A stretch of DNA of 64,000 nucleotides from Eledone cirrhosa (GCA_964016885.1 OZ024743.1:29078001-29142000); one strand, 5' to 3'; positions 1 through 64,000 are shown, counted from the stretch's first letter. Made by a program: numbers and translations. The notes: generated by a model not told the origin, from the sequence alone.

Positions 1-1402
1 GTATAAAACTGATGGATCAGGTTATGAAAGTGGCAGGAAGGATATTAGCACAACTAATTAAAGAAAAGGTCAAACTAGATGAGATGCAGTTTGATTTTCT
101 GCCTGGGAAGAGTACAACAGATGCCCTCTTCTTGGTGAGACAATTACAAGAGAGGTTCTTAGAGAAAAATAAGCCACTATACTTAGCCTTTGTTGACCTA
201 GAGAAGGCCTTTGATAGGGTACCCCGATCTGTCATCTGGTGGTCCTTAAGGAAACTAGGTGTTGAGGAATGGCTTGTGCAAACTTTGTACAGAGGTACTG
301 TCAGGGTAGGAATGGAGTTTAGTGAGGAATTCCAGATACAAGTAGGAGTACATCAAGGTTCGGTCCTCAGCCTGCTCTTGTTCATTATAGTCCTCCAAGC
401 CATAAAAGAGGAGTTTAAGACTGGCTGTCCATGGGAACTTCTCTATGTCGACGATCTAGTTCTTATAGCAGAATCAGTAGAGGAACTAGAGAATAAATTC
501 TGGCTTTGGAAACAGCAGTTGGAAGCAAGAGGACTGAGAGTGAACCTAGCTAAGACAAAAGTGTTGATGAGTAGAAAAGAGGACAAAACTCTGATTCCGT
601 CAGGGAAATGGCCATGTTCGATATGCAGAAAAGGAACTGGCATAAATTCTATAAAATGCACACAAGAGATGTAGTGGGATAGCAGGCAAACTAACAGGTA
701 GGTAGAAATACGTATGCAGTAGATGTACAGGGAAATTAGAGAGTAGAAGTCGCATTGATAGACACATTTTTCAAATGCAGGCGGGTGTTATAGAAGTGGT
801 GGATAGCTTCCGGTACCTAGGAGATCAGATTAGCATGGGGGGGGGGGTTTCGAGGCCATAGTATCTAGAATAAGGACGGGTTGGAAGAAGTTTAGGGAGC
901 TGCTTCCTCTGCTGACAAATAAGGGTTTCTCCCTGCGTACGAAAGGCCGGTTATATGATGCCCGTGTGAGGAGCGCAATGCTGCATGGTAGTGAGACATG
1001 GGCAGCAACTGCAAAGGATATGCGACGGCTGGAGAGAAATGAGGCAAGCATGCGTTGGATGTGCAATGTCAATGTGCGTGAATGTGTTGAGAAACTGTGT
1101 CTGAGAGTGATAGAATGTAGTGTGCGACAGAGGAGACTGAGGTGGTATGGAAATGTGATGCGCATGGAGGATGACCGATGGGTGAAGAAGTGCCAGGAAA
1201 TGCCAGTTGAAGGAAGACGTGGTAGAGGTAGACCACAAAAAACATGGGCGGGGGGTGGTGAGAACAGACCTCAGATCATTGAAGCTCACGGTGGAGATGA
1301 CGAAGGACCGTGACAAGTGGAGAGATGCTGTGCTGAATAAGACCCGTCCCACCCTTGTAAGCAGGGAAAAGCGGACGTAAAATGATGATGATGATGATTA
1401 TG
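1..1402 (+). mobile_element. RTE-clade LINE, 3' part (RT domain to tail), degenerate
   Basis: ORF 12-674 has FVDLEKAFDRV, GVHQGSVLS and LLYVDDLVL. ORF 966-1313 has MLHGSETWA...RLRWYGNVMR...GRGRP. Ends in GGACGTAAAA(TGA)n. Stops and frameshifts present. Confidence 0.92.
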
Positions 1403-1504
1403 ATATATATCATTTGTTTGCTAAAATAATCAAATTATATTAATTCAACAGTTAAACACACATAGGAATAATAAGGTTGTTACCAAAGGGCCAGATGATT
1501 GACA

Positions 1505-1920
1505 AGTCGACCTTAAATATTATTAATAGCTCTAGGAAAGACCTTTTTAACTTTGATTTTGAAAGTAGGTTTATAATTATCGATTTTCATTGTACTTTTG
1601 TAGCTGTCTCCGTGGCCTAGTTAGTAATCCTGGTCTGAAGTTCGATTCTGGTTGGGAGTAGGGTTCCTGGTAAACCTTTTCAGTTTTTTCTATTGGTTGT
1701 AAAATAAAAACGGCAAAAGGTTACATGTACCTCTCGACCAGGATTGAACCCAAGGCCAGGATCTCCACTGTCTCTAGTACCTACCACTAGGCCACAGAGA
1801 CAACTACAAACATCTTATGAAAATTCATACTTATAAACCTACTTTCAAAATTTTCAAAACAAAGTGTTGTGGTGTCGTTCCTGTCTTTCTTAATGTTATT
1901 GCTCCTACTTAAAGTCGACT
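1505..1920. repeat. Degenerate fold-back element with two convergent tRNA-like heads
   Basis: TTTTGAAAGTAGGTTTATAA...GTCTCCGTGGCCTAGT (about 1557-1621) is inversely repeated at about 1787-1850. Each arm has an A-box-like GTGGCCTAGT and a B-box-like GTTCRATYC. Confidence 0.5.
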
Positions 1921-2367
1921 TCTATATGATTTTGGGTGTTCCATAAACTACATACTCATTTTGATTCTCATCTATCTAGACTACATTTTAACCTGCAATC
2001 CATGTTTCATTTCTGTTCCACCTCATTTCTCCCCCTCCTCTCTATGTGATATTTGAATCTACTATGATTTCGGCTCAACTTATTCCTATATATATGTTTT
2101 TGCATGTCAGTTAGATTCAAACTTACAATGATTGGCATTACATATATATATATACAGTGGCCAACTAGGTCTAAAAATATTGGTTGCCAGATGAAAGGGG
2201 CCCACCTACATATAGAAGGCTATCATTTAATTTATATAATGAATAAATAACATTTTCAAAAAATACATACATGTGTGTGTATACACTACCTTCACCACTA
2301 ATTGATTTGACAGATGTCTTTAACCCATTGATACCAAATATTATTTAGTCAGTAATTCATGTGTAAG

Positions 2368-2410
<43 letters not shown>

Positions 2411-3359
2411 TTGTGTGTCTGTGTCTATAAATGTATGTTTGCATGCATGAATGAATACACTAATCTTTAGATTTAGTAGAATGTACAACCACTGATTGCA
2501 ACTATTTGCATTATGGTATATTTTGGTTTCTAGTAATTCCCTGGGAAATTGGTTGACCAAATGCTTTGCTTAGTTGTTTTATTTATTTCTTTTTTAATTT
2601 TATTCTTTCTGATAGATTTCAGGTATTTTTTGAAAGCAAAGCATTGACACCTAAAATACTAGTGGGCCCTGCAATGGTAATGTGGGCTCTTGCAATGCCA
2701 ACGTGCCCCCCTCCCCTTCCAGGGGGAGTGGCACTTTCCATTGGGCAACCTAGCCTGTCAACCACTGTATATACACACACACATATATAGTACAACCTGT
2801 TTCATGGTCGGGTTGTTGGCGACTAAACTGGCAACCCCACCAAGGTTTCTTGGTGAGGAGGATGACTTTGGACATCCTGCAGGACTAAAAACAAAACCTG
2901 TCAAAGGGCAAAGAGCTCTTAAGAGTCAATGGCCATCCAAAATCACCGGGAGAGATGACCCCTTAGCCTTTGTCAAGGCAGAATTCTAGAAGGAAAACTC
3001 TGATATAACACCTGCAACCCTGATGGTATCCAATGATGTTGACTTGTTCTTCTTTTTGGTAAATATCATCTTGGTTAAGAGAGTGGGACTGGCTTTGTGC
3101 AGTGCCTTTGCTCACTATAAAAGCTTCACGGCACAGGCATTGCTTTATATCTGGAGATCTCTCTGCACTTGTTGTCACATGGTACCATGGGCCCAGCACT
3201 ATGTGTCAATAATTGTCACAAGTGTAGTGTTCATACCAGAGTTTTCAAGTCGTTAGCTGGACTAAAAAGTCACACTCGTTTACCGCATCGGTAGGAGTTC
3301 TCCTACATGGATATAAAGTAGTGGCCGTACTCGAAAACGAGTTGGCAGCCACCATATGA

Positions 3360-3390
<31 letters not shown>

Positions 3391-3391
<1 letters not shown>

Positions 3392-5797
3392 CATCATCAT
3401 CATAATCTTCATTTAACGTCCATTTTCCACGCTAGCATGGGTTAGACGGGAGTTGTTCCACTTGAGGCAAGGCTGGTCGGGTGACCGTGTCTCGCTCATA
3501 TAGGACTATCTGGTAGGTTTTCTACGGCTGGATGCCCTTCCTAACACCAACCACATTTACAGTGTGGAACTGCGAACTTTTTACCGTGTTACCTACACGG
3601 CCACATTACAGCGTGGACTGTGTGTGTTTTTTTGTCGTGACACGTACACGATCTCGATCTCATTTTCTCATGCTGTTGGTGGGAGTGGGAGGATAGGGTA
3701 GGGATAGTGGATTGGGGTGTATATTTGGTTAAGAGGTGCCTACTGACTGTAGGTTTCACTTTGTACATAGGCAAGGCGGGTCTTCTGTATTACTGCGTAG
3801 CGCCAAAGATCTCGGTCCAGTGACATTGTCTTAGAGAGATGTGTGTGAGGTCAGAATTTATCAGATCATCCCAGATTTTCCCGGGTCTACCTACTCCGTA
3901 ACTACCATAAATTTTGATCGCCCTGCACTTTTTTATGCAGCTGTCGTCTTTCATGCGCATCACGTGACCATACCAACATAGTCTTCTCTCAAGTAAACAG
4001 CATCTGATCCCTCTTATTCCTAATTTCTCACTTCATTCATTTATGCTTTGCCGTTCACCTAAATTACTATTACACATCCAACGGAGCATGCATGCTTCGT
4101 TCCTTTCCAGTCTACGCAGGTCCTCTGCACGTAATGCCCATGTCTCACTGCCATGTAGCATTGCTGTTCGTATACAGGCATCATACAATCTGCCTTTCAT
4201 TTTTAGAGAGAAACCTTTTGTGGCCAACAGCGGTATAAGCTCTGTGAACTTTTTCCACCCCGTTCTGACTCCGGCTACTGTACTTTCAGAACACCCTCCA
4301 CCACTGCTGATTTCGTCACCCAGGTAACGGAAAGTGTCTACTATTTCTATAGAACCATCTGGGCAATAGAAGGAGCTAGTATCCTTTGGACACTTGCACC
4401 TGAGCATTGGCCACATATAAAGTCTATGTTCTTAGATAGTTTACCTGTGATCCCACTACATCTTTTATGTACCCATACTTTGCATTTGGGACATAAAATG
4501 GAATTTCTGCCTACTCCTTTCCTACACACTGAGCATGGCCATTTCCCTGAGGGCACCTGTGCCCTATTTTCCTTTCTACAAATTAGAACTTTAGTCTTAG
4601 ACAAGTTAACTTTAAGGCCTTTTGATTCTAGGCCATGCTTCCATATTTCAAATTTCTTCTCTAGTTCAGCCATTGATCCGGCTATGAGCGTTAGATCATC
4701 TGTGTATAGGAGTTCCCATGGGCATCCGGTCTTGAACTCCTCTGTTATAGCCTGAAGGCCAATAATAAATAAGAGGGGGCTAAGGACAGAGCCTTGATGA
4801 ACGCCAACTTTTACACTAAATTCTTCACAATATTCATTGTTAATTCTAACCTTGTTTCATTATACATAGCTTGCATAGCTCTCACAAGCCATTCATCTAC
4901 ACCTAGTTTTCTAAGAGCCCACCAGATAATGGAGCGGGGGACTCTGTCAAAAGCTTTCTCCAGGTCTACAAAAGCTAAGTAGAGGGGTTTACTTTTAGCT
5001 AGGTACTTCTCTTATAGTTGTCGTACAAGGAAAAGAGTGTCTGTGGTACTTTTACCTGACACAAACCCAAACTGCATTTCATCTAGATCAATTCGCTCAC
5101 TGTTTAGGTGCGCTATAACTCTTTCTGTGACCTTCATGACCTGGTCAACTAACTTAATGCCTCTATAGTTTTCCCTATCTAGAGCATCCCCTTTACCCTT
5201 GTAGCAATTAATGATGATGCTGCTACGCCAGTCTTTCGGTATGACCCCATTCTGTATTACTTGGTTAACTATACGGGTGACCATAGTGTGTCCCACCATA
5301 CCAGATGCCTTCAATATCTCAGCAACTATCTCCGAAGGCCCAGCTGCCTTGCCTGTCTTCATATCTTTGATTGCCTTACTTATTATACTACCTTTAACTT
5401 GCACCGCTGGTCCTTCTATTGGATCGATTTGGGGCAGACTATCTTTTTCCCATTTATTCTCCTCATTTAATATTCTCTCGTAGTGACACTTCCAGGCTAT
5501 CTTCTTATCAGTATCAGTGAGCGCAACCATTATCATTACGGACACACTTCTCCCTGACAATATCACGGTTTTCCTTGACACATTGTCTAGCAATCCTGAA
5601 CACCTCACGTTTTTGGTCCTCACGTTGTAGAACATGCTTGAATTTTCTATCCTCTGCTACCCTTTTTGCAAGGTACACTTGTCTCCTAACTTCTCTCCTG
5701 GCCACTTGATAGTGCTCCCTACTTCCCCCATCCTGCCATACTTTCCAAGCCTGCTTTTTGGCCTTGATTGTCTCTTCCACCTTACTGTTCCACCACA
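3391..5797 (-). mobile_element. RTE-clade LINE, 5'-truncated, degenerate
   Basis: Minus-strand ORF pieces 5514-5816, 5012-5635 (KAAGP, KGKGDALDRENYRGI), 4347-4673 and 4033-4416 (FRYLGD, MLHGSETW). (TGA)n tail near 3391. Confidence 0.92.
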
Positions 5798-5825
5798 TGT
5801 ATATACACACACACACACATATATA

Positions 5826-5857
<32 letters not shown>

Positions 5858-5909
5858 GTATGTATGTATATATATATATATATATATATATAATGTATAT
5901 ATATGAATG

Positions 5910-5974
<65 letters not shown>

Positions 5975-6099
5975 GTGTGTATGTATGTATCTAAATATGG
6001 TGCGGGTGTATATAATTATTTATCGTACTTGTGTACATCAAATTTTCTGGTAAAACATTCCAACAATCTTTCATCCTAAGAGGAAAAAATGTCCTAATA

Positions 6100-6410
6100 T
6101 TCATTATTCCATATTCTTCGAATATTTTATATACATATTCTCTCATTTCACTTCATTTCTATTTTGATCTCTACTTTTCCATTAATAATCTTAAAGGTTT
6201 CAATTAAATCATCTCTTCTTTCATCAAGAGTAGCTCATGATAGTTTCTTTAATCTTTCTTCACATAATTGCCATAAATTAGGTTTTATAGCACTTCTTTG
6301 TACTTTTTTTTATTTTGTCTATATCTTTTCTTAGATGTAGAGACCAGGCTTAAACAACAACAAATTCTAAATGTGGACATATATGTCTTGTACAAAACTT
6401 TTTTTTAGCT
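6100..6410 (-). mobile_element. Old CR1/L2-type LINE C-terminal remnant
   Basis: Minus strand reads, across frameshifts, YKTY..PHLE...WS..L.KDI..K.VQR.A...EERLK.L...L.ERR.DLIETFK. Confidence 0.6.
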
Positions 6411-7499
6411 TAACCCATTCACTACCATATTTCTCATGAAAGACAACCAAATAATTTTGAAACTAATCAATTATTTCATTATATAACTAATTTTGTTGTT
6501 ATATATCTGGTGATTTGAACAAAGCTTCTTACATAAAATTATAGATAAATATAAACACTTTAAATTAAACTGCTTTGTGTGACAAAACCAGTTGTTTCAG
6601 GCAGTTTCGTATCAAAACGTTTACATAATTAATCTAATTGGTTTGTTGTATTTACTATACTTGCTCTTCTGATTTCAAGTTGCTTGTGATTATTACTCCA
6701 AGAACTTTTTCTTTATTTACTACCATCCAGTGACGTGCAAAGGTTTGGTGAAGTCTAAGGCCAACACCTTGATTGTATACCACTAAAACTCAAGTATAAG
6801 GCCTAGTACTGAGAAACGAGAGCAAGGAAGACATTTTAAATATGTAAAAATAGATGAAACATGATATAAGCACTTAAAATTAAAATAAAATTAGCCACAA
6901 GAGTTTTGTCGGCATAAAAAAACATTAAATCTTATAATTCCATCTGTCATCAACAAGAGAATATTAATTCAAGTTAATGTTGCGAACTACATAGAGAGAG
7001 ACCTTCTAAGTGGTTCTCTACTTGCTAGAAATAACAGCCAAATTTGTTTTATATCACTCTTTTATATATATTAAAAAAGGAAAAATGGGTCCGATAAAAT
7101 AAAGACGGGGTAGAGTGCTTTTGACCATAGGATCAAAGCTAACCTAGGGTTAAACAGCAAGTTTTCTCCACACATAGTAACATACAGGAATTGTTTACAA
7201 AGTTTGACGACTCGATAACAAACAACAAACTCAAGAAAAGAATTAATAATATTCCCTTTAAAGAAAAAGAAAATTCAAATAAATATGAACAGAAAAAATA
7301 TCGCCAATTAGGGTCTTATGAATCAGAACTTACGAGATCTGATTTTCAATTGTGTAGCAAATCTTTTCTAATAAAGATTAACGCGGTTCCTTTACATCAG
7401 GAGTCGGCAACCCCCGGCCCACCAACAGGTTTCAATCTTAAGCTTAGTGATCCCTGAAAAAGTGCTCTGAATTATTTTGGATTAGAATACGAACGAGAG

Positions 7500-8021
7500 C
7501 AGTGGTCGGCAACCGGTGGTCCGAGAGAGAATTTTGGGTGGTCCGCAGAAAAATGTGGACATTATTTGCAATTTTTGTTTTATTAATAACAAAACAAAAA
7601 GAATATTCGGTTGAAATATATTTTATAACCCAACCCGCTTAAAAATGTTTCTCCTCGATAAAGCATGAAAGAATTTTACATCATTGGAGCCAAAAATCCA
7701 TGAACTTATTTCAAACATGCAGGAACAAATATCACACTAAAAATGTGTAATACTTAAATAGGCTTCAATTATTTTGTAATAAACTAACTTTAATAATATT
7801 GTTACAATTAAACAAGCTTTAAATATTTTGTTATGATTACATAAGCATTTATAATTTTGTTAGATTTAATAGATGCATTTCATATTAGTAAAATGGAAGT
7901 TCTCTGATCATTATTTTAGAAATGTATTTATCTTTAAAAAAAAAAAAAATTATAAGTGGTCTGTAGGATTTGAAATTATGAATTTAGTGGTCTGAAAGGT
8001 TTAAAAGGTTGGCGATCGCTG
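7500..8021. mobile_element. Nested hAT MITE
   Basis: TIRs CAGTGGTCGGCAACC / GGTTGGCGATCGCTG. Putative 8-bp TSD matches at only 5/8. Confidence 0.65.
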
Positions 8022-8085
8022 GACTAGATAACGTCTAGCCACAAGACTCACTTAGCTGAACGTCATTTTTTGCATGACAGTAACA

Positions 8086-8262
8086 AATAATTGTTTCTAC
8101 TTTAGGCACAAGGCCAGCAATTATCCAGTACATTACTGGTACTTTATTTTATCGACCCCCTAAGGATGAAAGGCAAAGTCAACCTCGGCGGGATTTGAAC
8201 TCAGATCGTAAAGGGACGTAACTATGCTGGAAAGCATGGCGTCCGACCCTCTACCGATACTG
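8086..8262 (-). mobile_element. tRNA-derived SINE with Nin/Deu-like core
   Basis: A box TGGCAGTATCGG, B box GAGTTCAAATCC, core GCCTTTCATCCTT..GGGGTCGATAAAATAAAGTACCAG, tail GCCTTGTGCC.AAAGTAGAAACAATTATT. Confidence 0.9.
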
Positions 8263-9437
8263 AACAAATAATGAAACTCAGACAGACAGAGTAGTCAGAC
8301 ATCAAGGTCCAGGGGACAATGTGTGTATGTATCTGTGTATATACGTGCATACATGGTATGTGTATGGCAGGGATGTGAAATGACCCAGACTTACCTAAAA
8401 AAGGTAGCGTGTCTGGCATATATTTATTTTATTTCATCCTCAAAATTGTTCATTTTAGTTTGCTGTCTGGTAGTAAAACATCTGTGACTGTATTCGATAA
8501 TAATCAATGTTTATTTATTTTTCTATTAAAAGTGTTCAGTGTTATTAGAAGTAAATTTTTTTATTGAACAAATGGCAGCCCTGATCTAAATACACCAGCA
8601 TGTATCGTGGTTTTGTCGCAGTTTGTTAAAAATGTCGTAGTATTTTATCATATTACTGTATTCGTTTTTACATATGTTGTCATTACTTATTTGACATCAT
8701 GGCCCACCGACGAGACACTGCATAGCTATGTGGCCCACACACCCAAAAGGTTGCCGACCCTTGCTTTACATAGTTTAAAGGAAAATTGAAATTGTATTAT
8801 TAAAGATGAATTTAGATTAGCAAAAAAATTAAAAAAAATTGCAACATGTTTTCTAATCCTAATCATAGCCAAATTCGAACCGTAACACCTAACTTTAGCC
8901 TCAGTCCTAACTTCAATCTCGAACACATAACCTTAATTTGTATTTATTTCAATTTGAAACTCGAAGTAAAAACAAAGAGGCGCTCTCTTTTCAATCTCAT
9001 TGTTCATGTGTACAGTTTATCTACGGAAGTTAAACCAACGAAAAAGTGTCTAACAGATGAAACGAATTAAAAGCACGAATAGATTTTAAAATTATTCAGA
9101 AATATTTTATGATAGGATTAATTATAAGAGAAGTTAGGTAGAATAAATCCCTGAACTCACATGGTCTTCTTATTGGAACGATGGCTACGCCATTCATAGG
9201 CAGACGACAGAGTTTCCGTTATCATTCGGAATAATTTATCGATGTTCGCTCTTTTCCGCTGCAACTACATGTGTACCTGATTCATAACATTTTTTTTTAT
9301 CCGCTTTTATTTTATTTTGTTTTGTTTCGTTCATTAGTCATGTCAACAATTTGCTTACTGGTCGAACAGACTTGGATCAAACGTGTTCCAGCCGCAACCA
9401 TTCATCATTTCATGGGTATCTATGAGTTCTCATTTTG

Positions 9438-9625
9438 AATAATTGTTTCTACTTTTGACACAAGGCCAGCAAATATCCAGTACATTACTGGTACTTTATG
9501 TTATTGACCCCGTAAGGATGAAAGGCAAAGTTAACCTCGGCGCGATTTGAACTCAGAATGGCAAGGGGCGTAAGTCTATACGCAAAAGCATAGTGTCCGA
9601 CCCTCTACCGATACTGCCAATCCAC
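9438..9625 (-). mobile_element. SINE, same family
   Basis: Full-length match to the other copies. Confidence 0.9.
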
Positions 9626-9926
9626 AGTAATATGAGGGAGTTTTGGCTGCTCTATACAATAGGCCGGGACCTGATTGTATCACGACCTAATTACTTTTTA
9701 AAGAGTCTAGCGAGGAAGACACAAAGCCTATATATATATGTATGTATATGGTGTTCCCAAAAATGTATACACACTTTGATTACCTGTACAGGCAATAATT
9801 ATTAGAATGCTGTTGAAGTGTGTATACATTTAGGGGAGACATCCTATATATATATTACGGGTCAGTGTCAGATTAAAAACACAAGTGATCAGTGCCGGAT
9901 TAAGTCACTAATGATCAGTGGGCAAT

Positions 9927-9988
9927 TACCCACTCTATCGAGTACTCTGGTGTGTTATGGTCCACCTGTTTCCTTACCACACTTTCTT

Positions 9989-9992
<4 letters not shown>
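9927..9992 (+). repeat. Short (TA)n-abutting repeat, probable PLE 3' tail (family J); related pieces at about 33758-33830, 36505-36692, 52248-52290, 56885-57000, 58980-59142
   Basis: Shared GAGTACTCTGGTGYGTTATGGTCCACCTG...TACCACAC and/or GAGCTCAGCCGTCGGGGTC. Confidence 0.6.
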
Positions 9993-10040
<48 letters not shown>

Positions 10041-10072
10041 AATAACAAAGAACGCCTATAGCATATGCATAT

Positions 10073-10130
10073 CTTTACTTGCTAACATTGTTTCATCCGC
10101 ACTATAAGTGGGACTCATCAGAGCATAAAG
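10073..10130 (-). ncRNA. Minimal type I hammerhead ribozyme (PLE pLTR)
   Basis: TGCT-CTGATGA-GTCC..GGAT-GAAAC-AAT-GTT-AGCA on the minus strand. Confidence 0.8.
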
Positions 10131-10733
10131 GTTAATTACATACCACACAAGCAATAACAAATCCAAGACATTGAAGAATGAAAAATAATAGAAGATAAAG
10201 GATATTAAGGAAGTAAAAGTAAAAATAAGAATAAAAATAAAAATAAAAATAAAAATAAAAATAAAAATAATAAAATAAACAATGAAAAATAAGGGGTGCT
10301 ATCAGTCACAGTTGGGCGGGGTGCTGTCAACATATAGTTACATACAAGCATACACATGGATAAGAGAACAGACAAGAGTAGATAAGATAGATAGGATTAG
10401 GTAAGAGTAGGTAAAAAATAGGTGAAAAACAGACTTATAATATATATAAGAAAATATAAAAAAATATAACAAACTTACATATAAAATATAAAATATAAAA
10501 TATACAGATAATAGTGATACAGGGTAAGGAATGAAATAAAATAATATAAAATTAAAATTAAAATTATATAAAATAGAACATAATATAATATAATCATAAA
10601 ATAAGATAAAATAAGGTAAACTAAAATAAAATAAAATAGACTAAAGTAAAATAATATAATATAAGATATAATTAAATGTAATTAAATAAATAAATAAATA
10701 AAATTAAATAAATAAATAAAATTAAAATTAAAA

Positions 10734-10773
<40 letters not shown>

Positions 10774-13140
10774 GTAAATAAATAAATAAATGAAATTAAA
10801 TAAATAAATAAATAAAATTAAATAAAATGAAATGAAATAAAATAAAATAAAATAAAGTAAATTGAGATAAGATATATATTTTTTTAGAATATATCTCTTG
10901 AATATATCAGGGGCCCACGAAGGCACTAAGTGTCACAGTTATCTGTATCACTTGACCATTTTTTTAGAATATATTTCTTGAAAATATCAGGGGCCCACGA
11001 AGGCACTAAGTGTCACAGTCACCAGTATCACTTGACCATTGCAAGGCAATGGAGGCGTCCCAGGTTGGGCAGTCTCAAAAGTTCACTCGAAAGTCACGGG
11101 TGTGCATTCACACAGTTGAGCGGTGGGGTAATCACAAACCGGTTCACACCCGGGCAGGAGTCCAATGGTCAAACAGAGGTGCATCGAAGGAAGGTAGGAG
11201 AATTCACGTGCAGTAGCAAGAGGCCGAAAGCAAGGTGCAGGCGGGTTAGCCAAAGCAAGCAGACACAGTTGGAGCGCATACAAAAGATATATAAAAAGAC
11301 AAAATATATATAAAAAATAGCTTCAAGAGCCATGAAGTCACCGCATTGGGACATCACAAGATTATACACACCAATATGTTCAGCACGTATATGCACATAT
11401 ACACACCACATGCATATGCAGAGACGGTATACATATATATATATTTTTTTTATATACAGACATATACAACCACCTACACCCATACACATATAAATGTATA
11501 CACAGACACACACGCACACACACACAGCGTAGGACACCCGGGTCAAAGCTGATATTAAACACAGAAATACCACATTAGGCAAGACCCACCACCACGGATA
11601 ATACATTCAAAATAAATACATACGATGAGATGTAGTAAAATAAAATTGAATTCCTACGGAGATAATCATGTCCGCACGTGCCATTGCCCGATTTAAGTGT
11701 ACACAGACCGTTAGTAACTACGGAGGGCTATCGGGGCCAAAACGTTACTTTCGGGATCATAACAACGACCGTCAATATATGGAAGGCCGATCGTGCTAGA
11801 AAGACTACAACCCCGGGCAAGAGCTCCCAGAAGTCAGCCTGTAGATCTTAAACCACAGAATAGGAGGGCAACACGTACATGCGCCACGTATCTACTGCTT
11901 ACGGCGAGATGGCACAGGTCCGCCCACAGTTACAGGCTAAATTTCTATTAGTGCAGCCTATATCACAGTACACGCTCTACATAGATACATTACATCACAA
12001 CTCATGCGCATACAGAGGTACAGATCCACAAGATACACGTCAGGATAGACCCACCAATGCACCAATGGTGGGTAGGCGAGCGTGGATGGGTTACATCCGC
12101 TGTGCCAAACAGGGGTGCTTATTAACATACACACCCACTCACCTGTACACCCCAATATCCAGATCAATATCCTCCCGCAGGCATACGTATACACTCACCG
12201 ACTCATATACATAGAAGACAAACAATAGGAGACAGTTACACACAATCAGAGACAGTTACACAAGATAGCCCAACTGGAGAAATAAGGAAGTGCTAGCTAA
12301 TAGGTTTAAAGTAGAAGAAAGAGCTTAATATTCGGTGGGGGCAAGAGGAAAATATTTCTGACTTTCTATTTAGTAGAGGGCATTTAGCAAATATAATAGA
12401 GTGGGATTCGGCAAGGCATAGGTTACATACTCTATTATGAGGAGTATATGGATGGGATTTAGCAACCTGCCGCCAAGTAAGTGTGTAATGTGTTCGTGCA
12501 TTTTTTAAATTGTGGACGTACGCTGCCAAGGAGGTGGAGTTCCTAAGTTTATTATGTCTAAAAGTGCACTGGTGAGAGTTAAACCTGGTCTTAAAGGGGG
12601 TGGAGGTTGATCCTATATAGGTTTTAGTGGACGCCGTAGTTACCACATCACACGCATAAACTATGTTTCTAACAAGGCAGAAACCATTCAGGGGGCAGCC
12701 TGAAGCCCTTCTACAGTTACAACTTCTGGTGATGCTATTCTCAGAATGATCACCACTTTCGAGTGAACTTTTGAGACTGCCCAACCTGGGACGCCTCCAT
12801 TGCCTTGCAATGGTCAAGTGATACTGGTGACTGTGACACTTAGTGCCTTCGTGGGCCCCTGATATTTTCAAGAAATATATTCTAAAAAAATGGTCAAGTG
12901 ATACAGATAACTGTGACACTTAGTGCCTTCGTGGGCCCCTGATATATTCAAGAGATATATTCTAAAAAAATATATATCTTATCTCAATTTACTTTATTTT
13001 ATTTTATTTTATTTTATTTCATTTCATTTTATTTAATTTTATTTATTTATTTATTTTATTTCATTTATTTATTTATTTACTTATTTATTTATTTATTTAT
13101 TTATTTAATTTTAATTTTAATTTTATTTATTTATTTAATT

Positions 13141-13176
<36 letters not shown>

Positions 13177-13795
13177 TTACATTTAATTATATCTTATATT
13201 ATATTATTTTACTTTAGTCTATTTTATTTTATTTTAGTTTACCTTATTTTATCTTATTTTATGATTATATTATATTATGTTCTATTTTATATAATTTTAA
13301 TTTTAATTTTATATTATTTTATTTCATTCCTTACCCTGTATCACTATTATCTGTATATTTTATATTTTATATTTTATATGTAAGTTTGTTATATTTTTTT
13401 ATATATATTATAAGTCTGTTTTTCACCTATTTTTTACCTACTCTTACCTAATCCTATCTATCTTATCTACTCTTGTCTGTTCTCTTATCCATGTGTATGC
13501 TTGTATGTAACTATATGTTGACAGCACCCCGCCCAACTGTGACTGATAGCACCCCTTATTTTTCATTGTTTATTTTATTATTTTTATTTTTATTTTTATT
13601 TTTATTTTTATTTTTATTTTTATTTTTATTTTTATTTTTATTTTTATTTTTATTTTTATTTTTATTTTTATTTTTATTTTTATTTTTATTTTTATTCTTA
13701 TTTTTACTTTTACTTCCTTAATATCCTTTATCTTCTATTATTTTTCATTCTTCAATGTCTTGGATTTGTTATTGCTTGTGTGGTATGTAATTAAC

Positions 13796-13853
13796 CTTTA
13801 TGCTCTGATGAGTCCCACTTATAGTGCGGATGAAACAATGTTAGCAAGTAAAG
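13796..13853 (+). ncRNA. Minimal type I hammerhead ribozyme (inverted pLTR copy)
   Basis: CTTTATGCT CTGATGA GTCC CACTTATAGTGC GGAT GAAAC AAT GTT AGCAAGTAAAG. Confidence 0.8.
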
Positions 13854-13980
13854 ATATGCATATGCTATAGGCGTTCTTTGTTATTTATTATATCACGGCT
13901 CTGTCCTCAGACATCGAGCTAACCTTATACTGCCTGCTGGATAAGTGGAGTGTTATACACCCCTGATCCTCTCCCTAGTA

Positions 13981-14040
<60 letters not shown>

Positions 14041-14368
14041 ATAATATGTTTTTTTTATAAAAACAATATAAAAAAAGAAAATATGTATGACCGATTGACA
14101 CAGAGTTGACTTAATATTTTCATTTGTTTTGTGGTTATATTTTTATGCGAAGCTGGCCTTGTGCCTAATGTAGAAACAATTAAGTAATGCGAGTATGTGT
14201 TGAATTTTGACAATTGTGGTAATTTCAAGCAATCTATAACGTCAGCATATTTGTTTTAGTAAAACATATGAACTTTGCTATTATGTAATTTTTAACTGCA
14301 TCGTTTATTTAGATATATTGTACTTACTTTATTGCTCCCGATATTTATAAAAGAACATTATTTATAAC

Positions 14369-14848
14369 GGTAGATAGGGCGGTGGATTGGCAGTATTGGT
14401 AGAGGGTCGGACGCCATGCTTTCCAGCATAGTTACGTCTCTTTACGATATTAGTTCAAATCCCGCCAAGGTTGACTTTGCCTTTCATCCTTACGGGGTCG
14501 ATAAAATAAAGTACCAGTAATACACTGGGTAATTGCTGGCATTGTACCTAAAGTAGAAACAATTATTTATAACGGTAGATTGGTAGTATCAGTAGAGGGT
14601 CGGACGCCATGCTTTGACGCATAGAGTTACGGCCCTTGCCATTCTGAGTTCAAATCGCGCCGAGGTTAACTTTGCCTTTCATCCATACGGGGTCGATAAA
14701 ATAAAGTACCAGTAATGTACTGGGTAATTGCTGGCCTTGTGCCAAAAGTAGAAACAATTATTTATAACGGTGGATTGGCAGTAGCAGTAGAGGGTCGGAC
14801 GCCAAGCTTTGACGCATAGAGTTACGTCCCTTTATGGTCTGAGTTCAA
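14369..14848 (+). mobile_element. Head-to-tail array of SINEs (2 full + 1 partial)
   Basis: Three SINE heads, separated and flanked by ATTATTTATAAC. Confidence 0.88.
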
Positions 14849-14913
14849 TTATTTATAACTAGAAGAGAGGGAGCAATTGGGTGACACTGAGCTCCCAAGA
14901 AAACTCTCACAAC

Positions 14914-15725
14914 AGCACTGATCACTTGTGCTTTTAATCCGGTACTCATCCCTAATGTCTTTAATCCGGCAATGATCACTAGTATCTTTAATCCGACACT
15001 TAACTGTATTATGTTTAATCCGGCATTTATCTACAGTGTCTTTAATCCGGCACTGATCCCTAGCATCTTCAATCCGGCACTGATCACTTGTGTTTTTAAT
15101 CCGACACTTATCCCTAGTGTCTTTAATCCGACACTGATCACTAGTATTTTTAAACTGACACATAACTCTATTATTTTTAATCCGGCACTGATCCCCAGTA
15201 TCTTTAATCTTGCACTGATCACTAGTAACTTAATCCCGCACTGAACACTGGTGTTTTTAATCCGACACTGATCCCTAGTGTGTTTTTAATCCGGCACTGA
15301 TCACTTGTGTTTTTAATCCGACACTCATCCCTGATGATAGACTGTAGAAGATAGAAGAGAAAAGATAGACGGTAGAAAATATTTTCTACAACATCTCCCG
15401 TCTATCTTATACCGTCTATTTTCCCTCGTCTATCATCTCTCGTTTAACTTTTACCGTCTATCTTCTACAGTCTATCTTCTACCATATTATTTCTACGATC
15501 TTATTTCTCGCTTAAATTCTCTCATATATCTTCTAGCCTCTATCATCTCACGTCTATCTTCACCGGCACACATCCCTATTATATTTAATCCGGCACTGAT
15601 CACTAGTATCTTTAATCCTGCAGAGATGTCTTGTATTTTTAATCCGAATGAAGGTAAGTGCTGGATTAAAAATAACAAGTGTCAGTGCCGGATTAAGAAC
15701 ACAAATGATCAGTACCGAATTAAAA
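14914..15725. repeat. About 30-bp minisatellite with an interrupting segment and a few inverted units
   Basis: Unit approximately TTTAATCCGGCACTGATCACTAGTATC. Interrupted at about 15333-15560. Reverse units at about 15660-15725 and at 9857-9920. Confidence 0.85.
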
Positions 15726-15805
15726 ATAAATCTAGATACGATCTGGATGATCCGATGCGGTTAGCCCATGTTCACATTGGCACATTCGGATAATCCAGTC
15801 GATAC

Positions 15806-16017
15806 CTGTCAGACAGTTCTAAACTGTGAAAGGGCTTTTGTCTGACTACATGAAGATGGAGGAGATGAAAAGCCTGACTGCTTGGTAAAGTGGTTGTTGG
15901 CTTGCTGCTTGATGAAAAAGAAAGTGGGACAAGCGAAACTGCACGCTGGCAGCTTGCTGAAGAACAAAGCTTTAAGGGAAGACAAGGTAGAGAAAGAGTT
16001 TTCTTGACTGTCGCCAT
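15806..16017 (-). CDS. Candidate first coding exon; peptide resembles a mitochondrial targeting presequence
   Basis: CAAAATGGCG start context. MATVKKTLSLPCLPLKLCSSASCQRAVSL... is S/L/K/R-rich with no acidic residue for more than 60 aa. Possible donor CAG|GTATCG. No homology recognised. Confidence 0.3.
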
Positions 16018-16263
16018 TTTGTCTTTTTTTTGTGGGCCTATTTGTCAAATGTAAAGTTCAAATTGGATTTTAGCCTTGAAGGTCTAAATACCGATTAATT
16101 TCGATCACCTCAATAGAAGCGGGTGTGTGTTTAAACACAAAACAATATAAGATTTTACAATAAGTTCGCAATAAAAACTGTTTAAAAATCACAAACTTAC
16201 GGGAGCAAAATTTTCTGCGACGTGTATACTTCCACGATAATAATAATAACAATAATAATAATA

Positions 16264-16439
16264 ATAATTGCTTCTACTTTTGGCACAAGGCCAGCAATTA
16301 CTCAGTACATTACTGGTACTTTGTTTTATCGACCCCGTAAGGATGAAAGGCAAAGTTAACCTCGACGGGATTTGAACTCAGACCGTAAAGGGACGTAGCT
16401 AAGCTGGGAAGCATGGCGTCCGACCCTCCACCGATACTG
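16264..16439 (-). mobile_element. SINE, same family
   Basis: Matches consensus; (ATT)n tail. Confidence 0.9.
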
Positions 16440-16443
16440 TAAA

Positions 16444-16502
<59 letters not shown>

Positions 16503-16980
16503 CATTAAAGTTGGTTGAAGTTAATACTGTTTGTCAAGTTTTTGCTTAACAAAACTCCAGACTTAAGTGAAATCTTAAGTATAATGTATAAAAAAGTGTT
16601 AGAATAAACAGTAAAATCTAACAATTACTGTTATTTCAGTTTCTATATGAATATTAGGAAAATAATTTGATATTAATTTTTCTTTTTACCTATCACAGTG
16701 TATATAACTTAATAAATTTATTGTTGAATTATCTGAACATTTTAGATACTGTTGCTTTAAATTTTAAAGGATGAAGATCAACATTGTATTAATACATTTA
16801 TATACGTTGTCATTCTTTCAATTTTAATCATTGAATACATATTATATTCATTATTTCGGTGGGATATTCTGCTACAGAATTTAGTGCAAAGACACACACA
16901 CACACATACACACACATGTATACAATATTTCAATATAAATATATTTATTTATTTATTTATGTTTATTTAATCATATGTAT

Positions 16981-17064
<84 letters not shown>

Positions 17065-17067
<3 letters not shown>

Positions 17068-17515
17068 AAAGTTTTATTTAAAATTGTTGGGTTACAACGA
17101 GTAAATATTTTATAACTGATATAAAAGCACTCAACAAGTTTTGGAGTATTTTACGATATTAAACAAATGGAAACTACATTTATAAAACCATATTTATTTC
17201 ATTATATATATTTCAGGGATATCATATTAAAAATATGGTATGCCCTCTTCAGACAAAATACAATATATAGACAGTTTTATAAATAAATTTGACATACCTT
17301 AGAATTTCCAACTTCCATTTAAGTTGTTACTACCGTAACAACTTTTTAAATGGAAGTTGTAAATTCTAAGGTATGTCAAATTTATTTATAAAACTGTCTA
17401 TATATTGTATTTTGTCTGAAGAGGGCATACCATATTTTTAATATGATATCCCTGAAATATATATAATGAAATAAATATGGTTTTATAAATGTAGTTTCCA
17501 TTTGTTTAATATCGT
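17065..17515. mobile_element. Fold-back pLTR-like element (family F) with two hammerheads
   Basis: Arms about 17154-17320 and 17346-17515. HHR at 17195-17260 (-) and 17408-17473 (+): TATTTTGT CTGAAGA GGG..CCCT GAAA TAT AT ATA ATGAAATA. Confidence 0.75.
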
Positions 17516-17537
17516 ATATATATATAAATATATATAT

Positions 17538-17883
17538 ATTAGAAAGTGAGGTTTTTTTTACAAAATGAAAAATAACCGAGGTGTCCTACACGAGTGAAAG
17601 TATAAAGAAAAAGAGATGAAATCGAAAATGCAACTGGAGTCTTATTTTTTTAAAAAATATATATATTTATTTGGTTCCTTTACCGGTTTCGCAGTTCTTC
17701 TGCTTTTCAAAAGGTGAGTTGAGATGGAGGGTCTGTGGTTTTTCTCAAAAAACCACAGACCCTCCATCTCAACTCACCTTTTGAAAAGCAGAAGAACTGC
17801 GAAACCGGTAAAGGAACCAAATAAATATATATATTTTTAAAAAAAATAAGACTCCAGTTGCATTTTCGATTTCATCTCTTTTT

Positions 17884-17889
<6 letters not shown>
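17538..17889. mobile_element. Fold-back pLTR-like element (family G) with U3-A8 hammerheads
   Basis: Near-perfect palindrome centred at about 17745. HHR at 17677-17714 (-) and 17777-17814 (+). Confidence 0.75.
17777..17814 (+). ncRNA. Minimal hammerhead, U3-A8 core variant
   Basis: CCTT TTGAAAA GCAG AAGAA CTGC GAAAC CG GTA AAGG. Confidence 0.7.
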
Positions 17890-17969
<80 letters not shown>

Positions 17970-18110
17970 ATTAGAATACTGGAGCGTGTTGGAGTTAAAC
18001 ACCCTCTTCGTATTATAGAAATGACAGTAAAAGGTATAGCTCAATGCAGTTAAACAGAGCCAAAAAATTAAGAGTAAAACAAAGAATCCTTTAATACATC
18101 AAAAGTTTTT

Positions 18111-18155
18111 ATTAGCCGACAATGTTTCGTCCTATTAAGGACTCATCAGGGCAAT
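18111..18155 (-). ncRNA. Minimal type I hammerhead (GUC)
   Basis: ATTGCC CTGATGA GTCC TTAATA GGAC GAAAC ATT GTC GGCTAAT. Confidence 0.9.
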
Positions 18156-21100
18156 CAAAACAACAAGAAGTAATATCGGCAGATACAAGCCGGAAACTCT
18201 GAAGAATATGGAGTGTACATACACTAAAGTCTTACAAAAATATATGATAATAAAAATGAAAATAAAAATAAAAATAATAAAAATATATAATAATAAGAAT
18301 AACTAAGGATGTAGATAACATTAAGAACCATATTACAAATATAGTCCAAAGCAACTAACCTAAATCTAAACAAATTTGGTTATATAGAGCAGGAATTATA
18401 TATAACACAATGCAATAAACATAATACATTATAATAATATACCTTTACCAACATTAAAATTACAAATTAAAAATCAAAAGGTACAATATATACATGTATA
18501 TATGTGCGCACACACACACATATATAACAATACACACATCTATGATCAACTACACAAATTAAGCCCTATTAGAAGTTTGAATATAAAAATAAGCATGATA
18601 AGAGTGAAAATAATACCAATACATCTACCCAATATACATGAGGCAATAATATGATATAATTACAAGAGACACATATAATAAATAATAAACAATAAAATTA
18701 TATAATTCAATATAATATAATAGATAATCCCCGGTTAATTTACAGAAACAATATAGATGTCACAATAAAATACAATGATAATACGTAAACAGTGTACTAA
18801 CATTTACCATAAACAATGTATACAAATCGATTCATACTGGGTTACAGAGTAAATGAGGAAAAATAAATTATATAATACTCAAAAAAACACTATAATGGTA
18901 CTGTAAAAATGATGATGGTACAGAAAAAAATATATACAGACATCTTACATGATATGTAAAGTCTAAATATCATAATGTTACATATAATGAACAGTAAGTA
19001 ATAAGGATCAATATTACAATATTACAAGAATACAGACATCTTACATGATATATAAAGTTTAAATGTCATAATGTTACATATAATGAACAGTAAGTAATAA
19101 GGATCAATATTACAATACAATATAATATAATATATTATAAATTGACATAAAATAATATATAAATACTTATAATTTCAAGGTTAGTAGACAGACATATGTG
19201 GATGTGTAAGCAAAGCCAGACAGTGAATAGTAAATAGAATATAGAATAAAATAAATAAATAAATATAATCAACCGGAAATTACAAAACAAAAGCAAATAT
19301 ATACACACTAAGGCCTCACATGCGGTTAAGAAATTAGGTAAACACTAAGGAAAACAATCATTTTAATTGACTCAAAACCCTATTTGATAAATTAATATTA
19401 AAAATATCAAACCTATCCAATAAGGTAGTATAATATTAGCTGTAGTTTAAGTCATTAAAGTTTATAAACTTTAATGTTTCGTTACAAATGTTTACAAAAA
19501 GGAATGAAAATTTTTTAAAATCATATACATAACGATATCTAAAAAACTGACTTAAGTAGAATTAAGGTAGGCTAATAGGGACAGAAATGAAGAAATATAT
19601 GGAGGATGCAAAGAGGCATAAAATATAGTCGATATACTATAATAAATAATAGAAAGGAGTGTAACAGAGGGGGGAGTTAAATATAATCATAGTCAATCTG
19701 GAGGGGTTGACAATAAGTTTATGTGCGCAGGGGGGGGGGGGGTTGTCCAAAGATGAATCTGAATAAAATTAGAAATAAAAATAGAATTAAAAATAAAATT
19801 AATAATAAAAATAAAAATAAAGATAATAATAGAATAACGTAAGTGGCGTAAAGTGTGTAATCTTATGTATATTAACAAGGTGTAATAGTGAAAACATAGA
19901 TATGGTACAGTAGCCAAATGATTATGAGAGCTAGAATGAAGAGTCATCAAAAACCAATGGTAATAATGATGATAACAATAATGTTGGCAAACAAAAGAAC
20001 CTAAACTAAAAACTAAGTAATGGAATATATCTGCTAATGGGTACAATTTGTACTACTAGAACGTTTGGGTTTATAATAAAAATAAGAATTAGAAATGGCG
20101 TGGGGGCAAGAAGAGAATATCTCAGACTTTCTATTAAGTAAGGATACGCTAGAGAAAATAATAGAGTGTGTCTCAAGTATACAGAGATTACAAAACTTAC
20201 TATGTGTAGAAAGGTGGTTAGAGTGTGCTACTAAACGCCAGTTAAGGCTATATGGTATATAAGCTCCCTTAAGATCCCAGATATAAACCTAGTCTTAAAA
20301 GTGTTTGAAGTAGATCCTATATACGTTCTATTAGAGGAATTAGTTATAACTTCGCAAGCGTAGACAATGTTCTTAGAAAGGCAGTTACCGTTTAGAGGGC
20401 AGTTAGCACTCACTCTACAATTGCACTTCCGGGTGTTATTGGTTGGCTCAAGTGGTGATGTATTACACGTAGGACTTCTATTAGATAAGGACTGTTCTGG
20501 TGGTAAAGCATTGTCAGATCCGTTCAGACTAGTAGTATGTAGAGAGGAGAATCCATCCCTAATTTTCCTATTATTAGTGCTAGCTAAATGAGAACTAATA
20601 TTAGGGGTGGTAGAGAATGAGAGTTTAATAACATTTTTATTAAAAATACCATGGTATTTATGAGAAGGGGGGACATTTTTCTCTAAGATAGTGAAGAAAG
20701 ACCTAGGGATATTAGTTGATACATCCTGATTATATGGCGGGTTGAAATAAGTATTTAATCGCCTTCTATTTTTATTTTTATTCTTACCGACCCTACCTCT
20801 ATCAAATGTCCCACCGTCGAGACTAGGGTTACTATCAGGATTAGTTGAAGCCACATTCATAGAATCAGCCATAATTTCGTTATGTCTATTATAGTTTCTA
20901 CCTCCAGTAGATCTGCTGTTGTCCGGAATCTCTTCAAGAGGATTAGGGCCAATGATAGGATCAGTAGGAGCAACATTATCAGAATAAGATCCAGCAAAAC
21001 CAACACCAATGCGTGAGCGCACAGGGGGTTCAACTTGTCTCCTAGAGGTATTATATTTGCTATTACGAGTCCGGTGGGTTAACTTATGGGTGGGTTCAGA

Positions 21101-21225
21101 TACACCTATATAAATTCTACGGTTACTATATTTGCTACTCCCATTCATGGCCATGTTATGTGATATAATGTTATTATTATTAAGAGTAAGCGGAGTATCT
21201 GCCGATATTACTTCTTGTTGTTTTG

Positions 21226-21270
21226 ATTGCCCTGATGAGTCCTTAATAGGACGAAACATTGTCGGCTAAT
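21226..21270 (+). ncRNA. Minimal type I hammerhead (inverted copy)
   Basis: Same motif on the plus strand. Confidence 0.9.
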
Positions 21271-21842
21271 AAAAACTTTTGATGTATTAAAGGATTCTTT
21301 GTTTTACTCTCTTAATATATATATATATATATATATATTTTAATATATATTTTTATGTGCATTTGGTGTATACATTCGTATGCGTGCGGGTACAGGCGTT
21401 GCGTGGGTTCTGTATGTGCGTTCGGGTTTGTTTGTTTTTTGTGTACGTGCGTGTTTTTGTATACCTATGGCGAGTGTTTTCGCGTATGCTAGTGTATGTA
21501 CGTATTTGGATGCGTGTATGTATTTATTTAATTTCAGTTACCTCTGTATTTTATTTACTTTATTCTTAACTCTGAAGCCGAGAATCATTCGGTTTCCTAG
21601 TTAGAATGTTAGACTACGACTTCCTTTATACCATAAACGTGGTTTTGTCTTTGCGCGTAATTATTTTTCTCCGCTCCAAATAATGACGTATTATATTCGT
21701 TTTTTCCCGTTCTTTGCCTGAGAACGTTTCTACGAACCAAAGTATCGTCTTACTGTCTTCCTCCGGCTGCAACGTTTTTTGAAATATTCACTTCTGCGTT
21801 CACAGATTGACTTTGTTAGTTTCAGAAGATCCCGATATTATA

Positions 21843-22180
21843 TACGATATTAACAAATGGAAACTATATTTATAAAACCATATTTATTTCATTATACATA
21901 TTTCAAGGACACCAAGTTAAATTATGGTGTGCTTTCATCAGATAAAATATAATATAGATCAGTTTTATAAATAAATATTGACATACCCTTAAAGAATGCA
22001 ACCATTACTGTTGGAAGCTCCCGGATAGCTCTACCTCACTGCTTGGCAGGCTTATCGAGAGCCCTCCTGCTTCTCATTGCGTGGCCATTTCATATTTTTA
22101 CTCCAAATATTTGTTGAGTGCTTTATATCAGTTATAAAAATATTTGCTTGTTGTATCCCAACAATTTAAATAGAACTTTT
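21843..22180. mobile_element. Family F pLTR-like element, diverged, with hammerhead at 21885-21949 (-)
   Basis: Homologous to 17065-17515. Core CTGATGA. Confidence 0.7.
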
Positions 22181-22221
<41 letters not shown>

Positions 22222-22536
22222 AGGTTAACAACTTACATTCATTCCTTTATATTTTTACGTCCATTTCAATGCGGTTATAATGATACATGGGAGACATATT
22301 TTTATCCATTTGAAATTTAAACTACAAAAACATAAACAGTGTGAACTCGAGACAAATGTTTTGTATTTGAACCAGACAGATAAAAATGGTAATTTAGTGT
22401 GTGCTGCGTATGTTTATATATCTTTATATATTAATTCTCTATGTAAAATGCTAACACTTCGTCTGCGCCTGCTTATTAAAACATTTCCATTTCTACAAAT
22501 CTAATATCAAACTTTATTCCATATATAAAAAGAAAA

Positions 22537-22727
22537 ATAATTGTTTCTACTTTTGGCACAAGGCCAGCAATTACCCAGTGCATTACTGGTACTTTATTTT
22601 ATCGACCCCGTAAGGATGAAAGGCAAAGACAACCTCGGCGGGATTTGAACTCAGATCGTAAAGGGACGTAACTATGCTGGAAAGCATGGCGTCCGACCCT
22701 CTACCGATACTGCCAATCCACCACCCT
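22537..22727 (-). mobile_element. SINE, same family
   Basis: Full length. Flanked by the direct repeat TATAAAAAGAAAAATAAT, a TSD overlapping the tail. Confidence 0.92.
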
Positions 22728-22843
22728 ATAAAAAGAAAAATAATAACATTCTAAATAAATAAATAATAGATAAGTAAAATGTCTGGTACTTAAAACTACT
22801 GACTATCATCAGAGTTTTCCTTACGATTTTCTTTTAATGAGTA

Positions 22844-23241
22844 GGACCTCCAAACTAGTCGGAAACAACTAGATTTGTTGACAAAGGGGGTGAAAGGGAG
22901 CGAAAAGATCATCGGTGTTTCGCAGATCTACGTACTTCCCGCGTTTGGTGGGAAATAATTATATTTCCTCGATTTTTTTTCTGAACCTCTTAGATACTTG
23001 CAATAGAATTTTTTTCCATGATTAGGTTTAAGGTTAGATATAGGGTTAGTGTTTCCATTTTCCGGGAAAAAGTCGATTGCAAGCGTCTAAGAGGTCAAGA
23101 AAAAACAAACAAGCAAGGAAAAATAATTATTTCCTACCAAACGTTTGGGGTGTGTAGATCTGCGAAACTCCGATGGTCTTTTTGCTCCCTTTCACCCTAC
23201 TTTTTCTACAAATCTAGTAGTTTCTGACTGGTTTGAAGGTC
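22844..23241. mobile_element. Fold-back MITE with a (GGTTAG)-like centre
   Basis: Long imperfect inverted arms (GACCTCCAAACTAGTC... / ...GACTGGTTTGAAGGTC) around TTAGGTTTAAGGTTAGATATAGGGTTAG. Confidence 0.7.
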
Positions 23242-23825
23242 ATAGTCGTTGATAACATGTGAAAAATTTTTTTTAGAAAAATCTCAGAAGGGGAGAGCCT
23301 ACCTCACGCCTCCGGGAAAAAATTCGATTCCCAGAATATTGGAGTTTAGATTAGTTGATAGCTCACGAAAAAAAAGACGAAAGAATTTATTTCTCACTGA
23401 AATCGAGTGGGGTGTTCTATACATTTACCAAGACTTGAATATTTATTTTCCTTTATACCCACCATAACATGATACTTCTACTTCCTATTTTAACTAGAAA
23501 CATTACTTTATTAAAAGGGTTGACATAATATTTCTCTGTGGAAAAGTCTATTATATATGCATACTGTCATTGCATATACTGGAATGTGATGGGTTGAACC
23601 TTAAATGTTGCCCTACTTATTCAATAGTGGATCCAGGCCACCAATGATTACGGCAATAGCATTGAATGTCTGGAATTTGTATGCCATATATACCAGGATT
23701 GCTGGTTATATGTGATATTCCATACTGCTTGCTGAAATGTTATGTCGCAACAGTCACTTGTGCCATTGAAGATAACAGATTTTTTTAGGCTTAGAATATT
23801 TAATCGTCCACTGAATCGTTTAATG

Positions 23826-23905
23826 ATCATCATCAGCATCATCACTGTTTAACGTCCATTTTCCCACGCTAGCATGGGTTAGACGAGTTGTCCTGTTGTG
23901 AGCAA
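23826..23905 (-). mobile_element. RTE 3'-tail fragment
   Basis: (ATC)n..TTTAACGTCCATTTTCCCACGCTAGCATGGGTTAGACG, as at 3391-3450. Confidence 0.8.
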
Positions 23906-24074
23906 TGCCAGGTATATATAGCTATAAAAATTAATTTAGAATATTAACTCTATATTTATAAAAATATCACGATTTTATTTTTTTCTTAATTGAAAGATTT
24001 GCATGTAACTCATTATTATTGAAGTTCTTTTATCACAAAACTCATAATAAATCTATGGGTTTCATAGCTAGAGG

Positions 24075-24760
24075 TGGGGACCATGCTAGGTTGAGAAGCA
24101 GATGCTCATACGAGCTTCTGCCAACATGCCTTTTGAAGTCCCCAAGGTTATTGTCAAACTTGATCTCAAGAATGTCTTCAACTCCATCAATTGTGATGTC
24201 ATCTTCTCCTTAGTAAAGGAGAGAGCCCAACAGCTCTACCTCACTGCTTGGCAGGCTTATGGAGAGCCCTCCTGCTTCTCATTTCGTGGCCATTTCATCC
24301 TATCTGCCTCAGGAGTCTAACTAGGTGACCTACTCGGATCTGCTCTATTCACACTGGGCATCGATGATATTACTAAAATAGGGGCCAACATAGATTTTAA
24401 TTTCTAGTATTTTGATGATGCTTGTTTGGGGAAGGTGTCCTTCAGTTAAGGTCCTTGCAACTACGAAGATGATTGAGGAACTTAGTTGTAGAGGCATCCA
24501 CGTCAACAGCTCCAAATCAGCAGACTGTAGACCTGTTTACAGGATCCTACCCTTCTATTGTGGTCCCTCTCTCATGGTCTGTCTCTAGGAGCCCCAATTA
24601 CTGACCTAGATTTCAAGCCCATTTTACTATCCAAGATGGCTAGCCTCAAGCAACTATTAAAAAAACATTGAAACAATTGAGCCCCATCAAGTTGTTTTTT
24701 TTTTAAACTTGGGAATTCCTTTTATTTCCCATCATTTCTCCAATGATTTGACGACCTAAT
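24075..24760 (+). mobile_element. CRE-clade non-LTR RT remnant
   Basis: KLDLKNVFNSI...LYLTAWQAYGEPS...SASGV*LGDLLGSALF, followed by a YFDD-like motif. Confidence 0.7.
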
Positions 24761-24777
24761 CTTTGGTAAATTTGAAT

Positions 24778-26200
24778 GCAAGACACCCATGTGTCCCTGT
24801 TAAGTATTTTAGCCAAAAGTTAGGAATCTTATGTCCTGGAGCCTTTTAATTGGCTGTTCTTTTTATTGTGCTGCGCACGTCATCTGTTGTGATGTCTTCC
24901 TACTACTGCTCAGGTACCGTGTTCGTTGTTCCTGTATATTGTAATTTATCTTTTCTTGCCCATAATTTTCTCCATAATTCTTCCTCTTCTTTTACTTTTG
25001 GGGCTACATTTATTTCTATCTTGCTCCTATTAAGTTCCTGGTTGAGTCGTTTGTTCAAAACACTTTTGAAGTTTTTCATATCTCCAGATTCTTTGTACCT
25101 TTCCAAGTATTTGTTGTTTTAGGCATTCCTTAGTCACTGGGATTTCCCCTTCTATTCTATTATATTTCTTTTTTATTTTTATTTTCCTTCCTGTTCTCAA
25201 TTATGTTGTTTTTTCTATTTCATTTAGGATTGAGAGGTCTTGTCTTTTGTTTTCTATCTTTTCTTGTATCTTGGATTTCCATGTTTGTGTGGATTTCGTT
25301 TTTCTTGCTAGAGTAGGCCTTAGGGGGTACCCACTTTCTTTCGTAAGAAAAGCAGCTATTGCATATATTAATACTGATGTTTTTATTCGTGTTTATTAAA
25401 TCTATGATGGCTAGATTACCGGTTTTTATAATTGTTGTTGTTTTATTATTAATCTTTATCTTTGGGAGGTGTATTCTCTTCTGGCTCATGGTGAGATCTT
25501 CTATTGTTTGGAGTTCTTGGATTATATCCAGCTTTACCTTATTGTGGTCTTGAGTTTCGCCTTTAAGGGATGGTGTTTAAGGAATCGGTCTTTAAGTGAA
25601 GGTCTTTAAGGGATCGGTAGAGAGTCGGAAACCATTCTTTGCAGCACAGAGTTACCTGCCCTTTACGGTCTGAGTTCAAATCCCGCCGAGGTTAGCTTTG
25701 CCTTTCATCCTTACGGCGTCGATAAAATAAAGCACCAGTAATTCGCTGAGGTAATTGCTGGCCTTGTGCCAAAAGTAGAAACATTATTATTATTATTGAT
25801 TGGCAGTATCGGTAGAGCGTCAGACACCATGCTTTTGTATTTTTGGTTATGTTGCGCTAACTCTGTTTTTGTTGGTACTTATGGCGTCTGTTGGTGTTGA
25901 GGTTTGTTGTGTATTGTTTATTTTATCTGTTTAAAGTATGTTGCTTTTATCTTCATGTTTTCATTTCTCAGTATATGTACGTTCATTAGTTGTTTTGTGT
26001 TTTCGTTGTGTACTTGTTTTTTAAGGTACTCTATCTCCACGTCTGATCTATATATATATATTTTTTTGGAGGGGGTTAATATGTATCTCCTTAAATTTGC
26101 TAATTTGTTGGGGTTGAGTTTTAAATTAGAGTTTGGGTTATTTTTTCGCCAAATTTTATAAGTGTGTGTTGTTTTTTCGTTTTTTGGGGTACAGTGTTGC
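24778..26200 (-). mobile_element. R4/Dong-like LINE N-terminal remnant, interrupted by SINE
   Basis: Minus strand gives ITTDDVRSTIKRTAN*KAPGHKIPNFWLKYLTGTH, with K/N-rich ORF pieces upstream (24903-25106, 25220-25489). Confidence 0.6.
25613..25836 (+). mobile_element. SINE plus partial second head
   Basis: Matches consensus. Confidence 0.85.
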
Positions 26201-26799
26201 TGTAAAATATACGTGTAGAATTGAAGCATATTTCTCTCGTGTCCATTTATGCATTTTTTATTCGAATAGGCTATGTAGCCGGTAAACTTTAAAGGGACGC
26301 AACACACATTGCTATAGCGTTTCACCAGCGCCTTCCTTCTATTGTTTGCATTCGTTTATGTATTTACGTGTAGATGTGTGTGTGTATAACTAAAGCGTAA
26401 CGTACGTTACAAATGGACGACTAAATGATTTTAACTTGTTTTTTAACAATGATGGTGGAAAAAATTTCAAATTGTCTTAACTCGGGCCGGAACTCATGGT
26501 GTCTGACACTCTTACCGGCTACATAGCCTCTTCCTTTTTGGTTTTGTTTGTGGCACTTGAGGGGTAAAGTCCGTCCCAACATTTAGGATGTTATCCTTTT
26601 TGTTGGGTATTGGTCCTTTTGCTTCTAAACTTGTCCTTTTTTGCGCGCATCAGTCATCGTACAATTTTTTTCTTAAGTTCAAAGAACAAACATCTGAACA
26701 TCGGAATGTTTTCTTTGAGTACATATTTCATTGTTTTTATAATGTAAGCACATGTAATATAATCAATAATCAGTCAATTGTTTCTATTTTTATTTACAA

Positions 26800-27195
26800 T
26801 AGTTTATAACTTTGCCTATTAATCCGTATGGTGGGCAAATGGGGTCTCACGTGCTGGCCTCCCCAAAGCCCCGGCGGACAGGATGGAGAAGACGTTTCCC
26901 CGAAGGATAGTGAGGGAGATGCGCTGGAAGAGCCATTCCAACTCGCGAGGCTCATACCTACGGCTGGCTACCTCCTTATGGTGGTGAATAGGGAGATAGC
27001 CCTAGGGACATGGACACCAGAAATCTCCACTGCCAAGGGCACAACCGCGAACCTGTCGGAGAGCGACCGGTACTTGGAGAGTTTGGCCTCCTCAGCCCGA
27101 CGTGCAGCGGAACCGGGGTTAGTCGCAGACTGCACCAGGTTTCGTCTGGAGAAAGTGTCGTTGCAAGTGGCATCCCAGACGAGGGGTTTGCCACC
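26800..27195 (-). mobile_element. CRE-clade LINE 3' end (restriction-like endonuclease)
   Basis: Minus strand: GGKPLVWDATCNDTF...GSAARRAEEAKLSKY...VPLAVE.SG; after a frameshift, FQRISLTILRGN. Confidence 0.8.
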
Positions 27196-27212
27196 TACTT
27201 ATTATTACCATT

Positions 27213-27397
27213 GATTGGCAGTATCGGTAGAGCGTCAGACGCCATGCTTTGCAGCATAGAGTTATGGCCTTTTGCGTGCTGAGTTCAAATCCCGCCGAGG
27301 TTAGCTTTGCCTTTCATCCTTATAAGATCAATAAAATAAAGTATCACTGGGGTAATTGCTGGCCTTGTGCCAGAAATAGAAACAATTATTATTATTA
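27213..27397 (+). mobile_element. SINE, same family
   Basis: Matches consensus. Confidence 0.88.
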
Positions 27398-27842
27398 TTT
27401 TACTTTATGGTTAATCCTGTTATAATCTCACCTAATATGCTTCTTTCCCTGGCAGGGTCAAACATTGTCAAAATCGATTGACCCCATAACTACTCATCCA
27501 ACAAGATGTTTGTGTTTTGCAAATAGAGATTTAAACATCATTTTTACCATCTAATTTTATTGGATTGGTAATAAAATATTAGTTTCATCTCCCTTAAATG
27601 AACCATTTTTTTCAATTACAATATTTTGGCTAATGTTTAATTCATGACAGATCAATTTTTGATCATCAACTTCCTATTCTCATAAATAAATTGGGAAAAT
27701 AATTTTAGCTCATATGGAGATTGCGTTTTTCCCCGCCAAAATTCCCGAGCTCATTAAAGCAAGGAAATACATGTGCTGACACCTATGACTAAAATCTATC
27801 GAAGTTATTTCCCCTAGTTGAGGCTAATAATTAATATTTTCT

Positions 27843-28050
27843 GACAAGCACAAGGCCGGCAATTTTTTTTGTGGAGTGGGGTGGGGGATATATCGATTAT
27901 ATCGATCACAATAATTGACTGGTCCTTTATTTTATCCACCTTGATAGGAATAAAAGCAAAGTTGACTACGGCGGTATTTGAAATCAGAACGTAGTGAGAC
28001 GTAACGGAATACTGCAAATCATTTTGTTCGACGCACTAACGATTTTAACA
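27843..28050 (-). mobile_element. Older, longer relative of the SINE
   Basis: CACAAGGCC tail, degenerate core and B box. Confidence 0.65.
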
Positions 28051-28544
28051 AGTCCACAGTCCTTTTGAGGTTATTAATTAATGACATTAAACTACATTCT
28101 GGAGCACTAATTCCCAAAGAGGAGGCTGGGAGACTCAAGAGGGGTACTGAAAAGCAAGGGAGTAATAGGAGTTTGTTGGAAGGCAAAGATTTGTTAAGGA
28201 TGAAAGGGCAAAAAAATACAAATTTGTCACCCAGTTTATACAATTAATGTTTCAATGAAATTTTGAAATATTAAAATGCAATTTTCAATGTATATATGTT
28301 TTATTTTTTAGCAAATTACAGGAGGGACTGCTAATGAAATATATTCTCAAAAAGGGCAGTAGCTCGAAAACGTTTGGACCACTATTATAAAGTAATACTT
28401 GGTGTTCATTAAAATACTTACCAAAATTCATCATGACCACAGGTTTGCTCCTCGAAAGTTCCTCTCCGAGGCGCAAAACTGGGCAAGGTATTGTGTAGAA
28501 GACCAGCAGTTGCATGTATATACCACTCCCCCTCCCCACGCCAG

Positions 28545-28722
28545 CGATGGTGTCCAAGGGAAAGGCAAAAGTCAACACAACTTAGTATCATTTCAGAATC
28601 CAGCTGAGTGAATTGTATCAAGGTGAAATAAAATGTCTTGCTTGACACAACACACCGCCCTGTCCGGGAATTAAACTCACAACCTCACCATTATGAGCTC
28701 AACACTGAGCTCCGCATCTTCA
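28545..28722 (-). mobile_element. Second tRNA-derived SINE family, degenerate
   Basis: GTGAAATAAAATGTCTTGCTTGACACAAC...CCGGGAATTAAACTCAC (reverse B box). Confidence 0.5.
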
Positions 28723-28877
28723 CTTTTGGAAATCTACACTATATCTTTTCGTTAGGAAGATGTAATCATTACGAAAGCTGGCAATTCAGTTACGTTACGT
28801 AATCATTCCAAACATCAGATAAATCTTGAAAGAAACACCAGAAAGAAAGAGAGCTATATTAAATATTTTATTTTTAT

Positions 28878-29264
28878 TGATCTGGCAGTATCAGTAGAGA
28901 GTCGGACACCATGCTTTGCAGCACAGAGTTATCTGCCCTTTACGGTCCGAGTTCAAATCACGCCGAGGTTAACTTTGCCTTTCATCCTTACGGGGGTCGA
29001 TAAAATAAAGTACCAGTAATGCACTGGAGTAATTGCTGGCCTTGTGCCAAAAGTAGAAACAATTATTATTAAGTGAATTGGCAGTATCGGTAGAGCGTCG
29101 GACACCATGCTTTTCAGCATAGAGTTATGGCCCTTTACGTTCTGAGTTCAAATCCCGCTGAGGTTAACTTTACCTTTCATCCTTACGGGGTCGATAAAAT
29201 AATATACCAGTAATGCACTGAGGTATTTGCTGGCCTTGTGCTAAAAGTAGAAACAATTATTATT
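28878..29264 (+). mobile_element. Two head-to-tail SINEs
   Basis: Copies at about 28878-29070 and 29073-29264. Confidence 0.9.
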
Positions 29265-30357
29265 AGGTATGTTAAATCATTTCAATCAGCTTTCGGATGT
29301 TGCTGCTGTTTTGCCCCAGATCTTCCCTGATGAGGCAGATTCCAGAATCGTGGCCATCATGTTTATTTGAATATCGAGCGGTCACATTGTTCAACGTATC
29401 TTTTTTTCATCTATCTATCGGATTTGGTTGAGATTTGACTGCTATTTTTAGCAAATCGTACATAGACAGCCGTTCACTGGTTTGTCATTCAGATGTTTTG
29501 TGTATTTATGTGTGTGGTGGTGGTGGGGGGAGGGAGTAAATCGATTATAACATCTCCATAAATCTTAAGCCTTGTGCAAAGATAGAAGTCTTTATATTTA
29601 AACAAAATAAAACACTAGGGAGTCAAAGCAGAAGCAAGGGTTTGTCTGCTTAGCCAAAACCAATAATAATACAGAAAAAAAAATAGAATAAAATAATATC
29701 AGTTCAATAAAGTTTACAAAACAAAGTCGGTTGTGGAACTGTGAGATAAAATTCTAGCATTTCAAACAAGGTTTTATTTTATCTGACTAATGTCTCCGTC
29801 CAAAACATTACAATTCACTACACATAAAATTACTCCATTGTTTTATCAAGCCAACGAGAGTATCACTAAATGGTTGCTGAGCCTACTAGAAATAGAAAGG
29901 AAATCTTCCTAAATAAGAAAGGACATACTGGACTATGTAGTCGTAGATAACCCTAAAAAGACGGAATGGTTACGACTGGAATGTGTTTAATCATACTCGC
30001 GCCTCGCCTAATCGATGTGACTAGTGATGCTCGTGAAGGCGCTTGGCTGTTTCAGTGCATCAACTTCGCCATCACCTTATGTAACGCTGCGAGCGTGCTG
30101 GCTTGCCTCAAAAATTATTAGAGAGATTTTCCAGTGTTCCTCGCGATATTGTTATCTTTTGCTCTGACAGCGGTTCGTTTGTCCGCCCCTTTCGCCTGCC
30201 TTTTGCTGCATGTGCTCCTAGATGTGTGTATTACATGCTTGTGTGTGTGTGTTTCTTTCTTTCTTCTTTTCCCTTTTTTCTTTTTTTATTTCTATTTGTA
30301 ATATTATGATGACGAGACGGTATGCTGACAAATGAAATTAATTACAACTTTCTCTCG

Positions 30358-30359
<2 letters not shown>

Positions 30360-30389
<30 letters not shown>

Positions 30390-31019
30390 AAGTTGTAGTT
30401 CCTGTCTGTTTGTTTGTTCACGAACTCCTCCTATGGTTTTGGAGATAGACCCCCATAACCATATATATTCTGAAACTTCGTTGTCCAGAGTATTTGGATA
30501 AGTATATTTCATTTTAATCAAAGACTTCCTCGGGGGCACAAACCCCCGCTGAAAACGCCCGCCGAAAATTTTTTCCCTTCGATTTATATGAAATTTAAAC
30601 CATAGATATGATGCCTATTCACAAAATTTCAGCAAATTTCAATAATATTAAGACACCCTAATGGGGGTTAAACCCCCCTATAGTGAACATTTTGAAAGCC
30701 CATAACTTGAGTATTGGAACTTTGAATTTCTAATTTGAAAATAATGATTCACACAAAAATGAAATGATCAAGTTTTGAATTGATATTTTGAAAACAATTA
30801 TTTACAAGAAACAAAATAAGAATAAGATTTAATAATGTAATTTTGATTTGATATAGTACAAAAAATAATGTTTTCCAATTTTTCATGCATTGCATTTTAC
30901 ATTGAGTAATATTGAAATGCAGAGTTTTTCTTTATAAATTATATCACTGATTTAAAATCAATCATCATTTTCTTACAAAAAAAGTGTGTGGAACGCAGCA
31001 ACGCGCAGGTAATTCGGCT

Positions 31020-31021
<2 letters not shown>
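30360..31021 (+). mobile_element. Non-autonomous Helitron-like element
   Basis: 5' TC..(TA)n AAAGTTGTAGT..CTGTCTGTTTGTTTGT. 3' GCAACGCGCAGGTAATTCGGCTGG|T (CTRR end). No TIR or TSD. Confidence 0.6.
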
Positions 31022-31078
<57 letters not shown>

Positions 31079-31550
31079 CTTTTTCACCCCTTTCGAATGT
31101 GTTACTGGCAGCGATCACATTGGAAAAAATCGGTCCTAAATGAGGGAGTCTCTTGATAAGCTTGAAGCCTCGTGGATAATGGAACGATTAGACATTTCTA
31201 CAAAGTGCAAGCGAAACTGTCGAAGTCAGGACTAGAGGAACATTTATCCATTATTTCTTCAACTTACATTGTAAACTTAGCCCCGTTTAAATGATTATTT
31301 ATTTAGTTAATTTCTACGACTAAGAAGAAATATTAAGTAAATTTTATCTGCCTGTTCTTCAAACTTATAATTTTAATATAGCTCTGATTAATGATTATTT
31401 ATTTAATTCATTCATTGAGCCACACTGTTGAAGCTAGCCTAAACTCATATATGAATCTGTGACTATGTTTAAATATATGTGTTCCTTATGACTTTGTTAA
31501 TATATATATATATATTAAAATAGACACCAAATATGTTTTTATATTAAATG

Positions 31551-31597
31551 CTGATTTACGAACGTTTCGTCCCCTTCCTGGGACTTGTCAAAATCAG
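31551..31597 (-). ncRNA. Minimal hammerhead, U3-A8 core variant
   Basis: CTGATT TTGACAA GTCCC AGGAAG GGGAC GAAAC GTTC GTA AATCAG. Confidence 0.72.
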
Positions 31598-31968
31598 TTA
31601 TTTGAGATTAAAAATCTTATTATAACCTCAGCAAAACACTCGACAGCCAGCAGCCAAAGAAATTATTTACATTTAAAGAATCCGAAAACGCCATAAGGCA
31701 TGGAAAATCTATGTTGTCCAACTACAGGAATATAACGTCAAACCACTCTAGCACATCAATACAAAAACTTATCTTTAAAATTGAGAGACGATAAATATAA
31801 AAAGAAAAATATAAACTTGATAAACAAAATTTATAAAAGATGAAAAGGAAAAAATAAAGACATATACGTATAAATATATATATACACACACACATATACA
31901 AATATAGATATATACATACATAACCACATACAAATATATGCGCACAAATACACATATATACACACATG

Positions 31969-32046
<78 letters not shown>

Positions 32047-32096
32047 CATACATACACACATACATACATACATACATACATACATACATACATACA

Positions 32097-32132
<36 letters not shown>

Positions 32133-32304
32133 CATATATATATTTACATATATACATACACACTCCCACCCATGCACTCATGTATAAAAATTCATACACA
32201 CAAATATATATATACACATACATAAATACACACATATATCTACACACACATATACATACATATACACACGCACATATAACAAACAACAACAAAAAACAAC
32301 ACAT

Positions 32305-33720
32305 ATCATCATCATCATCATCACCATCTTCGTTTAACGTTCATCTTCCACGCTAGCATGGGTTAGACAGGAGTTGTCCCACTTGAGGCAAGGCTGGTAG
32401 GGTGACCATGTCTCGCTCATATAGGACTATCTGGCAGGTTTCTACGCCTGGATGCCCTTGATAACACCAACTACATTTACAGTGTGGAACTGCGGACTTT
32501 TTACCGTGTTACCTACACGCAACATTACAGTGTGGACTGTGTTTTTGTCGTGACACCTACACGATCTCGATCTCGAACTCATTATCTCATATATTTGGAC
32601 TGGATGTTGTGGTACCAACTTTACAGAGAGAGGGTGGTGTTGGTGGGAGTGGGATGATAGGGTAGGGATAGTGGATTGGGGTGTATATTTGGTTAAGAGG
32701 TGCCTACTGACTGTAGATTTCACTTTGTACATAGGCGAGGCTGGTCTTCTGTATTGATGCGTAACGCCAAATATCTCGGTCCAGTGACATTGTCTTAGAG
32801 AAGTGCTAGTGTGTAAGGTCGGAATTTATCAAATCGTCCCAGAATTTTCTGGGTCTACCTACTCCGTAACTACCATCAATTTTGATCGCCCTGCACTTTT
32901 TTTATACAGCTGTCGTCTTTCATGCGCATCACGTGACCATACCAACGTAATCTTCTTTCAAGTAAACAGCATCTGATCCCTCTTATTCCTAATTTCTCAC
33001 TTAGTTCATTTATGCTTTGTCGTTCACGTATATTACTATTACACATCCAATGGAGCATGCATGCTTCGTTCCTTTCCAGTCTGCACAGGTCCTCTGCACG
33101 CAATGCCCATGTCTCACTACCATGTAGCATTGCTGTTCGTATACAGGCATCATACAATCTGCCTTTCATTTTTAGAGAGAAACCTTTTGTGGCCAACAGC
33201 GGTATAAGCTCTGTGAACTTTTTCCATCCCGTTCTGACTCTGGCTACTGTACTTTCAGAACACCCTCCACCACTGCTGATTTTGTCACCCAGGTAACGGA
33301 AAGTGTCCACTATTTGTATAGAACCATCTGGGCAATAGAAGGAGCTAGTATCCTGTGGGCACTTGCTACTTATTGCACTTGAGCATCGGCCTCATATAAA
33401 ATCTACGTTCTTAGATAGTTTACCTGTGATCCCACTACATCTTTTATGTACCCATAGTTTGCATTTGGGACATAAAATGCAATTTCTGCCTACTCCTTTC
33501 CTACACACTGAGCATGGCCATTTCCCCGAAGGTAGCTGTGTCCTATTTTCCTTTCTACAAACTAGAACTTTAGTCTTAGACAAGTTAACTTTAAGGCCTT
33601 TTGATTCTAGGCCATTGTTCATTGTTTGGAATTTCTTCTCTAGTTCAGCCATAGATTCAGCTATGAGAGTTAGATCATCTGCGTATAGGAGTTCCCATGC
33701 GCAGCCGGTATTAAACTTCT
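32305..33720 (-). mobile_element. RTE LINE, 5'-truncated; same family as 3391-5797
   Basis: ORFs 33392-33652 and 32876-33310 are close matches to the 4033-4673 peptides. (TGA)n tail. Confidence 0.92.
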
Positions 33721-33845
33721 ATGCACATACATATATACACCCACATACATATATGCCCACTCATCTGCTAGAGCGAGTACTCTGGTGGGTTATGGTCTAC
33801 CTGTGTTTTACCACACCCTATCTGATAAATTATTATATCTATATA

Positions 33846-33877
<32 letters not shown>

Positions 33878-34225
33878 ATTGGTGTTGGATGCTTAAAGCG
33901 TCCGTATGCGGTAGGCCGTTTGAGCACTCGATGCTCTCATAGAGCAGAGTATGATATCACAGAAAAAAAGAATCAGTGTTGTGACGAATGGAATTTATTG
34001 GACATATTACAATCGTTTCTCTGGCGACCAGATCGAGGAACGATCGATGCAATGATCGAACCTGACTCTGAAAATCGCAAGGTCCTCAGATACGTCTTGA
34101 TTGCGATTTCCAGAGTCAGGTTCGATCATCACATCGATCGTGCCTCGAGCTGGTCGCCAGAGAAACGATTGTAATATGTCCAATAAATTCCATTCGTCGC
34201 AACAGTGATTCTTTTTTTCTGTGAT
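33878..34225. mobile_element. Fold-back pLTR-like element with hammerhead 34001-34096 (-)
   Basis: Arms 33957-34079 and 34103-34224. GACGTAT CTGAGGA [long stem II] GAAAC GATT GTA ATATGTC. Confidence 0.72.
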
Positions 34226-34271
34226 ATATATATATATATATATATTTATTTATTTATTTATTTATTTTTAT

Positions 34272-36465
34272 TTGGACCTTGTTAATTTAATTAGTGAAAT
34301 CAAATTTCGTAAGTACAACAATAACTTTCAAACTAAACTTTCTAACGACATTTCTAATTTTAAAAATTCTACAAACACTTTTGTTCTTTCCGATAAAACT
34401 AAATATTTCTTTGAAGTAAATAGTATTTTGTATAACCAACCTTTAACAGATAGTATCACCAATAAATATCAATTAGCTAACAATAACACCTACAATACCA
34501 TTAATAAAGAAGCTAAAGACCTAGCTAGTATTTAAAAAATAGACAACCGGATTGAAAGCCTAGCTAAACGTAAAGCATATATTACCCTTAAAGACCCTAA
34601 ATCAGACTTCATTAATCGACCTAGCTGTAGACTAATTAACCCGGCTAAATCTGAAGTTGGCCTTGCAAGTAAAGAAATCTTAAGAAAAATAATACTCCAA
34701 ATTAGAACTAAGACTGACTTATCACAATGGTTAAATACATCCTCTGTTATTTCTTGGTTTAATAATATACAATGTAAAAATAAGTGTAGATTTACCCAAT
34801 TTGATATTGTTGATTTTTACCCCTATATTTCCTATTGTCTATTTTTACCCCTTTGTTTCCTTATTAAAAGCTTAGATTTTGCAAGACCTTTCATTAATAT
34901 TTCTAAATTAGAAGAAGACATTATCTTTCATGCTAGGAAAACTCTACTCTTTACTAATGAAAGTATTTGGGTTAAAAAGTCAAGCCCTGAAAACTCTTTT
35001 GATGTTGCGATGGGTTCATATGACAGTGCTGATGTGTGCGACTTAGTAGGATTATTCCTTCTCCACGCCCTTAAAGAGAAATTTCCTTCCCATAATATCG
35101 GTTTATACCGAGACGACGGATTGGCAGTTTCTCATACCACCAACGGCCATAACCTTGATAAATTCCGTAAGGATTTAATCAATACTTTTGCTAACCTAAA
35201 CCTTAAAATTACTATAGATACGAACCTTACTAATGCTAACTTTCTTGATATTAATCTTGATCTACTTACTGCCTCTTTTAAACCTTATCATAAACCTTAC
35301 GCGAATCTAAGATATATACACAAAGAGTCTTGCCATCCCCCAATAGTTTTTAAAAATCTTATTCCTAATATTAGCCGTAGGATATCTACCTTATCTTCGT
35401 CTCTAGACATTTTTAACAAAGCTGCCCCTATTTATAATAAGGCCCTCGATAACAGCGGCTTTACAGAACATATTAAATATTTACCTACTCCCCTCTCTAA
35501 AACTAATCACAATAACAGGAAAAGGAAAATTATTTGGTTTACACCCCCTTCTCTCTAACTGTCAAAACTAATGTAGGAAGGAAATTCCTTGACCTCCTAG
35601 ACAAACATTTTCCCCCTAATCATAGATATTATAAAATATTTAATAGAAATGTAGTCAAAATCAGTTACTCTTGCTGTCCATCAATGAAGACTAAAATTAC
35701 CAACTCTAATCGTACGAGAGTAAATCCAGGATGCAGTTGCAGGAAGCCGGAAGAATTCCCATTACAGGGCAAATGTAATACTAAATCCGTCATGTATGAG
35801 GCCAAATTGATACCGTTGATTACAACCAGCCAGCCAGGAGTGAACGATATGTTCGCATGACTCAGGACAGGTTCAAATCCAGGTTTTATGCACATGTCAC
35901 TTCTTTTAAACAACCTGAAAAAAGAACAGCAACGGCTCTCGCAAATAAAGTGTGGGAATTCAAAGACAAAAACATCCCGTACACTATCTATTGGTCTATT
36001 TTTGACCATTGAAGAGAATACCAAAGGGGCACAAAGAATTGTTCTTTGTGCACCACGGAAAAATTTAGAATTCTCCAAAATTTGAATGCCACTTCCACTT
36101 GCCTTAACTCCAAGACCGAGATTTTAGATGTTGTCCTCACCTGAAATCACATATGATTTTGTAACTGGATTGACATTCCTACGATGACTCAACCACGTTG
36201 AACTTCTTCTTTACTCATTACGCCTTACATCCACTACGATTATTATTATTCTATGAACTCACATTCTTTACCCATATATTCTTTTTCTCCCTCATCTCTT
36301 ATATTTATATTTTTTTTCCTGTGTTATTTATAATTCTGTCGACTTATATTCCCCCTCCTTTTTACCTTACCCTTTACACACCCACCTCTTTTTTATATAT
36401 ATATATATATTTCTGTGTGTATGTATGTATATATATGTATATATATATGTATATGTGTATGTATG

Positions 36466-36502
<37 letters not shown>

Positions 36503-36690
36503 ATAACGAAGGAAATGTGGTAAGGAACCAGGTGGACCATAACGCACCAAAGTACTCAATACTTGGGGTAGTAGAGTGGATAATAGGAACCAGTAAGACC
36601 CCGACAGCTGAGCTCAAGCCGCTTCGACGGCTAATTCTCAGAATTAGCCGTCGAAACGGCTTGAGCTCAGCTGTCGGGGTCTTACTGGTT

Positions 36691-36780
<90 letters not shown>

Positions 36781-36967
36781 CTTATGTGAGTGTGTAATTA
36801 TTGTGCGTGTATATGCGTATATGTATTTATATATATGTGTTTGTATATGTATGTATATTTATATATATATATATATTTATGTGTGTGTGTGTGTGTTTAT
36901 GTGTGTGTGTTTTTTTACATATACGTGGTGATGCAACTTTATGTATGTGTGTGTGTGTATATGTGTG

Positions 36968-37025
<58 letters not shown>

Positions 37026-37163
37026 TAAATATACAAAGATATTAAATATTTAATGTCATTGAATATTTACTCCAGGAAACTGTTGAGTGCTCTAAATCAG
37101 TTATAAACATTTATATTTTTATTTATATTTGTCGGATTTCCAACTTATTGAATACCCCTTCCA

Positions 37164-37170
<7 letters not shown>
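34272..37170 (+). mobile_element. Penelope-like element (Hydra-clade-like): RT + GIY-YIG pseudogene and start of 3' UTR
   Basis: MGSYDSADVCDLVG, GLYRDDGL, RKRKIIWFTPPF, KIFNRNVVKISYSC, CSCRKPEE.PLQGKC. Several stops and frameshifts. Coding ends at about 36165. Confidence 0.92.
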
Positions 37171-37194
<24 letters not shown>

Positions 37195-37198
<4 letters not shown>

Positions 37199-37999
37199 AA
37201 TTAAGTTAAAAATGTACATCTACATATGCATACTGAAATACTAGTGTGCATATGAATACACACACGTATACATATGTAGATGTAACAAGTCTTTCACTGA
37301 TTGCTTTACTGTGAGCAACCCAGCTATTCTGTATGTAAACACACAGACAAACCGGTTTTTAGAGTCATACTGGTTTTCGAGGAAACACCTTCCCTCTATT
37401 CTCCAGAAAGCCAGAAAAGGAATATTGAACTAGTTTCGTTGTTGTTACAACTCATTAGAAATATTTACCTATCTACCGGCCTTTCTGGAGAATTGTAAAA
37501 GCACATATCGTTATATGCTTTTTCTATGAAAATTAGTAGTGGGCAGGCTAATTTGCATAGAGTGTGAGTACGCACCGGTTCAGCGGAGACGATAAAAACA
37601 AATAACGAAGCGAAATTAAATTTCGTTTCGTTTGTAACTCACTTTTGTATGACTGACGCTTAAACAATTAAGTTAAAAATGTACATCTACATATGCATAC
37701 TGAAATACTAGTGTGCATATGAATACACACACGTATACATATGTAGATGTAACAAGTCTTTCACTGGTTGCTTTACTGTGAGCAACCCAGCTATTCTGTA
37801 TGTAAACACACAGACAAACCGGTTTTTAGAGTCATACTGGTTTTCGAGGAAACACCTTCCCTCTATTCTCCAGAAAGCCAGACAGGGAATATTGAACTAG
37901 TTTCGTTCTTGTTACAACTCATCAGCAATATTTACCTATCTACCGGCCTTTCTGGAGAATTGTAAAAGCACATATCGTTATATGCTTTTTCTATGAAAA

Positions 38000-38002
<3 letters not shown>
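37195..38002 (-). mobile_element. Retrozyme-like element: 467-bp non-coding unit x1.7 in (TA)n
   Basis: Direct repeat with period 467. HHR at 37888-37932 (intact) and 37421-37465 (core mutated). Confidence 0.8.
37888..37932 (-). ncRNA. Minimal type I hammerhead with palindromic stem III
   Basis: AATATTG CTGATGA GTT GTAACAAG AAC GAAAC TA GTT CAATATT. Confidence 0.85.
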
Positions 38003-38083
<81 letters not shown>

Positions 38084-38480
38084 CAAGGTCTAGCAAATAG
38101 AGAAAATGTTTTAAAATAATTTTAAAAATTCGCAGTACTTACTATATGTGCCTTTACCGCGGTTTCATGCTCCAGAATAAATGGAAAATCCAAGGGGATT
38201 TCCATATTTCCATTGAGAAGGGAGCAATCTTGAGAGGGCTCTTCTCTCTCGGAGAATATAAAATTCCCGAGTTCAAATCACAAACTGACGCCATACAAAA
38301 CCGTTTCGAAATGAGAGCGAATGATGGAAGAAATAATTGTGTCTGGTGCCGTGTGCAAAGACAAAAGGCAGAGTGGACAGGTCAATGTCCTGCCACTCGA
38401 AATAGCAGCAGTCCAAACAGCCAAAATTTTATCTCTACCTTAGGGGAGATTAATAATAATAAAGTATGAATTCCTACATG

Positions 38481-38512
<32 letters not shown>

Positions 38513-38516
<4 letters not shown>

Positions 38517-39154
38517 AATAGAATGAAACGAAATTTCATTTCTCACTCTTAGTACGGCACTTACTTAAATTTAAGTATGTATGTATACGTACATACATAT
38601 ATGTATACAGACGTACAGTAGTATGTATATATATACATACGTGCACACATATATATATATATATATGCACGTATCGGTTTACCGAACATTTATTATAATG
38701 CTCGGTTTGTTTGTTTGTAAACAAACAAACAGCCCGAATTACGCCGTATAGTGTTTAGGCAACCACGTCACCTTTTTGTTCAACACTGACACAGGAACGA
38801 TGTACTAGTTTCAAGCCTATTAGCCATCGTCAGCATCGTATACCTTCCTGCCAGATGGCCGAACGTCTGAAAGTATATACTTTCCTTATGCATATCAACG
38901 GCTGAGCAGCCTAATTTGCATATCGAGTGAGTTCAGTCGACCGGGCACACCGAAAACGATAAATGGAATAGAATGAAACGAAATTTCATTTCTCACTCTT
39001 AGTACGGCACTTAGTTAAATTTATGTATGTATGTATACGTACATACATATATGTATACAGACGTACAGTAGTATGTATATATATACATACATGCACACAT
39101 ATATATATGCACGTATCGGTTTACCGAACATTTATTATAATGCTCGGTTTGTTT
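38513..39154 (-). mobile_element. Retrozyme-like element: 450-bp unit x1.4 in (TA)n
   Basis: 38513-38715 is repeated from 38963. One HHR. A related fragment is inverted at about 40275-40330. Confidence 0.8.
38792..38850 (-). ncRNA. Minimal type I hammerhead
   Basis: CAGGAA..CGATG CTGACGA TGGCTAATAGGCTT GAAAC TA GTA CATCG TTCCTG. Stem II imperfect. Confidence 0.75.
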
Positions 39155-39477
39155 ATATATATTTGTTTATATATATATATATGTTTATACATATATATAT
39201 ATGTGTGTGTGTGCGTGTGTATGTGCGTGCGTATGTACGTGTACATATGCGTATGTGTGTATGTATGTATATTTTTATATATAAGTAATTATTTATATAT
39301 ATGTGTGTATGTGGTTGTATTTATTTTATCTCATGTATATGTGTGTGTGAATGTATATATATATTTTTATATATGTATATACACCTACATTTGTGTATAT
39401 GTACCTATACATGTGGTTGAGAGTATATGCGTGCGTATGTGTGTGTATGCATGTGAATATATATATGTGTGTATTGA

Positions 39478-39544
<67 letters not shown>

Positions 39545-39547
39545 ATT

Positions 39548-40110
39548 CACAGGAATCAAAGTTATGTTCAAACCATTTATTAGCTTACAATTGTTTCATC
39601 CAAACCGAGGCTTGGAGCATTATTTAATGTTTGTATACATTCATAACCTCCTTTCCAACGCAAGATACATATGTATATATTGATGCAATACAGATACATA
39701 TGTGTATATTGATGCAATATATACATATGTATATATTGATGCATTATCGTCTTGCATTATCTACGTTAACTGCCGATGTTGTATTTTAATTTTAATTTTG
39801 CTTTGATTCTGTTTTAATATGATTTTTATTTTTGAATTTAAATTGCCATTCAGAAATAAAATAATATATGTCACCCCACTGTGCGTCAATATATACATAT
39901 GTATCTGTATGTTTCTTGCGTTGGAAAGGAGGTCATGAATGTATACAAACATTAAATAATGCTCCGAAGATGCCAAGCCTCGGTTGGGATGAAACAATTG
40001 TAAGCTAATAAATGGTTTGAACATAACTTTGATTCCTGTGTGTTCTATATAACTGCTCTGTAAAACAACCGATGTTATTACATTGAGCTATTTATCTTAC
40101 TGGTAATAAG
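39548..40110. mobile_element. Fold-back pLTR-like element with degenerate hammerhead (39961-40005, +)
   Basis: Arms about 39548-39685 and 39885-40040. GCT CCGAAGA..GAAAC AATT GTA AGC. The left arm lacks the core. Confidence 0.65.
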
Positions 40111-40325
40111 GTAGTAATAAATTACTGTCTTTAACTGTTTAGGGTTTAAAATATATATAACTATAAAAAGTTTTAGTATATACATAACCATAAATAGTAT
40201 CCTTAATACTATATATATATATATATATATATGTATATACTTAACTGTGTATATGTTTGTACTGTATATATATATGTCAGCCGTAAGAGTGAGAAATGAA
40301 ATGAAATTTCGTTTCATTCTTTTCC

Positions 40326-40395
<70 letters not shown>

Positions 40396-40398
<3 letters not shown>

Positions 40399-40818
40399 AT
40401 TAAACAAATGGAAACTATATTTATAAAACCATATTTATTTCATTATACATATTTCGGGGATACCATATTAAAAATATGGCATGCCTTCTTCAGATAAAAT
40501 ACAATATATAAACATTTTATAAATAATTTTGACGTACCATAAATATTGACCAACCGTTATGTAAAAAGCTGGTTTGGTCAATATTTATGGTACGTCAAAA
40601 TTATTTATAAAATGTTTATATATCGTATTTTATCTGAAGAAGGCATGCCATATTTTTAATATGGTATCCCCGAAATATGTATAATGAAATAAATATGGTT
40701 TTATAAATATAGTTTCCATTTGTTTAATATCGTATATCTACTCCAAAACTTGTCGAGTGCTTTATATCAGTTATAAAATATTTACTTGTTGTAACCCAAC
40801 AATTTTATATAAAACTTT

Positions 40819-40821
<3 letters not shown>
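40396..40821. mobile_element. Family F fold-back element with hammerheads at 40436-40501 (-) and 40626-40691 (+)
   Basis: Palindrome centred at about 40563, homologous to 17065-17515. Confidence 0.78.
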
Positions 40822-40860
<39 letters not shown>

Positions 40861-40865
<5 letters not shown>

Positions 40866-42127
40866 GAATAATCGAGTATCGAAAAATCGGCGCACGAGTT
40901 CACGATAAACAAAATTCGAGATGAGCGGCAGAGGGCTCTATAATTCAAATAAATTAGAGCTATAACTATCGTTAAAATACCGTCACACGTAGAATATGTC
41001 TACAATCAACCAAATAACCGAAAAGTTCGATATGGAAGATTCGGGACACTCAGATAAATTATCAATAAATCAATAAATGAAATGAATGTAAAATGCATAC
41101 CCGGACCCACTAGAGAGATGGAATATCTAGCTTCTTGGGTTTCTGTAAATCCTTAAACCGTCATCTATCAGCTCATATAAAAATATAAGCCTTACAGATA
41201 ATCGGGGGACTGGAGTTACTTCATCAACGAGCTTCGTCCGAATGGATAAAAAGATAAGACCCAGGCTAAAAATACGCACATGGATTTCAGCAAGGGAGAT
41301 AACCTTTATATCCGCAAAAATATTCGGAAAAATGTGGCAAAAACACATATCGAATAAGAGTGCTCAATAGACATGTTAAAATAAACAGGGGCTATTCATC
41401 ATTTAATAGAATCGACAAAAAATGAACAATAAAATTAACTGGTCAATAGCTAAGTCTAGAGCTAAATATAGTAGAATAATCGAGTATCGAAAAATCGGCG
41501 CACGAGTTCACGATAAACAAAATTCGAGATGAGCGGCAGAGGGCTCTATAATTCAAATAAATTAGAGCTATAACTATCGTTAAAATACCGTCACACGTAG
41601 AATATGTCTACAATCAACCAAATAACCGAAAAGTTCGATATGGAAGATTCGGGACACTCAGATAAATTATCAATAAATCAATAAATGAAATGAATGTAAA
41701 ATGCATACCCGGACCCACTAGAGAGATGGAATATCTAGCTTCTTGGGTTTCTGTAAATCCTTAAACCGTCATCTATCAGCTCATATAAAAATATAAGCCT
41801 TACAGATAATCGGGGGACTGGAGTTACTTCATCAACGAGCTTCGTCCGAATGGATAAAAAGATAAGACCCAGGCTAAAAATACGCACATGGATTTCAGCA
41901 AGGGAGATAACCTTTATATCCGCAAAAATATTCGGAAAAATGTGGCAAAAACACATATCGAATAAGAGTGCTCAATAGACATGTTAAAATAAACAGGGGC
42001 TATTCATCATTTAATAGAATCGACAAAAAATGAACAATAAAATTAACTGGTCAATAGCTAAGTCTAGAGCTAAATATAGTAGAATAATCGAGTATCGAAA
42101 AATCGGCGCACGAGTTCACGATAAACA

Positions 42128-42130
<3 letters not shown>
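40861..42130 (-). mobile_element. Retrozyme-like element: 608-bp unit x2.1 in (TA)n
   Basis: Apparently identical tandem copies starting at 40861, 41469 and 42077. Candidate extended HHR at 41099-41232 and 41707-41840. Confidence 0.7.
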
Positions 42131-42168
<38 letters not shown>

Positions 42169-42364
42169 TTTAGTACAGCATTGACGAAGCTTTAGTATAC
42201 GGCCAATCTAGCGTATGTGCATAATCGGTCTGTAGCTTTAGCACTCGGATGAGGTAAGACCCCAGAGTAATAACATTACGTTCAGACAGCTTAGCAAATC
42301 AGATATAGCTGTCGGCAGTCCAACCGCATTACCAGAGCAACGAAAATACAGGACCCAGGAAAAG

Positions 42365-42414
<50 letters not shown>

Positions 42415-42435
42415 GTATAAAATCAATACAATATT

Positions 42436-42509
42436 ATTACCTCATTACCAGAGGTTTCCCGAATGAGGCGAATACGAAATAAACGACTTCATTCGTTCGT
42501 CAGACGAGG

Positions 42510-42513
<4 letters not shown>
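42436..42513 (-). ncRNA. Type I hammerhead with extended stem II
   Basis: ATTGCCTCGT CTGACGA ACGAATGA..TCATTCGG GAAAC CTCTG GTA ATGAGGTAAT. Confidence 0.8.
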
Positions 42514-42557
<44 letters not shown>

Positions 42558-42896
42558 TATTTTGTTTTGTGCATTTGCTTACCACGTGTGTTTGTTTATT
42601 TATTTTTATTTGTGTTTTTTTTCCTCTTTCGTATCGCTGTCAACTTGCTAATTTTTTATTTTTATATTTGACTTTATTTTTTACTTTTATTTATTTATTA
42701 TTTTGATTTTATGTATATGGATTTATCTTTGCCAGTTTATGTGACTGCTTATTTTAGTATATGCGCATGGTCGAGTGTGTATATGTTTGTTTATTTATTT
42801 TTACTTATTTTTATAATTATGTGCGTGTGTGTATATATATGTATGTATGTGTGTATATATATATATGCGTATTTATATATATATATATATATATAT

Positions 42897-43515
42897 GTAA
42901 GTAAAAAATTTTTAAAAAGTTTTTTTTAAAAAATATTTTCTTATTTTACGTCCTTTATATTATTGTTCTGCATTCTCCTGCATTGAACCACCTAGGTACT
43001 ATGACATAACCTGTGTATTTTCTAGCATGGGCGTGCATCTGTGCGCTTATGTTAGTTGATATATTAAATTATCTATATTTATCTCCAAATCACTGATTTG
43101 TCGAGCAAACTTGCCAAAACCACTTCTAAAGAAATTTTTTTGGGGGTGTTAGTAGGCGTCAGTCATCTTACCATCCCATTCCTTCTAACTAGCCTCTGTG
43201 TCACGTGATTGATTCTTTAGAATCGGCCATTTGACTTGAAGCAGTGAGAATTTCGGTACATAGAATCCAGTCCTCGCAAGCTGTTCGATCTACCGAATTA
43301 TTATTATTTTTATATGAGCCGCCAGTGTCCGCGCATTGCCTGGAGACTTAACTGAGAATAGACTCCCTGATGACGCAATGAATTCTCGACAGTTGGATTA
43401 CGTAACTGTCTTTATCCCATTGCAGAAACTAATTAGTTGGAGTGAAAATTTAAGTAAGTAAAAAATTAAAAAAAAAAAAAAAAAAAATATATTTTCTTAT
43501 TTTACGTCCTTTATA
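42897..43515 (+). mobile_element. Retrozyme-like element: 557-bp unit with about 60-bp terminal redundancy
   Basis: GTAAGTAAAAAA...TATTTTCTTATTTTACGTCCTTTATA at 42897 and 43454. HHR just before the second copy. Confidence 0.75.
43362..43443 (+). ncRNA. Type I hammerhead, extended stem II, palindromic stem III
   Basis: ACTCC CTGATGA CGCAATG..CATTGCA GAAAC TAATTA GTT GGAGT. Confidence 0.85.
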
Positions 43516-43539
43516 CACACTCGACCATGCGCATATACT

Positions 43540-43571
<32 letters not shown>

Positions 43572-43648
43572 CGTGTTTGTGTATTTATGTGTATGTGTAT
43601 GTATATTTATATATATATATATATATATATTTGCATATATATATATAT

Positions 43649-44103
43649 GAAAAAGAACACAAGAGCGTCTACAACATCAAAAGATTTTTATTGGCTTACA
43701 ATGTTTCTTCCTTACGTAACCGTAGGATTCGTCAGAGCTATAAAAGGGGTTTGATTGGTGTTATGGACACTACCAACCACACATTCAAGAACAAAGAGTA
43801 AAGAGAGTAAAGAGCAAAAGTAGGGGACGATAAGTCTAATTTTTGGTGCGGGGTGGGGTGGTGGTGGTGGGGGGGGGGGTCCTTGTTTACTAGCTGCGGT
43901 CATATTCATTCCCGGGAGTCGGGTGGTTAGCTGAACCATAGATGGGGTGGTGTCGATAGTATGGTGCAGAGGGTGCGCAGAGGCTACACAAACACAAAGG
44001 GCGTACAATATATATATATATATAGCGGAGGAGAAGGTACATGAGGTAATTAGAAATGGAAAAAGAGTAATAATAATAATCTATAATTAATAGTGTATAA
44101 TAA

Positions 44104-44107
<4 letters not shown>
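43649..44107 (-). mobile_element. PLE pLTR/3' UTR fragment with hammerhead 43693-43739
   Basis: AGCT CTGACGA ATCCTACG GTTA CGTAAGGAA GAAAC ATT GTA AGCC. Flank ACATCAAAAG.TTTTATT is shared with the 18068-18120 pLTR. Confidence 0.75.
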
Positions 44108-44173
<66 letters not shown>

Positions 44174-44180
<7 letters not shown>

Positions 44181-44337
44181 TAAAATAACAGATTAAAGTT
44201 TAAGCAAAGAATCGCCGCTTTCACCCTTAACGGGATCTTCTGAAACTAACAAAGTCTTTGTTAGTTTCAGACGATGCCGTTAAGGGTGAAAGCAGCGATT
44301 CTTTGCTTAAACTTTAATCTGTTATTTTAATAAATAT
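44174..44337. repeat. Near-perfect palindrome next to (TA)n, probably a pLTR fold-back
   Basis: Arms of about 80 bp. HHR-like CAGA(A/C)GA TCCC GTTAA GGGT GAAA. Related piece at about 21809-21835. Confidence 0.6.
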
Positions 44338-44420
44338 TTGTTCTACGGTTCTTATATATTTGATATATATTTATCCTTATCGAGCCCTCTTTGGATTTTA
44401 GTCTTCAAATTTATTATTAT

Positions 44421-44496
<76 letters not shown>

Positions 44497-44519
44497 ATAT
44501 ACTTAATTATTTATAATCT

Positions 44520-44758
44520 TTCTTTCTTCTTCCCTCAGCCTCACTTTCATATTTCTTATATTTTTGTTTTCAAATCCACATTCAATAAAAACACCAGGAA
44601 TTTTTCACTCTGAGGACTGAAAGCAGATTTGTTTGCTTTCAAGAAACCACTGGTAAATGAAATAATTATCTTATGTTGTTTATTACATAACTATTAAGCT
44701 TTGTAACCTACATAGAGCAGTCTTTTTTCCTGGACCTTTCCGACGGAATTACTTCATT
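44520..44758 (+). mobile_element. 3' end (pLTR) of the Hydra-like PLE family, hammerhead 44603-44662
   Basis: Matches 53445-53624. Its terminal tip appears inverted at 50441-50495. Confidence 0.85.
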
Positions 44759-44769
44759 CACACACACGC

Positions 44770-44848
<79 letters not shown>

Positions 44849-44860
44849 TGTATGTATGTA

Positions 44861-44913
<53 letters not shown>

Positions 44914-44915
44914 TA

Positions 44916-44974
<59 letters not shown>

Positions 44975-45702
44975 GAAAAGATGAATATAAAATGAAAGTG
45001 CTTTTATAAAGGAATTTATTAGGTATTGACATGTTTCTGTAACAGACGGAATACCTATGTATCGCTGCTTGCGTTATCATATAATGTAGCAAGTATTCGA
45101 TAGCAAATGTATAATCAGTTGTCACTTTTTTAGACATATTGGATAAATTGGAAAAAATCAGAAAAATCAAAACATTTATATTAGTTGTAAGAAAGGAAGA
45201 AGAGAAGGCATAGTATATGACAGATGGCAATTCAATTTGCTGGTAAACAAGTATGTATATATATATAAATAATGAATTATTTAATTTGTTGATTATTCAA
45301 CAAAGTTAATTTATAACAGATTAGAAGCACTCAACAGTGAAAAAAAAAAATAATTATTCCATTCTTTCTACACCCTTGCAAATGTTTCGGACACTTATAT
45401 ACGTACATTCCTATAAATATTCTGTAAGTAGCTTTAAATGCTTTTTCTTAAAATCTTTTCTTCAATTTTTTCTTCCACCTTAATAGTAACCTCTCTTTCC
45501 TTTTCTTGTTAAAAATTAATTCTAATAATTATTTAAATATACCTAGCGTCTAAACATAACGGTCTTTTTCAGTTTTAACGTTATCCTCATTAGCATATTC
45601 ATCTCGAGGTTTGAAGTTTTATCCAAAATACTGGTACCCTTGAAATATATAATATAAAATAAATATGGTTTTATAAAGATAGTTTCTATTTAATAATATT
45701 AT

Positions 45703-45769
<67 letters not shown>

Positions 45770-45773
<4 letters not shown>

Positions 45774-46013
45774 ATTTCCATAGAAAAGGTAAAGGAAAGA
45801 AGAGTGCTCTATGTATAGTACAGGGCTATTGAATTATGTAATTAACAACACAATACAATTATTCCATTACCCAAGGTTTCACGAAGACAGTCGACCCCAA
45901 CAGAGGCGTCCGAAGTAGTTCATCAGAAAAATTTTTTTATAATTTAGATATTAAATTTTCCTTCTGATGAACGACTTCGGACACTTCTGTTGGGGTCCAC
46001 TGTCTTCGTGAAA
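45770..46013. mobile_element. Fold-back pLTR-like element (family K) with hammerheads; right arm disrupted
   Basis: HHR 45862-45931 (-): CTGATGA AC.A..TCGT GAAAC CTTGG GTA ATGGAA. The plus copy 45957-46013 is broken after GAAAC. Its tail resumes at 47802-47831. Confidence 0.72.
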
Positions 46014-47797
46014 CACTGTGTAACATATTTCTTGTTCCCCGGTTCTAAGTGTCATTTCCTGGTTTGTTATATCCAATTTTATTTTAAAAAAACACTATTA
46101 TTTAATCAGAAGTCTGGATTTATGGTCAGGAGTTTGATATTTCGAAATTTTCATATTTTTCAAGAAAACACACATTTTTTAAAATTTATCAGTTCATATA
46201 ATTAAATCAACAGAGTATATATTTATTTTATTACACAAGCTTATCAAAAGCAAACAAGTAAAAACAAATAACACTTATAAAGCAACTTATACACGTCAGA
46301 AATGACTGGATTTCCTGGATTTGCGGTTTAATCCAAGTCGCATTCCCGCACTAGCCCCCAGATACAGCCCCCATCATTTTCTCATTGTAGTGGCCCTGGT
46401 ACCTCCGCTCGATCTCTTTCACATCTTGGTGGAATCGTTCGCCTTGTTCTTCTGAATAGGCGCCCATATTGTCCTTGAATTTTTCCAGGTGAGCGTTCAG
46501 CATATGGAGTTTAAGCGACATCCTGCATCCCATGGCGCCAAAAGCCTTTATCAGATCCTGCTCCAGTTGCTGGTAGTTTTCAGCTCTGTAGTTGCCCAGG
46601 AAGCCCTTAACAACTGCCTTGAAACAGTTCCATACTATGCAGTTCAATCCTATTGAGCTTATTGGAGAACTCGGTAGACTCAAACACCTTCTTTATCTGA
46701 GGTCCAACAAAAATTCCACCTTTGATTTTGGCCTCAGATAACTTGGGGAAGAACTCAAGAAGGTACTTAAAAGCGGCTGATTCTTGGTTAAGAGCCTTCA
46801 CAAACTGCTTCATCAACCCCAACTTAATGTGCAGTGGCGGCATGAGCACAATCCTGGGATCAAACAGTGGCTCCCACATGACGTTCCGGGTCCCAACTAC
46901 AAATTCTGTTCGCTGCTCCCAGTTCTTTCTTTTGTAGTGGTCAGAGGTGGCTCTGCATCCCAAAGGCAGAGGAATCATTGGAATTTGATAAAGCCTCCTT
47001 GGAGTCCAAGCAGGAAAGCCACCATCTTGAAGTCTCCAATGATTTCCTAATTGTACTGGTTGTATTGCAGAGCTTCCAAGAGGACTTTCACACTGTAGTA
47101 ATCTTCCTTCAGGCAGACTGAATGAGCTAGGGGCAGTGTCGGTAACTTGTTTCCATTGTGGAGGAGGACAACCTTCAAACATGTGGTGGAGCTGTCTATA
47201 AATAACCGCCACTCCTTGGGCACAAATGGCACCCCAATAACGTTAAACAGTCCAGGCACGTCATGGCAGAAGCAGAGGCCATCCTAAAGAGTGTAAAAGC
47301 CTGAGAAAGAACGTGTCGACTTCTCTGACTTGTCACCTGCACTTCCTCCTTGACCAAGATCCACTGCTTCATCCTGGAGACGAATAGCTCTGCATTGGAC
47401 TTGGTCAGACCCATATCCCTGACCAAGTCATTGACTTCTTTTTGGTTTGGGAAGTGAGGAACTTTTTCTGGTACCCCAGTATCAATAAATCTCTTTAATC
47501 CACTTTTTAACAATTTTATACTTTATTGCACTTTTATAATTTTCTTTAGGTATTACTCTTTATTTTATAATTTTAATATAACCTGAAACATATATAAAAA
47601 AATCATTTAACATAAGCAAATTAAACTTACATACAACGTAAAATCCAGCATACAAATAATTCTAGTGAATAGCTTAGAATTTTTACAAACCCAAACTTTT
47701 AAATGTTTAATAGCACTTTTTTATTTATTTATTTGGGATCTAAGCAACACAAAAAAAGTGATTACAAACCAGGAACAGAGAAAAATTTTTGTTTTGT
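46014..47797 (-). mobile_element. Chapaev3-like (CMC superfamily) DNA transposon with pseudogenised transposase
   Basis: WRLFIDSS, VLLHNGN..P.AHSV.LKE.Y, PPLHIKLGLMKQFVKAL, FPKLSEAKIK.GIFVGPQI, MSLKLHML..H, SEEQGERFHQD. CACTG terminus; the other TIR is eroded. Superfamily assigned from remembered motifs. Confidence 0.75.
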
Positions 47798-48613
47798 TTT
47801 CGGAGTAATTGTATTGTGTTGTTTATTACATTATATATATATATATATGCTCAATGAGGCGGGATGGATTTACGGCTAACTAAAAACATGTTGTACGTTG
47901 GCTTGTCTAAAGAATTATTAAGGGTGACTCCATTGCCCTTTGTGGCGTGATTTAGTGTCCATGTCATCTCCCCCCCCCCTCTCTCTCTAAAAAGATGATA
48001 TAAATTGTGTTTATGTGTATGCATAATTATGTGAAATAAATTTTCTGTTTTATTTAAACAGTGTTTATCACTTAATGGTGAATGTTGTCGGCTTTCCGGC
48101 TACATGACTTCAGGAAAAAAAGTTTACTAAAGAAAAATTACATTTTATTTAGATTCTTTTAAAAAGAATAATTTATTCAAAGCTGTGGAAACATATCTAT
48201 AAATATACAAGAAATATCACTGAAGATACTTATATTCAAGTTAAAATTTTTTCTTAGCTAAACGTGACTTTTATTTTTCCTGTGATTTTGTTTCCGTTCA
48301 CTGGTTGTATTGTGAAATTGGATAGACGACAGCTATATGAAATTCTGAAGGAATGGGCTATATTGCTAATTAGAAATGCCATCCGAGTTACACTGTTATT
48401 CTCATTCTGTCTAAGGATTCCATTAAGGGTACAATGAGCTGGCAGCTTTGTATCAAACGTTAAGTGTAAATTATATTTTATTCACAGTTGTATTATTACA
48501 AAGCGTAAATAACATTATAAATTGCGTGCAATCCGTTCAGAAGAACATTACAAATATATAAACACAATATATAAACACAAATATAAACGTATATAAGAGA
48601 GAGAGAGAGGGAG

Positions 48614-48656
<43 letters not shown>

Positions 48657-49537
48657 AGAAAAAACAAAATCGACCATCAATTCAACACCAAGTGCGCCAA
48701 TCGGCCGAGCATGCTGGTTAATTAAACACTTTAAGGCAAGCCAATACGCTCGTAGCATTGCCACGGGTGATGGCGAGGCTAAGACGCTGAAACAGCTAGG
48801 CACCCTCACGGGCATCACCTGACACCTCAGTAAGGCGAGTTACCAGCGAATTGTTTGTGAAATATTGTGCTGCTTACACTATGAAGCAATGAATTGGAAG
48901 TTCCGTTGATCGATTAACTGGAATACTCATCGTCGAAACCGACGAAGTTTCCATTTACTTTTACAATTCCGTTGCAGAAAGATAAACACATATTCGAGAA
49001 GATGGTTAAAGATGAATCGAGATATTTGATTTCCCTCAATATAAGGAGAACTGATGACACTTACAAGAACCCATTATCAAACACTTTGAAGTAATTTACA
49101 CCACTTCATCTAAATTACTTAACATTTGATTGGTTTCTATTATAGTTAGTAGCTGTACGCTAAGGGATAACTAAATCGATAGCAGCAGCTAAAATACTTC
49201 ATATAAATATAGACACGTCTCTTTATAGAGTTAGTTCGAATCCCATCGGGGTTAACTTTATTTTTATCTTTCCGGTATCGATAAAATAAATACCGATCAA
49301 ATACTGGTGTATATTTAATCAATTATACATTATTGACGTTAGACATCTTTATTCTTATACAAGCTGTCTTCTGCTGTAAAAAATGACGGCTAATTAAAAT
49401 ATCTATACATAATATAAACAAGAGATTTTTGTTGGTTGGTTGTTTGGCTGGTTCCTTCGCGCTCACTCACATAAGTGATACAGCATACAATACAGAGCTG
49501 TGATGAATCTTAGAACGTGGACTTCTATAGTGTCTCA

Positions 49538-49852
49538 TCCCCCTTCCTCAGTCATCACATAGATGTGTGTGTATTAGACACCCTTCCTTCCTCAGTCGAC
49601 GTAAGCACCCCTTCTTTTCTCAGTCAACATAATCACGCCTACCTTCCTCAGTCAACATAATCACGCCTACCTTCCTCAGACGACGTAAGCACCCCTACCT
49701 TCCTCAATCGACATAATCACCCTGTCCTTCCTCAGTCGACATAATCACCCTGTCCTTCCTCAGTCGACATAATCACCCTGTCCTTCCTCAGTCGACATAA
49801 TCACCCTTTCCTTCCTCAGTCGACATAATCACCCTTTCCTTCCTCAGTCATC
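49538..49852. repeat. About 28-bp minisatellite
   Basis: CCTTCCTCAGTCGACATAATCACCCTGT, about 11 units. Confidence 0.9.
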
Positions 49853-49904
49853 ACTAGTGTGTGATGGACAAATACACAAGGCTATTATATACTATAACTG
49901 GCAG

Positions 49905-50010
49905 GCAGCGAATTGGCAGAGACGTTAGAACGCCGGATAAAATGTTTCACAGTTATTCGTTCTGAGTTCAAATGCCATCCAGGTCAACTTTGCTTTTCAT
50001 CCTCTCGGGT
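49905..50010 (+). mobile_element. Degenerate SINE 5' half
   Basis: GAATTGGCAGAGACGTTAG..GAGTTCAAAT..CTTTGCTTTTCATCC. Confidence 0.65.
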
Positions 50011-50207
50011 TAGAATACCCAGGTCGATTTCTTCTTCGCCCTGTCTCTTGGGAAGAAATCGGCTGTATTCTAACTTGGAGCGGGATAGGCCCCGTCATGT
50101 TTAATGCCTAATACACGCCGCTTGTAAGGACTGTGACCCTACGACTTTGTTAAGACCCCTTAACCTTCTTTTCTTTTTTCCTGTCGCTTACACACAGACA
50201 TCCTGCC

Positions 50208-50383
<176 letters not shown>

Positions 50384-50384
50384 A

Positions 50385-50440
<56 letters not shown>

Positions 50441-50443
<3 letters not shown>

Positions 50444-51741
50444 GAAGTAATTCCGTCGGAAAGGTCCAGGAAAAAAGAGTGCTCTATGTAGGTTAATCAA
50501 TACTTTTGATAATCTTAACCTTAAAATTACTATAGATACGAACCTTACTAATGCTAACTTTCTTGACATTAATCTTGATCTACTTACTGCCTCTTTTAAA
50601 CCTTATCATAAGCCTAACGAAAATCTTAGATATATACACAAAGAGTCTTGCCATCCCTCTATAGTTTAAAAAAATCTTATTCCCAACATTAGCCGTAGGA
50701 TTTCTACCTTATCTTCGTCTCTAGACATTTTTAACAAAGTCGCCCCTTATTATAACAAAGCCCTTAATAACAGCGGATTTACAGAACACATTAATTATTT
50801 ACCTACTCCTCCCCCTAAAACTAACCACAATAATAGGAAAAGAAAAATTATTTGGTTTACACCCCCCTTCTCTCTAACTGTCAAAACTAATGTAGGAAGG
50901 AAATTCCTTGACCTCTTAGACAAACATTTTCCTCCTAATCATAGATATCATAAGATATTTAATAGAAATGTAGTTAAAATCAGTTACTCTTGCTGCCCAT
51001 CAATGAAGTCTAAAATCACCAATTCTAATCGTACGAGAATTAATCCTGGATGCAGTTGCAGGAAGCCGGATGAATGCCCATTACAGGGCAAATGTAACAC
51101 CAAATCCGTTGTATATGAGGCCAAAGTGACACCTTTAATTGACAACCAGCCAGCCAGGAGTGAACGATATGTTGTCATGACTCAGGACAGGTTTAAACCC
51201 AGGTTTTATGCACATGTCGCTTCTTTTAAACACTCCGATAAAAGAACAGCAACGGCTCTCGCAAATAAGGTGTGGGAATTCAAGGATAAAACATCCCATA
51301 CTCTATCTATTGGTCAATTTTAGACCATTCGAGGGAGTACCAAAGGAGCACAAATAATTGTTCTTTGCGTACCACTGAAAAATTTAGGATTTTACAAAAC
51401 TTGAAAGCCACTTCAACTTGCCTGGACTCCAAGACCGAGATCTTCAGATATTGTCCTCACCTGAAAACACATCTTATCTGTAACGGGATTGACATTCCTA
51501 CGATGACTCAACGACCTTGAACTTCTTCTCTGCTCTCTACGCCTTACATCCACTACGATTTTTATTTTTTAAATTATTTTCTGAACTCACTTTCTGTACT
51601 CTTATATTCTCTTTTCTCCCTTATCCCCCCTTATATTTAAACTTTTTCCCATGTCATTTATTTTCCTTATTCCCCCTACTTTCTACCTTACCCTTTACAT
51701 ACCCACCTTTTTATTTTTTCAGATATTTATTTCTGTGTGTG

Positions 51742-51825
<84 letters not shown>

Positions 51826-51947
51826 CTGTGTATGTATGCATACGTATATGTATATATAATTATATATATATCTGTATGTATATGTATGTGTGTATATGTA
51901 TATGTATGTGTGTATATAATTGAATTTTTATATGTATCTATTATAAT

Positions 51948-51994
<47 letters not shown>

Positions 51995-52098
51995 TTCAAG
52001 AGTAACCAATCTTAAAGAGAGAGATGGAGATAGGAGAGGATATATGAGAGGAGAGATTTCCTTGTGAAATTTGTTGCCTTGTTTTGCTTAACTAATGA

Positions 52099-52130
<32 letters not shown>

Positions 52131-52287
52131 TTATATGTGAGTGTGTATTTTTATTAAGGTGGTGACGTAACTTTTTGTAGATATGTGTGTGTGTATATGT
52201 GTATTTTTATATATTATGTTTGTGTGTGTATATATGTAATAGCCTCAGAAACGACTTGAGTTCTGCCGTCGGGGTCATACTTTTTCC

Positions 52288-52334
<47 letters not shown>

Positions 52335-52710
52335 GTGTGTGTGTGTGTATGTATATGCATAATTACATACAGAGTGATTTAATGCTTATTTTTATTGATT
52401 ATTTGCTCCAGGAATTTGTTGAGTTCTCTAATTCAGCTATAAACATTTATACACTTATCTATTTATTTATTTATTTATTATTTGCCGTATTCCCAACTAT
52501 TTGTTTACCCCTTTCACCTTTTAATTTTTATTTTTATATATATATATAATATTTATGTATTTTCTTGTATATATATATATACATGTGTGTGTGTATATAT
52601 GTGTATATTATTTAAGAGTTAAACAAGGTTCAATGAATACATCTAAGAATGAGTTTTTCACACATACATGTGTGTGTATGTATTTATATGTATGTGTGTG
52701 TGTATATGTA

Positions 52711-52746
<36 letters not shown>

Positions 52747-53351
52747 TGCATGTATATGTATATATATGTATATATATATATATATGTATATATATGTATG
52801 TATGCATGTATATGTGTATGTAATTGTATGTGTATATGTATGTATATGTGTGTGTATGAATTTATTTATATGTATGTATGTGTATGTGTAATTGTGTGTA
52901 TTGCTTACCACGTGTGTTTGTTCATTTATTTATCTCCTGTATCGCTGTCAAATTTATAATAATAATTTTTTACATTTATTTTTTAAAAATTCTTATGTGA
53001 CGGCCTATGTTCGTCTATTATATTTTTTGTGTGTGTGCGTATGTAGGTGTGTGTACATGTATCTATATTTGTGTGTGCGTATGTATGCGTGTATATATGT
53101 GTGTATGTATGTGTGCGTATGTACGTGTGTATGTGTATGATTGTGTGTGTATATGTATATATATATACATGTGTGTGTTTGTGTATTTGTGCGTATGTGT
53201 ATGTATGGATATGTGGATATATATGTGTGTATGTATATGTATGTGTATTTGTACGTATATGTATGTGTGTATGTATGTATCTATATATATGTATATATAT
53301 ATATATTTATATATATGTATATTTATATGTATGTATATGTATGTGTGTATG

Positions 53352-53440
<89 letters not shown>

Positions 53441-53624
53441 ATTTTTCCTTTCCTTCTCCCTTTTCCAGCCTCACTTTCATATAGATTCTATTTTTGTTTT
53501 TAAAATCCAATGTCAATAAATACACCAGCATTTTTTCATTCTGATGATTGAAAGCAAAATTTGGTGCTTTCAAGAAACCACTGGTAAATGAAATAATTAA
53601 CTTATGTTGTTTATTACATAACTA
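50441..53624 (+). mobile_element. 5'-truncated Hydra-like PLE (same family as 34272) with inverted 3' tip, about 2-kb microsatellite-rich 3' UTR and pLTR
   Basis: 50496-51480 aligns with 35178-36165; CSCRKPDECPLQGKC..VVYEAKV..FKPRFYAH. 50441-50495 is the reverse complement of 44704-44758. Confidence 0.9.
53534..53593 (+). ncRNA. Type I hammerhead (GUA)
   Basis: TTTCATT CTGATGA TTGAAAGCA AAATTTGG TGCTTTCAA GAAAC CACTG GTA AATGAAA. Confidence 0.9.
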
Positions 53625-53637
53625 TATATACATATAT

Positions 53638-54440
<803 letters not shown>

Positions 54441-54689
54441 ATACATTAACGGAGCCATAGACTCTCACCGTTCCCTGTAAATAATGTGCTCAAAGGAGAG
54501 GAATTCCTTAGATCTTTAAAATACAATATGTTGAAAAGGTAACACACTAGAGAGAGATACAGTGCGCTATCAATAAAACAGGGAAAAACCACCAGTGTAT
54601 GGAATCTATAACCTATGAGAGGCGGACTATAGACACGATAATTAAAAATATAAATTAAACCGTAAATAAATACCTCTATAGCTATATAA

Positions 54690-54767
54690 CACACGTACAA
54701 ATCCAAAGTGATCTGTTTCGCCAGTAAGTTGTTGACAGAAATGAAATAACCCAGATTCATCAGCGTG

Positions 54768-54769
<2 letters not shown>
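54690..54769 (-). ncRNA. Hammerhead-like motif in a (TA)n-bounded module (54437-54770)
   Basis: TACACG CTGATGA [weak stem II] GAAAC AGATC ACTTTG GATTT GTA CGTGTG. Confidence 0.6.
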
Positions 54770-54811
<42 letters not shown>

Positions 54812-54816
<5 letters not shown>

Positions 54817-56676
54817 ATACTTGGGGAGGGTCATAATTGTGTAATATTGCCAGAATTAATAACAGAACACACTCACTGTTGGGCTGGTTTTCGCTTTTCG
54901 CTTCTGTGTCTTTTATATCGGTAACCTAATTTATTCGGTCCTCAATGTTACAATTGACTGACCAACGGTCAAAAATAATACAGATACAATATAGACACAA
55001 ACACATATATATAGTTTATCAAAGTTCTTTCGTTGCACATCTGCAACATCGTCAGTCGTGCTATTGTTTCCTCCAGTTGCATTGTATTTTCTACGCCATC
55101 TTTATTTAGTCTGTTTATATATTTATTTATTTGTTTATTTCATTTTGTCTTCTTTGCGCATGCGTTTGCGTGTGTGTATAGTGTTTTGTTTGATGTGTGT
55201 TCGTGATTGGGTGACTGTGTATTGGTTAATGTATTCTATCTTTATTAGTGTGTGTTTATATGTGTTTGTTGTTATTGTGCTTGTGTATGTATTTATTTAT
55301 TTATTTATCTATTTATTTATACTTCTCTTAGGTCAGTGTTGTTTGTTTGGGTGTTGTTGTTATTCCATTCATTCTTTCTGTTTAGCCTTGGCCCTCTAAG
55401 TTCTATTTCACTGGCCTCTCTGATTTGCCTATCTGCTGGGTCATTTCTATGTTTAGATATTATTCTAATTTCTATGTTGTCTATGTTACTGTCGTGTTGT
55501 TGTCTGGCATGTTCGTATAGTACTGAACCGTTTTTTCGTCCTTTTAGTTCCCCCACTGTACTAATAGGAAATGTATCATATGTAAGGTAAACCCCCGGAT
55601 AAACTGTAAAACTATAAACGTAGTCTATAGCATAAGATGTACAGAGGGTACTTGCAGAAACATGACAACAACACACATAGGCGAGACAGCTCGTAGCATA
55701 GGTGAAAGGATAGACCAACATTGGGGGGAACTAAAAGGACGAAAAAACGGTTCCGACTATACGAACATGCCAGACAACAACACGACGGTAACATAGACAA
55801 CATAGAAATTAGAATAATATCTAAACATAGAAATGACCCAGCAGATAGGCAAATCAGAGAGGCCAGTGAAATAGAACTTAGAAGGCCAAGGCTAAACAGA
55901 AAGAATGAATGGAATAACAACAACACCCAAACAAACAACACTGACCTAAGAGAAGTATAAATAAATAGATAAATAAATAAATAAATACATACACAAGCAC
56001 AATAACAACAAACACATATAAACACACACTAATAAAGATAGAATACATTAACCAATACACAGTCACCCAATCACGAACACACATCAAACAAAACACTATA
56101 CACACACGCAAACGCATGCGCAAAGAAGACAAAATAAAATAAACAAATAAATAAATATATAAACAGACTAAATAAAGATGGCGTAGAAAATACAATACAA
56201 CTGGAGGAAACAATAGCACCACTGACTATGTTGCAGATGTTGCGATGTATGCGGCTAGTGGTGTTTTGAAAAGCTGGTGTACGTAGGCTTCCTGGTAAGC
56301 GGATGTTCCTGATGGTGTTGGGGATGACATCGATTTTTAGGCAGCGTTTCAGGAAAATAATTTGACAGCCAGCATTGGCCCATTTCTCCGACAGTCTAAA
56401 CAGTATCCTTACGGATGCAAACAATTCCTGGCTCAGGTGTAAGGATAAGAGAGTATTGAAGTTTGCTTGAAGCATTGTGGAATAATAAGATATATTTTCT
56501 TTAGGTCGTTTTGGAAGCCTCAACAATGCAGATGGGTAATTCTCCGGGTAACAATATCCGGTGGTGAAGAGAGAGATGTAAGTGAATGTAGAACAACACA
56601 ATCGGTTCAGTATATGGAACGGAAATATTAGGTTAAGGCTTGATATAGCAAGAAGAGGGTTTTAACGTTTCGGACA

Positions 56677-56677
<1 letters not shown>
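54812..56677 (-). mobile_element. Rearranged Penelope-like element (non-Hydra type): EN C-terminus in an inverted repeat plus ORF N-terminus
   Basis: YEHARQQH..RQIREASEI..PRLNRKNEW on both strands (arms about 55038-55553 and 55723-56239). Minus-strand MLQANF..IIFLKRCLKIDVIP resembles PLE N-termini. Confidence 0.7.
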
Positions 56678-56743
<66 letters not shown>

Positions 56744-56751
56744 CACACACG

Positions 56752-56845
<94 letters not shown>

Positions 56846-57161
56846 TATATTATAAAGAGTCTGGAAAAAGCTGTTGAGACGGCCAGAACTCAACCGTCGG
56901 GGTCCCGGCTCTTTATAATATAGCCATACGCTACTGCCATAAGTATCAAGTACTCTGTTGAGTTATAGTCTAACCAGTTTCAAACTGCATCCATCCTGAT
57001 TTACACACACACACACACACGCACTTTCCACCTAAGATATATAGAGAAAGTTCCAGATCCTTGAAATGAGATACTGCTATTACGATAGCATGACAAACAA
57101 GCAGGCACGTAACCATGTAATCGCCAAGACCCGATGTCTGATATGCAACAACATATGGAAA

Positions 57162-57337
57162 ATTATTGTTTCTACTTTTGGCACAAGGCCAGCAATTATC
57201 TCAATGCATTACTGGTACTTTATTTTATCGACCCCGTAAAGATGAAAGGCAAAGTTAACCTCGGCGTGATTTGAACTCAGACCGTAACTCTATGCTGCTA
57301 AGCATGGTGTCAATCCTCTAGCGATACTGCCAATCCA
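57162..57337 (-). mobile_element. SINE, same family (3' fragment also at about 57695-57751)
   Basis: Matches consensus. Confidence 0.88.
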
Positions 57338-57995
57338 CGGTATACAGATGGTCACATCTCACCGCTACGTGTCCATCACAAGTCTGGCACTGAAGGAAGG
57401 ATGAATATATATAATCTTAAAGATTAGCTATGGTAAGGTATGCACTTGGATATTTAGAGCCCTACGCTAGCCCTAGAGTCTTCGCCCTCTTCTCCAAATT
57501 ATGCGCTCAATCCTCCGAAATAAAATATTTTCATTATACAGTTTGAGAGAGCTAACAAATCTAGTTTTTGGAACTTCTTTCTCTGGCCATCCTCACCCAC
57601 ACCAAATCATGTGACAGGTCATAACACAAACAACCCTCTTCACATCTTTACTGATTTATTTATTGATCGCAGAAAATCATTACATATTTCACTTAATAAT
57701 TGTTTCTACTTTTGGCACAAGGCCAGCAATTATCTCAGTGCATTACCGGTACGGATATTTCCCGTAAGGATATTTCAGTGTATTACCCGTAAGGATATTT
57801 CAGTTAATAATACAAATTTGTATAAAATTATGATCCATTAAAGTTCAGTAATGTCCGTCAATGAGATCTGCTTCCTAAGCGACTGCCTCACTCGCTCTGA
57901 CCGATCGACAACATCCCAGACCTCATTCGCTTGCCGAGTGGGATGTACCTCGGGCTCGTCGGTTCGTGTTGCTTGTCACGTGTGCTCATATTTTG

Positions 57996-58046
<51 letters not shown>

Positions 58047-58050
<4 letters not shown>

Positions 58051-58930
58051 GTGTGTCAGAAAAGATCCAGGACTGATGTCACAAAAGATTTATTTCAAAC
58101 CAAAACTTCTCACTAAGAGTTTTCTCCTTCAAAGTAAAACTCCTGGAGTCTAATGCACTTTTCTATCCTTTTCTGCCACGCTTGCATGCACTCCTGGAAG
58201 GATTCTTCCGGGATCCTCCGCAGTTCCGTCGTCACGGCCTTTTTGATGTCGTCCACGTCTTCAAAACGGGTCCCCTCCGGGTCATACTCGAAGATCCATG
58301 ACTCATCACCGGTGATGACTGTCCCTAGCAAGTCTGGTTCGGTTTCAAGACGCTCGAGGATGTCCTAGCACACTTGCATGCGTCGACCTTTCTGGTCATC
58401 GTTCAGCAGTTTTGGTACCATCTTCGCGCAACTTTCCACATGTCCAAATCTTCAGTGACAATCTTCCAGGCGCTGTCCCGATTCATGCCCAGCTCATTTG
58501 CCATCAATTGAACAGTCAGACGACGATCGCTACGCACCATCTGCCGGACGCGCTCAACGTTGACCTCAGTCCTGGTTGTTGAGGGTCTTCCGCTCCTGGA
58601 GTCATCTTCTACACCCTCGCGTTCTTCTTTAAACCGCTTGCACCACTCAAAAACACGTGAGCGTGACATCGTCTCATCTCTGACGGAGTTTTCCCCAACC
58701 GTACCAGAAACTTCAAGTTTGTTTGTTGCTCTGTGCTCATTGCTTAACGACCTGAAACAGAGGACATATATATAAAATTATGAAGAAAAAAGGTTTATCG
58801 CTGCAGATAGCTAAGATTACAGTTACATACTCCAGGGGGACTACTTTGAAGGAGAAAACTCTTAGTGTGAAGTTTGAGTTTGAAATAAATCTTTTGTGAC
58901 ATCAGTCCTGGAAATTTTCTGACACACCTC

Positions 58931-58931
<1 letters not shown>
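58047..58931 (-). mobile_element. Internally deleted mariner transposon in (TA)n
   Basis: About 100-bp inverted termini beginning YGAGGTGTGTCAGAAAA. SRSRVFEWCKRFK..RSGRPST; ITGDESWIFEYDPE is fused directly to GTRFEDVDDIK. Confidence 0.92.
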
Positions 58932-58964
<33 letters not shown>

Positions 58965-59479
58965 GTGTGTGTGTGTGTATAACGAAGAGGGTGTGGTACG
59001 ATACCAGGTGGATCATAACGCACCAGAGTACTCAATACATAGGGTAGTAGAATGGGTAATAGGAAAACAGTCAGGACCCCGAAAGCTGAGCTTTGGCCGT
59101 TTCGAAACGTCCGGAGCTCAGCCGTCGGGGTCCTGACTCTTATATATATATATATGAATATATATATATGAATGTATGTATTCCTATATATATATAAAAG
59201 AGTCAGATTTACTTTATTCTTTACATCGTATTTTTGTTGAGCTATTTAGTACATTTTTTAAACAAAAGAAGGTGAAAATAAATTTATTTTATTCATCATA
59301 AAATTGTAGTATTTTATTATCTCACATAATATGGAATCTATGAGATTTTGATATTATTTATTTCGAGAACAATACCTGATGTTCTTAGGTCGGAACAGGT
59401 GATTTCGTCCAGGGAAAGAAAGGAAAAGGTGGAAAAAGTGATCAATCGGAACATACCCACTCATGGTGGGTATTTTAAA

Positions 59480-59590
59480 TATCAACCTCGAAAGGATGAA
59501 AGGCAAAGTTGACCTTGGTCGGATTTGATCTTAGAGTGCAGTGAGCCGGGACAAACACTGAGACATTCTTAATGCGATACCTTAACGATA
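59480..59590 (-). mobile_element. Degenerate SINE
   Basis: CGAAAGGATGAAAGGCAAAGTTGACCTTGG..GGATTTGA. Confidence 0.6.
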
Positions 59591-60057
59591 ATTTGCTGTG
59601 TTATATTTAACGGAAAGAAAATTTATTAGCGTTAATGAAACATTTATTCTCAATGTGGGTAAGGGAAAGAACTACCAAATTTCATAGCAATCAAATAAAA
59701 ATTACGCATGGTGGGTGTGCGAGTCGTCTTTGGTAGATTTAGTGACAACTACGGACACACACAGTGCGATGATTTTCTTCCTGCAATGGGTTCCGTCAAA
59801 TTATATATATAAATGAAAACGAAACAAAACTACATATAAATTATGAATTGGAAGGGAATTATCAGCAGTTGTTACTTAGAATGTGCGTAAATGTGGTATA
59901 AAGACCTAGTACTATCAATGTATCCAAGGAGGTGTTATGAGAAAATTAGCAGAAATTAAAACACGTAAACAATTCTTACATGGTTAGAGGGAGATAACTC
60001 TTACACTTTATATGTGGTATGCAGTGTTTTGTTGTTAATAACATAGACAAATAGATA

Positions 60058-61320
60058 TATTTCTTTATTTACCATAAAGGCATAAAAAGAAGGGACAAAG
60101 GGGGAGTTTACATAAAATCGAGTAAAAAGGGTATAAAATGAAAATAATCGAAAACAACCTCAAAAGGGAGGGGACGTGATGGGCCTTGCACACACCCCCG
60201 AAAAAGTTTGCAATCCTTTGCCCAGGGAGCACATGGAGAAGGTGCTCTCCTCTCCTTCACTTCTTTACCTACAGGATGGTATACAGAGAAGGCCCATTTA
60301 CACGAGCCATTCTCGCCACTATCACCCACCTTTCATAAAACTGCCTGTGGCCAAGCACCTCTCTCTCAATTCTTATCCTTCTTCCGAAGTGATATCGGAA
60401 TATCGGAAGAAGTAGACCAGACTATGGCCAGAGAGGAAGTTGCTTGACCTCAGACCTTTCAATCGTGTCCACCAAACAACCTCTTTCAACATGGCTATTA
60501 CGCACAGAAAAACCGCCTTTGCTTCCTCTGTGAAGAGGGGAGGCGGCTTGATTGTCATCACGGACTCGGCGGTCAATCGAATCGGCGCCACCCGCGACAG
60601 CAGTCGTTCGGCGTAGCCCCACAGATCAGCCACGCCCGGACATTGCACCAATGCGTGCGCAACGGTTTCTTCGTGACGCACGCATCTAGGGAAAATCTTT
60701 TTCGAGGGATCCCTGCCCGGGCGCCCGTGTCTGTAGAGCCTCTCTCGAACGGGTAGAGCCCCCCGGTAGCACTGCCAGGCTAGTGACTTCTGGAAGTTGT
60801 CCATTGGTCCCGGGCCGAAAGTCCTACCGAACAGGCTGGCCAGTTCGTCCTCTTCCATGTCCAGCGACTCTCCAAGGGTGTCATCGCCCCTGCTAGCCAC
60901 CAGCCCTCTATAGAATGATGAGGTGGATTCTCCACCGATGGCCTGGCCCGCTTGCCAGAGAGCCCTGAGCGCCTGGGCACACTCAGTGTGCCATTCTCCC
61001 AGTTTTTCGGATCTTTGCTTGACCCAGGACTGCAGCTCGGTGAGCGAGACGAGTCTCTGAAAGGCTCGTTTCACGAACGGAGCCCACACCGGTTGACCAG
61101 TGAGGAATACCTGTAGGTGCCGTAGCCTTAATGCGTGCCTACGCATAATCAACTACGGCATCCCCAGCCCTCCTTTCGAAGGTTGTTGGCAGCAGATGGA
61201 TCTTCTCACCATAGGAGGGCGCTTCTTCCAAAGAAATTGGAAGAGCATGCGTTCCATAGTGGTGAGTGTTTCCTTAGGGCAAGGCACGACAGTCAGGCGG
61301 TAGTAAGTGACGGACGCTAT
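60058..61320 (-). mobile_element. 5'-truncated Tx1/L1-clade LINE with 20-bp TSD
   Basis: ORF 60373-61152 has a zf-RVT-like LAWQCYRGALPVRERL..PRC..EETVAHALVQC. TSD ATAACATAGACAAATAGATA at 60038-60057 and 61321-61340. Confidence 0.88.
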
Positions 61321-61774
61321 ATAACATAGACAAATAGATAAATAGACACATAGCTAGCTAAATGCACTGTTCTAGACTGCAGTAAGAGATGTGTCCCCAT
61401 CACCCTCACACAAACATCAAAACATTAGATTACTTATTAGTGCTTACTTTCCTCTCGCGAATATCTGTAAAATGTGTGCGTGTGTGTGGTATATGTGTGT
61501 GTGCGTTTCTATGTATGTATGTATGTATGTATGTATGTATGTATGTATGTATGTATGTATGTATGTATGTATGTTCTTCTGGTTTTATAATTTCACAAAG
61601 TTTTACCAATAGAGAGAGAGTCGGTTTCTCATTGGAATTTACACAGCATCAACTAGGTAGGTATGTATGCATGCATGTGTAGATATGGATGTTATTGTAT
61701 GTTTGGATGTGTATATTTTGAGTTGTATGTGTGCATGTGTATATGATTTACATCTGTATATGTGTATATGCAGT

Positions 61775-62440
61775 TATTAGATGCAACATTTTTGGAATGT
61801 CTTAGATATTTTTACTGTTCCATTAATGGATTGTATTTGTAATTTCTTAACTAGTTGTGTTCTTTCTGTTCCTGTAGCTTCTCAAGATTTGTATTGAGGC
61901 AGTTCCTGACATATCCCAGTGCCCCAATAATCACAGGCATAAATCTGAAGGTGTAATCAGGGTGGAGTATCTGCAGATTTCTCATCAGTTCTGCATAAAT
62001 GTTCTCCTTTTCACTAATCTTTGATATTATATTAGCATCTGCTGGGCAGCTAATTTCCACTACTGTGCATGGTTTCTTCTCCCTGTCCCATATCATAATA
62101 TCTGGTCTGTTATGCCTGCATTTTATTGGGGTTTTTACTGGAACATTCCACCAGTACTCTTTCATATTATGTACATGGATGTCTTCCACATTGCTGTAGC
62201 TTTTAATGTGTTTATTATCGGCGCTATCTTTTTTACGAACTGCATTGTACAGTGTTTTGGCCACTTCATCATGACTCATAGGTAGATAGTACCGCGATGA
62301 CATCTTTGGACAGCTGCTGATGACATGGGTGATATCCTCGATGTTAGTTCTGCAGAGTCTGCACTTGTTGTCACATCTAGGTGTTTTGCCTGCATCCCTA
62401 TCTGTTTTGTGAATCAGGTATTTCGTGCTAATCTCCTGAT
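61775..62440 (-). mobile_element. R4/Dong-like LINE 3' end (CCHC + restriction-like endonuclease)
   Basis: CRLC...EDITHVISSCP, (R/S)HDEVAK, HNRPDIMIWD...VVEISCP, EKENIY, PVIIGALG. Confidence 0.85.
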
Positions 62441-62458
62441 ATATGTATGTATGTGTGC

Positions 62459-62489
<31 letters not shown>

Positions 62490-62495
<6 letters not shown>

Positions 62496-63200
62496 AAGAG
62501 ATGAAATCGAAAATGCAACTGGAGTCTTATTTTTTTAAAAAATATATATATTTATTTGGTTCCTTTACCGGTTTCGCAGTTCTTCTGCTTTTCAAAAGGT
62601 GAGTTGAGATGGAGGGTCTGTGGTTTTTCTCACATCCGGTTGGTCTCTGAATGTTACTTGTTTTATATGGAAAAAGTGGCTCGAAATGCCAGGTTTTTCG
62701 AGAAGTAATTTGATTGGTTTGTCAATAATTATAATAAATTTCGCGCCAGTTCGCGTTACAATAGTTCTTCAAATAAGAGGGGGGGGGGGGGTGTGTGTCA
62801 CAGGTTGTTTTTTCATATATGAAAAAACAACCTGTGACAAACCGCCCCCTCTTATTTGAAGAACTATTGTAACGCGAACTGGCGCGAAATTTATTATAAT
62901 TATTGACAAACCAATCAAATTACTTCTCGAAAAACCTGGCATTTCGAGCCACTTTTTCCATATAAAACAAGTAACATTCAGAGACCAACCAGATGTGAGA
63001 AAAACCACAGACCCTCCATCTCAACTCACCTTTTAAAAAGCAGAAGAACTGCGAAACCGGTAAAGGAACCAAATAAATATATATATTTAAAAAAAAAAAA
63101 TAAGACTCCAGTTGCATTTTCGATTTCATCTCTTTTTCTTTATACTTTCACTCGTGTAGGACACCTCGGTTATTTTTCATTTTGTAAAAAAAAACCTCAC

Positions 63201-63207
<7 letters not shown>
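62490..63207. mobile_element. Family G fold-back element with longer arms; HHR 62562-62599 (-) and 63029-63066 (+, core mutated)
   Basis: Arms of about 320 bp centred at about 62818. Near-identical to 17538-17889 over the shared part. Confidence 0.8.
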
Positions 63208-63250
<43 letters not shown>

Positions 63251-63253
<3 letters not shown>

Positions 63254-63520
63254 AAAGTTTTATTTAAAATTGTTGGGTTACAACGAGTAAATATTTTATA
63301 ACTGATATAAAAGCACTCAACAGGTTTTGGAGTAGGTTTGCGATATTAAACAAATGGAAACTATATTTATAAAACCATATTTATTTCATTATATATATTT
63401 CAGGGATATCATATTAAAAATATGGTATGCCTTCCTCAGACAAAATACAATATATAAACCGTTTTATAAATAAATTTGACATACCTTAAACATTACAACT
63501 TCCATTTAAAAAGTTGATTT
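63251..63520 (-). mobile_element. Family F pLTR-like element, HHR 63382-63447
   Basis: Homologous to 17065-17330. Core CTGAGGA. May continue into the purine-rich sequence to the window end. Confidence 0.75.
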
Positions 63521-64000
63521 GGTAGTGAAAATGTTAAGGACAGTTAGAAAGAAAGACGAAGAGAAAAAAGAAGGAAAGTGTATAGTGCTAAGGACGAAGA
63601 GAAGAAGAAAGAAAATGTATAGTGCTAAGGACAGTTAGAGAGGAATACGAAGAAGATGAAGAGATGTATGTAAAGAAAAACAACAGAGCGAGATAGAGAG
63701 AGAGAGAGATATGGGAGAGAGAAATATATATTGAGGAAGTGAAAAATGATAGGCAGCTTGTGCACAGATGATCACCGTACAAATGAGAGATTAAGAAGGG
63801 AAGGGGGTACTGTAATTATTTATTTATTTATTTATTTATTTAGTTATAGTGTTAAGGATACGGAGAGAGATAAAGAAAATAAAAATAAATAAAGAGAGGT
63901 ATAGAGAGATATAGGTGGTGGGAGAAACGAGGTAGATCGAGTAATATCTATCATACGAGGTGGGAGAGATACAGTTAAATCAGCCGATACATAAATCATG

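Follow-up and report, generated by a model that had tools for sequence, protein, structure and literature searches.

Organization and dispersal of the four elements

The window is a 64,000-nucleotide stretch of the Eledone cirrhosa genome (GCA_964016885.1 OZ024743.1:29078001-29142000), and its positions 37,195–43,515 contain four elements, F1 to F4, each built of non-coding head-to-tail repeats of a few hundred bp with a GC content of 35–38% (Table 1). The unit lengths and copy numbers given in the initial annotation were reproduced by self-BLAST and chained alignments; TRF run on the window listed none of the four. Each module had also been described as starting at a (TA)n tract. For F1–F3, which read on the minus strand, this left tract marks the fixed 3′ end; F4 reads on the plus strand, and there the left (TA)n borders the truncated side, the fixed end being at 43515. 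Two further hammerhead elements, at 40387-40821 and 42455-42503, lie inside the interval and were missing from the initial list.

Table 1. Positions of the elements, hammerhead motifs and associated features in the window
Feature	Position	Strand	Details
F1 element	37195..38004	-	467-bp unit, 1.73 units; two copies 98.0% alike
F1 ends	short 3′ end 37195; 5′ truncation against (TA)n ~38003	-	
(TA)n target tract	37168..37195	.	at F1 fixed 3′ end
F1 hammerhead, type I, intact	37888..37932	-	core CTGATGA at 37925; 2-bp palindromic stem III
F1 predicted cut	37895|37894	-	GUU
F1 hammerhead, damaged copy	37421..37465	-	core CTAATGA at 37458; stem I G>T
F1 70-nt "tail" with hairpin	37592..37661	-	between short and long 3′ end sites
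F1 octamer ATGCAAAT	37551..37558	-	just beyond long 3′ end site; candidate promoter element
F2 element	38509..39154	-	450-bp unit, 1.45 units
F2 long 3′ end	at (TA)n 38483-38514	-	
F2 hammerhead, type I	38792..38850	-	core CTGACGA at 38833; U.U at stem II base; palindromic stem III
F2 predicted cut	38803|38802	-	GUA
F2 octamer ATGCAAAT	38914..38921	-	same relative place as in F1
Additional two-armed hammerhead element	40387..40821	.	one end short, the other long; cores at 40493 (-), 40634 (+)
F3 element	40863..42130	-	608-bp unit, 2.09 units, 99.85% alike
F3 single fixed 3′ end	at (TA)n 40822-40862	-	
F3 hammerhead, variant type I	41099..41232	-	core TTGATGA at 41227; U3, N7 free, G/A8; A.A at stem II base; long stems II and III; second copy 41707-41840
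F3 predicted cut	41104|41103	-	GUC
Zone just 3′ of F3 cut	41087..41103	-	holds 5′ ends of 15/61 genomic copies
F3 TTATCTCCCTTG	41291..41302	-	matches the U1 and U2 promoter distal element of this genome; also at 41899-41910 (second copy)
F4 element	42893..43515	+	557-bp unit, 1.11 units
F4 ends	short 3′ end 43515; long-end site 43082	+	
F4 hammerhead, type I	43362..43443	+	core CTGATGA at 43367; C.A at stem II base; 3-bp palindromic stem III
F4 predicted cut	43438|43439	+	GUU
34-bp inverted copy of 42750-42783	43512..43545	-	between F4 3′ end and next (TA)n

Exact marker matches across the genome numbered 8,604 for F1, 15,692 for F2, at least 1,163 for F3 and 9,169 for F4. The sole ORF of at least 120 aa overlapping any unit is a microsatellite translation, and no RT plus GIY-YIG ORF, as expected of an autonomous Penelope-like element (PLE), was found in F1–F4. 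Remnants of coding PLEs whose hammerheads and two-armed ends resemble those of the units are common in the window, which is the case for reading the units as no more than PLE terminal repeats (pLTRs), as duplications made locally or as errors of assembly. This reading is largely refuted and barely tenable, and that of multi-copy mobile families is supported instead: copies lie on many contigs with differing flanks, arrays of the bare unit reach about 30 head-to-tail copies, and no coding PLE adjoins any sampled copy. With the window's own PLE and Dong proteins as queries, coding matches were present in 21 of 151 loci, none of them adjoining a unit. A functional cluster was likewise rejected, since other families lie within 6 kb of only 5 of 40 F3 loci and one target is common to all; the clustering of the four elements is likely a consequence of their shared (TA)n target.

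Hammerhead motifs and predicted cleavage

Analysis of the four annotated hammerhead intervals confirmed their coordinates, with a type I fold in each unit, and the palindromic stems III in three families were as previously written. F1, F2 and F4 carry the canonical core (C3 U4 G5 A6 N7 G8 A9 / G12 A13 A14, with A15.1-U16.1 and H17), which is intact in 145/147 F1, 43/43 F2 and 66/70 F4 units and is kept across subfamilies only 76–85% alike; the damaged core in the first F1 unit of the window is found in 1 of the 147 F1 units. The base of stem II (10.1-11.1) is paired in F1 only, and the mismatches that replace it (U.U in F2, A.A in F3 and C.A in F4) are each conserved within the family. Covariation was observed in F1, where stem II is swapped within the family from GTT/AAC to GAT/ATC, and in the F4 fold (five sequences), where 60/60 cells are paired and two pairs have changed on both sides, against 2 of 500 shuffles. 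Folded singly, the F1 and F2 hammerhead sequences do not outperform their shuffles, as is expected because the motifs are minimal. A search of the four elements with Rfam scored F1 only (HH9, 34 bits, E 2.9e-5), under the family's gathering score (52). Standard searches have rules that three of these four hammerheads break, and such families are therefore probably under-counted. The GUU cut site of F1 and F4, the stem II base mismatches of F2–F4 and the U3.G8 combination of the F3 copy in the window may lower activity.

Judging from these motifs, the RNAs of all four families are predicted to cut themselves, probably, into unit lengths. Both arms of the F4 locus L239 and the long arm of L236 start exactly at the predicted F4 cut; in a set of 60 arms, these represent only two loci that are independent (P about 0.02). 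Arms of this kind would be an indirect sign of hammerhead cleavage; among 71 F1 arms, none ends within 5 nt of the predicted cut. The predicted F1 circle is strongly self-paired (z about -11, 12 shuffles). In Xenopus, 8 of 9 retrozyme dimers gave no cleavage.

Promoter-like elements were also identified. The octamer shared by F1 and F2 has no counterpart in the U1 and U2 upstream regions of this genome. The distal-element match in F3 lies about 218 nt upstream of a pile-up of 5′ ends (see below) and is kept in most subfamilies; the U1 distal element lies at about -263. A full snRNA promoter in the units was rejected, as the distal element alone matches, and in F3 only; F3 has no proximal-element match.

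Insertion ends of F1, F2 and F4

The (TA)n targeting and variable 5′ ends noted in the initial annotation hold for copies of all four families. In F1, F2 and F4, the insertions have two fixed 3′ ends in (TA)n, a variable 5′ end and a partial tandem, and an inverted, 5′-truncated arm is joined head-to-head. One long and one short end were present in 47 of 49 hand-scored head-to-head pairs. Among 40 F4 loci chosen only by the short end, 24 had an inverted arm, and all 24 partner arms carried the opposite end type; 24 of 60 unbiased F4 arms contained more than one unit. Both flanks of the element copies are (TA)n, so that a target-site duplication is unreadable. The same two-end geometry was found in two PLE insertions of the window that bear a hammerhead and GIY-YIG-like coding remnants, and it agrees with the in vitro behaviour of a PLE that has two start sites and extends on both strands, as described in the accessible part of PMC11167929. 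The integration of F1, F2 and F4 is thus likely of the Penelope type. The earlier proposal that the elements depend on neighbouring PLEs is more weakly supported: among the few PLE and Dong ends available from the window and the fetched loci, no coding partner with a common end sequence or pLTR homology was found, neighbouring or otherwise.

One template per insertion

Comparison of shared polymorphic sites revealed that units of one insertion carry the same haplotype. In F1, the mismatch was 1.4% in tandem and 1.3% between arms, compared with 44% between loci, and in F3 it was 0.9% within an insertion, compared with 36.7% between loci. The corresponding F4 values were 0 and 51% at three sites only, and the F2 comparison had only two shared sites. 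The locus L177 contains 18 full units across both arms with no difference among them and with three private variants; the youngest arrays, L177 and F3 arrays of 3–5 units, have no internal variation. Derived variants in two-armed F1 loci were present in one unit (63), in all units (24) or in other patterns (3), and none of these 90 scored variants was confined to in-register units across the arms. Units cross the cut site without indels in 147/150 F1, 46/46 F2, 66/66 F3 and 72/72 F4 cases. The raw divergence was 0.75% for in-register and 0.55–0.59% for out-of-register units, an order that is reversed without L178 (0.73% in register, about 0.93% out of register). A few insertions mix templates, among them L025 and L030, in which an F1 arm is joined to an F2-type arm. 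The identical units in both arms point to a single monomer copied repeatedly, likely a circle. Partial tandems alone, which had been taken as the mark of a circular RNA, are inadequate for this purpose, since coding PLEs make them and the PLE hammerhead is dispensable in vitro (accessible part of PMC11167929); the one-haplotype insertions fit rolling-circle reverse transcription.

A variant hammerhead and one-sided insertion in F3

Analysis of 35 F3 variants showed U at core position 3 in all of them and G (24) or A (11) at position 8, and the variant core pattern was found in 34 of the 35. The combination of U3.G8 with the A.A stem II base occurs in 24/35, including the youngest variants and the copy in the window. 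In the F3 fold, 95.4% of 522 cells are paired (0/500 shuffles), the two-sided changes are confined to distal stem II, and RNAalifold recovered the fold unprompted; as a chance control, 1 of 500 dinucleotide shuffles of F3 gave a relaxed hammerhead with equal stems. Rfam returned no relevant match for F3. The assignment of CTGATAGA as the F3 hammerhead core, and the view that F3 has no hammerhead, were overturned by a relaxed scan that gave the real core. HDV-like, twister, pistol and tRNA readings of F3 were also rejected, with nothing reported by Rfam or ARAGORN.

No inverted arm or second end was present in any of 99 F3 loci, 60 of which were chosen by the known end and in which a locus common to two samples was counted once. 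The 5′ ends of 15 of 61 copies fall within 17 nt 3′ of the predicted cut, compared with 1.7 expected; the cut and the base of the extended stem I lie at the same place as this pile-up. The locus L284 starts 1 nt from the cut. F3 lacks both Penelope hallmarks, and the dependence on neighbouring PLEs therefore does not extend to it. F3 was likely inserted by a different, one-sided enzyme. The abundant Dong-like LINE of the window was rejected as its partner, as it ends in (CATA)n and has no end sequence in common with F3.

Proposed mechanism and alternative explanations

Taken together, the four families are probably non-coding hammerhead retrozymes that insert into (TA)n and whose RNAs likely circularize; F1, F2 and F4 would be mobilized by a Penelope-like enzyme, and F3 by another, one-sided enzyme. 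In this model, a tandem copy would be transcribed and cut by the hammerhead once per unit, in F1 and F2 as a dimer, and the monomers would be ligated into circles, with part of the cut linear RNA remaining. The insertion geometry suggests that a PLE dimer could cleave both (TA)n strands, and that reverse transcription may begin at two internal sites 60–120 nt apart, one per strand. Both cDNAs would then circle the same template, stop at variable points and join head-to-head; two starts on a shared template would leave the arms with different ends, one long and one short, but with the same units. F3 would use a single internal start site and form one arm, with frequent stops at the base of the extended stem I or at the cleaved end.

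The same haplotype pattern would be expected from a linear transcript if the array it came from were young and homogeneous, and this counts against the circle reading. Penelope-type mobilization of such un- or partly cut linear multimers, with circles absent or a by-product, nevertheless appears unlikely. In its favour, the accessible part of PMC11167929 describes normal in vitro insertion of PLE hammerhead mutants, with unprocessed RNA as the principal substrate, the cores described here look weak, and the L236 long arm of 1.36 units ends at the cut, as expected of a linear dimer. However, a linear template would lose sequence in each round, so that units must somehow be regained, and L177 would require a 6-kb uncut transcript of identical units; the absence of in-register inheritance among the scored F1 variants and the retention of the core between diverged subfamilies also stand against it. 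A very unlikely alternative holds that insertions arise as 1.x-unit partial tandems and that longer arrays grow later by unequal exchange, like satellites. L166 (at least 20 units), with variants irregularly repeated in several units, does indicate later turnover, and local array growth is favoured in the available part of bioRxiv 10.64898/2026.07.22.740005. Yet several units with random partial ends are often present in each of the two inverted arms, multi-unit arms are frequent in the unbiased F4 sample, the youngest arrays are uniform, and the first partial tandem would be left unexplained.

For F3, the enzyme could instead be a PLE with one start site, and the pile-up of 5′ ends could reflect not a ribozyme but a transcription start under the control of the snRNA-type element. 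F3 shares the (TA)n target, the internal start and the partial tandem with the other families, and its U1/U2-like distal element precedes the pile-up in most subfamilies. We consider this somewhat unlikely, given the uniformly one-armed, one-ended loci, the different spacing of the U1 element, the missing proximal element, and the position of the pile-up at the cut and stem I foot. The preferred reading can be extended, tentatively and with less than even confidence in the whole, to two retrozyme classes with two drivers: a Penelope dimer rolling round one circle from both sides of the break in F1, F2 and F4, and in F3 a U3.G8 hammerhead, a captured snRNA enhancer and a non-Penelope enzyme, for example an R4/Dong-type LINE. 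If so, the rolling dimer would explain the shape of Penelope insertions generally, and retrozymes would not be tied to Penelope. If these are ordinary retrozymes, they are a useful extension to a new lineage and not a new class.

Comparison with known systems

The families bear on how animal retrozymes copy into genomes and on how Penelope makes tandem, inverted and tailed insertions. Such young families, with thousands of insertions whose ends and haplotypes can be read, allow template form and start sites to be scored across the genome, and F3 provides a natural hammerhead variant and a retrozyme seemingly using another enzyme. Retrozymes, their size range and their Penelope link are already published; our literature search found no description of the F1–F4 families or of such insertion evidence. 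Retrozymes have been presented as non-autonomous PLE derivatives by Li, Clavereau and Pollet (bioRxiv 10.64898/2026.07.22.740005, as available in part), in agreement with our results for F1, F2 and F4. That argument is built on co-occurrence and on homology to pLTRs, with data from vertebrates, insects and a single coral, and the available main text contains no mollusc, tail or inverted-arm analysis. The published families span 51–972 bp, a range that includes the present units, and the units are thus not unusually large retrozymes as initially annotated; the F3 core would presumably lie outside the canonical descriptors of that work. A 2020 review stated, in the part available, that the mobilizing machinery of retrozymes is not deducible from any conserved motif (PMC7761336), whereas the insertion ends of F1, F2 and F4 do point to it.

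Compared with EN+ PLEs (Craig et al. 2021, PMC8557442, and Frangieh et al. 2024, PMC11167929, in their accessible parts), 5′ truncation, partial tandems, an inverted 5′ copy, a one-sided tail, AT-rich or (TA)n targets and an internal start of reverse transcription are common features. The retrozyme families differ in having no ORF, the tails are 30–40 nt in those elements and 60–120 nt here (about 95–105 in the PLE remnants of the window), and F3 has neither tail nor inversion. The Chlamys non-autonomous elements, such as MRC1, are likewise non-coding partners of PLEs, and their insertions take the form of multicopy head-to-tail arrays; as far as the accessible text of PMC8557442 describes them, they resemble the 3′ end of their partner, a match not found for F1–F4, and their clade has no canonical hammerheads, unlike F1, F2 and F4.

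Among natural core variants, U3-A8 covariation is known and active (Perreault et al. 2011, PMC3088659, accessible part) and corresponds to 11/35 F3 variants; the U3.G8 with A.A form makes up the other 24/35, and that study rejected matches mispaired at 10.1-11.1. With the animal non-LTR retrozymes described in the available part of Cervera and de la Pena (2020, PMC7229834), for which circular RNAs were demonstrated in mussel, coral and axolotl, the present families share non-coding tandem units, type I hammerheads, a GC content of 35–38% and dispersal in thousands of copies. The F1–F4 units, known here from genome sequence, are longer than the 170–400 nt invertebrate circles described, and F1 and F2 differ by their minimal, PLE-type stems III. 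The strong self-pairing of the predicted F1 circle resembles theirs, and the axolotl HHR_Amex2 has a U.U stem II base like that of F2.

Four hammerhead-bearing families in the window and the genome

The four non-coding modules of the initial annotation, here called F1–F4, were reproduced in positions, unit sizes and copy numbers, and all are inserted in (TA)n tracts. Their units have a GC content of 35–38%, and the ORF scan of the window revealed no real ORF within any of them. With a strict descriptor, one type I hammerhead each was detected in the second F1 unit, F2, and F4, and the hammerhead core is damaged in the first F1 unit of the window. The relaxed descriptor matched F3 at exactly the coordinates initially annotated (41099-41232), a match equalled by 1 of 500 shuffles.

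Hammerhead-bearing features of the cluster, with units read in the hammerhead direction and predicted cuts written in that direction
Feature	Coordinates	Strand	Unit (bp)	Predicted cut	Remarks
F1	37195-38004	-	467	37895/37894	
F2	38509-39154	-	450	38803/38802	
Fifth hammerhead family	40387-40821			 	cores at 40493 (-) and 40634 (+); two arms, one with a short and one with a long end
F3	40863-42130	-	608	41104/41103	
Further type I hammerhead-like motif	42455-42503	-			within a 99-bp segment flanked on both sides by (TA)n
F4	42893-43515	+	557	43438/43439	

Exact marker matches in the 3.0-Gb genome numbered 8,604 for F1 units, 15,692 for F2 hammerheads, 9,169 for F4 hammerheads, and 1,163 for F3 insertion ends, with 0 matches for each reversed control. 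The nearest copies, from 40 scored candidates per family in samples biased towards the subfamily present in the window, share 97–100% identity and are spread over many contigs. Less biased samples, made up of the pattern matches that came first in the list for contig C1, cover F1 (20 stretches, 2 of which overlap within one array), F3 (60) and F4 (40). F1–F4 are thus mobile, multi-copy families, as the initial annotation had proposed. Coding matches of Penelope-like element (PLE) or Dong-like type were present in 21 of 151 loci, and in none of the 151 did a coding match adjoin a unit.

The surrounding region is rich in two-armed hammerhead elements within (TA)n. Of 40 F3 loci, 5 have a member of F1, F2, or F4 less than 6 kb away. 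Shared (TA)n targeting likely explains the clustering in the window, although four young copies in 6 kb represent an extreme. The fifth family has relatives at 17024-17539, 21835-22221, 63210-63550 and other loci, and no second copy of the further motif was found among the fetched loci. Directly after the F4 3' end, a 34-bp segment (43512-43545) is an inverted copy of the flank 42750-42783, an arrangement absent from the other F4 loci. Short fold-back elements belonging to further repeat families also occupy (TA)n at 36506-36695, 39542-40046, and 44139-44420, with the first and last recurring in 39 and 26 fetched loci, respectively (overlapping loci counted).

Conservation of the hammerhead folds

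Comparison of the copies suggested that the hammerheads of F1–F4 are under selection, as judged from few independent substitution events. The F1 core is intact in 145 of 147 units, and its stem II alternates between GTT/AAC and GAT/ATC among subfamilies. All 13 further F2 copies (77–100% identity) keep the core, with one- or two-sided substitutions in stem I, and in five F4 subfamily copies (76–100% identity) the three helices are fully paired (60 of 60 cells) and the loop is divergent. Across the F3 variants, core positions 3, 4, and 9 are invariant, position 7 varies freely (T 22, G 8, A 5), and position 8, opposite U3, is only G or A. RNAalifold recovered the F3 three-way junction unprompted, and two-sided changes in this family are confined to distal stem II. 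A mismatch at the base of stem II is conserved in F2, F3, and F4. GUU and U3.G8 sites may have lower activity. The U3-A8 pair is a known active natural hammerhead variant, as described in PMC3088659.

Insertion ends of F1, F2, and F4

F1, F2, and F4 each terminate against (TA)n at two fixed 3' ends, a short and a long one, which are approximately 70, 60, and 122 nt apart, respectively. The 5' ends are scattered, and many insertions consist of two arms in a head-to-head junction. Hand scoring, which left out about 10 two-armed loci with an end outside the fetched sequence or matching neither of the two sites, showed a long end on one arm and a short end on the other in 47 of 49 pairs (F1 24/25, F2 12/13, F4 11/11). 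Among 40 F4 loci chosen by the short end alone, 24 are two-armed, with the long end on the partner arm in all 24; 11 are single-armed, 1 is unresolved, and 4 were left out as a subfamily below 80% identity. PLE insertions in the window with GIY-YIG-like remnants (10033-13979 and 17967-21314) have the same short and long ends and one hammerhead per arm. The paired ends, inverted arms, and scattered 5' ends support, for these three families, the dependence on Penelope-type insertion initially suggested for all four.

In locus L030 (1501-2347), a short-end F1 arm lies head to head with a long-end F2-type arm (81% identity), and this mixed insertion suggests that one enzyme serves both families. 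The tail hairpins of F1 and F2 resemble each other, and both families carry an octamer immediately beyond the long end (37551-37661; 38513-38570 and 38914-38921), so they may be distant relatives. At six loci (L239, L242, L243, L248, L263, and L180), both arms end at the same unit position, usually a short palindrome.

Insertion of F3

The Penelope-type reading does not extend to F3, for which 99 loci showed a single fixed end and not one inverted arm (60 loci chosen by the fixed end, with 40 chosen by the whole unit in agreement). We infer that F3 was inserted by a one-sided LINE-type enzyme. The Dong-like family of the window was rejected as its partner, since its target is (CATA)n. This LINE, represented by a 3' part at 61574-62460 (-) ending in (CATA)n, gave 43,208 first-look candidates, with close copies at 92–96% identity. 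We take it to be Dong/R4-like, and Dong/R4 and RTE are likewise names that we presume for the window ORFs.

A 12-mer of F3 matches the distal element at about -260 of the U1 and U2 genes of the same genome (0 of 200 shuffles) and recurs in the majority of the 19 subfamily copies compared; no match to the snRNA proximal element was found in F3 units. The U1 and U2 genes share a TTAYYTCCCTT-like distal element approximately 260 nt upstream and a proximal TCAGT approximately 57 nt upstream, with no octamer upstream of these genes (loci L205-L220).

The template of insertion

Units within one insertion carry nearly the same haplotype. At polymorphic sites, F1 units of the same locus differed in 1.4% (tandem) and 1.3% (across arms) of comparisons versus 44% between loci, F3 units in 0.9% versus 36.7%, and F4 units in 0 versus 51%, the last from 3 sites only; the shared-site comparison was uninformative for F2. 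Long arrays contribute the bulk of these comparisons, but most loci agree. In the F1 locus L177, with arms of 6.9 and 12.9 units, the 18 full units are identical and 3 variants are private to the locus. Among derived variants of two-armed F1 loci, 63 occur in a single unit, 24 in all units of both arms, and 3 otherwise, with none only in register across the arms. The cut site is crossed without indels in 331 of 334 units. The shared haplotypes, the absence of in-register-only variants, and the indel-free crossings are best explained by one monomer per insertion, read repeatedly as a circle. Alternatively, the template may be a linear RNA transcribed from a recently formed, homogeneous array. 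Raw divergence gave no consistent ordering of in-register and out-of-register units, the order depending on whether L178 was included. Two templates are occasionally used, as in L025 and L030, and the L166 array shows signs of turnover after insertion. In a 3.38-unit F3 array (L144:842-1452), the middle unit carries about 12 clustered changes relative to both neighbours.

Beside the repeatedly read circle, or another form permitting many passes, linear cut RNA seems to serve sometimes as the template, as indicated by arms starting at or near the predicted cuts (end positions read by hand from computed tables). In the F4 locus L239, the two arms are separated by a single base and both start at the predicted cut; in L236 the long arm starts there without microhomology; exact-cut starts thus occur at 2 loci among 60 arms (P ~0.02). 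Eleven of the 60 arms start within 15 nt of the cut versus 1.6 expected, in a segment that also holds a palindrome and an A/T tract. For F3, 15 of 61 5' ends fall within 17 nt 3' of the cut versus 1.7 expected (the second sample by itself gives 4 of 21), mostly at the foot of the extended stem I, with one 1 nt from the cut. The near-cut ends of F2 (4 of 47) are partly accounted for by the stem III palindrome, and none of 71 F1 arms starts within 5 nt of the cut.

Comparison with known retrozymes and PLEs

Animal retrozymes with their circular RNAs (PMC7229834) and the link between retrozymes and PLEs (bioRxiv 2026.07.22.740005) have already been published. No description of F1–F4 or comparable insertion evidence was found in the literature searched, with Repbase, Dfam, subscription journals, and paper supplements outside its scope, and the word "ribozyme" is absent from the accessible text of the Octopus vulgaris repeat annotation (PMC13282606). 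The four families are real, ordinary in kind, and informative on the insertion mechanism. F1, F2, and F4 are probably new additions to the animal retrozymes, with unusually direct evidence for PLE-type insertion from a single monomer, and F3 is a variant in both ribozyme core and insertion mode. The end geometry of F1, F2, and F4 agrees with the tail and inverted copy that PMC8557442 describes for PLEs, and their two ends and two arms agree with the PLE protein of PMC11167929, which cuts and extends both strands and starts at two internal sites.
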